From positions 11,325-75,324 of the forward strand of contig METP01000033.1 in assembly GCA_001771365.1 (NCBI GenBank): a DNA stretch of 64,000 bases. The letters run 5' to 3'. The notes under the pieces were generated by a model. That model was not told the origin of the DNA, made no database searches, and worked only from the letters and a program-made list of their open reading frames with translations. This document shows positions 1 to 64,000 of the stretch, one piece after another. The DNA comes from a candidate division WOR-1 bacterium RIFCSPLOWO2_02_FULL_46_20. GTDB taxonomy: Bacteria > Margulisbacteria > WOR-1 > O2-12-FULL-45-9. The position numbers and the translations under genes were made by a program. Within the stretch, counting starts at the first letter, position 1. Each line of letters opens with the position of its first letter.

Positions 1-4
1 GATT

Positions 5-787
5 ATGAGTTTTTTTCTGGCGCTGGTTTTCTTTGGCTTAGCGCAACTTTCTTACAACCTTGCTTATCCCAACACAATACTCACCATGATCAACCACCTG
101 GTTTTTTTAAATCTGGCTGTAGGCGTTTTCAATCTCATCCCTGGGTTTCCCTTGGATGGCGGTAGAGTATTTCGTTCCATCCTCTGGCATTTTTATAAAG
201 ATCTAAAAAAGGCCACCGCAATTGCCAGCGCCTTTGGTAAAGGCTTTGCCTTTTTCATTATCACTCTTGGCATACTTTACGTTTTTACACCCGGGTTAAC
301 TGTTTCCGGCATCTGGTTTATCTTTATCGGCATTTTTCTGCTGGAAGCGGCTGAGCTGAGCTACCGCCATGTTGTCATGAACAAATTACTGGGCGGCACC
401 AAAGTTGAAAGTCTTATGACCAAAGAGGTTATTACCGTTCCAGCTAATATGCCCCTGGATAAATTATTAGACAACTACTTTTTCAAATATCGTCATGCTT
501 CATTCCCCGTTTTAGAAGGCGACAATATTTTGGGGTTGGTCACCTTCCATGATGTCAAAGAAGTTCCTCAAGATAAATGGAGCACAACCACAGCGCGAGA
601 AGCCATGGAACCTGTCAGAAAAGATTTAATTATTCACAAAAACACCGAGGCTATGGATGCTCTGGCTAAGCTGGCCAGCAACGGCATTGGCAGACGCCTG
701 GTCATAGAACACGCAAAACTAATCGGCATTCTCTCACGCAAAGATATTATGCGCTTATTTGAGTTTAAGGCTGAAATTGAAAAATAG
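5..787 (+). CDS. Site-2 protease family (M50) C-terminal part with tandem CBS domains; 5'-partial, starts at the window edge
   Basis: Carries the NLIPGFPLDGGRV motif, the third metal-ligand LDG motif of M50/S2P peptidases. Two CBS-like repeats follow (…ITVPANMPL…, …GRRLVIEHAKLIGILSRKD…). The ORF runs to the window edge. Confidence 0.75.
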   Translation: MSFFLALVFFGLAQLSYNLAYPNTILTMINHLVFLNLAVGVFNLIPGFPLDGGRVFRSILWHFYKDLKKATAIASAFGKGFAFFIITLGILYVFTPGLTVSGIWFIFIGIFLLEAAELSYRHVVMNKLLGGTKVESLMTKEVITVPANMPLDKLLDNYFFKYRHASFPVLEGDNILGLVTFHDVKEVPQDKWSTTTAREAMEPVRKDLIIHKNTEAMDALAKLASNGIGRRLVIEHAKLIGILSRKDIMRLFEFKAEIEK

Positions 788-799
788 CCGTCAACGAAT

Positions 800-1318
800 A
801 TGGCAACAAATAAACGCATTGCCTTAATTATCGCCTTCCAGGGATTTCGCGACGAAGAATACACAGGACCCAAACAAGTTATTGAAGCAGCCGGCATAGA
901 AGTTACCACAGTTTCCACGCAAAGCGGCACAGCCACGGGAAAATTCGGCCTGCCGGCAAAAGTTGATCTCTTACTAAACGATTTAATTATTGCCGACTAC
1001 GAGGCCGTCGTTTTTATTGGCGGACCAGGCTCATATGCTCTACGCGATAACCCCACGGCACATAAAATTGCCCGGGAAACTGTTAAGCAAGGGAAAATCT
1101 TAGCCGCTATTTGTGCCGCTCCGGGGATATTAGCCAACGCCGGGGTCGTCAAGGGGAAGAATATAACCATGTTCAGCGACGACGGCTCAGCTGCCAGAGG
1201 TGGCGCTAACTACACCGGAAAAGGCGTAGAGGTTGACGGGAATATCATCACCGCTACCGGGCCGGAAACCGCCAAAGCCTTCGGCCAATCGATTGTAAGG
1301 GTTGTGATTAACAGATGA
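800..1318 (+). CDS. DJ-1/PfpI family protein
   Basis: Carries AICAAPGILANAG, the nucleophile-elbow Cys motif of DJ-1/PfpI (AICHGP-like). At 172 aa the length is typical of the family. Confidence 0.8.
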   Translation: MATNKRIALIIAFQGFRDEEYTGPKQVIEAAGIEVTTVSTQSGTATGKFGLPAKVDLLLNDLIIADYEAVVFIGGPGSYALRDNPTAHKIARETVKQGKILAAICAAPGILANAGVVKGKNITMFSDDGSAARGGANYTGKGVEVDGNIITATGPETAKAFGQSIVRVVINR

Positions 1319-1713
1319 AAGCACACATTTATACCGATGGCGCGGCTCGAGGAAATCCTGGACCGGCCGGCATTGGCATTGTTATAAAAAATGAGAAGAA
1401 AGTCTTGCTCGAAGTTTCTGCTTTCATAGGCGAAGCGACTAATAACGTTGCTGAATATATGGCGTTGATCCGGGGATTGGAAGAAGCCATTGACCTTGAA
1501 GAAGATGAAGTAGAAGTCTTCGCTGATTCAGAATTAATGGTTAAACAAATCAAAGACGAATACCGGGTAAAAAACAAGGGATTACTTCCGCTGCATTACC
1601 ATGTAAAATCTTTGATCAAAAAATTTAAACGATTCTCCATCTCTCACATTGCCCGCGAAAAAAACAAACGCGCGGACAACCTGGCTAACCAGGGCATAGA
1701 TAGTATGCTATAA
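1315..1713 (+). CDS. RNase H-like (RNase HI family) protein
   Basis: IYTDGAARGNPGPAGIGIV supplies the first catalytic Asp. AEYMAL (Glu), FADSEL (Asp) and KRADNLAN (Asp) complete the DEDD pattern of type-1 RNase H domains. Confidence 0.75.
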   Translation: MKAHIYTDGAARGNPGPAGIGIVIKNEKKVLLEVSAFIGEATNNVAEYMALIRGLEEAIDLEEDEVEVFADSELMVKQIKDEYRVKNKGLLPLHYHVKSLIKKFKRFSISHIAREKNKRADNLANQGIDSML

Positions 1714-1720
1714 TTAATCT

Positions 1721-2124
1721 CGGGCAGGCCAGACGATCGCCCCTCGACTCCGCCGCAAGCGGTGTCGCTCGGGGAGGAAAGTCCGGACTCCAGAGAGCGG
1801 CGTGCTGGATAATATCCAGTCAGAGTAAAATCTGAAGGAAAGTGGCACAGAAATTACACAGCCCACCCTATCCCCAAAGGATAGGAGGCGATAGGTGAAA
1901 CTGGGAGGTAAGAGCTCCCACACGTCAGCCAGGCAACTGGCGGTGCGCTAAACCCCACGCGGAGCAAGACCAAATAGGGAGATGAGCTGCTCGCTCGTTT
2001 GAATCCCGAGTAGGTCGCGTTGAGGTAAATAGAGATATTTATCCCAGATAGATGATCGTCGTTCTTCGAAGCTCTGGTTTATCGGAGCGTAGAAGAAACA
2101 GAATCCGGCTTATCGGCCTGCCCC
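1721..2124 (+). ncRNA. rnpB: RNase P RNA, bacterial type A
   Basis: GGAGGAAAGTCCGGACTCC (P4 5' strand), GGGAGGTAAGAGCTCCCAC, GCAAGACCAAATAGGGAG and AGAAACAGAATCCGGCTTATCGGCCTGCCC at the 3' end all match conserved RNase P RNA blocks. The terminal helix P1 pairs cgggcaggcc (1721-1730) with ggcctgccc (2115-2123). Confidence 0.85.
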
Positions 2125-2226
2125 CACACCAACTTTAAAAAGATATCTGCTGCCAACAGCAAATATTTCACAGTTGTGTATTATTTATCAATGAGCGATA
2201 ATCAACTATTAAAGTTGGTGTGGGGG
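2121..2226. repeat. Perfect 16-bp inverted repeat (cccccacaccaacttt / aaagttggtgtggggg) enclosing a 74-nt AT-rich segment
   Basis: Read directly from the sequence. The arms lie at 2121-2136 and 2211-2226. The 5' arm abuts the rnpB P1 3' strand, and the 3' arm overlaps the GGGGG ribosome-binding site of the GIY-YIG gene. Confidence 0.8.
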
Positions 2227-2234
2227 CGTACCCA

Positions 2235-2489
2235 ATGTTTTATGTATATATTCTTAAAAGTTTAAAAGATAAAAATCTATATATTGGTTCAACTAATAAC
2301 CTCGAAAGAAGACTTAAACAACACAACAATAGTGAGGTTTTCTCAACAAAAAGCCGGGTTCCCTTTGAAATTATTTATTATGAAGCTTATAAAGCAGAAA
2401 GCGATGCAAGAAAGAGAGAACGAAATCTAAAATTAAGAAGTCGAGCACATATTCAGCTCAAAAAGAGGATTGAAGCAAGCTTAAAGTAG
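2235..2489 (+). CDS. Small GIY-YIG nuclease family protein
   Basis: MFYVYILKSLKDKNLYIGSTNNLERRLKQHN is the canonical GIY-x10-YIG…R…N domain. The start was moved to the second Met so that a GGGGG Shine-Dalgarno lies about 9 nt upstream. Confidence 0.8.
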   Translation: MFYVYILKSLKDKNLYIGSTNNLERRLKQHNNSEVFSTKSRVPFEIIYYEAYKAESDARKRERNLKLRSRAHIQLKKRIEASLK

Positions 2490-2641
2490 CTTAATCAAAG
2501 ATCACTACGAATAAAACCCCTGAATAGATCGCATAATCTACAATTCCAAGACGTTTTAAGCTAACCTTACCTTTCCACTCCGGCCTATCTAAAACTTCTT
2601 GCATGACGCTTTGCGCCCGTTCGTCCTCTTTCCAAGCCTGT

Positions 2642-2899
2642 TTATAACTCAAAACCAATATAATTCACTCCCATACTCTTAGCTGCCAATCCTAAATATG
2701 CAGCTTCTTCCGTACCAACACTTACTATGTTGTTGCCTTCCCTTACGCCAATCCTCTTCAAAAATCTTAGGGCTTCCTGAAATTGTTTATTCCCAATGCG
2801 CAAAGCAATATTCGAGGCAACAGGTTTTTGTTCAATTATTTTCATCCTTATCTTACCTCTTACTAAATTATTTCGACAAAAAAAAATGGTTAATTTCAC
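2642..2899 (-). CDS. Hypothetical protein (85 aa), possibly the frameshifted 5' part of a longer gene
   Basis: I recognise no family for this ORF. A second reading frame continues directly downstream (2493-2641) as …QAWKEDERAQSVMQEVLDRPEWKGKVSLKRLGIVDYAIYSGVLFVVIFD*. Confidence 0.3.
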   Translation of the reverse strand: MKLTIFFCRNNLVRGKIRMKIIEQKPVASNIALRIGNKQFQEALRFLKRIGVREGNNIVSVGTEEAAYLGLAAKSMGVNYIGFEL

Positions 2900-2941
2900 T
2901 TTGAGTATCTTTGGGGTTGGGGTTGTGGGGTTGCAAAAATA

Positions 2942-5683
2942 TTAATTTAACAATTGATCAAGCATCTCGAGCGCTTCTTGCCTGGTCAACAGCTTCAGCT
3001 CGGTGCGCTTGAGCATCAATTCACGCACAAATTTATGCAGCAGCTCATGATCTTTAATTACCAGATTATTAAAATCTTGTAGCAATGCCTGTCTTAGGCC
3101 GCTTAAGTCGTCCCAATGTTTTTCGAGAGTTTTGTAGTGGCTGGCATATTTCTCGATAGTTACCACATACTGATAGGTCTCAAAGTCCATGCCGCGAATC
3201 TTTTCGTAATTTATTTTCAGGTTGCCGTTGCTGTAAGCAGCCAGCCCCTTATCAAGCAAAAGCTTAAAATCCTCCGGGGAAAGCTTTTGTTTTTTGATTA
3301 TTTTGCTGGCCACGATTGAGTCTACTGCCAAAGTGGCCGCTTCGAGAGTGGTCAGCGGCGAGCCTTTATATAATTTATAACCAGCCGCCTCCGCGGTACC
3401 GATTATCTCCTCCTTGGCAGGATCACCAATAAACTCAGAGCAGGCTTTATACAAAGAAAAATTGGCATTCGCCTCTACACATTCATCCAACTTGTCGAAA
3501 GGCGCGGAGAGAATTTGAATCAGGTCATCAATTAAGTTACGTTCTTCCATAATCAGACCACCGGAAGAGTGAATCAACTCAGGCGATAAAGTTTTATTCG
3601 CTTTCAAGGTTTGCAAAGCATATCTGCCAAAAGGATGGCTCCCCCACTTCATCTCGACAACCTCACCACTGGCATTAGTGACCGGATCATAATATTTATA
3701 GCCGCGCTCCGCCTCCGGCCTGTAAATATCGGCCAAGACCTCATTTGGCACAGCGCCCGGGTTCCCTTTTATATCCGTAAATAACCAGCGCTCACCCTCT
3801 TTTTTGATCACACCACCCATAGGAATAACCGTGGTTTGATAATAAAGGTTGGAGATGTAATTTTCCATGCTTTTATAAACATAGAATATTCCAGGTGTGG
3901 TAGGATATGCTAAATGTTCTTCGAAAACAGGCCGCTCTTTTTCGTCTCTCCCCAGCATCTGATAATATTTTTGCTTTGGCCCCCCCTTAACCCGCAGCTT
4001 GGCAAAAGGCTGGTCTTTGATATAAATCAACCAAATACCGGACAGGGGATAAACAGCAATTTTTACATCTTCGTCCCGCTTAAATTTCTCCTTAAGCCCA
4101 TCTAAATCTTCTTTAACATTTACCATCGTCGTTAGATAAGGGATCTGCTCCAGCATGTATTCCTCAATGTTTTTTGAATAATCATAAACAACTATCCGGG
4201 TATTTACGGGCAAAAGGGAATACAGAAAAAAACTGTCACGCGGCGTGACATGCAGGCAGCCGTGGCTTTTGTATAAATCCCCGAGTATTTCATCAAGCAG
4301 TAAACCAAAGTTGTACTCGTTCAAAGCCCTAACAGAATGAAATTCCAATGCTCCCGCCTCTTCGCTCAACGCCTGCTTGATGAGCTGACGCATTACTTTG
4401 CTTTCGCGTCCAGAAAAAACAGGATCATCCTCCGTCAGGAATAAGTTCTCAAAAGAGAGCTCCCGCACATACTTGGCTTGTGCCGGGGGTGTCGCCGGTT
4501 CAAAGAAAATTCGACTGGTCAGCCAGTTCTCAACAAGATTTTGCTGGTTGGCCAACGAAAGTACCCCCATCTTTATAAAATCTTCCCTTAATTTATTCCG
4601 TAAATCCTGCCAAAAGCTCCAGTCATCTTTTAATTTCTGATACCAATAAACTCGTTTTGCAATAATTGAATTATTTTCCCCCTGAGTTTGAAGCTTTCCC
4701 AGCGCTTTTTGCCGGGCCAATCCCCTGCGCGGCACGACAGCTCCTATCTGAGGCTCCAACGCTTGCAGTGTTTTATAATAAGTGAAGTTGGCATTATTTG
4801 ATATACATGAATCAAAATCATCCGATCCCGGTTGAGTTAAAATTTGGGTTAGATCTTTTACCAGTATGATTTGCTCAAAAAGCAGCCTGCCATCCGTATA
4901 GGCCATCATATTGCGGCCTGCTTTGGACAGCCACAAAATGTATTTGCCAAAGTCGTTACTCCCCCAGCGCGCCGCCGGCACCTTGTCATTATAATCATAA
5001 TAACTATATTTTTGTTTGTCGACCGGCTGTTCAAGGTCTTTAACGATATGCTGGGGCAAAACCAACCAATCACCCCCACTGTTATAAACCCATTTACCAT
5101 TTTTTTTCACCAGCCAGGCGCCGAAAGGGACAACGGTTGTTTCATAATACGCTTTGCTGATATAGTGGGCCGTCGGCCCAAGCACGGTATATTCTCCCGG
5201 ATAAGTCGGAACAGATAAAAAATTTTCATCAGGACGCAGCAATTTTTCTTTAAACCCGGCTTTAGTCCGCAACTTAGCGTAGGGTCGGCCATTAACATTA
5301 ATAAAAAGACGGTCAAGCGCGGGATAAACAACCACTTCAGTCGTGCTGTTTTTAAAAAGCTCGGCATGTATCTTAATATCTTTAGGGCCATTTGTAATAT
5401 TAAACAGAAACGGGACAGCCTTCTCATCGAACGTCAGTTTCACCTCTTCATATCCTTTACCCTGCCAAGAAATCCCTCTGGAAATAGTGCTGACTAACAG
5501 ATAAGTGTCCGAAGAGGTAAAGTGCAAGCCGCCGCGGGTATTATAAAGATCTCCTAAATAATCATCAAAATAGGCAGTCAGATTCTTTGAATTCAACAAA
5601 TTCAAACTCGGATAGTTTCCCTCCGCCAAACTAACGGAAATTAAACTTGGGAGCAGCCATATAATCATTAGACAGCGCTTCAC
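2942..5683 (-). CDS. Large secreted protein (913 aa) built from two homologous halves of about 400 aa each; the second half carries an SHGC L,D-transpeptidase-like motif
   Basis: The N-terminal signal peptide is MKRCLMIIWLLPSLISVSLA. Block-by-block similarity is visible between the halves: LGDLYNTRGGLHFTSSDTYLLVS versus LGDLYKSHGCLHVTPRDSFFLYS, RPYAKLRTKAGFKEK versus QPFAKLRVKGGPKQK, and KWGSNDFGKY versus KWGSHPFGRY. Confidence 0.6.
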   Translation of the reverse strand: MKRCLMIIWLLPSLISVSLAEGNYPSLNLLNSKNLTAYFDDYLGDLYNTRGGLHFTSSDTYLLVSTISRGISWQGKGYEEVKLTFDEKAVPFLFNITNGPKDIKIHAELFKNSTTEVVVYPALDRLFINVNGRPYAKLRTKAGFKEKLLRPDENFLSVPTYPGEYTVLGPTAHYISKAYYETTVVPFGAWLVKKNGKWVYNSGGDWLVLPQHIVKDLEQPVDKQKYSYYDYNDKVPAARWGSNDFGKYILWLSKAGRNMMAYTDGRLLFEQIILVKDLTQILTQPGSDDFDSCISNNANFTYYKTLQALEPQIGAVVPRRGLARQKALGKLQTQGENNSIIAKRVYWYQKLKDDWSFWQDLRNKLREDFIKMGVLSLANQQNLVENWLTSRIFFEPATPPAQAKYVRELSFENLFLTEDDPVFSGRESKVMRQLIKQALSEEAGALEFHSVRALNEYNFGLLLDEILGDLYKSHGCLHVTPRDSFFLYSLLPVNTRIVVYDYSKNIEEYMLEQIPYLTTMVNVKEDLDGLKEKFKRDEDVKIAVYPLSGIWLIYIKDQPFAKLRVKGGPKQKYYQMLGRDEKERPVFEEHLAYPTTPGIFYVYKSMENYISNLYYQTTVIPMGGVIKKEGERWLFTDIKGNPGAVPNEVLADIYRPEAERGYKYYDPVTNASGEVVEMKWGSHPFGRYALQTLKANKTLSPELIHSSGGLIMEERNLIDDLIQILSAPFDKLDECVEANANFSLYKACSEFIGDPAKEEIIGTAEAAGYKLYKGSPLTTLEAATLAVDSIVASKIIKKQKLSPEDFKLLLDKGLAAYSNGNLKINYEKIRGMDFETYQYVVTIEKYASHYKTLEKHWDDLSGLRQALLQDFNNLVIKDHELLHKFVRELMLKRTELKLLTRQEALEMLDQLLN

Positions 5684-5735
5684 AACACCATTCTACCTAA
5701 TACTTGACTTATCGACAATAGTTACCTATGCTTTT

Positions 5736-6368
5736 ATGTATATGAAATCTCGACGAGTCCTGTTTTTATTGCTGTTTATCATCGCTACAAGCTCAGCTTT
5801 GGCACAAAAACTTACTCCGCCGGCAATTGCGCCGGCTCTCCCGCCTATTGAAGTGGCCACGCGAGAACCTATCTCTCTCCCGCCGCCGCCGTCAACAAGC
5901 GAAGCCGAATTCGAAGTTCCCGGCCAGGAGACAGGAATATATAAATGGGGGATTGATAGCGATGCCAGCGCATCACTTTTATTAAGTTCTGCTATGGTCC
6001 TGGGAGGAAGGTTTAACATCCTGCTGCCAGACCCCTGGCAACTGGGAACCCAGATTGGCCTGGCCGAGGATGCTTTGGAGTTTAAAACCGGTCTGGGTTT
6101 AGCCATTGGCCAAACGAGCGCACTCCCTCTCTTTGCCGAAGCAGTGCTTTATCTAAAAGAAAAATCATTTTATAACCTGGACCCATATGTTGGCGTGGGG
6201 TTAAACTATACAAGCAAGCTGGGCAGTCAAATTTTTGCCGGGGTTTTGTATGATCTTGGGATTTATTCCGGCCAACTCGGCATAGAGGCAGGCTACCAGA
6301 CAATAAATTTAGCCACGACCCAAAGCCAAGGGTTCTTTCTCTCCGTTATTAGGCCAATTAGGCTGTAA
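5736..6368 (+). CDS. Secreted protein with a Pro-rich N-terminal region; possibly an outer-membrane beta-barrel-like protein
   Basis: The signal peptide is MYMKSRRVLFLLLFIIATSSALAQ. The C-terminal half shows alternating hydrophobic Gly/Tyr-rich beta-strand patterning (GVGLNYTSKLGSQIFAGVLYDLGIYSGQLGIEAGYQ). A TTGACT-17-TATGCT promoter lies at 5704-5732. Confidence 0.45.
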   Translation: MYMKSRRVLFLLLFIIATSSALAQKLTPPAIAPALPPIEVATREPISLPPPPSTSEAEFEVPGQETGIYKWGIDSDASASLLLSSAMVLGGRFNILLPDPWQLGTQIGLAEDALEFKTGLGLAIGQTSALPLFAEAVLYLKEKSFYNLDPYVGVGLNYTSKLGSQIFAGVLYDLGIYSGQLGIEAGYQTINLATTQSQGFFLSVIRPIRL

Positions 6369-6382
6369 AGCCAGCAACAAAA

Positions 6383-9300
6383 TTATGCCCTGTGATAATC
6401 CTGAATCGCTTTTACGTCAAAACCTTTTTTCTTGGCCGCCTCCAAACCGTTTACAGTTGCCCTGGCTCCGGAGATTGTCGTGATCAAAGGAATGTTATGC
6501 ATAACCGCCAGCGAACGCATTTTTGCTTCATCAATCTTGGTGGTTTTTCCTCCCGGGGTGTTAATCAAAAAACCAATCTTGCCTTTGTTGATCAGGTCTA
6601 GAACGCTGGATTTGCCTTTGCCTATTTTGTCGACAATAGAAACTTCAATGCCGTTCTTTTTTAGGGCCCGACCGGTGCCAGCGGTTGCCACAATGCTGTA
6701 GCCAAGATCAACAAGCTTCTTGACAATAAAAACAATCGAGCGTTTGTCCTGGTTTTTAACACTGACAAAGACGTTGCCGGACATCGGAAATTTCTGCCCC
6801 GCGGCCAACTGTGCTTTCATAAATGCGCTGCCGTAATCAGCGTCAATCCCCATAACCTCGCCGGTTGACTTCATTTCCGGGCCTAAAACCGCGTCCGCTC
6901 CGGGAAAACGATTGAAAGGGAAAACCGCTTCCTTTACCGCGACATGATCAATCTCAACCTCCTTGTCAATCCCCTGCTCTTTTAGGCTCTTCCCAATCAT
7001 TACTTTGGTTGCCACTTTAGCCCAGGGAATCCCGGTCGCCTTGCTCACAAAAGGGACAGTACGCGAAGCCCGCGGGTTAACCTCTAAGACATATAATATA
7101 TCGCCGCGAACCGCATACTGGATATTCATCAAGCCTATTACTTTCAGTTCTTTGGCCAGGATATAAGTTGTCTTTTTTATTTCCTCGATCATTTCATCAG
7201 AGAGAGAAAAGGGCGGGATAGCACAAGCCGAATCGCCGGAATGGATGCCGGCTTCTTCAATATGCTCCATAATACCGCAAACCACCGTCTTTTTACCATC
7301 GGACACGGCATCAACATCAACCTCAATCGCGTCTTCGAGGAATTTATCAATTAAGATAGGATGTTCCGGGGAAACATCAACCGCCCATTTCATAAATTGT
7401 CCGAGATCCGCATCATCATAAACGATTTCCATGGCCCGGCCGCCCAGGACATACGATGGCCTCACCAAGACAGGATAGCCAATACGTTTGGCAGCTTTTT
7501 TTGCTTCAGCAAAAGAGCGCGCGGTGCCGTTTGACGGCTGTTTTAATTTAAGTTTTTTTAATACTTTCTGAAAGAGCTTGCGGTCTTCGGCTTTATCAAT
7601 GCTTTTGGGCGAGGTGCCGATAATCTTGCCGCCCGATTTTTGGATCGGGATCGCCAGATTAAGCGGAGTCTGGCCGCCAAACTGGACAATAATCCCGTCG
7701 GGCTTTTCTTTTTCTATAATATGCACGACATCTTCTTTGGTTAACGGCTCAAAATATAGCTTATCGGATGTATCATAATCCGTGGAAACCGTTTCCGGAT
7801 TGGAATTAACCATAATTGATTCATAGCCCTCTTCCCGTAAAGCAAAAGAGGCGTGGCAGCAGCAATAGTCAAATTCTATCCCCTGGCCGATACGGTTGGG
7901 CCCGCCACCCAAGATCATCACCTTTTTCTTGCGTGACGGCTTTGATTCGCATTCACTTTCATAAGTTGAATAATAATACGGCGTGTGCGCCTCAAACTCA
8001 GCGGCGCAAGTATCAACCAGCTTATAAACAGGCTTAATGTTCTGCTCATCACGCATTTTTTTTATCTCATCTTCTGTTTTATCTTTGAGATAAGCTAATT
8101 GTTTGTCGGAAAAACCCAGGCGCTTCATTTCCCAAAGGGACAAATCGGCCCTGGGAGCCTCTATAATTTGTTTCATATTTTCCAGAAACCAGGGGTCAAC
8201 AAATGTTAATTTATTAATTTCATCAATCGACATCCCCTGTTCAATTGCCTGTTTGATATAAAAAATCCGGCGGTCATTAGGGGTTTTTAGATTCCCAATC
8301 AGATTAGCCGTATCAATAAAACACTTGCCGTCGTGCCCCAGACCGGCCCGCCCCACCTCAAGTGAGCGCAATCCTTTTTGCAAAGCCTCTTTAAAAGTCC
8401 GGCCAATGGCCATTGTCTCCCCAACCGATTTCATAGATGTTCCCAGCACGGAATCAGCATCCTTAAATTTTTCAAAAGTAAAGCGCGGGATTTTGACAAC
8501 GCAATAATCGATGGTCGGTTCAAACGACGCCGGAGTCTTCCTGGTAATATCATTACTGATCTCGTCCAGCGTATAACCGACCGAAAGCTTGGCCGCAAAT
8601 TTGGCAATGGGGAAGCCAGTTGCCTTTGAAGCCAGGGCCGAAGAACGGGAAACCCGCGGATTCATCTCAATAATAACCATGCGGCCGTTCTTTGGATCAA
8701 CCGCAAATTGAATGTTTGAACCACCGGTCTCAACACCAATCGCCCGGATGCAACGGATAGAAGCGTCGCGCATAAGTTGATATTCTTTATCGGTCAAGGT
8801 TTGTGCCGGAGCAACCGTAATTGAGTCTCCGGTATGGATCCCCATCGCGTCAAAGTTTTCAATGGAACAGACAATAACCACATTGTCTTTTTTATCCCGC
8901 ATCACTTCGAGCTCAAATTCTTTCCAGCCGGTTAAATCTTCTTCAATCAAGACCTGGTGGGTAGGCGAGAGCTCAAGGCCATACTTAACAACTTTTTCAT
9001 ATTCCTCGGATGTGTGAGCCACACCAGAACCTGTCCCGCCCAATGTAAAGCTGGGCCTAATAATTGTCGGTAAACCGACATATCCCAAAATTTTCTCGGC
9101 TGCCTCCCAGGTCGAAGCATGGCCACTGAGGGGAAGATCAATCCTGGCTTTTGTCATCGCTTCCTTAAACTGTTGGCGGTCCTCCGCCCGTTTAATCGCC
9201 GCTAAATTAGCGCCAATCATCTCAACCCCAAACTTTTCCAAAACACCCATTTCGGCCACAGCAACTGCCGTATTTAAACCTGTCTGCCCTCCCAGGGTTG

Positions 9301-9562
9301 GCAAAAGCGCGTCCGGTCGTTCTTTTTCGATTATCTTAGCCACAATCTCCGGGGTAACCGGCTCAATATAAGTCCTGTCAGCCATTTCCGGATCAGTCAT
9401 AATCGTAGCCGGATTGGAATTGATCAAAATAACCTTAAAACCTTCTTCCTTTAGCGCTTTACAGGCTTGGGAACCGGAATAATCAAATTCACATCCCTGG
9501 CCGATTATTATCGGCCCCGCCCCTATGATCATTATTTTATTAATATCAGTTCGTTTTGGCAT
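6383..9562 (-). CDS. carB: Carbamoyl-phosphate synthase large subunit
   Basis: At 1059 aa, the N-terminus [41 protein letters not shown] and the duplicated ATP-grasp architecture are diagnostic of CarB. Confidence 0.95.
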
Positions 9563-10676
9563 CTTTCATTAACCCGGTAAATTCTTTGAAAAGATAAGCT
9601 GCGTCGTGCGGCCCGGGGCCGGCTTCCGGATGATATTGCACGGAAAAAATTGGCAAAGATTTATGCCGCATCCCTTCAACTGTCCGGTCATTTAAATTAA
9701 CATGAGTAATCTCCACTTCTTTATCGGGAATGGAATCAAGATCAACGGCAAACCCGTGATTCTGGGCGGTGATTGCCACTTGCCTGGTCTTTAAATCCAT
9801 TACCGGCTGGTTACCGCCATGGTGACCAAATTTTAATTTGTAAGTTTTGCCGCCAAAAGCTAAGCTCAAAAGCTGGTTCCCCAAACAAATACCAAAGATC
9901 GGCTTCTTCCCTATCAGTTTCTTGATATTATCGATAGCATAGGTAACAGCCGCCGGATCTGCCGGGCCATTGGAGAGAAAAATCCCGTCAGGATTTGTTT
10001 TAAGAATATCTTCGGCCGGATATTGGGCTGGATACACCGTTATCCGACAGCCAACCGACTGCAAATGCCGCAAAATATTAAATTTTATTCCATAATCATA
10101 CGCCGCTACATTGTATTTTGAAGCTTGAGGTTTGAGATTTGAGGTTTGAGCTTTAGCATAATTTGTTTCATTCCAGACGTATGGTTCCTTGCAGGTCACA
10201 ACCTTTACCAAATCTATTCCCTCAACTCCCGGACAAGCTTTGGCCCTGGCAATTAGACTTTTTTTATCAAGATCAATTGTTGAAATAATTCCTTTAAGCG
10301 CACCTTGAGTGCGCAGTTTTTTAGTTAAAGCTCTGGTATCAACCCCTTCGATACCAACAATTCCATTTTCTTTTAAATAGTTGGAGAGGGTTTTTGTTTG
10401 GCGATGGTTGGAGGCAATCGCACTGTTTTCACGAACAATAAAAGCCTCAACCTGAGGGATTGGTGATTCAATATCTTCTTCGTTAACACCGTAATTGCCA
10501 ATAAGAGGATAAGTCATGGTAACAATTTGGCCTTTGTAGGAGGGGTCGGTTAAAATTTCCTGGTAGCCGGTAAGTGCGGTATTAAAAACAATTTCTCCAG
10601 TCTTCTCTCCCGCCGCGCCGAAAGACTGTCCACGGAAAACCGTTCCATCTTCAAGTACTAAATGTGCCTCTATCAT
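9546..10676 (-). CDS. carA: Carbamoyl-phosphate synthase small subunit (glutamine amidotransferase)
   Basis: The N-terminus [42 protein letters not shown] matches CarA. A GATase C-terminal region with GICLGNQLL follows. The gene overlaps carB by 17 nt. Confidence 0.95.
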
Positions 10677-10738
10677 AAGTCATGACCTTAGTAAGTATAT
10701 CGGAAAATAAAAGGGCTCGCAAGCGGCGGAGGAGTTTT

Positions 10739-13507
10739 TTACTTAGCCAAATCCTGCAAAACCTTTTTCAGGTCCCCTAACTTCTCGCCATATGTCCCAA
10801 AATCACCTTGTTTTAATTTGCCCTGCGCCTGTTCATAAAGATCGAGCGCTTTTTTGGCCAGTTCTTTTGGATTTAAATATTTTGGCACGTCATCTCGCCT
10901 GGCGGAAGCGGTGCTTACCCTGCCGGAAAAAACAGAAGACAAAGCCGCACTCAATGTTTCCGCCATAACCACTTTGTTGCCATAAGCAGCAATTACTCTC
11001 TTTAATTCCGGCAGCTCCCCAGAAGAAGCCTCCAGATAAATTGGTTCAATATATAGAATGGATTGCTCGATTGGAATAGCTAAAAGATTCCCTCGAATCA
11101 CCCTGGAACCAATCTGCCCCCATAACGTAAACTGCTGGGAAATCTCCGTCTGCTGATCTATCCGCGCTTCAATTTGCTTTGGCCCGTAAACCAATTTTTC
11201 TTTAGGAAACTTATAAACAATCAGCTTGCCATAATTTGGGATATCGGAGCGCGCCGCCAGCCAGGAGACCATATTGTCTTTATCATTAGGGGTAAACGGC
11301 AGCATTAGCAAAAACTCTTCTCTCTTCTCCTCGGGCAGCTTCATAATGATGTAGTAGGCTTCCATAAGTTGCTCACTATTAGCATACATCTCTTTGGGCA
11401 GATTCCATAAGTCTTCCTGATTATAAAAAACCTGGGAATCTTCCATGTGAAAAGTCGCGTACTTGTGGGCCTGGATCATAAAAAGATCGTACGGGTAACG
11501 CAGATGCTTTTTAAGGCCTTCGGGCATATCGGTCAACGGCTTAAACAGGTTCGGATAGATTTTTGCGTAGGTCTGAGCGATGGGATCTTTCTCATCCGCC
11601 ATATAATACGTAACGTCCCCATTGTAGGCGTCAATTACAACTTTCACTGAATTACGGATGTAATTGAAGCGGCCGTATTGGGCATTAAACGGATCTGAAT
11701 AAGGATAAAGATCAGACATAGTATAAGCATCCTGGATCCAATAAAGCTTACCTTCGGAAATAACCACATAAGGGTCGCGATCATAAGTTAAAAATGGCAC
11801 AATCTTTTTAACTCTGGCCTGGATGGAGCGATCAAACATTATCCTGCTGTCGTTGGTGATGTAGTCGGTCAGCAAAATTTTCATATCGGAATATTTCATG
11901 GCAAAAGCCAGTTTTCTTAAGAAAGAAGAAATCTGCACCCCGCCATTGCCCGCGTAAGAAGCATAAACATTGCTATCCCCCTTAGGGTAGTCAAACTCTT
12001 TTTCTTTGGTATTAACGATCACATAATTATTGGTTTCTTCGCCAAAGTAAATCTGAGGCCAGCCGATTTTTAAGTTTGTTTTTGTTTCCGGCGGAATATT
12101 TTTGACTAGCAGATCCGGTAAGCCATCGGGCGTCTGCTCATTGACTGGAGACAAACATAAACCATAACCGTGAGTAAACATTAAATGCTGGTTAATCCAG
12201 GTTTGCGCTTTATCGGGCAATTTATCAACGCGCAGCTCCCGCACAGAAAGCATCACTTGCTGGTATTTCCCGTCAATTTGATAACGATCTATGTCAACAT
12301 CAGAAAAATCATAATAAAGACGAATCCCCTGCAGCTGTCTGTACGTTTTAATTAAAGGCCGCGGATCCCACAATCTAATATTGCCAATGGTTAGCACATT
12401 GCGCTGCACATCTCGCAAGCTTAAATTTTCATCCGCGGCAAAGGCTTTTTCTTCTACCTCGTCCAAACCATAAGCCATCCGGGTATATTTTATGCCATGC
12501 TTTATATAAGGGGCCTCCAACGAAATTTCGCTTGGTTTAACCTGTAAATTCTGCACAATCGCCGGATAAATCCCCCCCATAAATAGGGCTACGACCAAAT
12601 AGGCGCCCAAGCCGGTAAGGGGCAGACGATAGTCTTTTTGGAAAATATTGATAAGAAACAGGCCGGCCAGGATTATCAAAAGCAGTATCTGAAGGTTGTA
12701 AGCCAGAAGTTGCGCCTTGACATCAGTATAACCAGCGCCAAAAACGACCCCACGGGCAGAATATAATATTTCCAGCTGACCCAACCACATACCCCAGGCA
12801 AAAATTACCGCCAGAGCCGCCAAGAGCAAAGCAAGATGAGTTTTAACCCCCTGGCTACAATTCAACTTCAGCCCTGAAAAAGAGATAGCATTACTTGTTA
12901 AATATATCCAAATTACAGCAAAAAGCGGCAGTAAAAAGGCAGAGAAAAGAAAGCCCTGGCCAAATTTATGCAAGGGCAAGCTAAAAACATAGAAACCAAT
13001 ATCCCTGCCAAAAATCGGGTCAACAATGCCAAAGGCAGTAGCATTTAAGGCCTTAAGCACAACTTGCCACTGGGTTACGGCCGAAAGCCCAACGAATATA
13101 GAAATAACAAGAGTGCCAATTCCCCACAACAAATTTAGATTTTTTGCTGAGACCGGTTGCGGAGTAACATTAACCATGCCACTGTCGCTTGCTCCACCAC
13201 CCTGCTCGCCGAACAATTCCCTGATCATTTTCTGGATATTGATTGCGGGTGACGACTCCCTCTTTTCAACTACTAAATCTTTAGTCACTCTACGCGCAAT
13301 AAATATATTGATCGCGGCAATAACGAAAAAGAGCGAGCCAAAAACCAGGCCGGTTAATGCTTGAGCCGACAAGTTGGTCCAAAAGACCGAGGTATAACCA
13401 AGATTATCAAACCAAAGGATGGTCGGGTAAACAGAAATCAAAGCCTGCAAAAGCGGCCAACCAAAAAATGCCAAAAAGATAATTGGGGCAAAGGGAAATT
13501 TGCGCAT
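10739..13507 (-). CDS. UPF0182 family membrane protein
   Basis: The protein is 922 aa with about 7 N-terminal transmembrane helices. The TILWFDNLGYTSVFW motif resembles the WLWF.S.GY..VF signature of UPF0182 proteins, followed by a large soluble domain. Confidence 0.75.
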   Translation of the reverse strand: MRKFPFAPIIFLAFFGWPLLQALISVYPTILWFDNLGYTSVFWTNLSAQALTGLVFGSLFFVIAAINIFIARRVTKDLVVEKRESSPAINIQKMIRELFGEQGGGASDSGMVNVTPQPVSAKNLNLLWGIGTLVISIFVGLSAVTQWQVVLKALNATAFGIVDPIFGRDIGFYVFSLPLHKFGQGFLFSAFLLPLFAVIWIYLTSNAISFSGLKLNCSQGVKTHLALLLAALAVIFAWGMWLGQLEILYSARGVVFGAGYTDVKAQLLAYNLQILLLIILAGLFLINIFQKDYRLPLTGLGAYLVVALFMGGIYPAIVQNLQVKPSEISLEAPYIKHGIKYTRMAYGLDEVEEKAFAADENLSLRDVQRNVLTIGNIRLWDPRPLIKTYRQLQGIRLYYDFSDVDIDRYQIDGKYQQVMLSVRELRVDKLPDKAQTWINQHLMFTHGYGLCLSPVNEQTPDGLPDLLVKNIPPETKTNLKIGWPQIYFGEETNNYVIVNTKEKEFDYPKGDSNVYASYAGNGGVQISSFLRKLAFAMKYSDMKILLTDYITNDSRIMFDRSIQARVKKIVPFLTYDRDPYVVISEGKLYWIQDAYTMSDLYPYSDPFNAQYGRFNYIRNSVKVVIDAYNGDVTYYMADEKDPIAQTYAKIYPNLFKPLTDMPEGLKKHLRYPYDLFMIQAHKYATFHMEDSQVFYNQEDLWNLPKEMYANSEQLMEAYYIIMKLPEEKREEFLLMLPFTPNDKDNMVSWLAARSDIPNYGKLIVYKFPKEKLVYGPKQIEARIDQQTEISQQFTLWGQIGSRVIRGNLLAIPIEQSILYIEPIYLEASSGELPELKRVIAAYGNKVVMAETLSAALSSVFSGRVSTASARRDDVPKYLNPKELAKKALDLYEQAQGKLKQGDFGTYGEKLGDLKKVLQDLAK

Positions 13508-13574
13508 ATGTTAATTTTAACACAAAACTCGGGCTTGCTCAATCTATAAAAGCCATGCTAATATACGCAAAAAT

Positions 13575-14774
13575 ATGTTTACCAATATACACAATATAAT
13601 CCAAATCCCTCTTTTTAACATTCTGTTTCTTGTGACAATTGCCTGGAGCATTGCTGTTTTCCTGGAAAGATTTAGAATCCCTTTGATCATCGGTGAGTTA
13701 ATGGCCGGCATCATTATTGGCCCGGCTGTACTAAAAATAGTTCACCCTACCCCAGAGATTGACCTTTTGGCCAGCCTGGGCATGTTCTTTTTGATATTCT
13801 ATGCCGGCTTGGAAACCGACCCCAAGCATCTGCGCAATACCCTTAAAACGTCTATTTGGGTTGGGACAATGGGGATTATTTTTCCCTTTGCTTTAGGAAC
13901 TTTTACTATATTATATTTTGGCGGTAATTTACCCCAGGCTATTCTTATTGGAGCAGCTGTGTCCGGCACTTCCATGGTCACGAAATTGCGCATCTTAAGC
14001 GACCTAAAACTGGACAATTCAAAACTGGGCTACAACATGATGGGCGCGGCTGTCTTTGATAATATATTAATTTTTTTAATTATCTCTGTTATCATAAAAA
14101 CCTCCCGGCAGGGAACTTTTACTATTTTAGATGGTTTTTATACCTGTCTTGAGGTTTTGTTATTTTTTGCCATTACCTTAACTGTCGGTTATGTTATCTT
14201 CCCAAAATTTTCAAAATATTTTACCACCCGGCGCGGCAAGGGTTTTACTTTTGCTTTGCTCATGGGTTTTCTTTTTGCCATCCTGGCCGAATCTATCCAC
14301 CTACCTTTTATCTTAGGTACTTATATCGCGGGATTATTTGTGCGCGAAGAAATAATGAGCCATTCATTGTTTCAGAAAATGCGGGATCGCTTTATGGCTA
14401 TCTCCCATGGTTTTCTCGGACCAATATTTATCATGAGCATTGCCCTGAAAACAGATTTATCTGTTATTGCTGATAATCCGCGCTTTATCCTGGCACTTTT
14501 CCTGGCTGCCTTTGTCGGCAAACTACTGGGCGTTTATCTGGGCGCAATCTTTGCCGGTAATTCCAAAACAGACTCCTTGATTATGGGCTTTGCCATGAAT
14601 GGCCGGGGGGAAATCGAATTGATCATTGCCTTAATTGGTTTGCAGCTGGGCATTATTACCAGAAGCGACCTGTCTGTCTTAGTGATGGTGGCTTTTGCTA
14701 CAACTTTTAGCGCCCCGTTTATTCTTAATCATATTAAAAACGGAGCCAAACTAACTCTGGCCAAAGAAGACTAA
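13575..14774 (+). CDS. Cation:proton antiporter (CPA2 / Kef-NapA type)
   Basis: A polytopic membrane protein of 399 aa with a typical Na_H_Exchanger helix pattern (…GELMAGIIIGP…, …MNGRGEIELII…). Confidence 0.8.
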   Translation: MFTNIHNIIQIPLFNILFLVTIAWSIAVFLERFRIPLIIGELMAGIIIGPAVLKIVHPTPEIDLLASLGMFFLIFYAGLETDPKHLRNTLKTSIWVGTMGIIFPFALGTFTILYFGGNLPQAILIGAAVSGTSMVTKLRILSDLKLDNSKLGYNMMGAAVFDNILIFLIISVIIKTSRQGTFTILDGFYTCLEVLLFFAITLTVGYVIFPKFSKYFTTRRGKGFTFALLMGFLFAILAESIHLPFILGTYIAGLFVREEIMSHSLFQKMRDRFMAISHGFLGPIFIMSIALKTDLSVIADNPRFILALFLAAFVGKLLGVYLGAIFAGNSKTDSLIMGFAMNGRGEIELIIALIGLQLGIITRSDLSVLVMVAFATTFSAPFILNHIKNGAKLTLAKED

Positions 14775-14776
14775 AC

Positions 14777-15802
14777 TTAAAGCGTATTGATATCCCTGAT
14801 CAAACCCATTAATTGATTATAGCTTTGGCGGTCGAATTTAAAACAAATTCTGGGGAGATCAAGCCACTTCTTGCTTCTAACTTCGGCCGGTAATGGCCCG
14901 CAGGGTTGCAGCTCGCCTGCCATAATATCCCGGTATTTCCTGCTTAATTTTTTTAGTTCTTGCGGCGCAATTTTTTTATTAAGACGAATAACAGTCGCTT
15001 CACGGCCATAACAAATAGAGTGGTAATTCTTGTAAAAACCGGTTATTTCCTTGACTGCGGCTTTAGGTGTCCTAACAATCCGGAACAAATTAAGGTCCGC
15101 GGGTTGCAAATATTTATACCGGATCAGTTCCTTTTTCAAAAAGCCCAGCCAGTTTTTCCAGTAATTGCTCCAGGGCGGGTCAACCATAACCACAGGCCTG
15201 GGCAGGGTTTTTCCCGTCTGCAAAAGGGTTAAGACTTCAAAGCTCTCATCATGCGTGCCAAAGCCTCCGGGAAACAAGATCGTGGCATCGGATTCTTTAA
15301 TAAAAGCCAGTTTTCTAGTAAAAAAGTATTTCACATTGATCAGTTTTTCACCGCAGCTCACATAGGGATTGGGTTTCATTTCCAGCGGCAATTTAATCTT
15401 GACGGCAAAACCTTTACTGCCTGCCCCGCGATTACCCGCCTCCATAATACCCCCGCCCCCGCCGGTGATCACCATATAACCTTTTTTGGTGATCTCCTCG
15501 GCAAACTGCTGCGCCAGCTTATACTCACGGCTCTTTTCGGGAGTACGGTGCGAACCAAACATCACCACTTTATGCGCATTGCGGTACGGCTTAAAAATCC
15601 TGAAAATATGCCGGAGTTCTTTGAGTGTGGTATTGGCCTGATAAAGGTCATGGTCATCGGCCCTGTCTAAATGAAGCTTGATTACCGTGGTAAAGAGATC
15701 ATGAATATGGCTGCGGCTTTCGGGCGTACTGTATTCTCTGGCCAGCTGGTCAACCAGCTGATCTATTTTTGGATTTCCTGTCTGATAATTCTTATCCCTC
15801 AT
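14777..15802 (-). CDS. LOG-family (TIGR00730-type Rossmann fold) protein, PpnN/YgdH-like, with an N-terminal extension
   Basis: The MVITGGGGGIMEAGNRGA and ILFPGGFGTHDE(S)FE motifs match the LOG-family GGGxGxMG and PGGxGTxxE signatures. Confidence 0.75.
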   Translation of the reverse strand: MRDKNYQTGNPKIDQLVDQLAREYSTPESRSHIHDLFTTVIKLHLDRADDHDLYQANTTLKELRHIFRIFKPYRNAHKVVMFGSHRTPEKSREYKLAQQFAEEITKKGYMVITGGGGGIMEAGNRGAGSKGFAVKIKLPLEMKPNPYVSCGEKLINVKYFFTRKLAFIKESDATILFPGGFGTHDESFEVLTLLQTGKTLPRPVVMVDPPWSNYWKNWLGFLKKELIRYKYLQPADLNLFRIVRTPKAAVKEITGFYKNYHSICYGREATVIRLNKKIAPQELKKLSRKYRDIMAGELQPCGPLPAEVRSKKWLDLPRICFKFDRQSYNQLMGLIRDINTL

Positions 15803-16583
15803 TGATAATTTCTACCCCCTTATCCACCGTCTCAACCAAAAACAATTTCGAATAATTCTCTTTAATTTTATCATAAATATTTTCCGCGTCATACTTATGC
15901 CTAACTACTCCAAAAACAGACGGGCCGGAACCTGACATCTGGGCTTCGGAACAGCCAAGAGAAACAAGCTTATCTTTTATTTCCGTAATAACTTCATGTC
16001 GCGAGACAACGACAGGCTCAAGATCGTTTTTGATGGCCGGGGAAACTTCCAAATGCATACGATCAAATTCTTCATAGGCCCATTTGGTGGCCACCCGCAC
16101 ATCCGGACAAACTAAAACAAAGTAGCTCTTTGGCCAAGGCTCCTGTTTTTCAACAACTTCTCCACGACCGGTAACCAAACACGTTCCGCCGGTTAAACAA
16201 AACGGCACATCTGATCCAATCTGCGCCCCGATCTTCATTAATTCGGTATTCGGCATTCGGCATTCGGCATTCAGTCCGTACAGGACTGCAGCCGCATCCG
16301 CAGACCCTCCGGCTAAACCTGCGGCCATGGGAATGTGTTTTTCAATGTGGATTTTTACCCCGCCCCCAAGCAGCTCCGCCGCCCGATAAACCAAATTCTC
16401 CCTACCCAAAGGAATATACGGATCACTACAAGTTACTTCAATGCCGGAAGCTATAGGGGTTAAGGTTATGTAGTCACACAACGAGATAGATTGCATCACC
16501 GACTCAATCGCGTGAAAACCATCCGAGCGCGGTTCAAATACCCGGAGAGAAAAATTAATCTTCGCGTGGGCCTTAAGCCGCAT
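15792..16583 (-). CDS. ispE: 4-diphosphocytidyl-2-C-methyl-D-erythritol kinase
   Basis: MRLKAHAKINFSLRVFEPRSDGFHAIESVMQ matches the IspE N-terminus. The GHMP kinase motif PMAAGLAGGSADAAA is present. Confidence 0.85.
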   Translation of the reverse strand: MRLKAHAKINFSLRVFEPRSDGFHAIESVMQSISLCDYITLTPIASGIEVTCSDPYIPLGRENLVYRAAELLGGGVKIHIEKHIPMAAGLAGGSADAAAVLYGLNAECRMPNTELMKIGAQIGSDVPFCLTGGTCLVTGRGEVVEKQEPWPKSYFVLVCPDVRVATKWAYEEFDRMHLEVSPAIKNDLEPVVVSRHEVITEIKDKLVSLGCSEAQMSGSGPSVFGVVRHKYDAENIYDKIKENYSKLFLVETVDKGVEIINEG

Positions 16584-16833
16584 TAAATCTTTTAACTAAA
16601 CGCGACTTCTTTCGAGCAGCTTTATTCTTATGAATAATACCGCGCTGGGCAGTCTTATCCACCAGAGAGATCGCCCGCATAACTAATTCTTTAACTTCAG
16701 CAGATTTGCCGGCAATAGCCCGATCGGCCAATTTAAACGCTTTTTTGAGCGCTTGCTTTGCCTCCACATTTCTGGCTTGTCTTTTCTTAGCAGTCCTGGC
16801 CCGTTTTCTGCCTGATTTTGATTTTTGTGCCAT
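16573..16833 (-). CDS. rpsT: 30S ribosomal protein S20
   Basis: MAQKSKSGRKRARTAKKRQARNVEAKQALKK… is the basic S20 signature. The start was moved to this Met, which lies behind a GGGGGG Shine-Dalgarno. The upstream in-frame ORF extension is not conserved. Confidence 0.85.
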   Translation of the reverse strand: MAQKSKSGRKRARTAKKRQARNVEAKQALKKAFKLADRAIAGKSAEVKELVMRAISLVDKTAQRGIIHKNKAARKKSRLVKRFNAA

Positions 16834-16925
16834 GCTTACCCCCCCTTGAACTTGACCTTGAACCATATAAAATATCAGTTCAGGGTTGACATAGTACCAC
16901 AATTTACATTATCATATCAAGCACT

Positions 16926-17807
16926 TTGAGTATCCACGATTGGTTTAAGCGGAAAAAAGAGACACAATATCCCGCCTATGCCCGCGAAAGACTCGATATC
17001 CCCGGCAACTTATGGGTCAAGTGCTATAAGTGTAATGAGGCTATCTTCGCGCGGGACCTGGAGGCCAATCTTAAGGTTTGCCCTAAATGCAACTATCATT
17101 TCAAGCTCTCCTCGGCTGAGAGGATCGAGCAAATACTTGACGCAAAAAGTTTTAAGGTTATTAACTCCCATATTAAATCCACAGATTTTCTAAATTTTGT
17201 GGATTCCAAATCGTACACTCAGAGGATCGAAAGCACCCTGCTAAAATCCGCTCTCTCTGATGCCATTAACACCGGAACCGGCAAAATCGAGGGGTACGAT
17301 GTTGCGATCGGCGCAATGGACTTTTCTTTTATGGGTGGCAGCATGGGCTCAGTTGTCGGAGAAAAAATCGCCCGCCTTATCGAATTAGCCATAGAAAAAA
17401 AGTTCCCCGTAATTATTTTTTCTTCCTCCGGCGGAGCGCGCATGCAGGAAGGGATCATGAGCCTGATGCAGATGGCCAAAACGTCTGCCGCCCTGGGCAG
17501 ACTGCGTGAGAACAGGCTGCCATATATTTCGGTTTTGACCGACCCAACCACCGGAGGGACTTCGGCCAGCTACGCTATGCTTGGGGATATTAATATTGCC
17601 GAACCCGGAGCCTTGATCTGCTTTGCCGGACCAAGGGTAATTGAACAAACTATCCGGCAAAAACTGCCGCCAGGTTTTCAACGTTCTGAATATTTACTGG
17701 AACACGGCATGCTTGATCTTGTTTGTCAAAGGGATAAAATGAAAGAGACCCTGACAAAACTATTAAAGTGGTTTTCCCGACAGGAAGTCGGGATCCCGAA
17801 GCAATAG
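16926..17807 (+). CDS. accD: Acetyl-CoA carboxylase carboxyltransferase subunit beta
   Basis: Carries the N-terminal zinc ribbon CYKCNEAIFARDLEANLKVCPKCNYH, followed by a carboxyltransferase domain. Confidence 0.9.
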   Translation: MSIHDWFKRKKETQYPAYARERLDIPGNLWVKCYKCNEAIFARDLEANLKVCPKCNYHFKLSSAERIEQILDAKSFKVINSHIKSTDFLNFVDSKSYTQRIESTLLKSALSDAINTGTGKIEGYDVAIGAMDFSFMGGSMGSVVGEKIARLIELAIEKKFPVIIFSSSGGARMQEGIMSLMQMAKTSAALGRLRENRLPYISVLTDPTTGGTSASYAMLGDINIAEPGALICFAGPRVIEQTIRQKLPPGFQRSEYLLEHGMLDLVCQRDKMKETLTKLLKWFSRQEVGIPKQ

Positions 17808-17832
17808 ATATAATTATGGTAATCGGGAAACA

Positions 17833-18813
17833 ATGAACAAACAAAACAACAATAATAAAAGAACTCTGTTCGAGTTTGAAAAACCATTGCTTGAGCTTTA
17901 CGATAAGCTGGATGAGCTTGGCGCTGTCGCCGCCTCAAGTGAAATGAACATGAGTGAAGAGATCAGGCTAATGGAAAAGAGGATCGAGAGCGTGCGTCGG
18001 GATATTTTTGCCAAACTCTCTCCCATCCAAATCGTTCAGGTTGCCCGACACATGCAAAGGCCCACCACTCTGGATTATGTAAATTATATTTTTGATGATT
18101 TTGTTGAGCTCCATGGAGATCGCAATTTTTCTGATGATCCGGCTATGGTGGCCGGATTGGCAGAATTAAACGGCCGGCCTATTGTTATAATTGGACAGCA
18201 AAAAGGCAAAAACACTAAAGACAACATCACCAGGAATTTTGGCATGGCCAATCCCGAAGGTTACCGCAAAGCTTTGCGTGTCATGCGCATTGCTGAAAGA
18301 TACGAAAGACCGATCGTTTCATTTATAGACACACCAGGTGCTTACCCCGGCATCGGGGCTGAGGAACGCGGCCAGGCTGAGGCCATTGCCAAAAATTTAA
18401 GGGAAATGTCGGAACTGACTGTTCCCTTTGTTTCTATTGTTACGGGTGAAGGGGGCTCCGGCGGAGCTTTGGGCATTGGCATGGGCAATCGGGTTTTAAT
18501 GCTTGAATTCTCAATCTATTCTGTAATTTCTCCTGAGGGCTGCGCTTCTATTTTATTCCGCGATGCCAAACGCGCCAATGACGCAGCCATAGCCATGAAA
18601 ATTACTGCGCCGGATTTATTAAAACTCGAGGTTATAGACGAGATTATAAGAGAACCGGCCGGCGGCGCCCATAACAGCGCTGAAAAAGCCGCCTCTTTTA
18701 TAAAATTTGCTATAATAAAGAATCTGGAGCCATTGCTTTTGCTTTCCCATCGCGAGCTTATCGCTGATCGTTATAATAAGTTCAGGAAGATGGGAATATT
18801 TAAGGAAGAATAA
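17833..18813 (+). CDS. accA: Acetyl-CoA carboxylase carboxyltransferase subunit alpha
   Basis: FEFEKPLLELYDKLDEL…LSPIQIVQVARHMQRPTTLDY is the AccA N-terminus. Its position directly after accD supports the call. Confidence 0.9.
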   Translation: MNKQNNNNKRTLFEFEKPLLELYDKLDELGAVAASSEMNMSEEIRLMEKRIESVRRDIFAKLSPIQIVQVARHMQRPTTLDYVNYIFDDFVELHGDRNFSDDPAMVAGLAELNGRPIVIIGQQKGKNTKDNITRNFGMANPEGYRKALRVMRIAERYERPIVSFIDTPGAYPGIGAEERGQAEAIAKNLREMSELTVPFVSIVTGEGGSGGALGIGMGNRVLMLEFSIYSVISPEGCASILFRDAKRANDAAIAMKITAPDLLKLEVIDEIIREPAGGAHNSAEKAASFIKFAIIKNLEPLLLLSHRELIADRYNKFRKMGIFKEE

Positions 18814-18883
18814 TCTTCTGTGTCAAGCCAAAATAGGCGCACCTTGAACAATCTTTAAATTCGTGAGAAAATTCATTGTCCTT

Positions 18884-18968
18884 GCCGCTGTGGCGGAACT
18901 GGCAGACGCGCTTGACTCAAAATCAGGTTGGGTTTACCCCAGTGTCGGTTCAACTCCGACCAGCGGCA
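18884..18968 (+). tRNA. tRNA-Leu (anticodon CAA), type II with a long variable arm; CCA not encoded
   Basis: Manual fold: acceptor GCCGCTG/CAGCGGC, anticodon stem CTTGA/TCAGG with loop CTCAAAA, variable arm TTGGGTTTACCCCAGT, T arm GTCGG-TTCAACT-CCGAC. Confidence 0.8.
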
Positions 18969-18982
18969 TTAAAAAATCTCGT

Positions 18983-19066
18983 GCCCAGGTGGCGGAACTG
19001 GCAGACGCGCTAGCTTCAGGAGCTAGTGGGGTCAAACCCGTGGAGGTTCAAATCCTCTCCTGGGCA
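18983..19066 (+). tRNA. tRNA-Leu (anticodon CAG), type II; CCA not encoded
   Basis: Manual fold: acceptor GCCCAGG/CCTGGGC, anticodon stem CTAGC/GCTAG with loop TTCAGGA, T arm GGAGG-TTCAAAT-CCTCT. Confidence 0.8.
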
Positions 19067-19176
19067 TTTGAATTTTACCGCAAACCATTCCGTGCCGCGC
19101 TGGCCCTTCTGATTATACTCAACCCTCCCCAGCGGGCGCGTACCTTCAGCCCCCACTCAAATAATTGCGCCCGCTC
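19067..19176. repeat. Direct repeat copy 1 (92 nt identical to 23170-23261, about 110 nt similar), immediately 3' of tRNA-Leu(CAG); left boundary of the R-M island
   Basis: Read directly from the sequence. tttgaattttaccgcaaaccattccgtgccgcgctggcccttctgattatactcaaccctccccagcgggcgcgtaccttcagcccccactc is identical in both copies. The following roughly 20 nt are related. Confidence 0.9.
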
Positions 19177-19217
19177 TTACCGAGTGCATTTGCCTATTAC
19201 CAAAATTTGAGGTATTA

Positions 19218-20138
19218 TTGAAATTAGGTGCCAGCATACAAATGAACGCTGAACAAGAAAATAAAGAATCAACAACCCCTCTCGCTAAATATCTACAAAG
19301 CAATGATGTTTTGCTGATGTTATATCCCAAAGACGAAAATGGATATTTTTCAGAAAGCATACAACAAAAAGATGAGATCTCAATCTATAAACTCATCAAG
19401 GATAAAAAGGAATACAAAGAAACCCTACTGATTTTTCTAAACACAAGTGGCGGGAATGTTTATTCCGCAGTAAAAATAATGGATTCTTTGAGAACAAAAT
19501 ACAAAAAGATTACAATCGCTATTCCGCAAGAAGCAAAAAGCTCCGGAACGATGATGTGCTGTGGTGCTAACAAACTCATTCTGAGCCCGATCTCAGAATT
19601 AGGGCCACTTGATAAACCGATGGTGCATCCTGACAAAGAAACGGCCAGGATATCCGCACTAGATATTGTTAAATCCATAGATGGGATGTTAGATACAGCA
19701 GAGGAAAGACAAAAGATGTTGGCAAGAGGGTTTAATGAGGAATTCGGGGTGCCAATCGAAAAAAGCCTTGTTCTTGCCAGCGAATCGACTTCAAAGCTTA
19801 TTTCTCCGATGCTATGCAGGGAAGATGTTAAATTTTATAATCAAGCGAAGCGCTTACTCGCGATAGCAGAAAAATATGGCACTGAATTATTAATAAACTA
19901 TATGCTCAAATATATTGACAAAGACAAGCTAAGGGAAAAAATCGCCTCAATGATAATTAGACGACTAGTGTGGCTATATCCTGATCATGGGTTTGCTATC
20001 AGACGCAACGAATTAAAAGAGTGGTTTTTTACTATCGAGGATTCAGAAAATATGGAATGTTGGGATGAATTGTGGAAAGAATTTGAAAAGAGCATTGAAA
20101 ATGGTGGCCGCAAATTGATCAAATTTATGGGCGCATAA
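19218..20138 (+). CDS. Clp/crotonase-fold serine peptidase-like protein (SDH / S49-like), island cargo
   Basis: LIFLNTSGGNVYSAVKIMDSLRTKYKKITIAIPQEAKSSGTMMCCGANKLIL parallels the ClpP INSPGG…A.SMGA pattern, with candidate Ser in KSSGT and His in MVHPD. A TTG start sits behind a GAGG site, with an alternative ATG at 19242. The gene is AT-rich. Confidence 0.45.
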   Translation: MKLGASIQMNAEQENKESTTPLAKYLQSNDVLLMLYPKDENGYFSESIQQKDEISIYKLIKDKKEYKETLLIFLNTSGGNVYSAVKIMDSLRTKYKKITIAIPQEAKSSGTMMCCGANKLILSPISELGPLDKPMVHPDKETARISALDIVKSIDGMLDTAEERQKMLARGFNEEFGVPIEKSLVLASESTSKLISPMLCREDVKFYNQAKRLLAIAEKYGTELLINYMLKYIDKDKLREKIASMIIRRLVWLYPDHGFAIRRNELKEWFFTIEDSENMECWDELWKEFEKSIENGGRKLIKFMGA

Positions 20139-20140
20139 TC

Positions 20141-20359
20141 ATGCACAGAACATTTATGTCAAATTTTGATACGGACGAAAAAGGCCCCAATAAACCGGCG
20201 ATTGCGCCCGGGAACGCCGAATCACCACCTATTAGTGTGACAGAGAAATTAGTACGGGAAGAAATTAAAAAACTTAGCGAAAACTCAGAAGAATTAAAAA
20301 GGCTTAAAGAGCAGATGGCTAAAAAGACAAAGCATGAAGAATCTAGTGGGCAAAAGTAG
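20141..20359 (+). CDS. Hypothetical small hydrophilic protein (72 aa) coupled to the peptidase-like gene
   Basis: Its start lies 3 nt after the upstream stop. The product is charged and Lys/Glu-rich (…EEIKKLSENSEELKRLKEQMAKKTKHEE) with no recognisable family. Confidence 0.35.
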   Translation: MHRTFMSNFDTDEKGPNKPAIAPGNAESPPISVTEKLVREEIKKLSENSEELKRLKEQMAKKTKHEESSGQK

Positions 20360-20380
20360 CGCCTCTAAATCTCAAGCTGA

Positions 20381-21946
20381 TTAGCAAATAGTTAATTGAG
20401 TTTCTTTGCCAGACCATTTTAAGTCGATTGATTTCAAAAGATGATTAGCCCTAACATTGCCCAGCTCTTTTGGTTCTATTTTATGCAAGCCCCCACCATA
20501 AGTTCTGCATTCACTTTTTAGCTCTCTATGAACCAGCTTATTAAGTTCGTTAAATATGATTTCTTGTTTTTTCAAATCATCAACAATATATTTATTTAGC
20601 TGCTCTTTAGGGTAAAGCATTAAATATGTATTTGTTGCAATTGCCTTGCTTTTATTCCAAACAAATCGAAATGCCTCTTTATTAGCGGAACTCCTCCCCA
20701 TATAAGTGCATAAATATAGTGCTGGTTGTCGTTTTTCTTGTTTATACCATGGATGCCTTCTACTCGGCATATATTTATTATTTATATTTTTGGCTTCTCC
20801 GCTAATTAAATAATTGTAAAGCCCAGGACAATCTATTTTAATCGCATCCAGTGATTCATTGGTATTAATTATAAATAAGCGTTGTTTTAGAATAGGGTAT
20901 CCAGAATGATCGCCATTAACTATTTCACATTTTAAATAGCGAGGGCTGGGCAATAGTGGCGTGAGATAGGTAGGCCTAATGTTCAAGGAGGAAACCACAT
21001 CCTCTGTTAAAATGAAGTAATCATTATCTCCTGTTGCTATTCCCCGCCTTATGTCAAATATGTCTGACAATAGGATATCATTGTCCTTGCGCACAATGAA
21101 ACTAATATTATTAGAGAAGTGTGACCATTTTCTGGTTGGGCTCAGCTGATCCAAAGAAATTGTTTGAGTTTTATGGGGCACCATTAATGATCCACCGGAT
21201 GTAAACATAACTGATGTGTCTTTGTCAGGCTTTTTGTTCTGAAAAACAATAATGCAAGAAGACACAAGCGCATCTGCAAACTGTAGATCTTCCGGGTTAA
21301 ATCGATGAATGCGGATAAGCTTTACATTTTCAGTTAAATATTTCTTGAGCATTATGCCATAGTTGATATCCATAAAATCAGATGGCACCAACCATATGCT
21401 TATGCCATCAATATCAAGCCATTGATGGGCGCAATAAATAAAATAACAATATAAACTGGTCAATCCACTAACATTAAATCCCGTTATGCTCCTAATTATT
21501 TCTTTTAATTTATGCTTATGAGTTATATCTAAATGATGATGCCTAGAGTAAGGGGGATTTGTTATTAATAAATTATATCGTTCATTTTGTTTCGGCTGGG
21601 CTAATGTAAAATCTTGCAGTTTAACATCTAATCCATATCTACTCCAATTAGAAATAGCAATACCCGCATAACCCTTATCTATTTCAAAACCCTTTGCAGT
21701 ATTTATCTTCTTCACACCAAACGTCTTTAGTATTGCTGAAAAAAATGAGCCAGAGCCAATTGCCGGCTCAAGAAAATTAACTTTATTGCCATTTATTAGG
21801 CTGGAAGCATATATAGCGATCTCTTTTGCTAGAGACGGGGGGGTAGCATATTGGCCAAGGATATTTCGTTCTTTTAATGTTTTAAAAGAATCAATATCAT
21901 CTTGTTTTGTTAATCGGTCATTTTCGAGAAGTTCTATGGAGTTCAT
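20381..21946 (-). CDS. Gamma-class N6-adenine DNA methyltransferase (Eco57I / PstI-BsuBI-like type II MTase)
   Basis: Motif I (LEPAIGSGSF, AdoMet binding) precedes motif IV (LITNPPY). A long C-terminal target-recognition region follows. Confidence 0.8.
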   Translation of the reverse strand: MNSIELLENDRLTKQDDIDSFKTLKERNILGQYATPPSLAKEIAIYASSLINGNKVNFLEPAIGSGSFFSAILKTFGVKKINTAKGFEIDKGYAGIAISNWSRYGLDVKLQDFTLAQPKQNERYNLLITNPPYSRHHHLDITHKHKLKEIIRSITGFNVSGLTSLYCYFIYCAHQWLDIDGISIWLVPSDFMDINYGIMLKKYLTENVKLIRIHRFNPEDLQFADALVSSCIIVFQNKKPDKDTSVMFTSGGSLMVPHKTQTISLDQLSPTRKWSHFSNNISFIVRKDNDILLSDIFDIRRGIATGDNDYFILTEDVVSSLNIRPTYLTPLLPSPRYLKCEIVNGDHSGYPILKQRLFIINTNESLDAIKIDCPGLYNYLISGEAKNINNKYMPSRRHPWYKQEKRQPALYLCTYMGRSSANKEAFRFVWNKSKAIATNTYLMLYPKEQLNKYIVDDLKKQEIIFNELNKLVHRELKSECRTYGGGLHKIEPKELGNVRANHLLKSIDLKWSGKETQLTIC

Positions 21947-21947
21947 T

Positions 21948-22898
21948 TTATAACCCCAATTTAATCATATCGTCAATTCGATGCTCCCAGATCCAATCAA
22001 TTCCTTCAGCAGCTTCATATCCAAGATAACCGCTATCAAAGTACCCACACAGGAAAAGCATAAAATTAATCTTTGCCCCATAAGTATCTTTGAGTTGCCT
22101 TATTTTTGTGGCCTCCTCTTTTCGTCTTTTATTTGTATTTGTAAAATCGCCCGCAGATTTGGCCTCAATTAATATGGGGTATTGATTTGCCCCGGCCTTA
22201 TTAGGCATAATTACTACGTCAATTGGTATATTTACTTTGTGTTTATTTCCAACAGAAATATTTAATCTAAAGGTGAAAGTGCCTTTTTTCATGTTCTGCC
22301 AATCAGTAATTTCGGAGGGGGATAAATATTTATAGCCTAGTTTTTCCAAGTATTTTAAAATATTCATCAATTGACGTTGTTCTTGAGCATTCCGTATAAT
22401 CGGGTCCGCTACTGCTCCACACAATCTATCTGCGATAATTGTTGATGCTCTTTCGCACTCATGAGCATCCGGGGTTCGATCTTCTTCTAGCCAAGGAATA
22501 ATATCACTATCAATCAATTTACATATTATCGAGCATATTCTATTCAAGTATTCATCGAGGACTTTCCCCTTCATTTGAGGTGGCAATTTCCCCTCCTCCA
22601 TACTGAGTATAAGATGCTTAGCGATAGAAGTTAATCCTACTAAACGATCTCTTGCGATTGGGGGACAGGTTGACATGCGTAATGTTTGAATAATGGACGG
22701 GTGTTTTTTAAGAATAGCTGGGGTGAGCTTCTGCAGATTGCTTGTTAATTTAAATGTTTCCAGGACTGTATTTGATGTATCTTTCCTGGTTATCCTAAAT
22801 GTTTTAGGGGCAAATTTTATAAACCACTTATTATAATAATCTACCGATTCAGCAATGTCTTTTTTCCATAAGGCAGGTTTATTTGCGTTGATTGCCAT
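21948..22898 (-). CDS. Restriction endonuclease candidate (PD-(D/E)xK), partner of the MTase
   Basis: The C-terminal …PIDVVIMPNKAGANQYPILIEAKSAGD gives a D…(E)AK PD-ExK pattern. The stop abuts the MTase start (1-nt gap). The start was placed at MAINANKPALWKK (22898). The ORF tool extends to 23138 through a non-conserved Cys-rich stretch. Confidence 0.5.
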   Translation of the reverse strand: MAINANKPALWKKDIAESVDYYNKWFIKFAPKTFRITRKDTSNTVLETFKLTSNLQKLTPAILKKHPSIIQTLRMSTCPPIARDRLVGLTSIAKHLILSMEEGKLPPQMKGKVLDEYLNRICSIICKLIDSDIIPWLEEDRTPDAHECERASTIIADRLCGAVADPIIRNAQEQRQLMNILKYLEKLGYKYLSPSEITDWQNMKKGTFTFRLNISVGNKHKVNIPIDVVIMPNKAGANQYPILIEAKSAGDFTNTNKRRKEEATKIRQLKDTYGAKINFMLFLCGYFDSGYLGYEAAEGIDWIWEHRIDDMIKLGL

Positions 22899-23083
22899 GA
22901 TAATGGGGTTATTATACCATATACCAAAAGAAGAATAACAATGGCATATCAACCCACAAAAACACACTAGTGCCAGAATGTTTTTATTACAGTTTATCCT
23001 CAGAAGGATTCTCAAGAAGCGGTTTTTTCGACGTATGGGGGAGAAAAACCGCTTCTTCGACAAACCTACATTCTGTGCAAGTC

Positions 23084-23169
23084 TTTTTTCTTGCATCCAT
23101 GAATGGTGTTGGGTATAATCAATGAGATAGCCCGGCATTGAATGGTTTGAGAACCAGAGGGTCGAGGCA
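23084..23169 (+). promoter_or_regulatory. Near-consensus sigma70 promoter (TTGCAT-17-TATAAT, 23091-23119) plus a 40-nt leader gcccggcattgaatggtttgagaaccagagggtcgaggca; copy A of a duplicated module
   Basis: Read directly from the sequence. About 85 nt are shared with 30144-30228 (ttcttgca.cc.tgaat.g.gttgggtataat … gcccggc..tgaatggtttgagaaccagagggtcgaggca). Confidence 0.6.
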
Positions 23170-23280
23170 TTTGAATTTTACCGCAAACCATTCCGTGCCG
23201 CGCTGGCCCTTCTGATTATACTCAACCCTCCCCAGCGGGCGCGTACCTTCAGCCCCCACTCGCATAAATGGCGCCCGCTG
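23170..23280. repeat. Direct repeat copy 2 (right boundary of the R-M island)
   Basis: The first 92 nt are identical to copy 1. Both copies contain the stem ccagcgggcgcg … ggcgcccgct. Confidence 0.9.
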
Positions 23281-23558
23281 ACAAGTAAATCGACACGATT
23301 TATTTTTTTGCCCTTGACACTGCTGAATTCTCTGCCATATAATTCCACTTAGTGGTAAGGGGGAATTCGCTAAGATGGATCATCTATCTGTCTAAAAACC
23401 AGTCCCTCCACTTTTTAATAAGGTGCGGCCCGGATTTCTCTTCTTGACAGAGGCAAACTAAAATAGCATAATTTGTTTGTAAATGCTTCAAAGAGGGGAA
23501 CGGCGGAGTCAATCAGCCCATTTTGTGTCAGTATCGCAGATTTTCCGGGACGGTATAA

Positions 23559-24074
23559 ATGGTTAAAGACAAGATAGATCAAATACTTGAAAAGATCGAT
23601 TCGTTAGAAACCGGTCAGAAGTCATTAGTAGCCGGTCAGAAGTCATTAGAAACCGGTCAGAAGTCATTAGTAGCCGGTCAGAAGTCATTAGTAGCCGGTC
23701 AGAAGTCATTAGAAACCGGTCAGAAGTCATTGGAAACCGGTCAGAAGTCATTGGAAACCGGTCAGAAGTCATTAGTGGCCGGTCAGAAGTCATTAGAAAC
23801 CGGTCAGAAGTCATTAGTAGCCGGTCAGAATAAAAATTATGGTTTGATTCAAAAACAAGGCATCATGCTGGAACAGGTCGCTTCTGATGTAAAAGCAGTG
23901 GCGGAAGGACATGCGGCAATAAGGAATGAAATGCAAAGAGGATTTGAAGAAGTTAAAGAACAAATAAAATTCGTGGATGATAAATTGGGATTTGTAGCTA
24001 ATCAGCTTGGCGAAAAAATCGATCGCGTTGAGCAGAAACTGGACGAGCACGTCAAACTGCCAGCACATGTTTAG
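23559..24074 (+). CDS. Tandem-heptad-repeat protein (ETGQKSL / VAGQKSL, about 17 repeats) with a coiled-coil-like C-terminal domain
   Basis: Built from 21-bp DNA tandem repeats (23607-23830). Two upstream sigma70-like promoters lie at 23315-23343 (TTGACA…CATATAAT) and 23444-23471 (TTGACA-16-CATAAT). No signal peptide is present. Confidence 0.6.
   Translation: MVKDKIDQILEKIDSLETGQKSLVAGQKSLETGQKSLVAGQKSLVAGQKSLETGQKSLETGQKSLETGQKSLVAGQKSLETGQKSLVAGQNKNYGLIQKQGIMLEQVASDVKAVAEGHAAIRNEMQRGFEEVKEQIKFVDDKLGFVANQLGEKIDRVEQKLDEHVKLPAHV
23607..23830 (+). repeat. About 10.5 tandem copies of a 21-bp unit (gaaaccggtcagaagtcatta / gtagccggtcagaagtcatta) inside the CDS
   Basis: Read directly from the sequence. 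The repeat is in-frame, so each unit encodes one heptad. Confidence 0.9.
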
Positions 24075-24143
24075 GATAATTTTACCCCCCCATTCTAATC
24101 GCGGATTCTTCCTTAATCCTGCCAGTATTTTTGAGGCCTTACT

Positions 24144-24617
24144 GTGAAAAAAAGAATAAGGCCAAAGACCATGCCTGCAAATATTAAACCAAAATCTTTT
24201 CCCATCGTCGGTATCGGTGGTTCGGCTGGAGGGCTGGGGGCATTCGAGGCACTGCTTAAAAATATCTCGGCTAAACCGGGAATGGCGCTAGTCTTTATTA
24301 TGCATTTAACCCCGGGCCATAAAAATCTCCTGCCGGAACTGCTGACCAGGGTGACGAAAATGCCGGTCAGTGAAATACAAAGCGGCCTGATCCCCGAGAT
24401 CAACCATGTTTATGTCAAACCGCCCAACACCGACCTGGCTATCGACGGCAGGAAATTTTTACTTAGCACCAGGGAAAACGCCAGTATCAGACATCTGCCC
24501 ATAGATTATTTTTTCCGTTCCTTGGCGGCAGAGTGCGGCAATAGAGGTATCGGAGTTATTCTGTCCGGCACCGCCACCGACGGGACACTGGGAGCCGGGA
24601 CGATCAAGTCCGCCTGA
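24144..24617 (+). CDS. CheB-type methylesterase catalytic domain, C-terminally truncated, with no receiver domain (possible gene fragment)
   Basis: IVGIGGSAGGLGAFEALL, VFIMHLTPGH and GTATDG match the Ser-, His- and Asp-containing blocks of CheB_methylest. The final roughly 35 aa of the domain are missing, and the ORF terminates before the convergent GT4 gene. Confidence 0.5.
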   Translation: MKKRIRPKTMPANIKPKSFPIVGIGGSAGGLGAFEALLKNISAKPGMALVFIMHLTPGHKNLLPELLTRVTKMPVSEIQSGLIPEINHVYVKPPNTDLAIDGRKFLLSTRENASIRHLPIDYFFRSLAAECGNRGIGVILSGTATDGTLGAGTIKSA

Positions 24618-24656
24618 CTTCCGCACCCGCCTGAATAACTAAAGCGGTAATAAATA

Positions 24657-25886
24657 TTAACCTTGAATAATATCTTCGTTCGGATGATCCAGGGCGATCA
24701 GCAAAGCTAAATAATTCCTGAGCTTCCGGGTGATCAGGAATTTCTCCCGGACATGTTCCCGCCCATATTCTCCCATTTTTTTTGCCGCCTGGGGATTATT
24801 GATCAGATAACGGATTTGATAAGCGGTCCCCTCAATTGAATGGACAAGCAAGCCGGTGAAATTATGGATAATCTGCAAGGTGATCCCGCCGACCGCCGAT
24901 GCCACGACCGGCTTGGCTTTCCACAGCGCTTCGGTAACCGTCAGCCCGAATCCTTCCCGCAACGATTTCTGCACTATAACAGTTGACGCTCTTTGCAGGG
25001 CGTTAATCTCCAAATCCGCGTATGGCGGCAGCAGTAGAATGTGTATGTCAGGATCATTTTTAGCCGCTTCCTGCACCTGGTTCAGCACCTGCCCCCCTTC
25101 CGGATCATCGGTCGCTCCCCCGCCAGCCAGTACCAACTGGCAATCATTATGTCTCTTTACCAATTTGTAAGCTTCGATCACCCCGAGAGGGTCTTTAAGA
25201 TAATCAAACCGGGAAATTTGCGTGATGATCGGCCGCGACCGGTCAAGCTTATACTTGCGCGCGACCGTCTCAATCTCGGCAGCGGAAAGATCGCGGTTTT
25301 TTTCGGCTAACGGATCAATGGCCGGGTAGATAAAGTATTTTGGCGCGGCTAGCTTCCTGGCAAACCAGGGAGTGGAAAAGACCGAGGCGTCATATTTTTC
25401 AATATAGCCCTTGAGAAAATCCCAGACATCCGCTTGGGGATGGGAGGTGTCAATGTGGCACCGCCAGACCCATTTGGCTTTTGATCTCTCCTTGGCGGCA
25501 ATAAGACCCGCCGGCTGGGGGTCATGGACAATGACCACGTCCTCATCGAAGGACATTTCGGCAAGATTAGCTGCCGTCGTTTCCTGGAAAACCTTGAACA
25601 TTTCCGTGGAGATATCCGATTTAATCCCGTGCAGGGCGTTATGGAAAGTTTTGGTCACGCCAAAGAACGGTCCGCTCCCCTTGATCACGTCCCATTTGGT
25701 TTTAATGCCGAGCTCATTATAGAGCGGCACGACACGGGTCAGTATCTCCGCCACGCCGCCCCCCACCGCGGTTGAATTGACCATCCTGACGCGTTTACCG
25801 GCGGCTTTTTCCGCCAGCAGCATCAGTTCGTCAAAATTCTGCGGTCGGATGAAGCGAGAATATTCCGCTATCTTATTTTGAGCCAT
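24657..25886 (-). CDS. GT4-family retaining glycosyltransferase, TreT (trehalose glycosyltransferring synthase)-like
   Basis: The C-terminal EX7E motif REGFGLTVTEA is present. The N-terminal block VNSTAVGGGVAEIL…VIKGSGPFFGVTKTFHNALHG recalls TreT-type GT4 enzymes. The gene is the last in a trehalose operon. Confidence 0.55.
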   Translation of the reverse strand: MAQNKIAEYSRFIRPQNFDELMLLAEKAAGKRVRMVNSTAVGGGVAEILTRVVPLYNELGIKTKWDVIKGSGPFFGVTKTFHNALHGIKSDISTEMFKVFQETTAANLAEMSFDEDVVIVHDPQPAGLIAAKERSKAKWVWRCHIDTSHPQADVWDFLKGYIEKYDASVFSTPWFARKLAAPKYFIYPAIDPLAEKNRDLSAAEIETVARKYKLDRSRPIITQISRFDYLKDPLGVIEAYKLVKRHNDCQLVLAGGGATDDPEGGQVLNQVQEAAKNDPDIHILLLPPYADLEINALQRASTVIVQKSLREGFGLTVTEALWKAKPVVASAVGGITLQIIHNFTGLLVHSIEGTAYQIRYLINNPQAAKKMGEYGREHVREKFLITRKLRNYLALLIALDHPNEDIIQG

Positions 25887-26557
25887 TTAAATATCCTGCC
25901 GATCAAGCCATCTCTTTTCTTACGGACCAGAGCAATAATCCGGTCGCGGAGCTGGTCCATAGTGTAAATATAAGGGTCCAAAGCTTCGATCTTCTTTGCC
26001 AGAATTTCATCGCCGTAATTATCCTTGATCCAGTTTGAAAAGTCGTTGCTCCGTTTTGCCAGCCGCAGGCGCGCTTCAAAAAAGTGGAAAAAGAGGGAGC
26101 GCAGGCCGACTTTTTTCAACGCGGCGCAAAACTCATCATAATCCCAGGCCTCATACCTGGTCTTTAAAACGATACCGATCGCCCGGCAGAAATAAAAACC
26201 GCGCTTGGCCGGGACCGTCCCGCCAGCGGGATTCTGGTTTAAATAGCCGTCCAGTATCTCAACGATCTTGTCCCGTAGCGCCCCGAGTTCTGTATAGTCC
26301 TTGATATTAATATTGGCCAGACGCTCCGCCAGGACATGCTCGCCAATCTCTTCTTCCACCCAGTGGGCAAAATCGTTTGTGTAAACCCCGGGCGCGAACT
26401 GGTGTTCGCGGAAAGCGTGGTGGACGTGGTAAAAGATCGATGACTCATCTATCCCCTTCAATATTTCCCTGAATTCTTTGAGATCGCCAGCCTTCTGGCT
26501 GGTGATCTCCACCAGTTGGGAAGAGGTATAAAACTCAAAAGCTGTTTTGGCAGTCAT
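25868..26557 (-). CDS. Conserved hypothetical protein (229 aa) co-operonic with the trehalose genes
   Basis: The ORF overlaps the GT4 gene start by 19 nt. I recognise no family for it. Confidence 0.45.
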   Translation of the reverse strand: MTAKTAFEFYTSSQLVEITSQKAGDLKEFREILKGIDESSIFYHVHHAFREHQFAPGVYTNDFAHWVEEEIGEHVLAERLANINIKDYTELGALRDKIVEILDGYLNQNPAGGTVPAKRGFYFCRAIGIVLKTRYEAWDYDEFCAALKKVGLRSLFFHFFEARLRLAKRSNDFSNWIKDNYGDEILAKKIEALDPYIYTMDQLRDRIIALVRKKRDGLIGRIFKWLKIR

Positions 26558-26576
26558 TATATAATAATAAAAATAG

Positions 26577-26960
26577 TTATTCCTTGACCTTTGTTTTCAG
26601 TCTCTCAACTTCCTGCTTGAGTTCTTTAATTTGTTTGATCAAAAAGGGAATGTTCGGCTTATCGGTTTTATCTTGTGGAAAAGTTCCCGCGACGATCTCT
26701 TCAAAATTGGTGAACCGGTCCTGGTCAGAATCGATATCAGCGATCTTCGCAAAGTTATGTCCCGCGTTTTTGAAATCAAGGGCAAATGGGCCTTGCTCTT
26801 TCATTTTGCCTTTGACAGGATGGCAGGTGGAGCAGGCAGCTAGTTTTGTCCCTGCGGCATCCGGATAATTCTTTTTGAAGGATTCAAGATATTTAGGCGT
26901 AGCAAAAAGAGCGGAACTTGAAAAAATAGAAATCAGACTCACTAATAAAAGAAAACGCAT
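26577..26960 (-). CDS. Small secreted protein with a single CxxCH heme-c-like motif and a DxDxD Ca-binding-like (dockerin/EF-hand-like) segment
   Basis: The signal peptide is MRFLLLVSLISIFSSSALFA. The motifs are AACSTCHP and DIDSDQDRFTNFEEI. The C-terminus is a coiled coil (KQIKELKQEVERLKTKVKE). Confidence 0.45.
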   Translation of the reverse strand: MRFLLLVSLISIFSSSALFATPKYLESFKKNYPDAAGTKLAACSTCHPVKGKMKEQGPFALDFKNAGHNFAKIADIDSDQDRFTNFEEIVAGTFPQDKTDKPNIPFLIKQIKELKQEVERLKTKVKE

Positions 26961-26971
26961 AACTCCCCCCT

Positions 26972-27688
26972 TTATTTATCAACTAAACATAAAAGAAAAC
27001 GGTAAACTGCCGCGACATTAGCCAAATGGCCGTCAACCAGGCTACCTCCGCCGAACCCCACCTTAATAGAAAAACCCACCCCCTTTAACGCCCTAAAGGC
27101 GTCTTCATCAGTCTTATCGTCGCCGATATAAACAGGAGCATATTTTTGCAGCTTCAGGTTTTTAATAAGCCAGCGTACCGCCTTCCCTTTATCCCAATCA
27201 GCCGGCGGGCGGACATCAAATATTTTTTTGCCGGTCGTTATCTTAATGGCACGCCGCCACGGTTTAAGCGCCAGCTTAAAATCCCTTTTGAAAGCATGGA
27301 TAGCTGACATGGCAAGTGAGCGATAATGGACGCTAAGGGTCAAGCCTTTATCTTCAATCAATAAGCCCCGGTAATGGAGTTTGTTCTTAAGTTCGGCTTT
27401 GATCTTTTTTAGCAGCGGAAGTGTTTTTTTTGCGGCCGGATGCACCCAATGCTTCCCGCTGGCCAATATCTCAAACCCGTGGTTGCCAACATAAATAATA
27501 TTACGGATACCAGCCAGTCTTTTGACAACCGATAACTTACGGCCGGAGATGATCGCCAATTTAATTTCGGGATGGCGGGCTAACCGTTTGAGCAGTTTTT
27601 TTCTGGGCGCGGACAGGACTGCCCGTTGCGGATTTTCGACGATAGGCGTCAGCGTTCCGTCATAATCGAGCATCAGGAATAACTTCAT
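26972..27688 (-). CDS. otsB: Trehalose-6-phosphate phosphatase (HAD-IIB)
   Basis: Carries LMLDYDGTLTP (HAD motif I) and IGDDKTDEDAFRAL (T6PP motif). The start was placed at MKLFLM, which immediately abuts the otsA stop. Confidence 0.8.
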   Translation of the reverse strand: MKLFLMLDYDGTLTPIVENPQRAVLSAPRKKLLKRLARHPEIKLAIISGRKLSVVKRLAGIRNIIYVGNHGFEILASGKHWVHPAAKKTLPLLKKIKAELKNKLHYRGLLIEDKGLTLSVHYRSLAMSAIHAFKRDFKLALKPWRRAIKITTGKKIFDVRPPADWDKGKAVRWLIKNLKLQKYAPVYIGDDKTDEDAFRALKGVGFSIKVGFGGGSLVDGHLANVAAVYRFLLCLVDK

Positions 27689-29919
27689 GTTTTTTGCAGT
27701 TCGGTCAGGTTGGTGATAATACTTGCCGCCCATTTATAAACATTGTTGTCGGCTACGACCTTACGCATGCTCTCCATGCGCCGCTTTTGTTCTTCCGGCG
27801 GCATGACGCAGGCAGTCTTGAGGCTGTCGGCAAACTCTTCGATGGCATAAGGGTTGATCTGCAGCGCTTCGGTCAGCTCCCTGGCCGCGCCGGTAAATTT
27901 ACTTAAGAGCAGGACTCCCGCCAGGTCATTCTTTGCCGCCACGTATTCTTTAGCCACCAGGTTCATACCATCGTGCAGCGAACTGACGACGCAAATGTCG
28001 CCGAGCCGGTAATAAGGCTTGATCTCCTCCGGAGTAAAGTACTCTTTTAAGTAGATTATCGGTCGCCAGGCGCCGTTGGTATATTTGCTGTTCTTTTTTT
28101 CTATCAACCGCTCGATCTCGTCCGACAGGTCGTGGTAGCGTTTGATCTTGGTCCGGCTGGGAGCGGCCAACTGCAAAAAGACGAACTTGTTCAGGTATTC
28201 CGGATATTTTCCCAGGAAACGGTCGACGGCCAGGATTCTTTCAACAATACCTTTCGTATAATCAATCCGGTCAACGCCGACGGCCACGATTTTTCCGGCC
28301 AGATCGTATTTCTCTCTTATCCGGTCGATCTCCCTGGCTTCATTGGCTGTGACCGAATAGCGTGATACCCCCTCGATGCTGATCGGGAATGGCCGGACCA
28401 GCGTTTCTTTGCCTGACCTGACAACGCTGTTCTTCTCGTTATCAACACGGCATTCCAGCAGGCGGTTGGCGGTTTCCAGAAAATTATTACAATGATATTG
28501 CACATGGAAGCCGACCAGGTCGCACCCCAGCATCCCATCCAGTATCTCTTTTTGATAAGGACAGACGGAAAAGACCTCCGGGTTCGGCCAGGGGATATGC
28601 CAGAAGAGCGCGATCGTGACATCCGGCCGCTTGTCCTTGATCATCTTGCCCAGCAGCGTGAAATGATAATCCTGGATAAAAACAAAGGCATTTTTGGCCG
28701 GCAGCTCCTCAATAACGCTGTCAGCAAACTTTTGGTTTACCTGTTTATACATCTGCCAGTCGGCTTCCCGGAAGATCGGGCGGGTGAAAGTAATATGACT
28801 AAGCGGCCAGAGGCCTTCGTTGGCAAAACCGTAATAGAAGCCGCCTTCCTCTTCGGGCGTCAGCCAAATTCTTTTTAGGATGTAGCGATTGTCTTCGGGC
28901 GGTACCCCGAGCTTGTCCTTGGAATTCACGAATTGCCGATCGGCGTTGCCGCTCCCCTGGGCAATCCAGGTTCCGCCGCAGGCCCGCATGATCGGATTGA
29001 GTGCCGTCACCACGCCGCTGGCCGGACGGACATATTTTGCCGCCCCCGTCCGCTCATCAAGCACGTGCATGAACGGCTCCCGGTTGGAAACAATAACCAT
29101 AGAGCTGTCGCCGAGTTTGGCGTTGACCAGGTCCTTTAATTTACTTTCCGTCCAGATCTCGTCCTTTTTCAATCTGATCGTGGCCGCTTCGGCCATGCTC
29201 TTTTTGGCCACCCTCAGGCTAAGGGCAACCTGCTCAACCTCACTGGCCAGCTCACCTAATTCACTCTTTTGGCTGATCTCATGCATCTTGCTGGTTTCAC
29301 CCTTCTGGAAATGTTTGAACCAAACCGTGAGCTGCCGCATCGGCACCAGAAACATCTGGCGGAGTACCAGCGCGGCAATGAGCAACAGCGAAATAACCAG
29401 CAAGACCAGCGTGATGATCATGTTCCGCCAAAAGTCCATTGACCGGGCAAAAACATAAGAGGTGTCATAGATCATCTCGACCATGCCAAGTATTTTCCCC
29501 TGGTCATCAAGCACCGGTATAATGTGGCTATAGACATAGATTTTTTTGAATTTCCCCAACAGGTCACTGGCTTCCTTGTTTTTAAGGGCATCTCGATAAT
29601 ATTCGCGCTCTTCGTCTTTCCAATCCCTGAACCTCTCCGTGATCGCTATTAATTTCCCTTCCCGATCGTAAAGCGCGCAGCCCTGGATATTCTTTTTATT
29701 CTGGAATCTCTTAACCAGACGTTGAGCCCCGGCTTGGTCATTATTGGCAAGAACATAACCGGCCGACAACTCCAGGCTTTCCGCGACAGTTTCGGCTTTC
29801 CGCTTGAGATCATCCATTAGTTTATCTTCTTCATATCTGACCTGGATAACGCCAAAAATGATGATAACCAGCGAAACGATGATGATAAGCGGCAAAGCAA
29901 AGACAATTGTTTTTTTCAT
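27685..29919 (-). CDS. otsA: Trehalose-6-phosphate synthase (GT20 OtsA domain) fused to an N-terminal TM–extracytoplasmic sensor–TM–HAMP module
   Basis: The GT20 core runs from about aa 269 (VIVSNREP…, FANEGLWPLSH, FIQDYHFTLLG, FWHIPWP). The N-terminus has TM1 at about aa 7-27, a loop of about 140 aa, TM2 (MIITLVLLVISLLLIAALVL) and a HAMP-like segment PMRQLTVWFKHFQKGE…SELGELASEVEQVALSL. Confidence 0.8.
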   Translation of the reverse strand: MKKTIVFALPLIIIVSLVIIIFGVIQVRYEEDKLMDDLKRKAETVAESLELSAGYVLANNDQAGAQRLVKRFQNKKNIQGCALYDREGKLIAITERFRDWKDEEREYYRDALKNKEASDLLGKFKKIYVYSHIIPVLDDQGKILGMVEMIYDTSYVFARSMDFWRNMIITLVLLVISLLLIAALVLRQMFLVPMRQLTVWFKHFQKGETSKMHEISQKSELGELASEVEQVALSLRVAKKSMAEAATIRLKKDEIWTESKLKDLVNAKLGDSSMVIVSNREPFMHVLDERTGAAKYVRPASGVVTALNPIMRACGGTWIAQGSGNADRQFVNSKDKLGVPPEDNRYILKRIWLTPEEEGGFYYGFANEGLWPLSHITFTRPIFREADWQMYKQVNQKFADSVIEELPAKNAFVFIQDYHFTLLGKMIKDKRPDVTIALFWHIPWPNPEVFSVCPYQKEILDGMLGCDLVGFHVQYHCNNFLETANRLLECRVDNEKNSVVRSGKETLVRPFPISIEGVSRYSVTANEAREIDRIREKYDLAGKIVAVGVDRIDYTKGIVERILAVDRFLGKYPEYLNKFVFLQLAAPSRTKIKRYHDLSDEIERLIEKKNSKYTNGAWRPIIYLKEYFTPEEIKPYYRLGDICVVSSLHDGMNLVAKEYVAAKNDLAGVLLLSKFTGAARELTEALQINPYAIEEFADSLKTACVMPPEEQKRRMESMRKVVADNNVYKWAASIITNLTELQKT

Positions 29920-30143
29920 TGATCGGCCTTCATAGGTCTTCTTCGGGCTCCCTCAATATCCGTGAGTAGCAATAGATGTTTAGCGCAAGTATGCAGGTTA
30001 GCGAAACGATCATAAATATCCAGCCGTATATGTTCATCGGAAACAACCTCCAAGGATTTGGATAATCCTTGAATCCGTTCAAATTTTATCACTTTATCAT
30101 GTGACTGTCGAATATTATTCTCAAGAATAGCCGATGTAAATCA

Positions 30144-30228
30144 TTCTTCTTGCACCCGTGAATTGAGTTGGGTATAATAAAAGTGATGGCCCGGCCCTGA
30201 ATGGTTTGAGAACCAGAGGGTCGAGGCA
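30144..30228 (+). promoter_or_regulatory. Copy B of the promoter–leader module (TTGCAC-17-TATAAT at 30150-30178 plus a 40-nt leader), oriented antisense to the 3' end of the Ca-ATPase gene
   Basis: About 85 nt are shared with 23084-23169. The sequence diverges after gtcgaggca. Confidence 0.55.
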
Positions 30229-30231
30229 AAT

Positions 30232-32781
30232 TCAATGAGCTAAAGAAACCCGCTTGACCGCTTCCATGACCCATAAGGGCAGAGTCGAGAACCCCAGAAC
30301 CAACAGCCAGCCCGTAGCGGATAAGGGTTCAGTCTTAAATATTATTTGCGCCCAGGGCAAGTGGACCACCGCCATTAACAGCAGGAAAGATACCAGCGCC
30401 GCCAGAATTAATTTTGAGTTGGTGAACACCCCCAACTTAAAAAGAGACACGCTCTGGCTGCGGCAATTAAAAGCATGGCAGAGCTGACTGCAGGAAATGA
30501 CCACAAAGGCCGCGGTCCGCGCCGCTGCCAAACCCTCCTGGCTCAAAAACAGAACAGAATAAAACGCCGCCAGGGAACAGCAGGCGATCAGCGCCCCCTG
30601 ATACAACATCAGGGCGCCGCTGCGCGGATCCAGCATCTTTTCATTGGGCAGACGCGGTGGCCGGCGCATGATCGCGGGATCAACCGGATCCATGCCCAAG
30701 GCCAGGGCCGGCAAGCTATCGGTAACTAAATTTACCCACAGGATCTGGATCGGCAAGAGCGGCACAGGGAAACCGATCAGCGCGGCCGTAAACATCAGTA
30801 AGATCTCCCCCGCGTTGCAGGAGAGAAGATAATGGATAAATTTTCTGATGTTATCGTAGATCCCCCGGCCCTCTTCCACCGCCGCCACGATTGAAGCAAA
30901 ATTATCGTCAGTGATCACCAGGTCGGAAACTTCTTTGGTCACATCGGTCCCCGTTATACCCATGGCCACGCCAATATCGGCCTCTTTGACCGCCGGCGCG
31001 TCGTTGACCCCATCCCCGGTCATGGCCACGATCTCCCCCTGACGGCGCAGGGAGCGCACGATCTGCAATTTGTCTTCCGGTGCAACCCGCGCGTAAACCG
31101 CATCGATCCCCAATTCGCGGGCTATCGCTTCCGCGGTATTTTTATGGTCACCGGTTATCATAACCACTTTTATTCCCGCTGTTTTACATTTGGCCACCGC
31201 CGCCTTCACCTCTTCCCGCGGCGGATCGATCATGGCCACGAGCCCCAAAAAAGTCAGGCCGCTCTCCAGCTCGGCCGCTTCATATTTATCCGGCAAGCGG
31301 TCCAGGCCTTTGTAAGCCACGGCCAAGACCCGCAGCGCCCGCTGGGCCAGGCTGGTGTTGGTGGCCAGGATTTGCGCGCGCTCCCCCCCGTCCATGGCAC
31401 AAACCTCCAGGACGGATTCGGGCGCGCCCTTGACATAAACCGCGAACCGGTCCTTTTCCCGGCGCACGACCGCCATTCTTTTGCGTTCGGAATCAAAGGG
31501 GATCTCTTCAACAAACGGGTGTTCGTTTTCCAACTGCTCCCGGCGCAGGCCTTTTTTGAGGGCGCAGACCACAATTGCCCCTTCGGTCGGATCGCCCAAA
31601 ATCTGATAAGCACCCTCCCTCAATACCAGTTGGGCGCTGCTGGAGAGCACCCCGCCGATCAAGGTCTTATTTAACTCTGGGTTTTCGGTCCCGATAAATT
31701 CTCCTTCAGGCGCATACCCCACACCCGTCACTTCGAAAAGAGTGCCGCCGGCCAGGATCGCCTTAATGGTCATCTCGTTCCTGGTCAGGGTGCCGGTCTT
31801 ATCCGAGCAAATGACTGTGGCGCAACCCAGTGTTTCAACCGCAGGAAGTTTACGGACCAGCGCGCCGCGCCTGACCATTCTCTGCACACCCAAAGCCAGA
31901 GCAATCGTGATCACGGCGGGCAATCCTTCGGGAATGGCCGCCACAGCCAGGCTCACCGCGGTCAAAAAGACATCTAAAATTTCTCCGCCGCGGAGCATTT
32001 CCAGCCCAAACACCATCAGCACCAAGGCACCGCAAAGATAAACGATCCAGCGGCCGAACTCTTCCAGTTTTTTCTGCAACGGAGTCGCCTCGTGCCCGAT
32101 GGATTGGATCAGGCCCGCAATTTTCCCCAGTTCGGTCATCATCCCGGTTCCCGTGACCAGGGCCCGCGCCTTGCCGGAAGCAATCGACGTACCCAGGTAC
32201 AGGAGATTGGCGCGCTCCGCCAGGGGAATTTCTTTTTCCTCTAAAGCCATGATGGTTTTTATAACCGGGGTGGATTCACCGGTCAAGCTGGCTTCCTGAG
32301 TGGAAAAATTGGGGCTGACGTATATTACGCGGGCATCGGCCGGCACGTGGTCGCCGGCCTCCAGCTCGATCAGGTCTCCGGGCACCAATTCGGCCGAGGG
32401 GATAACGCCACGCTGACCGCCGCGGACCACCCGCGCACTGGGGCTGGATAATCTTTTTAAGGCCGCGAGCGACTTTTCAGCGCGATATTCCTGAATAAAG
32501 CCCAGGCAGGCATTAACGATCACGATCCCGACTATGGCCAGCGCGTCGACCCATTCCTTTAAAAATCCGGAAATTACGGCAGCGCCGAGCAGGATCCAAA
32601 TAATAAAACCCTGGAACTGCTCCCAAAATATGCCCACCAGGCCGCGCCCTGTTTTTTCTTGTAATTGGTTGGGCCCGAACTTTAATCTGCGCGCCGCCGC
32701 CTCTGTCCCTGTCAAGCCACTGGTCAAGCTGGTCTCAAGTTTTTGGGCGGCCGCTTCCAGCGTTAATTGATAAAAGGTCAT
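30232..32781 (-). CDS. P-type cation-transporting ATPase (P2-type, Ca2+-ATPase-like)
   Basis: Carries the phosphorylation motif CSDKTGTLT and the hinge motifs TGDGVNDAPA and KGAPE. There are ten TM helices and the protein is 849 aa. Confidence 0.85.
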   Translation of the reverse strand: MTFYQLTLEAAAQKLETSLTSGLTGTEAAARRLKFGPNQLQEKTGRGLVGIFWEQFQGFIIWILLGAAVISGFLKEWVDALAIVGIVIVNACLGFIQEYRAEKSLAALKRLSSPSARVVRGGQRGVIPSAELVPGDLIELEAGDHVPADARVIYVSPNFSTQEASLTGESTPVIKTIMALEEKEIPLAERANLLYLGTSIASGKARALVTGTGMMTELGKIAGLIQSIGHEATPLQKKLEEFGRWIVYLCGALVLMVFGLEMLRGGEILDVFLTAVSLAVAAIPEGLPAVITIALALGVQRMVRRGALVRKLPAVETLGCATVICSDKTGTLTRNEMTIKAILAGGTLFEVTGVGYAPEGEFIGTENPELNKTLIGGVLSSSAQLVLREGAYQILGDPTEGAIVVCALKKGLRREQLENEHPFVEEIPFDSERKRMAVVRREKDRFAVYVKGAPESVLEVCAMDGGERAQILATNTSLAQRALRVLAVAYKGLDRLPDKYEAAELESGLTFLGLVAMIDPPREEVKAAVAKCKTAGIKVVMITGDHKNTAEAIARELGIDAVYARVAPEDKLQIVRSLRRQGEIVAMTGDGVNDAPAVKEADIGVAMGITGTDVTKEVSDLVITDDNFASIVAAVEEGRGIYDNIRKFIHYLLSCNAGEILLMFTAALIGFPVPLLPIQILWVNLVTDSLPALALGMDPVDPAIMRRPPRLPNEKMLDPRSGALMLYQGALIACCSLAAFYSVLFLSQEGLAAARTAAFVVISCSQLCHAFNCRSQSVSLFKLGVFTNSKLILAALVSFLLLMAVVHLPWAQIIFKTEPLSATGWLLVLGFSTLPLWVMEAVKRVSLAH

Positions 32782-32982
32782 CTATTCTTCTTTCATGATG
32801 CCTTCTTTTTTGGAAAGCCAGATAGCAAAAACGATTAGGCCCACTCCGACGACAATGATCGCCATGGAAGTAAAGATTGTCGCCGCGATCGCCGCCAGGA
32901 CCAGCCAGAGAAGCTTTGTTTCCAACAGACCCGAGGCGGGAAGCACAACACTTGATTCGGACATCTTTTTACCTCTTTCCAT
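32782..32982 (-). CDS. Small single-TM protein (66 aa or fewer) translationally coupled to the P-type ATPase
   Basis: Its stop is directly adjacent to the ATPase ATG. The hydrophobic core is LLWLVLAAIAATIFTSMAIIVVGVGLIVFAIW. Confidence 0.4.
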   Translation of the reverse strand: MERGKKMSESSVVLPASGLLETKLLWLVLAAIAATIFTSMAIIVVGVGLIVFAIWLSKKEGIMKEE

Positions 32983-33096
32983 TCAAAAAGAAATAAGCCC
33001 GCAAATTGTATCATATTAAAATGTTTTTGCAAAGCCGCGCCTGTCCTCTTTTTTTATTTGCTTTAGCCAAATAAAACCGCTACAATCATCGGGTTA

Positions 33097-35091
33097 ATGA
33101 ACAAGAATGAAGAAGGCACTAATTCCTGGCCCCACTGGTTAAAGCGGTTTTTTATTGGCCGGGCGCGCGATCCCCACGACCGCTCTCTCCTGCACAATAT
33201 TTCCCTGGTGGCTTTCTTCGCCTGGATCGGCTTGGGCGCGGACGGGCTTTCCTCTTCCTGCTACGGCCCGCACGAAGCCTGGTTGACCCTGCAGGGACAT
33301 TATTATCTGGGTATTTTTGTGGCGTTGGCCTCCGCTTTCACCATTTTTATCATCAGCGCCAGCTATTCCCATATCGTTGAGCTTTTCCCTAATGGCGGCG
33401 GAGGTTATCTGGTCGCCAGCCGGCTGCTCTCGCCCGCGGTGGGCATGGTTTCTGGCAGCGCCCTGTTGATAGATTATGTCCTGACCATCACGGTCTCAAT
33501 CGCCAGCGGGGCTGACGCGGTTTTCAGTTTTCTGCCACCTGAATGGTATGCCTACAAGATGCTCTTTGCCGCCGCTATGCTGGTCATTTTAATAATCCTC
33601 AATCTGCGGGGAGTCAAAGAATCTGTTTTAATCCTAACCCCTATTTTTATTCTTTTTCTGGTGACCCATGTCTTCGCCATCCTGTATTCGTTCGGTTTCC
33701 ACTTTATGAATCTGCCCGAAGTAGCCGCGGCCACTCGTTCCGATTTTCAGGTGGCCAGATCAGCCCTCGGAACTTTCGGAATCTTTTTGCTCCTCATGCG
33801 CGCCTACAGCATGGGCGCCGGTACTTATACCGGGATCGAAGCCGTGAGCAACGGCCTCACCATTTTGCGGGAACCAAAGGTCAAGACCGCGAAAAAAACC
33901 ATGCTCTATATGTCCTTATCCCTGGCCTTTATGGTCGTTGGCATTATGTTCTCATATGTCTTTTACCGCATCGAACCGGTCGCCGGCAAAACCATGAACG
34001 CGCTCCTCTTTTACCGTATGACCGAAAACTTCGGAGCAAATCTTAGCTATGTAATAGTAACAATAACCCTGCTCACAGAAGCCGCTCTACTCTTTGTCGC
34101 CGCCCAAACCGGTTTCATCGGCGGCCCGCGCATCCTGGCTAATATGGCGTTTGATCAATGGGTGCCCAAAAGATTCGCGCTTTTGAGTGACCGGCTGGTC
34201 GCGATAAACGGGATCCTGGTCATGGGCCTTTCTTCCCTTGTCCTCATGATATTCAGCCAGGGCTCGGTGGCCTTCCTGGTGGTGCTTTACAGCATCAATG
34301 TGTTCCTAACCTTCTTCCTGTCCCAGCTGGGTATGGTCAAGCACTGGTGGACAGAAAGAAGCCACGGCCAAAACTGGGCCGGCAAACTGCTCGTCAACGG
34401 CACCGGTTTACTCTTGACCTCTTTTATCCTGGTTTCAGTTACGGTGATAAAATTCCACGAAGGCGGCTGGTTAACCCTGCTGATCACCGGCACGCTAGTC
34501 CTGGCGGCGATCGCGGTCAAAAGAAATTATGTACTGACCGCTAAAATGGAGAAAAGAATCGACGCTTATGCCCTGGCTACGGAGTCACCGACTTCAAATT
34601 ATATTCCCCGACTGGATCAAAAGGAAGAGTTGAACGCCCAAAGCAAGACCGCGGTAATCCTGGTCAAAGATTTTACGGGCATCGGGCTCGAAACCATTTC
34701 CCAGGTGCTGCATTCTTTTAACGGCGTGTTCAAAAATTTTATCTTTCTCCAGTCCGGGTTGATCAATTCCGGCACCCTGGCGGAAATAAAGCCCGTCCAG
34801 GAAAAAATAAAATGCGAGGTCAACCGTTATGTTGAGCTGATGCAGGCACACGGCTACCATGCGGAAGGCCTCTGCCTGACCGGGATCGACACGGTGGAGG
34901 ACCTGGTCAAGGCCGCTTCCATGATCATCAAGAGCTACCCGAGTGCGGTTTTCTTCGGCGGACAGTTGGTCTTCCCCTATAACTCGGCCTTTAACCGCTG
35001 GCTCCACAACTACACTCTTTTCGCCACACAAAGAAGATTTTATAATCTCGGCATCCCGCTGTTCATCGTGCCCATCCAATTAAAAAAATAA
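33097..35091 (+). CDS. APC-superfamily permease with a C-terminal cytoplasmic extension of about 200 aa
   Basis: Twelve TM segments. The N-terminal LKR..IGRA….L…L…A.FAWIGLGADGLSSSCYGPHEA block is typical of APC transporters. Confidence 0.65.
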   Translation: MNKNEEGTNSWPHWLKRFFIGRARDPHDRSLLHNISLVAFFAWIGLGADGLSSSCYGPHEAWLTLQGHYYLGIFVALASAFTIFIISASYSHIVELFPNGGGGYLVASRLLSPAVGMVSGSALLIDYVLTITVSIASGADAVFSFLPPEWYAYKMLFAAAMLVILIILNLRGVKESVLILTPIFILFLVTHVFAILYSFGFHFMNLPEVAAATRSDFQVARSALGTFGIFLLLMRAYSMGAGTYTGIEAVSNGLTILREPKVKTAKKTMLYMSLSLAFMVVGIMFSYVFYRIEPVAGKTMNALLFYRMTENFGANLSYVIVTITLLTEAALLFVAAQTGFIGGPRILANMAFDQWVPKRFALLSDRLVAINGILVMGLSSLVLMIFSQGSVAFLVVLYSINVFLTFFLSQLGMVKHWWTERSHGQNWAGKLLVNGTGLLLTSFILVSVTVIKFHEGGWLTLLITGTLVLAAIAVKRNYVLTAKMEKRIDAYALATESPTSNYIPRLDQKEELNAQSKTAVILVKDFTGIGLETISQVLHSFNGVFKNFIFLQSGLINSGTLAEIKPVQEKIKCEVNRYVELMQAHGYHAEGLCLTGIDTVEDLVKAASMIIKSYPSAVFFGGQLVFPYNSAFNRWLHNYTLFATQRRFYNLGIPLFIVPIQLKK

Positions 35092-35127
35092 GCTGTCCGA
35101 CGCCAGCAGTTTGCAATTCAAATCCGC

Positions 35128-35349
35128 TTGGTCTATAATGTTCAATCTGTCATGACTTTTAAGCGTGATTTTATGGAAGCTTCCTCTTTGGGTCTGGAGA
35201 TGGCCGCGGCGGTTTTTTTAGGCGCTTTCCTTGGCTATCAGATTGATACAGTCTTGTCTTGCCGGCCCATCGGCCTGGTTGTCGGAGTGGTGCTGGGAGC
35301 GGCGGCCGGCATGTGGAACCTGATCAAAAAAAGCACAAAAAACCAATGA
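35128..35349 (+). CDS. AtpZ/AtpI-like small membrane protein preceding the F-ATPase operon
   Basis: A two-TM protein of 73 aa. LGAFLGYQIDTVL…GLVVGVVLGAAAGMWNLIKK resembles PF09527. Confidence 0.5.
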   Translation: MVYNVQSVMTFKRDFMEASSLGLEMAAAVFLGAFLGYQIDTVLSCRPIGLVVGVVLGAAAGMWNLIKKSTKNQ

Positions 35350-36077
35350 ACACGCTGGAACATTTAAAACAAACAGAGGTTATTAATGTTGAGGTGGCGG
35401 GGATCGATGCTTCGCTGACTAACGGGACCTTGATCCTTTTTTTAGCGGTCGCACTTGTGGTTTCATTCTATTTCATTGTCGGCCGGAAGGCAAAACTGGT
35501 CCCCTCCTTGACACAGAGCGCCGCCGAGCTGATCCTTGATTTTATCCGGTCCGAAATGCTTTCCCCTTTAGGCCGGGAAGGGGAAAAATGGCTGCCTTTT
35601 TTAGTTTCCCTTTTTTCCCTGATCCTGGTCTCCAACCTTTTAGGGCTGATCCCGGGCTTTGTTCCGCCTACCTCTAACATTAATGTGACCGCGACCCTGG
35701 CTGTTATTGTTTTTTTTACCACCCATATAACCGGCCTAAGAAAACACGGTCCCTGGTCTTACCTGAAATCCATTGTCCCGGAGGGCCTGCCCTTTTTTAT
35801 CGCGGCTTTTCTCTTTCCTCTGGAGCTGATCGGCCAACTGGCACGCCCTTTTTCGCTGACCGTCCGGTTATTTGCCAACCTGTTCGCCGGCCATGCTATT
35901 ATTATTACCCTGGTCAGCCTGATAATAATTTTCAAGAGCTTTTTGATCGCGCCCTTCCCAGTCATCGGCAATACTGCTATAATGGCCTTTGAAATATTTG
36001 TGGCCTTTATCCAGGCTTTTGTTTTTACTTATCTGTCGGCTTCATATATCGTGGGGGCTCTGCAGACAGAGCATTAA
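35346..36077 (+). CDS. atpB: F0F1 ATP synthase subunit a
   Basis: Contains the conserved Arg region SLTVRLFANLFAGH. The start was moved to MNTLEHLK. The ORF tool's longer start overlaps atpZ in another frame. Confidence 0.85.
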   Translation: MNTLEHLKQTEVINVEVAGIDASLTNGTLILFLAVALVVSFYFIVGRKAKLVPSLTQSAAELILDFIRSEMLSPLGREGEKWLPFLVSLFSLILVSNLLGLIPGFVPPTSNINVTATLAVIVFFTTHITGLRKHGPWSYLKSIVPEGLPFFIAAFLFPLELIGQLARPFSLTVRLFANLFAGHAIIITLVSLIIIFKSFLIAPFPVIGNTAIMAFEIFVAFIQAFVFTYLSASYIVGALQTEH

Positions 36078-36320
<243 letters not shown>

Positions 36321-36325
36321 ACAAC

Positions 36326-36808
36326 ATGTTTGAGTTTGAAACCGGAATAATAATCTGGACCAGCATTTCTTTTGCGGTTTTGGTGTTTTTGATGTACCGC
36401 TATGCTCTGCCGCCGCTCATTACCGTATTAAAGGAGCGGGAGCAGCTCATTGCCGGCTCTTTGACAGATGCCGAAACCAGGCAAAAAGAATCGCAGGCGG
36501 TCCTGGCTTCCGCCAGAGAGAGATTGACGGAAACCGACCGGATCGCCCAGAAGATCATCACGGATGCGAAACGCGAAACGGAAGCGATTAAAAAGGAAGC
36601 CCGCCTGAACTCCGAAAAAGAGGCGGCCACTTTTCTGGCCGCCGCCAAAGAAGAGCTGGTCCAGGAACAAAAGCAAATTGTTTCCCAGCTGAAAGAGCAA
36701 ACCGCCGATCTGGTGATATTGGCCGCGCAAAAAATATTAAACCAAAAAATCGACCAGGACGCCAACCGGCGTCTAATCGATGAGGCAATCAAAGAATGCC
36801 GCAACTGA
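36326..36808 (+). CDS. atpF: F0F1 ATP synthase subunit b
   Basis: N-terminal TM followed by a long charged helix. Its position in the operon supports the call. Confidence 0.8.
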   Translation: MFEFETGIIIWTSISFAVLVFLMYRYALPPLITVLKEREQLIAGSLTDAETRQKESQAVLASARERLTETDRIAQKIITDAKRETEAIKKEARLNSEKEAATFLAAAKEELVQEQKQIVSQLKEQTADLVILAAQKILNQKIDQDANRRLIDEAIKECRN

Positions 36809-37302
36809 TCAACCTGGAAAAACTATATGAGCTGGCCAAAGAAAACGCCCTGCCCTTGGGACGGGAGTTGTTTGATTTGAATTCTTTTTTAGCGCGCCAT
36901 TACCAGATCAAGAATTTTCTGGCCGACTCCAATGTTCCTTTAGCCCAAAAAAAAGAATTTTTCACCCGGCTTTGTCCGCAGGCCGGCAGCCTGTTCAAGG
37001 CTTTCATCCAGCTGCTTTTTGAACAGGATCTTTTTTCCAAACTTCCGTGGTTCACCGGCAAATTCCTGGCGATCCTTTTGGAAAAACGCAATATCCGGTT
37101 TGCCAAATTGATTTCCGCTTTGCCTTTATCGGAAGAAACTGTTAGCCGGATTAAGCAATGTTACGGGGATAACCTTTATTTTATCCAGGAAGTTGACCCG
37201 CAACTCAGCGGCGGGTTTATCATCGAAACCGCCGACCATAATTTGCTTAACGCGAGTGTCTCGGGCAGGTTAAAACAGCTAAGAACGGAGATGGTGCAAT
37301 GA
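36796..37302 (+). CDS. atpH: F0F1 ATP synthase subunit delta (OSCP)
   Basis: 168 aa, located between atpF and atpA. The C-terminus LSGGFIIETADHNLLNASVSGRLKQL is OSCP-like. Confidence 0.75.
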   Translation: MPQLINLEKLYELAKENALPLGRELFDLNSFLARHYQIKNFLADSNVPLAQKKEFFTRLCPQAGSLFKAFIQLLFEQDLFSKLPWFTGKFLAILLEKRNIRFAKLISALPLSEETVSRIKQCYGDNLYFIQEVDPQLSGGFIIETADHNLLNASVSGRLKQLRTEMVQ

Positions 37303-38781
37303 AAGAAAATATTGCCGCTATTTTAAAGAAAAAGATAGAAGATTTTACGGCGGCCAGCCGGCTGGAGGAAGTCGGCTATGTTTTAGAATCAGGGGACGGG
37401 ATCGTGCGGTTAAGCGGCTTACCCTCCGCCATGTCCAACGAAATGATCGAGTTTACCAACAAAACTTATGGCATTGCCTTTAACCTGGAGCGCGAACAGG
37501 TGGTGGCGGTTCTGCTCGGACAGCATACCGCGGTAAAAGAAGGGGATGTTGCCAAATTAACCGGCCGGATCCTGGAAGTCCCGGTCGGAGAAGCGCTCCT
37601 GGGCCGGGTGGTCGGTGCCCTGGGCTTTCCTTTGGACGGCTTGGGAGAGATCAAGACCCAAAAAAGCCGGCCGGTAGAAAAAATCGCTCCCCAAGTTGTT
37701 GACCGCACCCCGGTAAACCAACCGCTGCAAACCGGCTACAAAGCCATCGACGCCTTGATCCCGATCGGCCGCGGCCAAAGAGAATTAATTATCGGTGACC
37801 GCGCTTCCGGCAAAAGCACCATGAGCGTTGATGCCATCCTTAACCAGAAAAACCAAAATGTCTATTGTTTTTACGTGGCGATCGGCCAGAAAGAATCCAA
37901 CATTGTCCAGCTGGTGCAAAAATTGCGGGAACACGGTGCGCTGGATTACACAACGGTGATCTCCGCGCCGGCTTCCGATCCCGCCTCAATGCAGTACCTG
38001 GCGCCTTATGCCGGCTGCGCCATGGCGGAAGAGTTCATGTACAACGGAAAAGACGCGCTGATCATATATGATGACTTAACCAAGCACGCGCAGGCTTACC
38101 GCATGATTTCCCTGCTTTTGCGTCGGCCCCCCGGCCGCGAAGCTTACCCGGGAGATGTCTTTTACCTGCATTCGCGGCTGCTGGAGCGCTCGGCCAAGCT
38201 CTCTCCTAAAGCGGGCGGCGGGTCACTGACCGCCCTGCCTTTGATCGAAACCCAGCTGGGAGACATTACTTCCTACATCCCGACCAACGTGATCTCGATC
38301 ACGGACGGACAAATATTTTTAGAACCGGATTTGTTCAACCAGGGGACGCGGCCGGCGGTAAACGTGGGGATTTCCGTGTCGCGCGTGGGCGGCAACGCCC
38401 AGGTACCGGCCATGCGCAAAATTGCCGGCCGTTTAAGGATCGATCTGGCGCAATACCGGGAGAAAAAATCCTTCGCCCTGTTCGCGGGAGAAGTGGACAA
38501 GGAAACCCTGCGCCAATTAAACCGCGGAGCCATCATTTCTGAAGTTTTGAACCAGGACAAACACCAGACTATGTCGATCGAGGACCAGATCATCGTGATC
38601 TACGCGGCCGTCAACAATTATCTGGATGAAGCACCCTTAAAGCGGATTAAAGAGACGGAAAATCAATTAATAAAATTTGTCCGCGGCGCTATTCCCGAGG
38701 CAGTGCCTAAATTGACCAGCCTGGACCAGGCGACCGAAACTAAATTAAAAAAAGCGCTCCAGTCTTTCGTGGAAAGCCATT

Positions 38782-38798
<17 letters not shown>
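37299..38798 (+). CDS. atpA: F0F1 ATP synthase subunit alpha
   Basis: Carries the Walker A motif GDRASGKS and the DDLTKHA motif. The protein is 499 aa. Confidence 0.95.
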
Positions 38799-41243
<2,445 letters not shown>

Positions 41244-41306
41244 GCTTATGGCTCTGATCGCCGCGACCTCGCTCTTTTTTGAGAACCATCAGATCAGTAT
41301 TTAAGC

Positions 41307-41335
41307 TTGACAAACAATTTATTTCATACTATAGT
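41307..41335 (+). promoter_or_regulatory. Consensus-like sigma70 promoter (TTGACA-17-TATAGT) upstream of the long rho leader
   Basis: Read directly from the sequence. The leader is about 100 nt to the rho ATG, and the ribosome-binding site AGGAGGAAAA lies at 41420-41429. Confidence 0.5.
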
Positions 41336-41440
41336 GTATACGTAAACATGTCAGAAATGCCCCAATTTTTAGAATCCTGATGGCGAAAAAAAATCCTAAT
41401 CTCTTAATTCACGATTAAATGCGGCAATAGGAGGAAAATA

Positions 41441-42685
41441 ATGGACATAGTAGAACTCGAGGAAAAAACACTGCCCCAACTGTACGATATCGCCAAGCAA
41501 CTGGAAATCCCCAACCCCCGCCAATTAAAAAAACATGACCTAATTTTCAGGATCCTGGAAAAACAAACGGAGAAAAACGGCTACATGTTTGGCAAAGGGG
41601 TGCTGGAGATTCTCCCTGAAGGTTACGGCTTTCTGCGCACCGTGGGGTATTTGCCCGGCCGGGATGATATCTATGTTTCACAAACCCAGGTGCGAAGATT
41701 TGACATGCAGAACGGCGACATCGTTTCCGGCCAGATCCGCCCGCCAAAAGAGGGGGAAAAATATTACAGCCTCTTAAAGATTGAAGCCATCAGCGGAACT
41801 GACCCGGAGCAAGCCCGCGAACGCGTCCCCTTTGAAAACTTAACCCCCATCTTCCCGGATAAACGCTATACGCTTGAATACCCAAAGTGCCCGATTTCCG
41901 CGCGTTTGATCGATCTTTTGGCGCCTATCGGCATGGGCCAGCGCGCCATGATTGTTTCTCCTCCTAAAGCGGGAAAAACAACGGTACTAAAAAATATTGC
42001 CAACAGTATTACGGAGAATTTTCCCGAATCAATTATCAAAGTTTTACTTGTTGACGAGAGGCCGGAAGAAGTTACCGATATGGCACGATCGGTTAAAGGA
42101 GAGGTTATCGCCTCTACTTTCGACGAACCTCCGGAAAATCATATTAGAGTTGCCGAACTGTTAATTGAATCCTGTAAACGGCTGGTCGAATCAGGGAATG
42201 ATGTGGTGATACTGCTCGACTCGATTACCAGGCTGGCCCGCGCCTACAATCTGGTCACCCCACCCTCCGGCAGAACTCTGTCCGGCGGTCTTGATCCTAC
42301 CTGTTTACATCGCCCCAAAAGATTTTTTGGCGCGGCGCGCAACCTGGAAGACGGCGGCAGCTTAACTATTGTCGCCACGGCGCTGGTTGATACCGGTTCG
42401 CGCATGGATGATATTATTTACGAAGAATTCAAAGGAACCGGCAATATGGAACTCCATCTTAACAGAAAGCTATCCGACCGCAGAGTTTTCCCGGCTATCG
42501 ACGTAAAACTATCCGGCACCCGCAGGGAAGAGCTATTGATAGAAGATAAAGAGCTGAAAAAAATCTGGCTCTTAAGAAAAGTCATGGACAGTTACGACGC
42601 GGCTGAAGGGACAGAACAATTGATCGAACGTTTGAAAGAATTTAAGACCAACAAAGCCTTCATGGAATCGGCCGAAATTAAATAG
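41441..42685 (+). CDS. rho: Transcription termination factor Rho
   Basis: N-terminal domain [32 protein letters not shown]. Cold-shock-like RNA-binding block [14 protein letters not shown]. Walker A motif GKTT. Confidence 0.9.
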
Positions 42686-42688
42686 CCC

Positions 42689-43933
42689 TTGTTTACCTTA
42701 AAAGAAATACTTAAAGTAGTTGGAGGATCGCGAGTTACGGGCTCCGCGTCGCGGCTCTTTACCGGGATTTCTATTGACACCCGCACAATCCAGCCCGGCG
42801 AATTATTTATCCCCGTCAAAGGCAAAAGATTTGACGGGCAAAAATTCATCTCAATAGCCCTGGCCAAAGGGGCCGCTGTTTTAGAAGTAAAAGACGGCCT
42901 CAAAGCGCTCCAAGCTTTGGCGGCCTATCATCGCGGCAAATTCAAGATCCCTGTCATTGGCGTCACCGGGAGCGTTGGTAAAACTACCACCAAAGATATG
43001 CTGGCCGCCATCCTGGCCCAGGAAATGCCCACCTTAAAAAACGAAGAAAATTTTAATAACGAAATTGGCGCCCCCCTCACCCTTTTAAGGCTAAGGAAAA
43101 AACACAAAGTTGCTGTTGTTGAAATGGCCATGCAAGGCCTGGGAGAAATCGCCGCTTTGGCGGAGATTGTCCGGCCAACCATTTCAGTCGTCACAAACAT
43201 TGGCGAAGCCCATCTTGAGTTTTTGAAAACCAAGAAAAATGTTGCCAGAGCAAAATCAGAAATATTTCAATACCAGACACAAAAAGACTTTGCCGTTATC
43301 AATGCCGACGACGAATACTTCGAAAAATTAAGGTCGGATGTCAAATGCCAAAGGTTGAACATTGTCACATTCGGAATCATAGAAAAAGCCAAAGTCACTC
43401 CCGGAGAATTAAAAGGGATCAAGCTCCCTATCGGCGGCGAACACAATATTTATAACGCTTTGGCCGCCATTGCCGCGGCCAAGATATTAAAGATCAAGAA
43501 AAAATCAATAAAACAAGGGCTGGAAATGTTTCGTCCCTCCAGCAACCGTTATGACGTTATTAACCGCCAGGACGGCGTTAAGATTATTAACGATACCTAC
43601 AATGCCAATCCGCAATCCATGACCGCTATGTTAAAAGTTTTAGCCTGGCTGTCCGGCAGAAAAATTGCCGTGCTGGGCGACATGTATGAGCTGGGCCAAC
43701 GCGCTAAACCGGCTCACCGACAAATCGGCAAACTGGCCAGGAAACTTGGTATTGATCTTTTAATTTCTATTGGCAAACTGGCCAAGGATATGAAAGCGGA
43801 TTTTCACTTTGCCGGCAAAACCGCCGCCATCAATAAATTAAAAAAGATCATCCACCCTGGTGACCGCATCCTGGTAAAAGCCTCGCACGGCCTGCACCTC
43901 GAAGAAGTTGTGGAAGCCATCCGGACAATCTGA
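42689..43933 (+). CDS. murF: UDP-N-acetylmuramoyl-tripeptide–D-alanyl-D-alanine ligase
   Basis: Carries the Mur ligase ATP-binding motif IGVTGSVGKTTTKDM and a MurF-type N-terminal domain. Confidence 0.85.
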   Translation: MFTLKEILKVVGGSRVTGSASRLFTGISIDTRTIQPGELFIPVKGKRFDGQKFISIALAKGAAVLEVKDGLKALQALAAYHRGKFKIPVIGVTGSVGKTTTKDMLAAILAQEMPTLKNEENFNNEIGAPLTLLRLRKKHKVAVVEMAMQGLGEIAALAEIVRPTISVVTNIGEAHLEFLKTKKNVARAKSEIFQYQTQKDFAVINADDEYFEKLRSDVKCQRLNIVTFGIIEKAKVTPGELKGIKLPIGGEHNIYNALAAIAAAKILKIKKKSIKQGLEMFRPSSNRYDVINRQDGVKIINDTYNANPQSMTAMLKVLAWLSGRKIAVLGDMYELGQRAKPAHRQIGKLARKLGIDLLISIGKLAKDMKADFHFAGKTAAINKLKKIIHPGDRILVKASHGLHLEEVVEAIRTI

Positions 43934-43949
43934 TAGAATAAACTCCTAA

Positions 43950-44033
43950 GCCGGGGTGGTGGAACTGGCAGACACACCAGCTTGAGGTGCTGGCGCCGTT
44001 AAAAGCGTAGGAGTTCAAATCTCCTCCTCGGCA
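43950..44033 (+). tRNA. tRNA-Leu (anticodon GAG), type II; CCA not encoded
   Basis: Manual fold: acceptor GCCGGGG/CCTCGGC (one G·U pair), anticodon stem CCAGC/GCTGG with loop TTGAGGT, T arm AGGAG-TTCAAAT-CTCCT. Confidence 0.8.
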
Positions 44034-44097
44034 TTATTATTCGCTTGACTGACGCAAGTTTATTGGTTAAACTTTCGATTAAATATAAGGAGGGCGC

Positions 44098-44817
44098 GTG
44101 ACAGCTCAAGTTTCTCAAATCCAGCTTCAAGCCCCCGAATTCAGCCTGTTTCAGGATTCTTACGCCTCAAACGCTTCCGACCACTCTTTCCAAAACTACC
44201 TTGAAGAAGAACAAAAACGCTGGGGCCAATTTAATTTTGACTCCTGGTTTAGCTATCCGGTTTTTCAACCAGGCGAAAAAACAAGCGGGAATTATCTCTA
44301 CTCTCCGGAATTAGAGGTCTCCTATCAACTAAACACCAATGAAAACAAAAACCAATCTACCCCGGCAGAAAACCTGCCCTTATCTAATCAGTTGCCAGGC
44401 GACTCATTGATGAAACCAACCCAAACTGTCTTGCGGGAATTACTGCTGAAGTCCGGTTGGCTTATCCCGAACCTGGAAGCCTCGCCTCTTCTCTCTCAAG
44501 CGCAATTAGACGGCAAACTGCTCAATAAACTTGATCTGCAATTTTTAGTTGACCAAATTCTGTCTCAAGTTAAATTAGTCGGGAACAAAGACAAAATTGA
44601 ATTGCTGATGGGATTAAAACCCGAAAACATGGGCGAAATATTTTTGAGCGTAAGTTCACGTTCCGGCTTAATCTCAATTCAAATCCAGGCCACGGAAGAA
44701 ACCAGAAAACTGATAGAAGCTCAACTCCTGGAATTGAAATTAGCCCTCAAAAAGGCTAACATTAACCTGGAAGAAATTAAGATTCTCTCTTCACAGGAGA
44801 TTAATAAACATGTTTAA
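44098..44817 (+). CDS. Flagellar hook-length control protein FliK-like (C-terminal Flg_hook domain)
   Basis: Uses a GTG start behind an AAGGAGG site. The C-terminal block LDLQFLVDQILSQVKLVGNKDKIELLMGLKPENMGEIFLSVSSRSGLISIQIQATEE…LELKLALKKANINLEEIKI fits the FliK C-terminal domain. Confidence 0.55.
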   Translation: MTAQVSQIQLQAPEFSLFQDSYASNASDHSFQNYLEEEQKRWGQFNFDSWFSYPVFQPGEKTSGNYLYSPELEVSYQLNTNENKNQSTPAENLPLSNQLPGDSLMKPTQTVLRELLLKSGWLIPNLEASPLLSQAQLDGKLLNKLDLQFLVDQILSQVKLVGNKDKIELLMGLKPENMGEIFLSVSSRSGLISIQIQATEETRKLIEAQLLELKLALKKANINLEEIKILSSQEINKHV

Positions 44818-45607
44818 GATGATCAGTCAGGCGAAAAACGCGATCGAGGCTTACAACCAGGCGCTGGAAGCAACTTCCTCCAACATCGCCAACATGAACG
44901 TAACCGGGTACAAAAGAGTGGATGTTTCTTTTCAATCAATATTTGAAAGAGTTCTTAGCCAGGGAACGGCCGCTAATGGCGGCATGGGAGGGACAAACCC
45001 AAGACAGACCGGCCAGGGTATGGCTCTTTCAACCATTGCCGTTGATTTTTCCGCCGGTGATCTTGTCGCCGGCGCAACAATTGACTTAGCTATTTCCGGA
45101 CAAGGCATGTTTGTTGTTTCTCCTGACGGCGGCAATAGTTATCTATATACCAGAGCCGGGAATTTTGAAATCGACGCCTCCGGCAATCTAACCTCAAATG
45201 GCATGCAAGTTTATGGACTAAACGGAGCCGGGAGCCTGGTGGCTATCTCTTCTCTTCCCTCCGGAAATAAATCGGATTACAGCTGGCAGGCGGACGGCAC
45301 CCTTTTGTATAACGGCACTTCGGCAGGTTATCAAATCGCCCTAACCTATTTCCCTAATCCGGGAGGTCTGGCCCAGGCACGAGGAACCACTTTTGCCGAA
45401 ACCGCCGCCTCAGGCAGCCCGGCAACATCTCAGGCCCCGGGCGGGACTGTTGGCACGGTGTTGGCCGGACAACGCGAACAGTCAAACGTATTTTATCTTA
45501 ATGAAACGATAGAAGCTTTGGAATTGCAGCGGGCCATGAACGGCAACTTAACCATTATCCAGATGGCATCGGAATTGATCTCTAATTTTATTAATAAATT
45601 ATCGTAA
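44810..45607 (+). CDS. Flagellar hook/rod protein of the FlgE/FlgG family (short, 265 aa)
   Basis: The N-terminal rod motif SNIANMNVTGYKR is present. Its position after fliK suggests hook protein FlgE, although the length is closer to FlgG. Confidence 0.7.
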   Translation: MFKMISQAKNAIEAYNQALEATSSNIANMNVTGYKRVDVSFQSIFERVLSQGTAANGGMGGTNPRQTGQGMALSTIAVDFSAGDLVAGATIDLAISGQGMFVVSPDGGNSYLYTRAGNFEIDASGNLTSNGMQVYGLNGAGSLVAISSLPSGNKSDYSWQADGTLLYNGTSAGYQIALTYFPNPGGLAQARGTTFAETAASGSPATSQAPGGTVGTVLAGQREQSNVFYLNETIEALELQRAMNGNLTIIQMASELISNFINKLS

Positions 45608-45618
45608 TAAGTTAAGTA

Positions 45619-46815
45619 ATGGAACAACAAACAAGTAAACCGGAAATTGCCTCCCAAAAGAGAGCTATAAAATTCGCGCCGGCCATTGGCGATTGGACAA
45701 CCTATAAACCTCCAAAAGTATTGGTCAAAAAGGTCAAAAGCGGCCTTTATGGTTTTGATCGTCTCTCCAAAGAAGAATTAAACCGGTTTTTATTTATCCA
45801 TTATTGTTTTACCCAGGAACTTCTTAAACGTTTCAAAAGAGACCTGGGTATGGCCGAAGAGCTCTTTGCTGTCCAGGTTGAACAAACGACCTACTTGAAT
45901 TTTCTCAGGACATTAATCGGACCGGTTGTTCAATGTAAAATCTCGGTCCCTGACCTGCACGAGCCGATCCTGCTCTTTCTCGACATCGCTTTGGCTAACT
46001 CAATCATAAATTACGCTTTGGGGAGTGTGGATCTTGATCCTATTAACCGGAGTTTAACCGAAGCCGAGAAAACAGCCCTGACTACTACCCTATCAGAATA
46101 TTTACCAAGCCTAAGTCTGGCTTTTGACGGTGCCCTGGCCAACCTTTCTTTAACTATTACCGGCTCCCCCGATGTCGTCATAGATCAAACCATTAACCCA
46201 ACATCCACTATGGCTATTTATAGCGCCGAGATCTCTCTGGCCGATAATCCGCCGGCCAGGCTCTTTATTGTTTACCCGGGCCACGCCTTAACAAACCTGC
46301 TGACAAAATTCAAGGAAAAAGAGACCGCTAAGCCCCTGGATTTTTCAAGGTTCCCGGCCACCCTCCTCTCTAAAGTTATGGTTAACACAATCGCCACCCT
46401 GGGAGAAACTTCCCTGACTATGAATAATATTAATGAATTGGCTGTGGGTGACGTCGTTTCCCTGGAAACAGACATTACCTCCCCCCTCCTTACAACTATC
46501 GGCAATATCTTGAAACTTTCCGGTCAACCCGGGCTAAAGAACAAGAAAACCGCAGTCAGGCTGGTCGGCCTCAAAGAAGAGACACAACCGGAAATCGCGC
46601 CGCCCAGGCTGGCCGACGACCGCCCGGAAATAAAAAAGACACCGCCTCCACTACCCTTACCGGAAAGAAAGCCGGCGGAAAGAAAATTTCTACCAACTAT
46701 CCCCCAACCGGCCAAAACACAACCAAAAGATGATATACTGGAAGAGGAAGAAGATACTCTCGACGACTTTTCGGAAGAAGATCTCTCGGACGATTTTCTG
46801 GATGAAGAACTATAA
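45619..46815 (+). CDS. fliM: Flagellar motor switch protein FliM, lacking the N-terminal CheY-binding motif and with a Pro-rich/acidic C-terminal tail
   Basis: The middle domain FDRLSKEELNRFLFIHYCFTQELLKRF…QTTYLNFLRTLIGP…LFLDIALANSIINYALGS matches FliM. The SpoA-like block VGDVVSLETDITSPLLTTIGNILKLSGQPG is present. Confidence 0.7.
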   Translation: MEQQTSKPEIASQKRAIKFAPAIGDWTTYKPPKVLVKKVKSGLYGFDRLSKEELNRFLFIHYCFTQELLKRFKRDLGMAEELFAVQVEQTTYLNFLRTLIGPVVQCKISVPDLHEPILLFLDIALANSIINYALGSVDLDPINRSLTEAEKTALTTTLSEYLPSLSLAFDGALANLSLTITGSPDVVIDQTINPTSTMAIYSAEISLADNPPARLFIVYPGHALTNLLTKFKEKETAKPLDFSRFPATLLSKVMVNTIATLGETSLTMNNINELAVGDVVSLETDITSPLLTTIGNILKLSGQPGLKNKKTAVRLVGLKEETQPEIAPPRLADDRPEIKKTPPPLPLPERKPAERKFLPTIPQPAKTQPKDDILEEEEDTLDDFSEEDLSDDFLDEEL

Positions 46816-46831
46816 CGGAGGAGGCAAGAAG

Positions 46832-47122
46832 ATGGATGTAAAAAATGTAAAACTGCCGGAATTTGGAGAAGAAGAAAGAGGTGAAAAGATCGAGCAACGG
46901 ACTCTGGGCAACATTCCGGTTCAGGCCACGGTTGAGCTTGGCCAGGCCGAGTTGTCGCTTAGAGATATCCTTGATCTGTCGGAAGGTTCCATTATTGAAC
47001 TCAGTCGCCTGGCGGGAGAACCATTAGACCTGAAAGTCGGCGGGCAACTGATCGCCCAGGGAGAAGTAGTCGCCATTGATGATTCTTATGGGCTGCGTAT
47101 CACCAACGTGGTAATGAAATGA
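46832..47122 (+). CDS. fliN: Flagellar motor switch protein FliN (SpoA domain)
   Basis: Carries LGNIPVQATVELGQAELSLRDILDLSEGSIIELSRLAGEPLDLKVGGQLIAQGEVV. The start was set at MDVKNV behind a GGAGGAGG site. The ORF tool's longer start overlaps fliM. Confidence 0.8.
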   Translation: MDVKNVKLPEFGEEERGEKIEQRTLGNIPVQATVELGQAELSLRDILDLSEGSIIELSRLAGEPLDLKVGGQLIAQGEVVAIDDSYGLRITNVVMK

Positions 47123-47442
47123 CTCCCTCGACTTCGCTCGGGACAAGCCCGGAAGTTTTAGCCCTGCAACACACCCCCATCATAACCTTTGGCTACATAA
47201 TGCAGTTACTTATTTCTCTGCTCATAGTTCTGGCTTTAATCTATGTTACCGCCAGGTTCGTCCTGCCCAAACTAAAAACAACCTCTACCGGCAATATAAT
47301 CAAAATACTGGATCGTGTTTATCTGGAGCCGCAAGTTTCCGCTTATGTTTTAAAAGCAGGTAAAGATGCCTGGCTCATCGTTACCAGCAGCAAACAAATC
47401 GCCCGTATCGACAAAATTGATGAAGAAAGCTTAAATAAATGA
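47119..47442 (+). CDS. FliO/FliZ-like small membrane protein
   Basis: A single-TM protein of 107 aa located immediately upstream of fliP. Confidence 0.5.
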   Translation: MTPSTSLGTSPEVLALQHTPIITFGYIMQLLISLLIVLALIYVTARFVLPKLKTTSTGNIIKILDRVYLEPQVSAYVLKAGKDAWLIVTSSKQIARIDKIDEESLNK

Positions 47443-48098
47443 TTGATTTAAATCAGCTCATGGCCTCGCCCCAATTCAGCAGCAGCATCCAATTGATCCT
47501 GGCCATGTCGCTTATTTCGCTGATCCCTTTTTTCCTGATTTCCGTTACCTCTTTTTTAAGAATTATCATTGTCTTTTCTCTGGTCCGAACGGCCATTGGC
47601 ACCCAACAAGTCCCCCCCAGCTCGGTCCTTGTCGGCCTGGCTTTTTTTATGACGGTTTTTATCATGGCCCCTGTCTGGAATGAAACCAACGAAACAGCCG
47701 TGATCCCTTATAATAAACATCAAATGTCCCAGACTAAAGCCATTGAGGTCGGCTTGAAACCCCTGCAACAATTTATGATCAGGCAAACCCGGGAAAAAGA
47801 TTTGGCCCTCTTTGTCCAGTTCTCGCGCTTGAAGACGCCCAAAACCGCGGCTGACGTGCCACTTTACGTTTTGATCCCCTCATTTATGATTTCAGAGCTT
47901 CGAACTTCCTTCCAGATTGGTTTCTTGCTCTTTATCCCTTTTATCATGATCGATTTAATCGTATCCAATATCCTTTTGTCTCTGGGAATGTTTATGCTTT
48001 CTCCCGTAATGGTTTCACTTCCGTTTAAGATACTTTTATTCGTCCTGGCCGACGGTTGGAATTTAATTTCAAGAGGACTCTTAACAAGCTTTAGGTAA
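47439..48098 (+). CDS. fliP: Flagellar type III export apparatus protein FliP
   Basis: LTSFLRIIIVFSLVRTAIGTQQVPPSSVLVGLAFFMTVFIMAPV is the FliP signature. Confidence 0.9.
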   Translation: MIDLNQLMASPQFSSSIQLILAMSLISLIPFFLISVTSFLRIIIVFSLVRTAIGTQQVPPSSVLVGLAFFMTVFIMAPVWNETNETAVIPYNKHQMSQTKAIEVGLKPLQQFMIRQTREKDLALFVQFSRLKTPKTAADVPLYVLIPSFMISELRTSFQIGFLLFIPFIMIDLIVSNILLSLGMFMLSPVMVSLPFKILLFVLADGWNLISRGLLTSFR

Positions 48099-48103
48099 AA
48101 AAT

Positions 48104-48373
48104 ATGAACCAGGACTTCGCCGTACAAATTATACAACAAGCGGTTACAATCATACTTGTGGTCTCGCTGCCCACGGTAGGCGTGGGATTGCTGGTCGGAT
48201 TTATGATCAGTCTTTTCCAGGCCGTTACCCAAATTCAGGAACAGACCCTAACGTTTGTCCCTAAAGTAATCTCGGTGCTCCTGATGTTTGCCTTTACCTC
48301 TCCCTGGATGATATCCATGATGGTAGATTTTACGACGACTCTTTGGAGCACCATTCCAAATATGGCGCGATGA
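48104..48373 (+). CDS. fliQ: Flagellar export apparatus protein FliQ
   Basis: A two-TM protein of 89 aa. Its position and length fit FliQ. Confidence 0.85.
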   Translation: MNQDFAVQIIQQAVTIILVVSLPTVGVGLLVGFMISLFQAVTQIQEQTLTFVPKVISVLLMFAFTSPWMISMMVDFTTTLWSTIPNMAR

Positions 48374-49143
48374 TAATCAGCGTTCAACAATTAACGGTTT
48401 TTCTCCTCATTCTAGGACGGGTTGCCGGAATATTTCTGCAGGCCCCTATTTTTAATTCCCGCGGTTTGCCTTTTTTTGCCAAAACAGCTCTGGCTATCTG
48501 GCTGACTATAGTCTTATGGTTTGTGGCTCCGGTATATAAATTATTACCCGACAGTATCCTGGCTTTCGTCCTGGCCCTGATCTTTGAAGTGGCTATCGGT
48601 TTTATTATCGGTTTTATATGCAACATTATTTTTATCGCCGTGCAATCCGCCGGTGAAATTGCCGACATGCAAATGGGCCTCTCGGTCGCCACGGCGCTGG
48701 ATCCGATTTTCGGCGCTTCCATCTCAATCATCGGCAGGCTCTCTTTTTTTACCGCCTTGATTATTTTTATCACAGCCAACGGACATCACCTGATCCTGTC
48801 GGCTTTGCAGCAAAGCTTCACCGCCCTGCCCGTGGGTAAACTGGCCAACTTCTCGTCGCCCAAGCTGGCGCTGCAAATAATCGGCTTAGGCTCTACCCTC
48901 TGGCTAACGGCTATCCAACTGTCCGCGCCGATAGTGCTTTTGATCTTTTTGTCTGATTTTACTTTTGGCATTGTTTCGCGCGTGGCCCCTCAGGTCAATG
49001 TTTTTATGCTCGGGTTTCAGGTTAAGCCGCTTTTGGGGCTATTTGGTTTTATGATGGCGTTCCCCTTTATGGTTAAGTATATAAACAGGCTATTGGAATT
49101 TATGAGCCAGCAGATTATTTTGCTGGCCAACAGCATAAAGTAA
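48343..49143 (+). CDS. fliR: Flagellar export apparatus protein FliR
   Basis: A polytopic protein of 266 aa located between fliQ and flhB. Confidence 0.8.
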   Translation: MEHHSKYGAMIISVQQLTVFLLILGRVAGIFLQAPIFNSRGLPFFAKTALAIWLTIVLWFVAPVYKLLPDSILAFVLALIFEVAIGFIIGFICNIIFIAVQSAGEIADMQMGLSVATALDPIFGASISIIGRLSFFTALIIFITANGHHLILSALQQSFTALPVGKLANFSSPKLALQIIGLGSTLWLTAIQLSAPIVLLIFLSDFTFGIVSRVAPQVNVFMLGFQVKPLLGLFGFMMAFPFMVKYINRLLEFMSQQIILLANSIK

Positions 49144-49152
49144 GGGGTAAAA

Positions 49153-50256
49153 ATGGGGGAACAGGGCGGGGATAAATCGGAAGAACCGACGCCACATAGA
49201 TTACGAGAGGCCCGACAAAAAGGACAGGTGGCCAAAAGCCGAGAAATCACGGTGGCTTTTGTTTTACTGCTCTCCTATGTCCTATTCAAATACCTGGGTG
49301 AGTTCATGTGGTTAAACTTAGCCGCTTCGGCTCGCGCCGTCTTCCTGCTTATTCCGGAAGCGCTTAATTTTGATCTTTCTCTGGTGGCCTATGTGCTCTT
49401 GCTGGCGGCGCGAGGCATGGCCTTTGCCGTGCTGCCTATTTTCGGCATCGTTTTTCTCTCCACCTTTATCGCCGAAGCCATGCAAACGGGTTTTGTCGTT
49501 TCGGCCGATCCCCTTGCCCCAAAGATTGAACGCATCAACCCCCTTGAAGGATTAAAAAAAATGTTCGGAATGCAGGGTTTTATAGAATTGATAAAATCAC
49601 TCATAAAAATCACAATTGTTTTTTATATCGCCTGGCAGGCAGGCAAAGACGACTTCCCTTATATTATTATTTTGTCAGAGGCGCATCCCTGGGAGACCAT
49701 TGTCCTGGGTGGTTCCATTGCTTACAAAATTGCCGTCCGCGTGGGTCTATTCTACATCATAGTGGCTATTCTCGATTATTTTTATCGCCGCTGGGAATAC
49801 ATGAAAAATTTAAAAATGACCAAACAAGAGATCAAAGAAGAATATAAACGCCTCGAAGGGGACCCCATGGTTAAACAAAGGATGCGTGATCTCCAACGAC
49901 AGGCGGCGCATCAAAGAATGATGGGAGCAGTGCCTCAAGCCGATGTTGTTGTTACCAACCCCACCCATCTTGCCGTGGCTTTAAAATATAAAGCCGGGGA
50001 GATGAAAGCTCCAAAATTGCTGGCCAAAGGTGAGAGAAAAATCGCCGAAGAAATCCGGCGTATTGCCGAACAGCATGAGATATCCATTGTGGAGAATGAA
50101 CCTTTGGCTCGTTCTATCTACCGCACCACCGGAGTCAACCAGGGGGTTCCGCCGGAACTTTACCAGGCAATAGCCGAAGTTCTGGCTTATGTGTATAAAA
50201 TTAAAAAGGACAGAGAAGCGAGGCAGAAAGGGTCGATTGCTTTGGCTCCTCGCTAG
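49153..50256 (+). CDS. flhB: Flagellar export apparatus protein FlhB
   Basis: Carries the autocleavage site NPTH (in VVVTNPTHLAVAL). The EEPTPHRLREARQKGQV N-terminus matches FlhB. Confidence 0.9.
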   Translation: MGEQGGDKSEEPTPHRLREARQKGQVAKSREITVAFVLLLSYVLFKYLGEFMWLNLAASARAVFLLIPEALNFDLSLVAYVLLLAARGMAFAVLPIFGIVFLSTFIAEAMQTGFVVSADPLAPKIERINPLEGLKKMFGMQGFIELIKSLIKITIVFYIAWQAGKDDFPYIIILSEAHPWETIVLGGSIAYKIAVRVGLFYIIVAILDYFYRRWEYMKNLKMTKQEIKEEYKRLEGDPMVKQRMRDLQRQAAHQRMMGAVPQADVVVTNPTHLAVALKYKAGEMKAPKLLAKGERKIAEEIRRIAEQHEISIVENEPLARSIYRTTGVNQGVPPELYQAIAEVLAYVYKIKKDREARQKGSIALAPR

Positions 50257-50273
50257 GGGTATAATCTAAACAA

Positions 50274-52361
50274 ATGGCGATGCTTGGATTAGACATGAAG
50301 TCAATAAGAAGTCTTTTTTCTGCCAGTGATTTCTTCGTGGCCATGATACTGGTAGTCATCATTTCGCTGATGCTTATTCCCCTCCCCCCCTTCTTTTTGG
50401 ATTTATTATTAACGCTTAATATTGGTTTTTCGCTCGTCATCCTCCTGGTCGCCATGTATCTAAGAGAGCCTCTCGAGTTTGCCGCTTTTCCATCGGTTCT
50501 CCTGATCATCACGGTCTTGCGCTTGGCCTTAAACATTGCCTCTTCAAGGTTGATTTTGACGGAAGCCTACGCGGGAGAAGTGATCAGCGCTTTTGGCAAC
50601 TTTGTGGTGGGCGGCAATTACATTGTCGGCGCTATCATCTTTTCTATTATCACCATTGTAAACTTCGTGGTTATTACCAAAGGTTCAGAGCGAGTCGCCG
50701 AAGTTGCCGCGCGTTTTACCCTGGACGCTATGCCCGGCAAACAGATGTCTATTGACGCGGATCTTAATGCCGGTTTAGTTGACGCGACCGAAGCTCGCAA
50801 CCGCCGCAGAAAAATAGAACGCGAGGCTACCTTCTTCGGTTCTATGGACGGCGCCAATAAGTTCGTCCGTGGAGATTCTATCGCCGGCATTATTATCGTT
50901 ATTGTAAACGTCTTGGGCGGCATACTGATTGGTTGGCTGCAGGGCGGCATGGGCGTTATGGAAGCCCTGGCTCTTTACGCGCTGCTGACGATTGGCGCCG
51001 GTCTAATAGCCCAAGTTACCGCGCTTCTGGTTTCTATTGCCGCCGGCCTGGTTATTACCAAATCAGCCTCGGAAATGAGCTTGGGCACGGACGTCGCCAA
51101 TCAAATTTTTGCCCAGCCGCGCGCCTTCGCTTTTGTCTGCATCATTCTTGGGGTCTTTGCCCTGGTTCCCGGCATTCCAACCATCCCCTTTTTAACCCTG
51201 GCGTTTGGTTCCGGCATTTTAGCTTTGGTGCTTATGCGCAACCAGGATATGAGCAACGAATCTAAAGTGGTGAGCGAAGAAGTTTCGGCCAAGGACGTCT
51301 TAAAAAAACCGGAGAGTATCCTTGGCACCTTGGGGCTGGATCCCCTTTCCTTAAAGGCCGGCAGAAACATTATCCCATTAATTGACCCCGGACAAAAAGG
51401 CCCATTACTGGAACGCATCACTTTGATCCGCTACAACATTGGCCAGGAGCTGGGCTTTGTCATTCCCGGAGTCAGGGTCATGGATGATCTTAGCCTGCCG
51501 CCGGACCAGTATGTCGTCGAAATACGCGGCACCAAAGTTTCCACCGGCGAGATTAAGATGGGGCATCATTTAGTCGATCTCCCCCTGGCCCAGGTAAGAG
51601 CAAAAAAATTAAGAGGCATTGGCGCCAAAGATGCCACGTCTAACGACCCGATTACCTGGGTGCCGGACGATAATCTTCCGCAGCTGCAAAAACTCGGCAT
51701 GGCAGCCAAGCCGGTGGTAGACGTAATCGCCGAACACTTTGCCGAAGTCATCAAACGCCATGCCGATGAAATTATGACCAGACAAAACGTTCAGTCCCTG
51801 ATCGAATTAGTAAAAAACACCAACGCGGCTATCGTCCGGGAACTGATCCCCGACCTGCTCTCTCTGGGCCAGGTGCATAAAGTCTTGCAGCTCCTGGTAA
51901 GAGAGAGAGTTTCTATCCGCGATCTTTCAACCATTTTGGAGAGATTGGCAGATTACGCGCATCTCTCCCGTGATATAAATATCCTGGCGGAATATGTCAG
52001 GCAATCTCTGGCCAGACAAATCTGTGAAAAATACACGAACAAAGACAGTGTCATAACCGTTGTCACCATTGATCCCGCGCTTGAAGAAACCATGATCGGA
52101 GCTATTCATCAATCCGAGTATGGTTCGTTTTTAGCGCTCGATCCAAATGTCGGCGAAAAAGTCCTGGTGCAGATTTCCGGACATCTGCGCAACTTTAAAC
52201 GGATGAAGCTTGGTCCGGTTATCTTGTGTTCTCCAAGGCTGCGGCCGCATTTTAAACGTTTTATCGAGCGCAGTTTTCCCGATGTGGCGGTACTTTCTTA
52301 TAACGAAATAGTCCCGCAGGTTAAGGTACAAAGTATCGGAATGATCTCGATTGAGCAATGA
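50274..52361 (+). CDS. flhA: Flagellar export apparatus protein FlhA
   Basis: 695 aa. The block FPSVLLIITVLRLALNIASSRLIL is present, with the FHIPxG-like region nearby. Confidence 0.9.
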   Translation: MAMLGLDMKSIRSLFSASDFFVAMILVVIISLMLIPLPPFFLDLLLTLNIGFSLVILLVAMYLREPLEFAAFPSVLLIITVLRLALNIASSRLILTEAYAGEVISAFGNFVVGGNYIVGAIIFSIITIVNFVVITKGSERVAEVAARFTLDAMPGKQMSIDADLNAGLVDATEARNRRRKIEREATFFGSMDGANKFVRGDSIAGIIIVIVNVLGGILIGWLQGGMGVMEALALYALLTIGAGLIAQVTALLVSIAAGLVITKSASEMSLGTDVANQIFAQPRAFAFVCIILGVFALVPGIPTIPFLTLAFGSGILALVLMRNQDMSNESKVVSEEVSAKDVLKKPESILGTLGLDPLSLKAGRNIIPLIDPGQKGPLLERITLIRYNIGQELGFVIPGVRVMDDLSLPPDQYVVEIRGTKVSTGEIKMGHHLVDLPLAQVRAKKLRGIGAKDATSNDPITWVPDDNLPQLQKLGMAAKPVVDVIAEHFAEVIKRHADEIMTRQNVQSLIELVKNTNAAIVRELIPDLLSLGQVHKVLQLLVRERVSIRDLSTILERLADYAHLSRDINILAEYVRQSLARQICEKYTNKDSVITVVTIDPALEETMIGAIHQSEYGSFLALDPNVGEKVLVQISGHLRNFKRMKLGPVILCSPRLRPHFKRFIERSFPDVAVLSYNEIVPQVKVQSIGMISIEQ

Positions 52362-52367
52362 TTTTGG

Positions 52368-52397
52368 TTGACAGATTCAGCAAATACATGCTATTAT
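52368..52397 (+). promoter_or_regulatory. sigma70-like promoter TTGACA-18-TGcTATTAT upstream of the SLH protein gene
   Basis: Read directly from the sequence. The gene ATG lies at 52425. Confidence 0.45.
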
Positions 52398-52424
52398 TTT
52401 CCTTCTATAGTTAGCGGGCAAATA

Positions 52425-54329
52425 ATGAAAAAAATCTCTCTTGTTTGTTTGGTTGTCCTCTTAGCCGCCGGGGCCGTCCTGGCGCAAGCCGCGCCCGATC
52501 CTATTCGTTTGGCTACCGGTGCCCGTATCCTGGGTATGGGTAAGGCTTTCGCCGGTCTCTCAGATGATATCAGCTCATTTTTTATTAACCCGGCCGGACT
52601 GGCTAACCCTCTACGCTGGCAGGTCACCTCCATGTCGGGCAAACTGCTGGAAGAATTTAATTATTTATCATTTTCAGGCCTCTACCCCACTGAACTGGGT
52701 AATTTTGGCCTGGCTTATGCCGGTTCGTCTATTGGCGGAGCTTTTGCCACAACCATTGAGGCAGGTTCCGATCCGGATGATCCTATCTACGTTATTGACT
52801 ATAGCCAGGATCCCATGAGTTACTACAATAACCTGCTCCTGCTTTCGTACGCTTTAAAACTGGAACAAATATCCGAGTTCCCTTTACTTTCCGACGCGAC
52901 CAAGCGCTTCCCCCTGCTCAAAGATATAAATGTCGGGGCTAACTTAAAATTCTTTTCCGTCAACCTTACGGGTGACGGCATCACCCAGGGCAACGCCAGC
53001 GGCAACGAATTGGACTTAGGCATACAAGGCCCAACTTCTTATCCCTGGTTAACCTGGGGAGCCACTATTCAAAACGCGTTAACGACCGCTATGGGGGGTA
53101 AGCTTGTTTACCAATCAGGCTGGGAAGAGCACTACCCTGCCCTTTTAAAAGTTGGCCTCGCCACCAATATAATCGGACGCAAAAACGCGCTCTACGGCTT
53201 TGAACCGCATACCTTAAAATTCTTAATTGACCTGGATTACGAGCTGTCTCGCAGCACCCTGCCTCCTATATACCATTTGGGACTTGAATGGGAGCCAATG
53301 GAGCTGGTGGCTATCCGTGTCGGCATTGACCAGGAGATGGTAACCGCAAGCAACATAGCCAACAACCTGACAACGGGAGTCGGGCTAACTTCCGGCGATT
53401 TTCGTTTTGATTACGCTTACCATCAATTTTACGGCGCGCCGGGCGTTGACAACCATTTCTTTTCCCTGTCCTACGGCATCAGCCCCGCCGAGAGGGTAAA
53501 AGATCATTTGATAAGCGCTCCCGACAAACTCACGACCACCCTGGCCGCGGTTGATGTTGAAGGAGCGGCCGTAGATCCTCGCATTACCGACGTAAGAATA
53601 AATAAAATAAAAGTAGCGCTCTCCGCCCGGGCGGAGTTTAAAACCCAGACCTCTCTTAACGTCGGCAAAAATGTTTTTGTGGTTGAAGGTTATGATAACA
53701 AGGGCAAGTTGATAGAGGCGGACAAACTACGCATGTTAAGGCTTATAAATTATCCGGACGTTCCGTCAGACTATTGGGCAGCCGAACAGATCGGTTATAT
53801 CGGCACATTAGGGATTATTAAAGGGTACCCGGACGGCTCCTTTAAACCCAAGGGAAATATAACCCGCGCCGAGCTCTCGGCTCTGCTTATCAGAACACAA
53901 GTGGGCGGCGATGACAAGGTCCCCTCTGACGTGGAGAGCTCTGGATTTAAAGATATACCTTCTTCCCACTTTTGGGCCGCCAAATATATTGATTTAGCCG
54001 CCAAAAGTAAAATTGTTACCGGTTATCCGGATGGGACATTCCGTCCATCGGCCAATATTACCCGGGCGGAAGGCCTGACCATGATTGCCCGTTTTGGCCA
54101 GGTTGAGAAAGCAACCTACAGCGGTGAATTTACGGATATACCTTTTGAACATTGGGCCGCCCCTATTATCGCCGGAGCCAACAATGAGGGGATGCTTGTT
54201 TACTTGAAAGGCGAGCTATTTGAGCCTAATCGCTTGTTAACGCGCGCGGAAGCGGTAGAAATGCTCTATCGCAGCCAGCCAGTTATGGAACTTATTGGCG
54301 GTCTGGCAAATTTTGAATCGGGTTACTAA
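52425..54329 (+). CDS. Outer-membrane beta-barrel-like protein (FadL/PorP-type …NPAGL N-terminal motif) with three C-terminal SLH domains
   Basis: The signal peptide is MKKISLVCLVVLLAAGAVLAQA. The N-terminal motif is ARILGMGKAFAGLSDDISSFFINPAGLA. Three SLH repeats are present (YPDVPSDYWAAEQIGY…, FKDIPSSHFWAAKYIDL…, FTDIPFEHWAAPII…). Confidence 0.6.
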   Translation: MKKISLVCLVVLLAAGAVLAQAAPDPIRLATGARILGMGKAFAGLSDDISSFFINPAGLANPLRWQVTSMSGKLLEEFNYLSFSGLYPTELGNFGLAYAGSSIGGAFATTIEAGSDPDDPIYVIDYSQDPMSYYNNLLLLSYALKLEQISEFPLLSDATKRFPLLKDINVGANLKFFSVNLTGDGITQGNASGNELDLGIQGPTSYPWLTWGATIQNALTTAMGGKLVYQSGWEEHYPALLKVGLATNIIGRKNALYGFEPHTLKFLIDLDYELSRSTLPPIYHLGLEWEPMELVAIRVGIDQEMVTASNIANNLTTGVGLTSGDFRFDYAYHQFYGAPGVDNHFFSLSYGISPAERVKDHLISAPDKLTTTLAAVDVEGAAVDPRITDVRINKIKVALSARAEFKTQTSLNVGKNVFVVEGYDNKGKLIEADKLRMLRLINYPDVPSDYWAAEQIGYIGTLGIIKGYPDGSFKPKGNITRAELSALLIRTQVGGDDKVPSDVESSGFKDIPSSHFWAAKYIDLAAKSKIVTGYPDGTFRPSANITRAEGLTMIARFGQVEKATYSGEFTDIPFEHWAAPIIAGANNEGMLVYLKGELFEPNRLLTRAEAVEMLYRSQPVMELIGGLANFESGY

Positions 54330-54342
54330 GGAGGAGACATAG

Positions 54343-56382
54343 ATGCGTCGTTTTTTATTAACAGGAATTTTTATAACCGTTCTTCTATTGCCATCAATCG
54401 GTTACGCCACCACGGTAACCTGGAAAGCCCAAACCACTCCCACTGCCGCGGAATTATTTGCAGTTTACGCAATTAATGGCTCCAAGGCTCTCGCTGTCGG
54501 CAATAATACCCTGGCCAAAACAATCAACAGAGTTACCTGGACAGACACCAGCCCCTCCTCCATCTATACCTACAATTCCGCTTTCGTCGTTTCGTCGGAT
54601 GCCTATGTGGTCGGCACTGATGCCAGCAACGGCGTAATTATATATTCGACAAATGAAGGGAACAGCTGGTCTGGCGCCAGTGCGGTTGTCGGTTCCGCTT
54701 CTTTTACCGATCTCTTTTTTATTGGCACTTACGGTTGGGTTATCAACACCTCTTCTCCCCGCGTTTATAAAACCGTTGATAGCGGGGACAATTGGTTAGC
54801 CGCCGCGACCGGCCTGGCCAATATACCCTACAATGCCGTTTACTTTACCAGTACCAGTGAAGGCTGGGTCGCCGGCAACGGTGGAAATATTTACAAAACC
54901 ACTAACGGCGGCGGCAGTTGGACGGTCCAAACGAGCGGCACAGCCAACAACTTAAACGACATCTTTTTTATGGATGCCAACACCGGTTGGGCGGTTGGCG
55001 ATACCGGCACAATTTTAAAAACTACCGATGGCGGAACAACCTGGGCCACCCAAACCAGTGGAACAGTTAATAATTTAAACTCTGTTTCTTTTGGCACAGC
55101 CAGTGTTGGCTGGACCGTTGGCGACAGCGGCACGATTATTAAAAGTTCTGACGGCGGCAGCAGTTGGGCTGCCCAGGCCAGCGGCACGGTTGCCAATCTC
55201 AACGGTGTCAGCTTTATCGACGCTTACAATGGCTGGACTGTGGGAAACAATGTTATTTTGAGGCATTATACGGCCACCATAAGTTCTGTTACCCGCACCC
55301 ACCCTGCTGCCGGCGAGGTAACCTGGGAATCACAGGGAGCGCTAAGAGCTATAACAATTAACGGGGCCAATTTCCAGACAGGCGCCGCGGTAACCTTTGA
55401 AGGCTCAACCATCAGCACTCTTTATGCTTCGGTCGAAAGCTCGGCTAAGATAACCGCCACCATCTGGGTCCCACTCGCAGAAACAGTTGGTTTAAAAAAC
55501 TTAAAAATGACCAACACCGATACCAGCACCGATACTTTGAGTAATGGTTTCGAAATCCGCGCGGCGGGAACCAGCCCAACTTTTACCACCTGGGAAGTCG
55601 GCTATACATCCTCGGATGCTTCGGTCGCGATTTATGACCTGCCTACCAGAATAACCGTTGAGGTCGAGGACACCGGTGGTTTAACCAGAGGCAGCATAAA
55701 GTTTGTCGCTTATCTTTCCAGCGCGGGCAGTTATGCTCCTGAATATTATTATCTCTTTTCCGGTGACACGATCGGCTTTGAAACACTGGCGACGAACGGA
55801 GCCACCATAACAAAAGCCCGGGCGACGGCGACCCTGCGCTACTTTTACAAAAGCGGTGAAAGCACTGGAACCAAGTATTATATCCAAGATCTCATAAATG
55901 GAAAGGCAAAGGCCAGACCATTATATTTCTACGTTGAAAATTCAGCCACCTACCCAAGCTACCTGCTTTATGATAGTGAGGTTTACTACGACAGTACAAA
56001 AATTCCACCGGGGGCAACTGTCGTGTCTACGCCGCTACTGCCGGAGGCGGCCGTTTCTAACGTTATTAGCACAGCCAACCCCGCGTTTACTTTGCAGATT
56101 GAAGTCGACGCGGCAACGGCTGCCAGCGTTACAACCGATGGCGCGATTTTATTGTTCAGCGGCGCTAATGGCATAGTAGCCAATCACAATGTCGTTTTTA
56201 GGCGGGTCAATTCAGGCTTAACAGCCTCGGGCATTCGCGCCTCAGCGGCCGGCAATGAAATTGTTAAAGTCACAACCACCATAGGCAACGTGGCTTCCGG
56301 CATATATAAAGTTAATCTTATGACAGCCGACAGGAAAACAAGGTTCGGAACAGGCAAGGTTGTCGTTCAACCCTGGCGTTAA
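54343..56382 (+). CDS. Secreted BNR/Ycf48-like beta-propeller protein with C-terminal Ig-like regions
   Basis: A signal peptide is present. The protein carries repeated x-D-G-G-x-(S/T)-W blades (TNEGNSWS, VDSGDNWL, TNGGGSWT, TDGGTTWA, SDGGSSWA). Confidence 0.6.
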   Translation: MRRFLLTGIFITVLLLPSIGYATTVTWKAQTTPTAAELFAVYAINGSKALAVGNNTLAKTINRVTWTDTSPSSIYTYNSAFVVSSDAYVVGTDASNGVIIYSTNEGNSWSGASAVVGSASFTDLFFIGTYGWVINTSSPRVYKTVDSGDNWLAAATGLANIPYNAVYFTSTSEGWVAGNGGNIYKTTNGGGSWTVQTSGTANNLNDIFFMDANTGWAVGDTGTILKTTDGGTTWATQTSGTVNNLNSVSFGTASVGWTVGDSGTIIKSSDGGSSWAAQASGTVANLNGVSFIDAYNGWTVGNNVILRHYTATISSVTRTHPAAGEVTWESQGALRAITINGANFQTGAAVTFEGSTISTLYASVESSAKITATIWVPLAETVGLKNLKMTNTDTSTDTLSNGFEIRAAGTSPTFTTWEVGYTSSDASVAIYDLPTRITVEVEDTGGLTRGSIKFVAYLSSAGSYAPEYYYLFSGDTIGFETLATNGATITKARATATLRYFYKSGESTGTKYYIQDLINGKAKARPLYFYVENSATYPSYLLYDSEVYYDSTKIPPGATVVSTPLLPEAAVSNVISTANPAFTLQIEVDAATAASVTTDGAILLFSGANGIVANHNVVFRRVNSGLTASGIRASAAGNEIVKVTTTIGNVASGIYKVNLMTADRKTRFGTGKVVVQPWR

Positions 56383-57518
56383 GGCAGGCAGGTAAATTTC
56401 CCTTTCCCCAGCAACTTGTTATTCTCACGATTGATGATGGTAAATATATAGATGCCCGAACTGACCGGTGAGCCCTGCTCCGTCGTAAGATTCCAGCTAA
56501 CCTTATTAACTCCGGCCGAACCACCCTCGTCACGCCTGGCAATTTGGTATCTCTTAACGATTCGGCCTGAAACGTCAATGAGTACCATCTCAATATCCAT
56601 ATCACGATTTAAGGTATATTGGAAGGTAACAGAACTGGTGGTCTTAAGATGCAAGGGGCTCGGATAAGTTATCGGCACACCCAGGAGTCTGCCTTCTCCA
56701 CCGGCCACGGTTACGGTACAAGTTTCTATTGTTGTCCCAAAAATATTAGAAGCCTTAAAAACCAGATCGTGCTTTCCGTCGGCCAGGGTCTCATCTTCCA
56801 CGTTAAAATCAAAAGTAAAATTCACCGCGGTTGGTACCCCGGAGGGCCCCGAAGACTTCGTAATGTGAGAGGCGCTGATTTTGAAGGTCTTGGCGTCAGC
56901 TTTCCCTTCATTTAAAACCATGGAAATGTGGCTTAGGCTCAAACCAAAAACGGAAGTCAACCTGGCATTAACCTCAGGCTGATCGGAGATAATAAACTCT
57001 TGTCCTTTGGCCACGAGTTCTCGCTGGTAAATGCGTTTGCCAAAACGTATTTCCTCAAACCCCGGGGCCAGGCCTTCAACTAGAGTGGGTTTTTCCGGCG
57101 GCTCCGCCACGCCGGCTCCCGCGGCCAGAACAAGGCTCTGGTCAACTATGTCATATCCTTGTCCGGTTAAGGTTACTTCTACCGGATTGGCTCCGTAACC
57201 ATCCGCGGCTTTAACGATCGCCACATAATATTTGCCTGGAGCGACTTCCAGGCGCCAGTCTTCAAAAGCATTGAGCATATAATTGTTGTCACGGCCCGAG
57301 AGCCCGGAAACCCCCACAAGCTCATCGGCATAGCCCTGAGATGGATCGGTTGCCGGATCTATTTTATAGAAAACAACCCGACGGCCATCGGTTCCCACCC
57401 CATCCGGATCGGAAACCGCGCCCGCGATCCAATACATGCCAAGGTAAAGCTGCTGCGTTTGAACAGCTACGCCGCAAACCAACAACAGGCCCAACAATAT
57501 TAGCGCTATTCTCTTCAT
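56379..57518 (-). CDS. Secreted protein with a C-terminal FlgD-Ig / T9SS-CTD-like beta-sandwich domain
   Basis: A signal peptide is present. The C-terminus …VTFQYTLNRDMDIEMVLIDVSGRIVKRYQI…NKVSWNLTTEQGSPVSSGIYIFTIINRENNKLLGKGKF resembles the Por-secretion C-terminal sorting domain. Confidence 0.45.
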   Translation of the reverse strand: MKRIALILLGLLLVCGVAVQTQQLYLGMYWIAGAVSDPDGVGTDGRRVVFYKIDPATDPSQGYADELVGVSGLSGRDNNYMLNAFEDWRLEVAPGKYYVAIVKAADGYGANPVEVTLTGQGYDIVDQSLVLAAGAGVAEPPEKPTLVEGLAPGFEEIRFGKRIYQRELVAKGQEFIISDQPEVNARLTSVFGLSLSHISMVLNEGKADAKTFKISASHITKSSGPSGVPTAVNFTFDFNVEDETLADGKHDLVFKASNIFGTTIETCTVTVAGGEGRLLGVPITYPSPLHLKTTSSVTFQYTLNRDMDIEMVLIDVSGRIVKRYQIARRDEGGSAGVNKVSWNLTTEQGSPVSSGIYIFTIINRENNKLLGKGKFTCLP

Positions 57519-59728
57519 TCAGCTACTGCCTCAGAAACCACAACCTCAACATTTTTCAGCACAGAAATTTGATATGCCCTACCCCGCACCAATAGTTCTT
57601 TATGGGGATCCGCGTCTATCCCTCCCCCTTCCGTCCCGGTAAACCCAGCCCCGGTCATATAATATCCTACAATTTGACTATGTGCCATCCAGCCGATTGC
57701 GGCTACCGTACCAGCACCTTCATAATCTATCGCATCTATAAAATCACCAATGGTGCTGACAGTTCTTGGCGCGCCACCAGCTACAACGACACTCACAGGC
57801 GGAACAGGCAATATGGTAAATGGATTAATACCCAACCCCCCCTCCACTTTCGTGAAGGAAAAAGTAATCGGTTGAACACCGCCACCCCGGACAATGGTCT
57901 CTCCGGCGGACGGCACTCCAGGACGCACCGCGGCAGTTACCGGGTCTGAAAAACGACGATCTCTTAAAACAGAATCGAGCATAGAGCTATCGGTTAAGCT
58001 GGTTCCGGCTGTAAGGAAAGGAACACCGGTTTTATTATAAGAAAAGGCCTTTATAAAATAGACGCTATTTAAATTAAGCGCGGTCCCAACCACATCCTGA
58101 CGCACAACCAAGGAATCTATCGCATCACTATCAGCCACTGCCAAAATTTTTATATTGCCAGCGGCCAGATTGGTGACCCAACTGTCGCGATTAGCGTCGG
58201 CATCAGGCGGCAAGCCAAGAGGAACTGAGCCACTGCCCCAGGTACTATACCAGTCCCATTTATTTTCAAGATCGGTCGTGTAGATAAAAGCTACTCCGCC
58301 ATAGGCACTGTCACCCACCGGCTTATCCCAAAATAGATAAAGGGAAGTTGTGCCATCGGCCTCAAAAGACGAGTACGCAAAGAAGTTCTTGACTGCTTGA
58401 GGGGCGACTCCAGGGATCCCAGACGCGTTGGCTGCGCTTGAATAATTTCGACCCTGTTGTCTGGGAGATCCGTCTACAGGATCATAAGCAAAAATTTGAT
58501 AATAGTACCTGGTGCCATTAACCAGGTGACTATCCTCAAGCTCCGCGCCCGTATCCGAATATGATGATCCATTACCATTGTAGATTACTTTTCCACCGTT
58601 AAGTGTGGCGCCAACCGCGTATATGTCTCCGTGTTCTTGACCATTACTATCGGAATCATTATCTCTCGCGCTCACCAGGGTCGGCGCGCCTGAAGGCGAA
58701 GTTAAATACCTAATAATTAAATAACCACCCACGTCACCACCTCCTCCACCAAAAGCCAACTGAAGCCTCTGGTTCCCGGCAGAAGCAGTAAGGGTAGGCG
58801 CAGAAGGCGGTGTATGGTCAGTGGGGATGTCAGATACAACAAGATTATTTTGTTCTTCATTACGTGTTGGGGTACAATCATCTTGCGCCCGAACAAGATA
58901 AAAATATTCCGTCCCATCATTCAGGCCACTATTAATATATGTAAAAGCATTATGTGTAGGAACCAAAGGGCTGGTCGCAGAAAATGGATTGGTCAACCCG
59001 CGATAGATATTAAACCTCAACCCTCCGCCGCTATGTGATCCGTCATGCCCCGCATAATATGTCGCCGCGCCCCCTGCCGTATCCAGATCATTCGCACTGC
59101 TACCGTTTGATGTCCAATTTAGATTCAAGGTATTTCCCGTCTGTTGATCAACCACGGTATTTATCCCGGCAAAAGTCGGCACACTTGAAGTTTTAATATG
59201 AATAGCATTTGCACCTGTGGGATCAATCCTTTGTCCGGTTACATCATTGCCGCTATCAACCACTCGAACATTATTTATCTGATCATTAACGGTAAACCTG
59301 ATAAAATAGGTTTCCGTGCCAGCCGCAGCAGTCTGTTTCACATGGAAATTTATTTGGATCAAATTGGCCGCGCTAGAGACAGCCAGAGGGCTTTGGCCGG
59401 CTTCGGGATTAGTTCTTAGTTGATAACGAACCAACCCCGGAGTAACCAGGTTACTCTCGCTGACTGTAAATTTCCCAGGATTGAGATTGGTAATGCTAAT
59501 AGAGTTTTGTTCAATAAAAGCGCTTTCATAATCGATATATAATTTTACCGCGTCAACATTAGCCGGAGCGGTGGTTGAAAATTTGACAATAATACTGGCG
59601 TTAGCCCCCACTTCAAGGTTGGGGCTGGAATATCCATCAACTTTTGGCGTTAAAAACTCCAGATCGGCAAGGGCCGATGAGCACAATATACCCCCCACAA
59701 AAATAAAAATCAATAATTTTCTCATCAC
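57515..59728 (-). CDS. Large secreted surface protein with fibronectin-III-like regions (737 aa)
   Basis: The signal peptide is MMRKLLIFIFVGGILCSSALA. An FN3-like block (…TEYFYLVRAQDDCT…PPSAPTL…) is present. Confidence 0.45.
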   Translation of the reverse strand: MMRKLLIFIFVGGILCSSALADLEFLTPKVDGYSSPNLEVGANASIIVKFSTTAPANVDAVKLYIDYESAFIEQNSISITNLNPGKFTVSESNLVTPGLVRYQLRTNPEAGQSPLAVSSAANLIQINFHVKQTAAAGTETYFIRFTVNDQINNVRVVDSGNDVTGQRIDPTGANAIHIKTSSVPTFAGINTVVDQQTGNTLNLNWTSNGSSANDLDTAGGAATYYAGHDGSHSGGGLRFNIYRGLTNPFSATSPLVPTHNAFTYINSGLNDGTEYFYLVRAQDDCTPTRNEEQNNLVVSDIPTDHTPPSAPTLTASAGNQRLQLAFGGGGGDVGGYLIIRYLTSPSGAPTLVSARDNDSDSNGQEHGDIYAVGATLNGGKVIYNGNGSSYSDTGAELEDSHLVNGTRYYYQIFAYDPVDGSPRQQGRNYSSAANASGIPGVAPQAVKNFFAYSSFEADGTTSLYLFWDKPVGDSAYGGVAFIYTTDLENKWDWYSTWGSGSVPLGLPPDADANRDSWVTNLAAGNIKILAVADSDAIDSLVVRQDVVGTALNLNSVYFIKAFSYNKTGVPFLTAGTSLTDSSMLDSVLRDRRFSDPVTAAVRPGVPSAGETIVRGGGVQPITFSFTKVEGGLGINPFTILPVPPVSVVVAGGAPRTVSTIGDFIDAIDYEGAGTVAAIGWMAHSQIVGYYMTGAGFTGTEGGGIDADPHKELLVRGRAYQISVLKNVEVVVSEAVAE

Positions 59729-59755
59729 AATTATTTTCCTCCTTTTTCTACGTAT

Positions 59756-61741
59756 CTATTCGAGCGGCGGCACGTATCCGTGCGGCCCCGCGTCGTTTAA
59801 TTCAATTGATAAATTTCTGAAAGAGCCGTACCACCAGCTGCTGTCGATAACATCAACCAGCCCATTTTGATCCAGATCGGCACGAATAAACGGGTCAGCT
59901 ATAACATCTTCCCCGGTACTATTAAACCTGCTGAACAACCTGTACCAATGCGAAGCGTCAATTACATCGATGTAATTGTTGCTATCAAGGTCACCAACCC
60001 TAAACATTGTCCTGTTATTAAAAGTCAGCAAGGCATCTGGCTTATCTGCAGATGGCCCATAAGGTGTTTCCTTATAAATTCTATCAGCCGGCGCGTCAGC
60101 TAGTGTCGGATCGGCTGTTAAGTCCAAACGTGTAGTGGAAGCGTCTCTCTCTGCTCCGGTTATCAAGTTAATAAGTCTATTAGTAATAACCGACATATGG
60201 CCAAAACCGACTAAAGCAGGAGTTAACCATTGTTTGACCACTATGTAATAATCATTATCGGACATAGGCGTCCCTGCTCCAAATTCTGTGCCATCAGGTC
60301 TAAGAAAACCGTTCCTACCGGTTGTCTTGTCAGAATTTTCTGATAATATTATGTCGGCATATCCTACCAGGGACGTTGCCGCGGCTGGGCTGGCGCCCGT
60401 CCTAGCTTCCACCCTGACTATTTGAGGAATAGTATGGCTCCAAGTAGTCGTGTTGACTAGAGCCTGGAACAGGGCCGAAACTCTGATTTGAGGACCATAC
60501 GGAATATCAACAATTTGATAGCCGATATAAATACTAAAACGCTGTTCAGCTGTCGCTCCAAAACTATCGGTCACCTTAATAACAAACTCATAAGTTCCCC
60601 GAGCTGTCGGAATCCCGCTAATGGTATTGCCTGCTAAAGCCAATTCCGGAGGAAGCTCTCCAAAAGTTATGCTCCAGGTATATGGCTCTGTTCCCCCTGC
60701 AGCCTCTAGATTCACGGCATAATTAACCCCCACCGTACCCGCCGCCAAAGAATCGGTTGTTATTTGCAATGGACCTGTTCCTTCCCGCACCAGTTGAAAA
60801 TCCAACATCGTTGTCCGTCCCGCTTCAATTGCGACATTCTCTTGGGCAAAAGGAATATAGCCTGTTTTAGAAGCAGTTACAGTGTAGCTCGCGGGCTGCA
60901 CCCCACCAATAGTATACATCCCATCATCCCCGGTTACTGCGCTAAGGTCACCAATACTAACTAGTACGCCTGGAATTAGAGACGAACCGGTTACCTGTCC
61001 CGCTAATCCTCCTAAATCACCAGGATCACTTGAAGGCGTAAGCGTGATATTCAACTGACTCGTAGCCCCAGCCTCGATTACAACATCACTAATAGTTGCT
61101 GTTTGATAATCAGCCGCTGTCGCGGTTACCGTATAAGTACCTGGTAATATATTGGTGACGCGATAAGTACCGTCTAAACCACTCTGCGCGCTAGAACCAG
61201 CGATAGTTACAGTAACATTCCTAATCAAATTGCCAAAACTATTAGTCACAACGCCTTCTAGTGTGCCACCCCCCGGCTCAACTGGCCCTTCGCCTGCAAC
61301 CAAAGCAATTGCCCCGATCGCCGTAAAACCTTCAACAGCATTCCAGGCAGCAATAAAGTTAGTCAATGGCACAGGATTCTTGCCAAAACCATCGCGGCTA
61401 TAAACCCCAACATAATATTGATCGATATTCGCGCGAGTGGTCAGGTCAGTATGCACAGCTGTGCCGTAAGTAAAATACAATTCGTAGAGATTAACCATAA
61501 AATTACCGGACGCGTCTGTCAGAGCCTGACCGGCAATTGGCCTGATATTATCTGTCTTATACACAAAGACGCGGTAATCAGAGAGAGCCCCATCATCCGG
61601 ACGCGAAACGGTTCCAATTAATGGATAAGAAGGTAAAACATAGCCCTCTGGATTGGCGGGCAAAACAGCCAGGGACCGGCTGGCGCCGAAAGCCAGAAAG
61701 AGCGATACTATTAATAAACCTATAACAAATCTATGCTTCAA
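59756..61741 (-). CDS. Secreted protein with CarboxypepD_reg-like beta-sandwich domains and a C-terminal type-I dockerin pair
   Basis: Carries GTYTVTATAADYQTATISDVVIEAGATSQLNITL and ASYTVTASKTGYIPFAQENVAIEAGRTTMLDFQL. The dockerin segments are DLDSNNYIDVIDASHWYRLF and DLDQNGLVDVIDSSWWYGSF. Confidence 0.6.
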   Translation of the reverse strand: MKHRFVIGLLIVSLFLAFGASRSLAVLPANPEGYVLPSYPLIGTVSRPDDGALSDYRVFVYKTDNIRPIAGQALTDASGNFMVNLYELYFTYGTAVHTDLTTRANIDQYYVGVYSRDGFGKNPVPLTNFIAAWNAVEGFTAIGAIALVAGEGPVEPGGGTLEGVVTNSFGNLIRNVTVTIAGSSAQSGLDGTYRVTNILPGTYTVTATAADYQTATISDVVIEAGATSQLNITLTPSSDPGDLGGLAGQVTGSSLIPGVLVSIGDLSAVTGDDGMYTIGGVQPASYTVTASKTGYIPFAQENVAIEAGRTTMLDFQLVREGTGPLQITTDSLAAGTVGVNYAVNLEAAGGTEPYTWSITFGELPPELALAGNTISGIPTARGTYEFVIKVTDSFGATAEQRFSIYIGYQIVDIPYGPQIRVSALFQALVNTTTWSHTIPQIVRVEARTGASPAAATSLVGYADIILSENSDKTTGRNGFLRPDGTEFGAGTPMSDNDYYIVVKQWLTPALVGFGHMSVITNRLINLITGAERDASTTRLDLTADPTLADAPADRIYKETPYGPSADKPDALLTFNNRTMFRVGDLDSNNYIDVIDASHWYRLFSRFNSTGEDVIADPFIRADLDQNGLVDVIDSSWWYGSFRNLSIELNDAGPHGYVPPLE

Positions 61742-61751
61742 TTATCTCCTC

Positions 61752-62957
61752 TTATTGAGACACATTGCTAATCGTTGCCACGAGCGGAACTGTTAATCCT
61801 TTCATATAGACCTGATACCCTTGTGTCGCGCTTAATGGAGTGTTAAGTAACAGGCTACCTTCAAAACCTGTTTCAGCGGCATTCACCTTGACCCCAATAA
61901 TATTCCCGTCGTTATCTACATAACCAAAAGTAGAGACCCTGGTTGGGCCGCCAAGAACAGCGATCAATTCCCCAACCGTGTTGAAACCGGTCGTACCGAC
62001 ATACCAATTCCCCAACCCACCTGCAGGCATACCCAGGGCAAAGAAATTAAGACCATTAATAAAGTTAATGGTGGTGGAAAGAGTGCCGGGGATTCCAGAT
62101 CCACCTAAAAGTGTCCACTCGTCAGCAATTTTATTAGCCGCGTCATCAGTTGAAGAAAACCAGTTCCTGTTCCAAGCACGGATACTGTACGTCGCTCCCG
62201 CCACAAAATAGGATCCTGTTAATGTGAATGTCCCACTACTTTGGTTAATTAGAGAAGGCCCGATCACACCATCAGCGGCGCGAACTGCGACAGGCGCCGC
62301 ATCGCCAACCTTCACAATCTCAACTGCATAAGTGCTACTAGCACCTCCAACCTCAATAATATTAGGAGATGCGCCGGGAACAGCCGATACCCTTATTGTG
62401 AGCGTAGTTTCAGTATTATTTGTTTCTCCAATACGTGTTTGAGCTTCCTGGATACTCAGGGTTGGCGCGTAAGGCGCACCTTTCAGATGATCGGTTGTCC
62501 CGCTAATAAAATAATCTTTGGCTTCAGTTGCCGATAAAGCCAGATTTGAGGACGCCCAGGCTGTTCCGGTATAGTAATTTCCGGTATTAACAATTTTATA
62601 ATGCAGTCCATCTCCTGCCAGCGCTAAGACATAAACATTGCCTGTGCCTGCAAAATCGTAGCGGAAAACATCAAAATCTCCGGCCGACCGGTAAGTTGAA
62701 TACCCGGAGGGAGCAAAAGTGGTTGCCGCAGCATTCGGCGCTGGACTAGAATTAAAAAATAGAAAATTAGTCGGCGCGACAGTTTCCGGATTCGGAGTCA
62801 TTGTAGCGTTGGAATCATCTAAAACTTTATAGGTTCCACCATTACCACTGATTGAGATAGAACCATTAACTGTTGCCTGAGCCATCCCGGAAAAAAGAAA
62901 CAACAAAGTAAATATTTCAAAAACCAGCTTCCCGCGCCACTTTAACTTAAATTTCAT
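61752..62957 (-). CDS. Secreted hypothetical protein (401 aa)
   Basis: The signal peptide is MKFKLKWRGKLVFEIFTLLFLFSGMAQA. The protein is Gly/Thr/Ser-rich and likely beta-rich. The gene sits in the surface-protein operon. Confidence 0.45.
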   Translation of the reverse strand: MKFKLKWRGKLVFEIFTLLFLFSGMAQATVNGSISISGNGGTYKVLDDSNATMTPNPETVAPTNFLFFNSSPAPNAAATTFAPSGYSTYRSAGDFDVFRYDFAGTGNVYVLALAGDGLHYKIVNTGNYYTGTAWASSNLALSATEAKDYFISGTTDHLKGAPYAPTLSIQEAQTRIGETNNTETTLTIRVSAVPGASPNIIEVGGASSTYAVEIVKVGDAAPVAVRAADGVIGPSLINQSSGTFTLTGSYFVAGATYSIRAWNRNWFSSTDDAANKIADEWTLLGGSGIPGTLSTTINFINGLNFFALGMPAGGLGNWYVGTTGFNTVGELIAVLGGPTRVSTFGYVDNDGNIIGVKVNAAETGFEGSLLLNTPLSATQGYQVYMKGLTVPLVATISNVSQ

Positions 62958-62981
62958 TACAGATACCTCCTCAATTTATAA

Positions 62982-64000
62982 TTACGGTAACGACGGCGTC
63001 CATACCAGGGGCGCCGCTAATGGATCACGATAATAATAATAACCAACCATACCCGAAAGTCTGACGCCGGTTACGCCAAATTGACTCTGATTTACAGTAT
63101 CAAATCCTGGAGTTGGTAAAGCCAGACGGTTATAAATTAAAACCCTGTCTCCGGCGGCTGTACCTGCCCCAAAAACAGTGAACGCATACCGCGCCGGGAA
63201 TTGAACACTGAAAAGAGTATTGCCACCACTCATGGTTTCGGGAATGGCACTTAAAGGAACATTGCCAACCAGGGTAATTGTGATCTCACTACCCGTATTG
63301 TAATAGTAATAACCTTTGTCCGGATCAATCCCTAAAGTATTGGTCCAACCAACTCCAAGAAAGTCAGTTGTATTAAAACCAGTTCTGTCACCAGTTTGTT
63401 TATAAATACGGCTACCGGCAACATAGCCTGCCCCATCACCAAAATTCTGATTACCCATAATTCGGTCCATATTGCCAATTAATCTTAAAGGCACACTAAA
63501 GAAGGTGTTCCCTCCACCAAAAGCATAATTAATCTTACCCACCGCCCAGGCCGACGCGATATAGGAGGGATCACCATCAACAGGAGAAACATCTGGATCA
63601 ATATTTGCAACCAACGCTTTGTAATATCGTTCATCGTTGCCGGTACCGACCTGGCCATTATCCGAGTATGGAGAAACAGTAATGTCGGGAGCCAGAAGAG
63701 TCCATCCGGTCGTATTAGAAAATTGTCCGGTACCGTCACCATTTAAATAGTAGATATCTATCGCGGGATAGGCAGTTGTATTCCAATTTAATTCAATATT
63801 AGGACCGTTTCTGGCAATTGTCAGAGGGACGGTCCCTTCGGGTACTGGTGGTTCTCCCCCCAGGGTAAGACTGAAATTTACCATCACAGGGGTCTCATTT
63901 ACCAAATTGGCAGGTGCATTCGCCGACGCATAACCGGCGGCCACACAATTTACGGTGTAATTACCGTAAGTAATATTAAAAATCATATATTCTCCGCCAA
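62982..64000 (-). CDS. Secreted/surface protein, 5'-partial (continues beyond the window)
   Basis: The first in-window Met lies inside a CarboxypepD_reg-like motif (GNYTVNCVAAGYAS). The ORF is open to the window edge. Confidence 0.4.
   Translation of the reverse strand, partial: GGEYMIFNITYGNYTVNCVAAGYASANAPANLVNETPVMVNFSLTLGGEPPVPEGTVPLTIARNGPNIELNWNTTAYPAIDIYYLNGDGTGQFSNTTGWTLLAPDITVSPYSDNGQVGTGNDERYYKALVANIDPDVSPVDGDPSYIASAWAVGKINYAFGGGNTFFSVPLRLIGNMDRIMGNQNFGDGAGYVAGSRIYKQTGDRTGFNTTDFLGVGWTNTLGIDPDKGYYYYNTGSEITITLVGNVPLSAIPETMSGGNTLFSVQFPARYAFTVFGAGTAAGDRVLIYNRLALPTPGFDTVNQSQFGVTGVRLSGMVGYYYYRDPLAAPLVWTPSLP

Follow-up and report, generated by a model that had tools for sequence, protein, structure and literature searches.

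Introduction

In the textbook cases known to us, bacteria control the synthesis of trehalose and other compatible solutes by transcription, as in the RpoS-dependent otsBA genes of Escherichia coli, or by the effects of ions on soluble enzymes. To our knowledge, all of the trehalose-6-phosphate synthases (OtsA) that have been solved and studied are soluble, cytoplasmic enzymes. There are also compatible-solute systems that are activated by salt after translation, including GgpS, a GT20 enzyme of Synechocystis, and the transporters BetP, ProP and OpuA. Receptor-enzymes with a HAMP domain are known as well, for example diguanylate cyclases like YfiN/DgcN and, among the HAMP-adenylyl cyclases, Rv3645 of Mycobacterium tuberculosis.

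Here we describe a gene from a candidate division WOR-1 bacterium, located in a 64-kb stretch of contig METP01000033.1 (the window, 64,000 nucleotides). It is a genuine gene that joins a receptor front end to a complete trehalose-6-phosphate synthase. Compared with the OtsA enzymes of E. coli (PDB codes: 1gz5, 1uqu) and Mycolicibacterium thermoresistibile (PDB code: 5jij), the fusion is alike in its complete GT-B/GT20 unit, its key residues and an adjacent otsB, but it alone has a 255-residue TM-Cache-TM-HAMP module, and G21 of the E. coli enzyme is replaced by a serine (S301) that is conserved in the family. With WalK (YycG) and related HAMP histidine kinases it shares the order and size of the parts, i.e., TM1, an sCache/PDC domain of about 135 residues, TM2 and HAMP. 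However, there is no DHp/HisKA domain, ATPase domain or phosphorelay behind the HAMP, and the output is a metabolic glycosyltransferase. The logic that we propose, in which the HAMP of a membrane receptor drives the catalytic domain of the same polypeptide, is that of YfiN/DgcN and Rv3645. Whereas those proteins produce second messengers and carry out catalysis as dimers, the fusion would supply the precursor of a bulk metabolite. The concept shared with GgpS, BetP, ProP and OpuA is that the supply of compatible solute is set at the protein level without transcription, but their sensing resides in the soluble enzyme itself or in the cytoplasmic domains of the transporter, and none is known to have an extracytoplasmic Cache domain with a HAMP relay. 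In the literature searched we found no publication on the sensor-HAMP-OtsA fusion, in agreement with the original prediction that the architecture is uncharacterised, though it is nonetheless present in public sequence databases.

Results

Gene and domain architecture

The open reading frame starts with ATG and encodes 744 residues plus a stop codon (Table 1). The order TM, extracytoplasmic domain, TM, HAMP and OtsA, originally read from the letters of the DNA, is borne out by hydropathy, profiles and an AF2 model, which give TM1, an extracytoplasmic single-Cache/PDC domain, TM2, HAMP, a 17-residue connector and GT20/OtsA. One concern had been that two genes were joined in assembly. Six contigs from ENA and JGI assemblies (at least four assemblies) carry the identical protein in the same gene order, and there are hundreds of full-length orthologues of the same length. 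A chimeric assembly join is thus ruled out.

Table 1. Features of the fusion gene and its cluster, in positions of the window. Residue numbers refer to the 744-residue protein; hydropathy values are Kyte-Doolittle peaks.
Feature	Position	Strand	Evidence
Sensor-HAMP-OtsA fusion, whole gene	27685..29919	-	ORF list; identical protein on six contigs
TM1 (predicted), residues ~4-27	29839..29910	-	hydropathy peak 3.16; AF2 helix 2-58
Single-Cache/PDC (PAS-like) sensor, predicted extracytoplasmic, residues 28-163	29431..29838	-	Pfam (weak), profile, AF2, Foldseek
TM2 (predicted), residues ~164-186	29362..29430	-	hydropathy peak 3.32; AF2 helix 154-206
HAMP (predicted), residues 187-238	29206..29361	-	hhalign, PDB profile matches, column conservation
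Helical connector from HAMP AS2 to enzyme (predicted), residues 239-255	29155..29205	-	conservation, fixed spacing, AF2 helix 220-251
GT20/OtsA catalytic unit, residues 256-744	27688..29154	-	Pfam, PDB match, key residues
otsB, trehalose-6-phosphate phosphatase, 238 aa	26972..27688	-	Trehalose_PPase, TIGR00685, gene call
DUF5752 protein, third conserved cluster gene	25868..26557	-	Pfam DUF5752, E 3e-65
TreT-type trehalose synthase (GT4), fourth conserved cluster gene	24657..25886	-	Pfam TreT_GT1, E 1e-55
Best sigma-70-like promoter match (candidate), TCGACA-17-TAAAAT, extended -10 TG	30083..30111	-	10/12 positions

Hydropathy analysis (Kyte-Doolittle, 19-residue window) gave exactly two hydrophobic segments, at about residues 4-27 and at 164-190, and no value above 1.6 outside them across the protein. 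The N-terminal region, whose ability to span the membrane had been in question, thus has two TM helices. The N-terminal MKK in front of TM1 probably faces the cytoplasm. The predicted topology is a cytoplasmic N-terminus, the Cache/PDC domain outside the cytoplasmic membrane between TM1 and TM2, and a cytoplasmic location for the part that follows TM2. In the AF2 model, a helix from residue 2 to 58 makes TM1 continuous with the first helix of the sensor, and another, unbroken from 154 to 206, leads from the sensor through TM2 into AS1 of the HAMP. W164 at the start of TM2 is invariant in an alignment of 54 sequences.

Predicted input module

A phmmer search with residues 1-272 gave alignments over residues ~6-270 to histidine kinases and GGDEF proteins, with E values of 1e-10 to 1e-20. 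The kinases (HAMP, HisKA and HATPase_c; P0215, P0224, P0235, P0252, P0254 and P0270) have a HAMP above the Pfam threshold at the same position (186-237); the GGDEF proteins are P0153 and P0170. The likeness to the input architecture of chemoreceptors and histidine kinases that was first proposed therefore extends to full-length homology of the N-terminal 270 residues with kinase and GGDEF-cyclase modules. Judged by this homology, the N-terminal module is a signalling input module. No recognised signalling output (kinase, MCP signalling, GGDEF/EAL, cyclase or phosphatase) is present in the protein. Only GT20 follows the HAMP, and because of this the fusion is not filed under any existing receptor class.

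The loop between the helices measures about 137 residues, close to the 140 or so first estimated, and it ends with a conserved membrane-proximal motif, (Y/H)-D-(T/A)-S-Y. Pfam gives weak matches here, to dCache_1 (33.9 bits against a cut-off of 45), sCache_4 (22.2 against 22.1), sCache_3_2 and CHASE8, and the Cache model that is matched varies from one member of the family to another. Searched against the PDB, the family profile picks out the extracellular domain of WalK (E 1.8e-5) as well as DcuS. The AF2 sensor model (pLDDT 84, pTM 0.76) has a long N-terminal helix, an antiparallel sheet and a C-terminal helix into TM2, in that order. In a Foldseek search with this model, the best matches are WalK/YycG extracellular domains (E 3e-9), and it superposes on those of Staphylococcus aureus (PDB codes: 5is1, 4ywz, 7dud) with TM-scores of 0.74-0.81, followed by KinD, CitA, DcuS and DctB. 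The NCBIfam WalK model matches residues 4-242 (E 1.3e-9). On the basis of the model, the loop is a Cache/PDC-type sensor with a predicted fold closest to the WalK extracellular domain. We know of no established small-molecule ligand for that domain of WalK, which counts against gating by the sensor.

HAMP region and connector

The HAMP consensus that had first been recognised is present as P193-M-R-Q-L, G207-E208 and S219-ELGELASEVEQVALSL235, beginning directly behind TM2, which ends at about residue 186. The parts are AS1 at about 190-206 (with P193 and W200), a connector at 207-219 (with G207) and AS2 at 220-238 (with E227 and L235), and the AF2 model has helices at 154-206 and 220-251 on either side of residues 207-219. 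P193, W200, E227 and L235 are each found in 54/54 aligned sequences and G207 in 52/54.

With 14.2 bits, the 744-residue protein stays under the cut-off of the Pfam HAMP model (PF00672), which is 25. Among the family members, P0225 passes it with 26.5 bits, but E values of 0.01 or less are obtained in only 6/54, which counts against signalling. Profile-profile comparison backs the consensus. An hhalign run of a profile built from GT20 fusions only against verified HAMPs gave 97.7%, E 1.5e-12 and 65 gapless columns over residues 182-246; this reference consisted of seven Pfam-verified kinase HAMPs, which were picked by their similarity to the N-terminus of the fusion protein itself, together with Af1503, Tsr and PcaY. 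Against the PDB, the HAMP profile matches HAMP-containing chains, i.e., the chemoreceptors PcaY and Tsr, Af1503 and the sensory rhodopsin II transducer, with E values of about 0.01, and the sole non-HAMP chain matched is one designed coiled coil. These comparisons support a predicted HAMP domain at residues 187-238. The AF2 model of the monomer is least confident in this region (pLDDT 56-70), another point against signalling.

The connector is more conserved than most of the sensor. A246 and R249 are present in 54/54 sequences, A238 in 53/54 and R239 in 51/54, and E245 is likewise (near-)invariant. E227 in AS2 and R280 in the enzyme lie 53 residues apart in 321 of 345 unique sequences (93%), and the main shorter group has 45-47 residues, about one heptad less. 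From E227 to W256 there are 29 residues in 329 of the 345, and 21-23 in the shorter group. Because the spacing is fixed and the connector residues are (near-)invariant, the coupling of HAMP to enzyme looks mechanical and not like a loose tether. Against the signalling interpretation, the helix at 220-251 in the AF2 model does not run on as one continuous signalling helix but ends in a break at 252-257, near the fusion junction at ~252-256.

Catalytic unit and gene cluster

Residues 273-739 align with positions 2-472 of the 473 in the Pfam Glyco_transf_20 profile (E 4e-119), scoring 398.8 bits where the cut-off is 32.5, and the top hit in the PDB is the OtsA of M. thermoresistibile (5jij, E 1.4e-87). 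About 268 residues had been assigned to the region in front of GT20. The N-terminal extension stands, but its length does not, since the enzyme proper starts at W256 with a helix of its own (W256-T257...L261) that is also found in soluble relatives, and soluble members of the same GT20 clade start with MWTxxxL. We checked 11 residues that serve catalysis or the binding of donor and acceptor in E. coli OtsA, according to published OtsA structures, and all of them are identical in the fusion and invariant across the family. R280, G302, Y362, W371, D417 and H441 align with R9, G22, Y76, W85, D130 and H154 of the E. coli enzyme, and R551, K556, R589, D650 and E658 with R262, K267, R300, D361 and E369. 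Among these, R280, Y362 and R589 correspond to R9, Y76 and R300, which bind the phosphate of glucose-6-phosphate. By residue conservation, the GT20 unit is complete and predicted to be catalytically intact.

The trusted cut-off of the NCBIfam OtsA model (TIGR02400) is not reached (416.9 bits against 564.85), nor is that of the bifunctional-enzyme model (468 against 634). The glucosylglycerol-phosphate synthase (GgpS) model scores 309.9 bits, under the OtsA models, and OtsA is the best single-function model. Because of the score below the OtsA cut-off, the exact substrate is less certain, though the fold is not.

The ATG of otsB overlaps the TGA of otsA as ATGA, and from this overlap otsB is predicted to be translationally coupled to the fusion gene. 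Its product matches Trehalose_PPase (E 1e-45) and TIGR00685 (170 bits against a cut-off of 68). In most fusion loci, an otsB on the same strand follows closely behind the fusion gene. The TreT-type protein scores 368 bits with NCBIfam TreT_Thcocales, under its cut-off, and the DUF5752 and TreT genes also occur as a pair downstream of the fusion in loci from Omnitrophota, Acidobacteriota and Elusimicrobiota. The candidate promoter upstream of the cluster was placed by its match to the consensus alone. In the window, genes for a cation P-type ATPase and an APC-family permease adjoin the fusion gene, and this neighborhood is not kept in an orthologue that is 76% identical.

Distribution of the family

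Of the 80 loci nearest to it in GTDB species genomes, 58 share the fusion architecture, and its records carry more than ten depositor phylum labels, with cultured Proteobacteria among them. It occurs frequently among soil Acidobacteriota and the Omnitrophota. Cultured carriers include Bosea, Caenimonas, Janthinobacterium and Oligoflexus, and GSU2337 of Geobacter sulfurreducens may be another. Thus, sensor-HAMP-OtsA is a large, old and widespread family and no peculiarity of the WOR-1 genome. Some members have already been named 'trehalose-6-phosphate synthase/HAMP domain-containing protein' by JGI. Routine Pfam annotation of most of the 54-member family set detects GT20 only, and the architecture is therefore under-reported in domain censuses.

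The homology of a divergent proteobacterial form extends over all of the N-terminal module (hhalign 99.8%, E 5e-30). In this branch, a HAMP is no longer recognisable, which counts against signalling, and some of the family may thus have lost canonical HAMP signalling or have never used it. There are also relatives with one TM helix, without sensor and without HAMP, in Mesorhizobium and Aminobacter (WP_083948901.1). Since these exist, membrane anchoring alone is evidently useful to this GT20 clade, a further point against signalling. The fusion itself appears from these sequences to be kept by selection, because of its frequency among the nearest loci, its range of phylum labels and the homology of the N-terminal module in the proteobacterial form.

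Discussion

We favor, as the somewhat more probable reading, a transmembrane receptor-enzyme in which the synthesis of trehalose-6-phosphate is gated by a signal. As in other HAMP receptors, the protein would dimerise, and its two TM2 helices would run into a four-helix HAMP bundle. The conserved helical connector of fixed length would tie AS2 to the N-terminal helix of the OtsA unit. A stimulus acting on the sensor or within the membrane would alter how the HAMP packs, and the rigid connector would hand this change on to the N-lobe of the GT-B enzyme. In this lobe, strand beta-1 starts 18 residues past the junction and bears R280, at the position of Arg9 in E. coli OtsA. The synthesis of trehalose-6-phosphate would be turned on or off without new transcription, and the translationally coupled OtsB would convert the product to trehalose. 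In this scheme, dimerisation, the existence and direction of regulation and the stimulus are all what we infer, and osmotic or envelope stress is a guess made because of the role of trehalose. Whether the family as a whole is a widespread, undescribed class, in which an extracytoplasmic Cache domain and a HAMP allosterically switch a GT-B OtsA and so give transcription-independent control of trehalose by a signal from outside or in the membrane, we regard as evenly balanced.

It is also conceivable, though we think it rather unlikely, that the N-terminal module serves only to hold an always-active OtsA on the inner side of the membrane, and perhaps to dimerise it, with the Cache and HAMP as non-signalling relics of their donor. 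This could place the synthesis of trehalose-6-phosphate or trehalose beside a transporter, a channel or a lipid acceptor. A relic would drift, yet the distance from AS2 to the enzyme is fixed in nearly all sequences, with the main shorter group about one heptad less, and the connector residues are invariant. The HAMP hallmarks P193, G207 and E227 are kept in 52-54 of 54 sequences, and the whole 250-residue module is still homologous across distant depositor phylum labels. These constraints have to be set against the one-TM relatives in cultured Mesorhizobium and Aminobacter, the HAMP that falls below the threshold in most members and can no longer be recognised in the proteobacterial branch, and a sensor in which we did not identify conserved ligand-pocket residues, all of which suit a passive anchor.

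If the receptor-enzyme is regulated, the signal need not be osmolarity. The sensor could read the state of the envelope or cell wall, or a specific periplasmic metabolite, in the manner of Cache domains of the WalK, CitA and DcuS types, with the output serving carbon storage, signalling or the envelope instead of the accumulation of a compatible solute. The nearest structural neighbors, the WalK extracellular domain and the carboxylate sensors KinD, CitA, DcuS and DctB, point in this direction, as does the second trehalose route in the cluster (TreT with DUF5752), since two routes may serve different conditions. We hold this to be improbable, because no ligand-binding residues are assignable in the sensor and because the adjoining P-type ATPase and permease fit an ion or osmotic theme, though they are not kept in the close orthologue. 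Finally, an assembly chimera or read-through, or a GT20 product other than trehalose-6-phosphate, such as glucosylglycerol-phosphate, is very improbable, since the sub-cut-off OtsA and bifunctional scores and the GgpS match are outweighed by the identical ORF on separate assemblies, the same-length orthologues, the higher OtsA scores, the conserved OtsA residues including the R9, Y76 and R300 equivalents, and a coupled trehalose-phosphatase above its trusted cut-off.

The fusion is a known kind of transmembrane receptor-enzyme that is new in having a metabolic glycosyltransferase as its output. We know of no earlier case of HAMP signalling to such an enzyme, and this would be the first. If true, it would extend HAMP outputs past kinases, chemoreceptor signalling domains, second-messenger cyclases and phosphatases to a glycosyltransferase for a bulk metabolite. 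How a four-helix HAMP bundle might switch a two-lobe GT-B enzyme is a structural question that can be tested directly, given that the gene is present in cultured bacteria. The soil Acidobacteriota and the Omnitrophota are groups where desiccation and osmotic tolerance matter ecologically. In addition to transcription and the effects of ions on soluble enzymes, a receptor-enzyme of this kind would, if true, be a third and direct route from the cell surface to metabolism.

Results

Integrity of the fusion gene

The minus-strand open reading frame (27685..29919) begins with an ATG and encodes 744 residues. A Kyte-Doolittle profile with a 19-residue window gives two membrane-helix candidates only, at residues ~4-27 and 164-190 (peaks 3.2 and 3.3), and all remaining windows are at or below 1.6. 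Pfam finds a complete Glyco_transf_20 domain at residues 273-739 (E 4e-119). In the first 250 residues it returns weak matches only, to dCache_1, sCache_4, CHASE8, SMP_2 and HAMP (14 bits), and in NCBIfam residues ~4-243 weakly match, as a whole module, the N-termini of WalK, BarA and chemoreceptors. Since the reading frame, hydropathy, Pfam and NCBIfam results agree, the original prediction of two transmembrane (TM) helices flanking a sensor, followed by HAMP and the trehalose-6-phosphate synthase OtsA, is correct.

The same prediction had left room for an assembly join of two genes. The identical 744-residue protein is present on six contigs, and the five listed come from four ENA assemblies and one JGI metagenome. 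The gene order around it is the same on all contigs long enough to show neighbours. Because protein and gene order recur in these separate assemblies, a chimera is ruled out.

The first homologue search gave at least 120 clusters with 64-100% identity, nearly all of 743-747 residues and mainly from Candidatus Omnitrophota MAGs; some carry the JGI name 'trehalose-6-phosphate synthase/HAMP domain-containing protein'. A search with the N-terminal profile returned short or partial proteins only. We ascribe this to how candidates are selected, because the full-length profile did retrieve full-length relatives. When both halves were compared by phmmer with all window ORFs whose stop-to-stop length is 80 aa or more, neither a second copy nor a kinase with the same sensor was found, the sole match being the fusion gene.

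The sensor domain

In the PDB, a profile of 18 GT20-fused sequences (residues 26-166) matches the extracellular domain of Staphylococcus aureus WalK (E 1.8e-5) and, more weakly, the periplasmic domain of DcuS (E 0.006). The AlphaFold2 model of the sensor, built from 53 sequences (pLDDT 84, pTM 0.76), opens with two helices, the first of them long, continues with a sheet of five strands into which one helix is inserted, and ends in a further helix. With this model, Foldseek ranks WalK/YycG extracellular domains at the top of the PDB (E 3e-9, TM 0.74-0.81), with superposition across the entire domain at an rmsd of 2.5-3.3 Å, followed by KinD, CitA, DcuS, DctB and chemoreceptor Cache domains. From the profile matches, the modelled fold and the Foldseek ranking, residues 28-163 are predicted to be a single-Cache/PDC sensor. 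Among the best-conserved positions are the membrane-proximal motif (Y/H)151-D152-(T/A)-S-Y155 and W164, where TM2 starts.

Three relatives carry additional parts. In P0018 (864 aa) the sensor-domain sequence is repeated ahead of the HAMP-OtsA part. In P0137 (913 aa) the module matching the window protein's N-terminus begins at about residue 177 with extra sensor material before it, and P0444 (894 aa) has an additional low-molecular-weight phosphatase domain (PF01451). On its input side the family is modular. In an alignment of proteobacterial-type sensor domains (e.g. from loci L045, L053 and L078), two Cys are invariant (84 and 103 in the first sequence). These periplasmic Cys occur in the proteobacterial branch and are absent from the window protein; they could form a disulfide or a redox-sensitive pair.

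HAMP and the input module

The Pfam HAMP match is sub-threshold in the window protein and reaches E <= 0.01 in 6 of 54 family members; in one relative, P0225, the match at this position exceeds the gathering score. Against the PDB, a TM2-HAMP-linker profile made exclusively from fusion proteins matches the chemoreceptors PcaY and Tsr, Af1503 and the sensory rhodopsin II transducer (E ~0.01), and its only non-HAMP match is one designed coiled coil. Profile-profile alignment (hhalign) over 65 gapless columns, residues 182-246, gave 97.7% and E 1.5e-12 against ten verified HAMPs, of which Af1503, Tsr and PcaY are independent and seven are kinases (Pfam HAMP 40-58 bits) that are not a fully independent test set, because they were retrieved through similarity to the fusion protein's N-terminus. 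The HAMP hallmarks P193 and E227 are present in all 54 members, as is L235, and G207 in 52 of 54.

When residues 1-272 were searched by phmmer against 1.84 billion representatives, 652 proteins scored E <= 0.001. The long matches are mostly GT20 fusions (739-913 aa). There are also histidine kinases with HAMP+HisKA+HATPase_c, some of which have a receiver domain or PAS/GAF, as well as GGDEF cyclases; the alignments of both groups span TM1 through the end of HAMP. Because these alignments cover the whole module, the TM-Cache-TM-HAMP cassette drives recognised signalling outputs elsewhere, and by homology the input module of the fusion protein is a predicted signalling module.

The connector and the enzyme

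E227 and R280 are 53 residues apart in 321 of 345 unique fusion sequences. Other distances are 52 or 54, 45-47 in a shorter group (about one heptad less), and 61 in one sequence. Within this span, E227 to W256 is 29 residues in 329 sequences and W256 to R280 is 24 in 337. A238, R239, E245, A246 and R249 in the connector region are invariant or nearly so. Judging by this pattern, the connector seems to behave as a signalling linker.

The closest solved relative of the enzyme part is Mycolicibacterium thermoresistibile OtsA (5jij, E 1.4e-87). We compared residues with Escherichia coli K-12 OtsA from NC_000913 and found identity at R9/R280, G22/G302, Y76/Y362, W85/W371, D130/D417, H154/H441, R262/R551, K267/K556, R300/R589, D361/D650 and E369/E658 (E. 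coli/fusion), which we take to be the donor and acceptor binding residues in published OtsA structures. The active site is thus intact. Domain, residue and genomic-context evidence each place the enzyme with GT20/OtsA, while its score is below the NCBIfam equivalog cut-off.

Soluble OtsA relatives of the same clade start with 'MWT(K/R)xxL...', ~24 residues ahead of the SNREP strand, and W256-T257 is invariant among the fusions. Therefore the ancestral enzyme begins there, and the junction lies at ~252-256. The full-length AlphaFold2 model (pLDDT 84.4) agrees with this position, with a predicted helix at 154-206 (sensor C-helix, TM2 and the first HAMP helix), another at 220-251 (the second HAMP helix and its extension), a break, a helix at 258-269 and a strand at 274-278. 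The HAMP region has the lowest confidence (56-70), which is expected because what would be an obligate dimer was modelled as a monomer.

The trehalose cluster and its neighbourhood

The otsB gene scores above the TIGR00685 cut-off, and its ATG overlaps the otsA stop codon (ATGA). In most fusion loci otsB follows at a short distance in the same orientation. Omnitrophota, Acidobacteriota and Elusimicrobiota loci continue with a DUF5752 gene and a TreT-type trehalose synthase, and this shared order therefore defines a conserved four-gene trehalose cluster.

The DUF5752 gene is always directly upstream of the TreT-type gene, often overlapping it, in the window (24657-26557, minus strand) and in loci L006-L010, L012, L015, L016, L021, L023, L025, L060, L082, L084, L088 and L091. 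Many loci with the pair after otsB are labelled as these three phyla, among others. DUF5752 could act as a partner or regulator of TreT.

Other features are listed in the table. The 127-aa protein looks secreted, with one CxxCH and weak matches to GEGP diheme protein and Temptin_C; its gene is missing in the equivalent clusters of L091, the locus of a 76%-identical orthologue, and of L088. The P-type ATPase and APC permease upstream in the window were rejected as conserved parts of the system, as the upstream neighbours differ in these two loci. The 35-aa ORF stops 10 nt ahead of the otsA start, is without a Pfam match and is a gene call in two assemblies (L004, L005). It is not supported as a conserved partner, being missing upstream of the orthologue in L091, and its sole other homologue is a weak, 58%-identical peptide just after TreT in L016 (10944-11021). 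The 3' arm of the hairpin overlaps the GGAGG ribosome-binding site; the hairpin could be a 5'-UTR structure occluding this site. An Rfam scan of the whole window matched the RNase P RNA and the two tRNAs only; it found no upstream RNA element and no family for the hairpin. On the otherwise near-identical contigs L001-L004 the repeat ORF is called at 108, 185, 113 and 155 aa, which suggests that repeat number varies or collapses in assembly. The CheB_methylest ORF adjoins the trehalose cluster on the opposite strand.

Features of the window and one-TM relatives at other loci
Feature	Position	Strand	Description
Class A bacterial RNase P RNA	1721-2128	+	Rfam, 242 bits
Two adjacent tRNA genes	18884-19066	+	Rfam
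171-aa repeat ORF	23559-24074	+	~thirteen tandem 7-residue units (GQKSLET/GQKSLVA)
Stand-alone CheB_methylest ORF	24144-24617	+	148-157 aa, without receiver domain
Small cytochrome-c-like gene	26577-26960	-	127 aa, between otsB and DUF5752
35-aa ORF	29930-30037	-	MNIYGWIFMIVSLTCILALNIYCYSRILREPEEDL; one predicted TM helix; GGAGG Shine-Dalgarno
10-bp hairpin	30049-30073	-	TTCAAGGATT...AATCCTTGGA; between best promoter-like site and 35-aa ORF
One-TM OtsA	L062, L069, L072		Mesorhizobium
One-TM OtsA	L087, 3782-5599		Aminobacter aminovorans plasmid pAA02, WP_083948901.1

Distribution of the family

The family alignment was used to scan GTDB, each species being represented by one genome, and the 80 closest loci were retained. 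By ORF parsing, 58 of these 80 have the layout TM, ~135 aa, TM, ~80 aa, GT20, a count that is biased towards relatives of the query and is not the fused fraction of all OtsA genes. Of the other loci, about six encode a single TM with a short linker, and about fifteen are plain soluble enzymes. Fusion records are labelled, by their depositors and in some MAGs perhaps wrongly, as Omnitrophota, Acidobacteriota (Sulfotelmatobacter, Acidoferrales, Edaphobacter), Elusimicrobiota, Desulfobacterota (Geobacter, Smithellaceae, Desulfuromonadaceae), Nitrospirota, Methylomirabilota, Verrucomicrobiota, Gemmatimonadota, Bacteroidota (Puia), Myxococcota, Bdellovibrionota, and Alpha-, Beta- and Gammaproteobacteria. 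Among the cultured bacteria with the fusion are Bosea sp. CRIB-10, Caenimonas koreensis DSM 17982, Janthinobacterium sp. GB4P2 and Oligoflexus tunisiensis.

The proteobacterial and window-type N-terminal modules are homologous throughout (hhalign 99.8%, E 5e-30). Pfam has no match on the proteobacterial N-termini, and hhalign of this branch's HAMP against the verified HAMPs gave no significant match. The one-TM form is represented in RefSeq by a 605-aa A. aminovorans protein named 'trehalose-6-phosphate synthase'. These one-TM relatives, from cultured rhizobia, are membrane-anchored by a single N-terminal helix, without sensor or HAMP; a 50-60-residue linker with a conserved 'REFEKN' motif precedes the W-(T/S)-P-(E/D)-T-L enzyme start.

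Discussion

We suggest that the fusion protein is, on balance, probably a dimeric receptor-enzyme. HAMP and the fixed connector would pass input from the sensor or the membrane on to the N-lobe of the OtsA part, whose activity would be switched. By analogy, it would work like the HAMP receptor-enzymes (sensor kinases, YfiN-type cyclases and HAMP-adenylyl cyclases), but it is without the signalling output domain that defines those classes.

The main rival is that the N-terminal region is a passive membrane anchor. The existence of one-TM relatives speaks for it, as does a HAMP that is weak or degenerate in much of the family. However, a passive tether is not expected to conserve the length and sequence of the connector in this way, and we consider this reading rather unlikely. 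A reading in which the enzyme is regulated, though by an envelope or metabolite cue and not by osmolarity, is improbable in our judgement. An artefact or a wrongly assigned enzyme is very unlikely, with the same protein in separate assemblies and the OtsA binding residues retained.

We found no literature description of a fusion of OtsA, trehalose-6-phosphate synthase or GT20 with a HAMP, transmembrane or sensor domain, nor one of the fusion under the name GSU2337. The nearest hint comes from the Geobacter genome paper (PMC2700814), where GSU2337 'contain[s] a domain' with 37% identity to the M. tuberculosis enzyme; this serves as a lead only, to GSU2337 as a putative family member. An Omnitrophota paper mentions only 'trehalose synthesis'. 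The fusion sequences have been public for years, and HAMP is already in some JGI names. What is new is not the discovery of a unique gene, but the recognition of receptor-glycosyltransferases as a large and conserved family.
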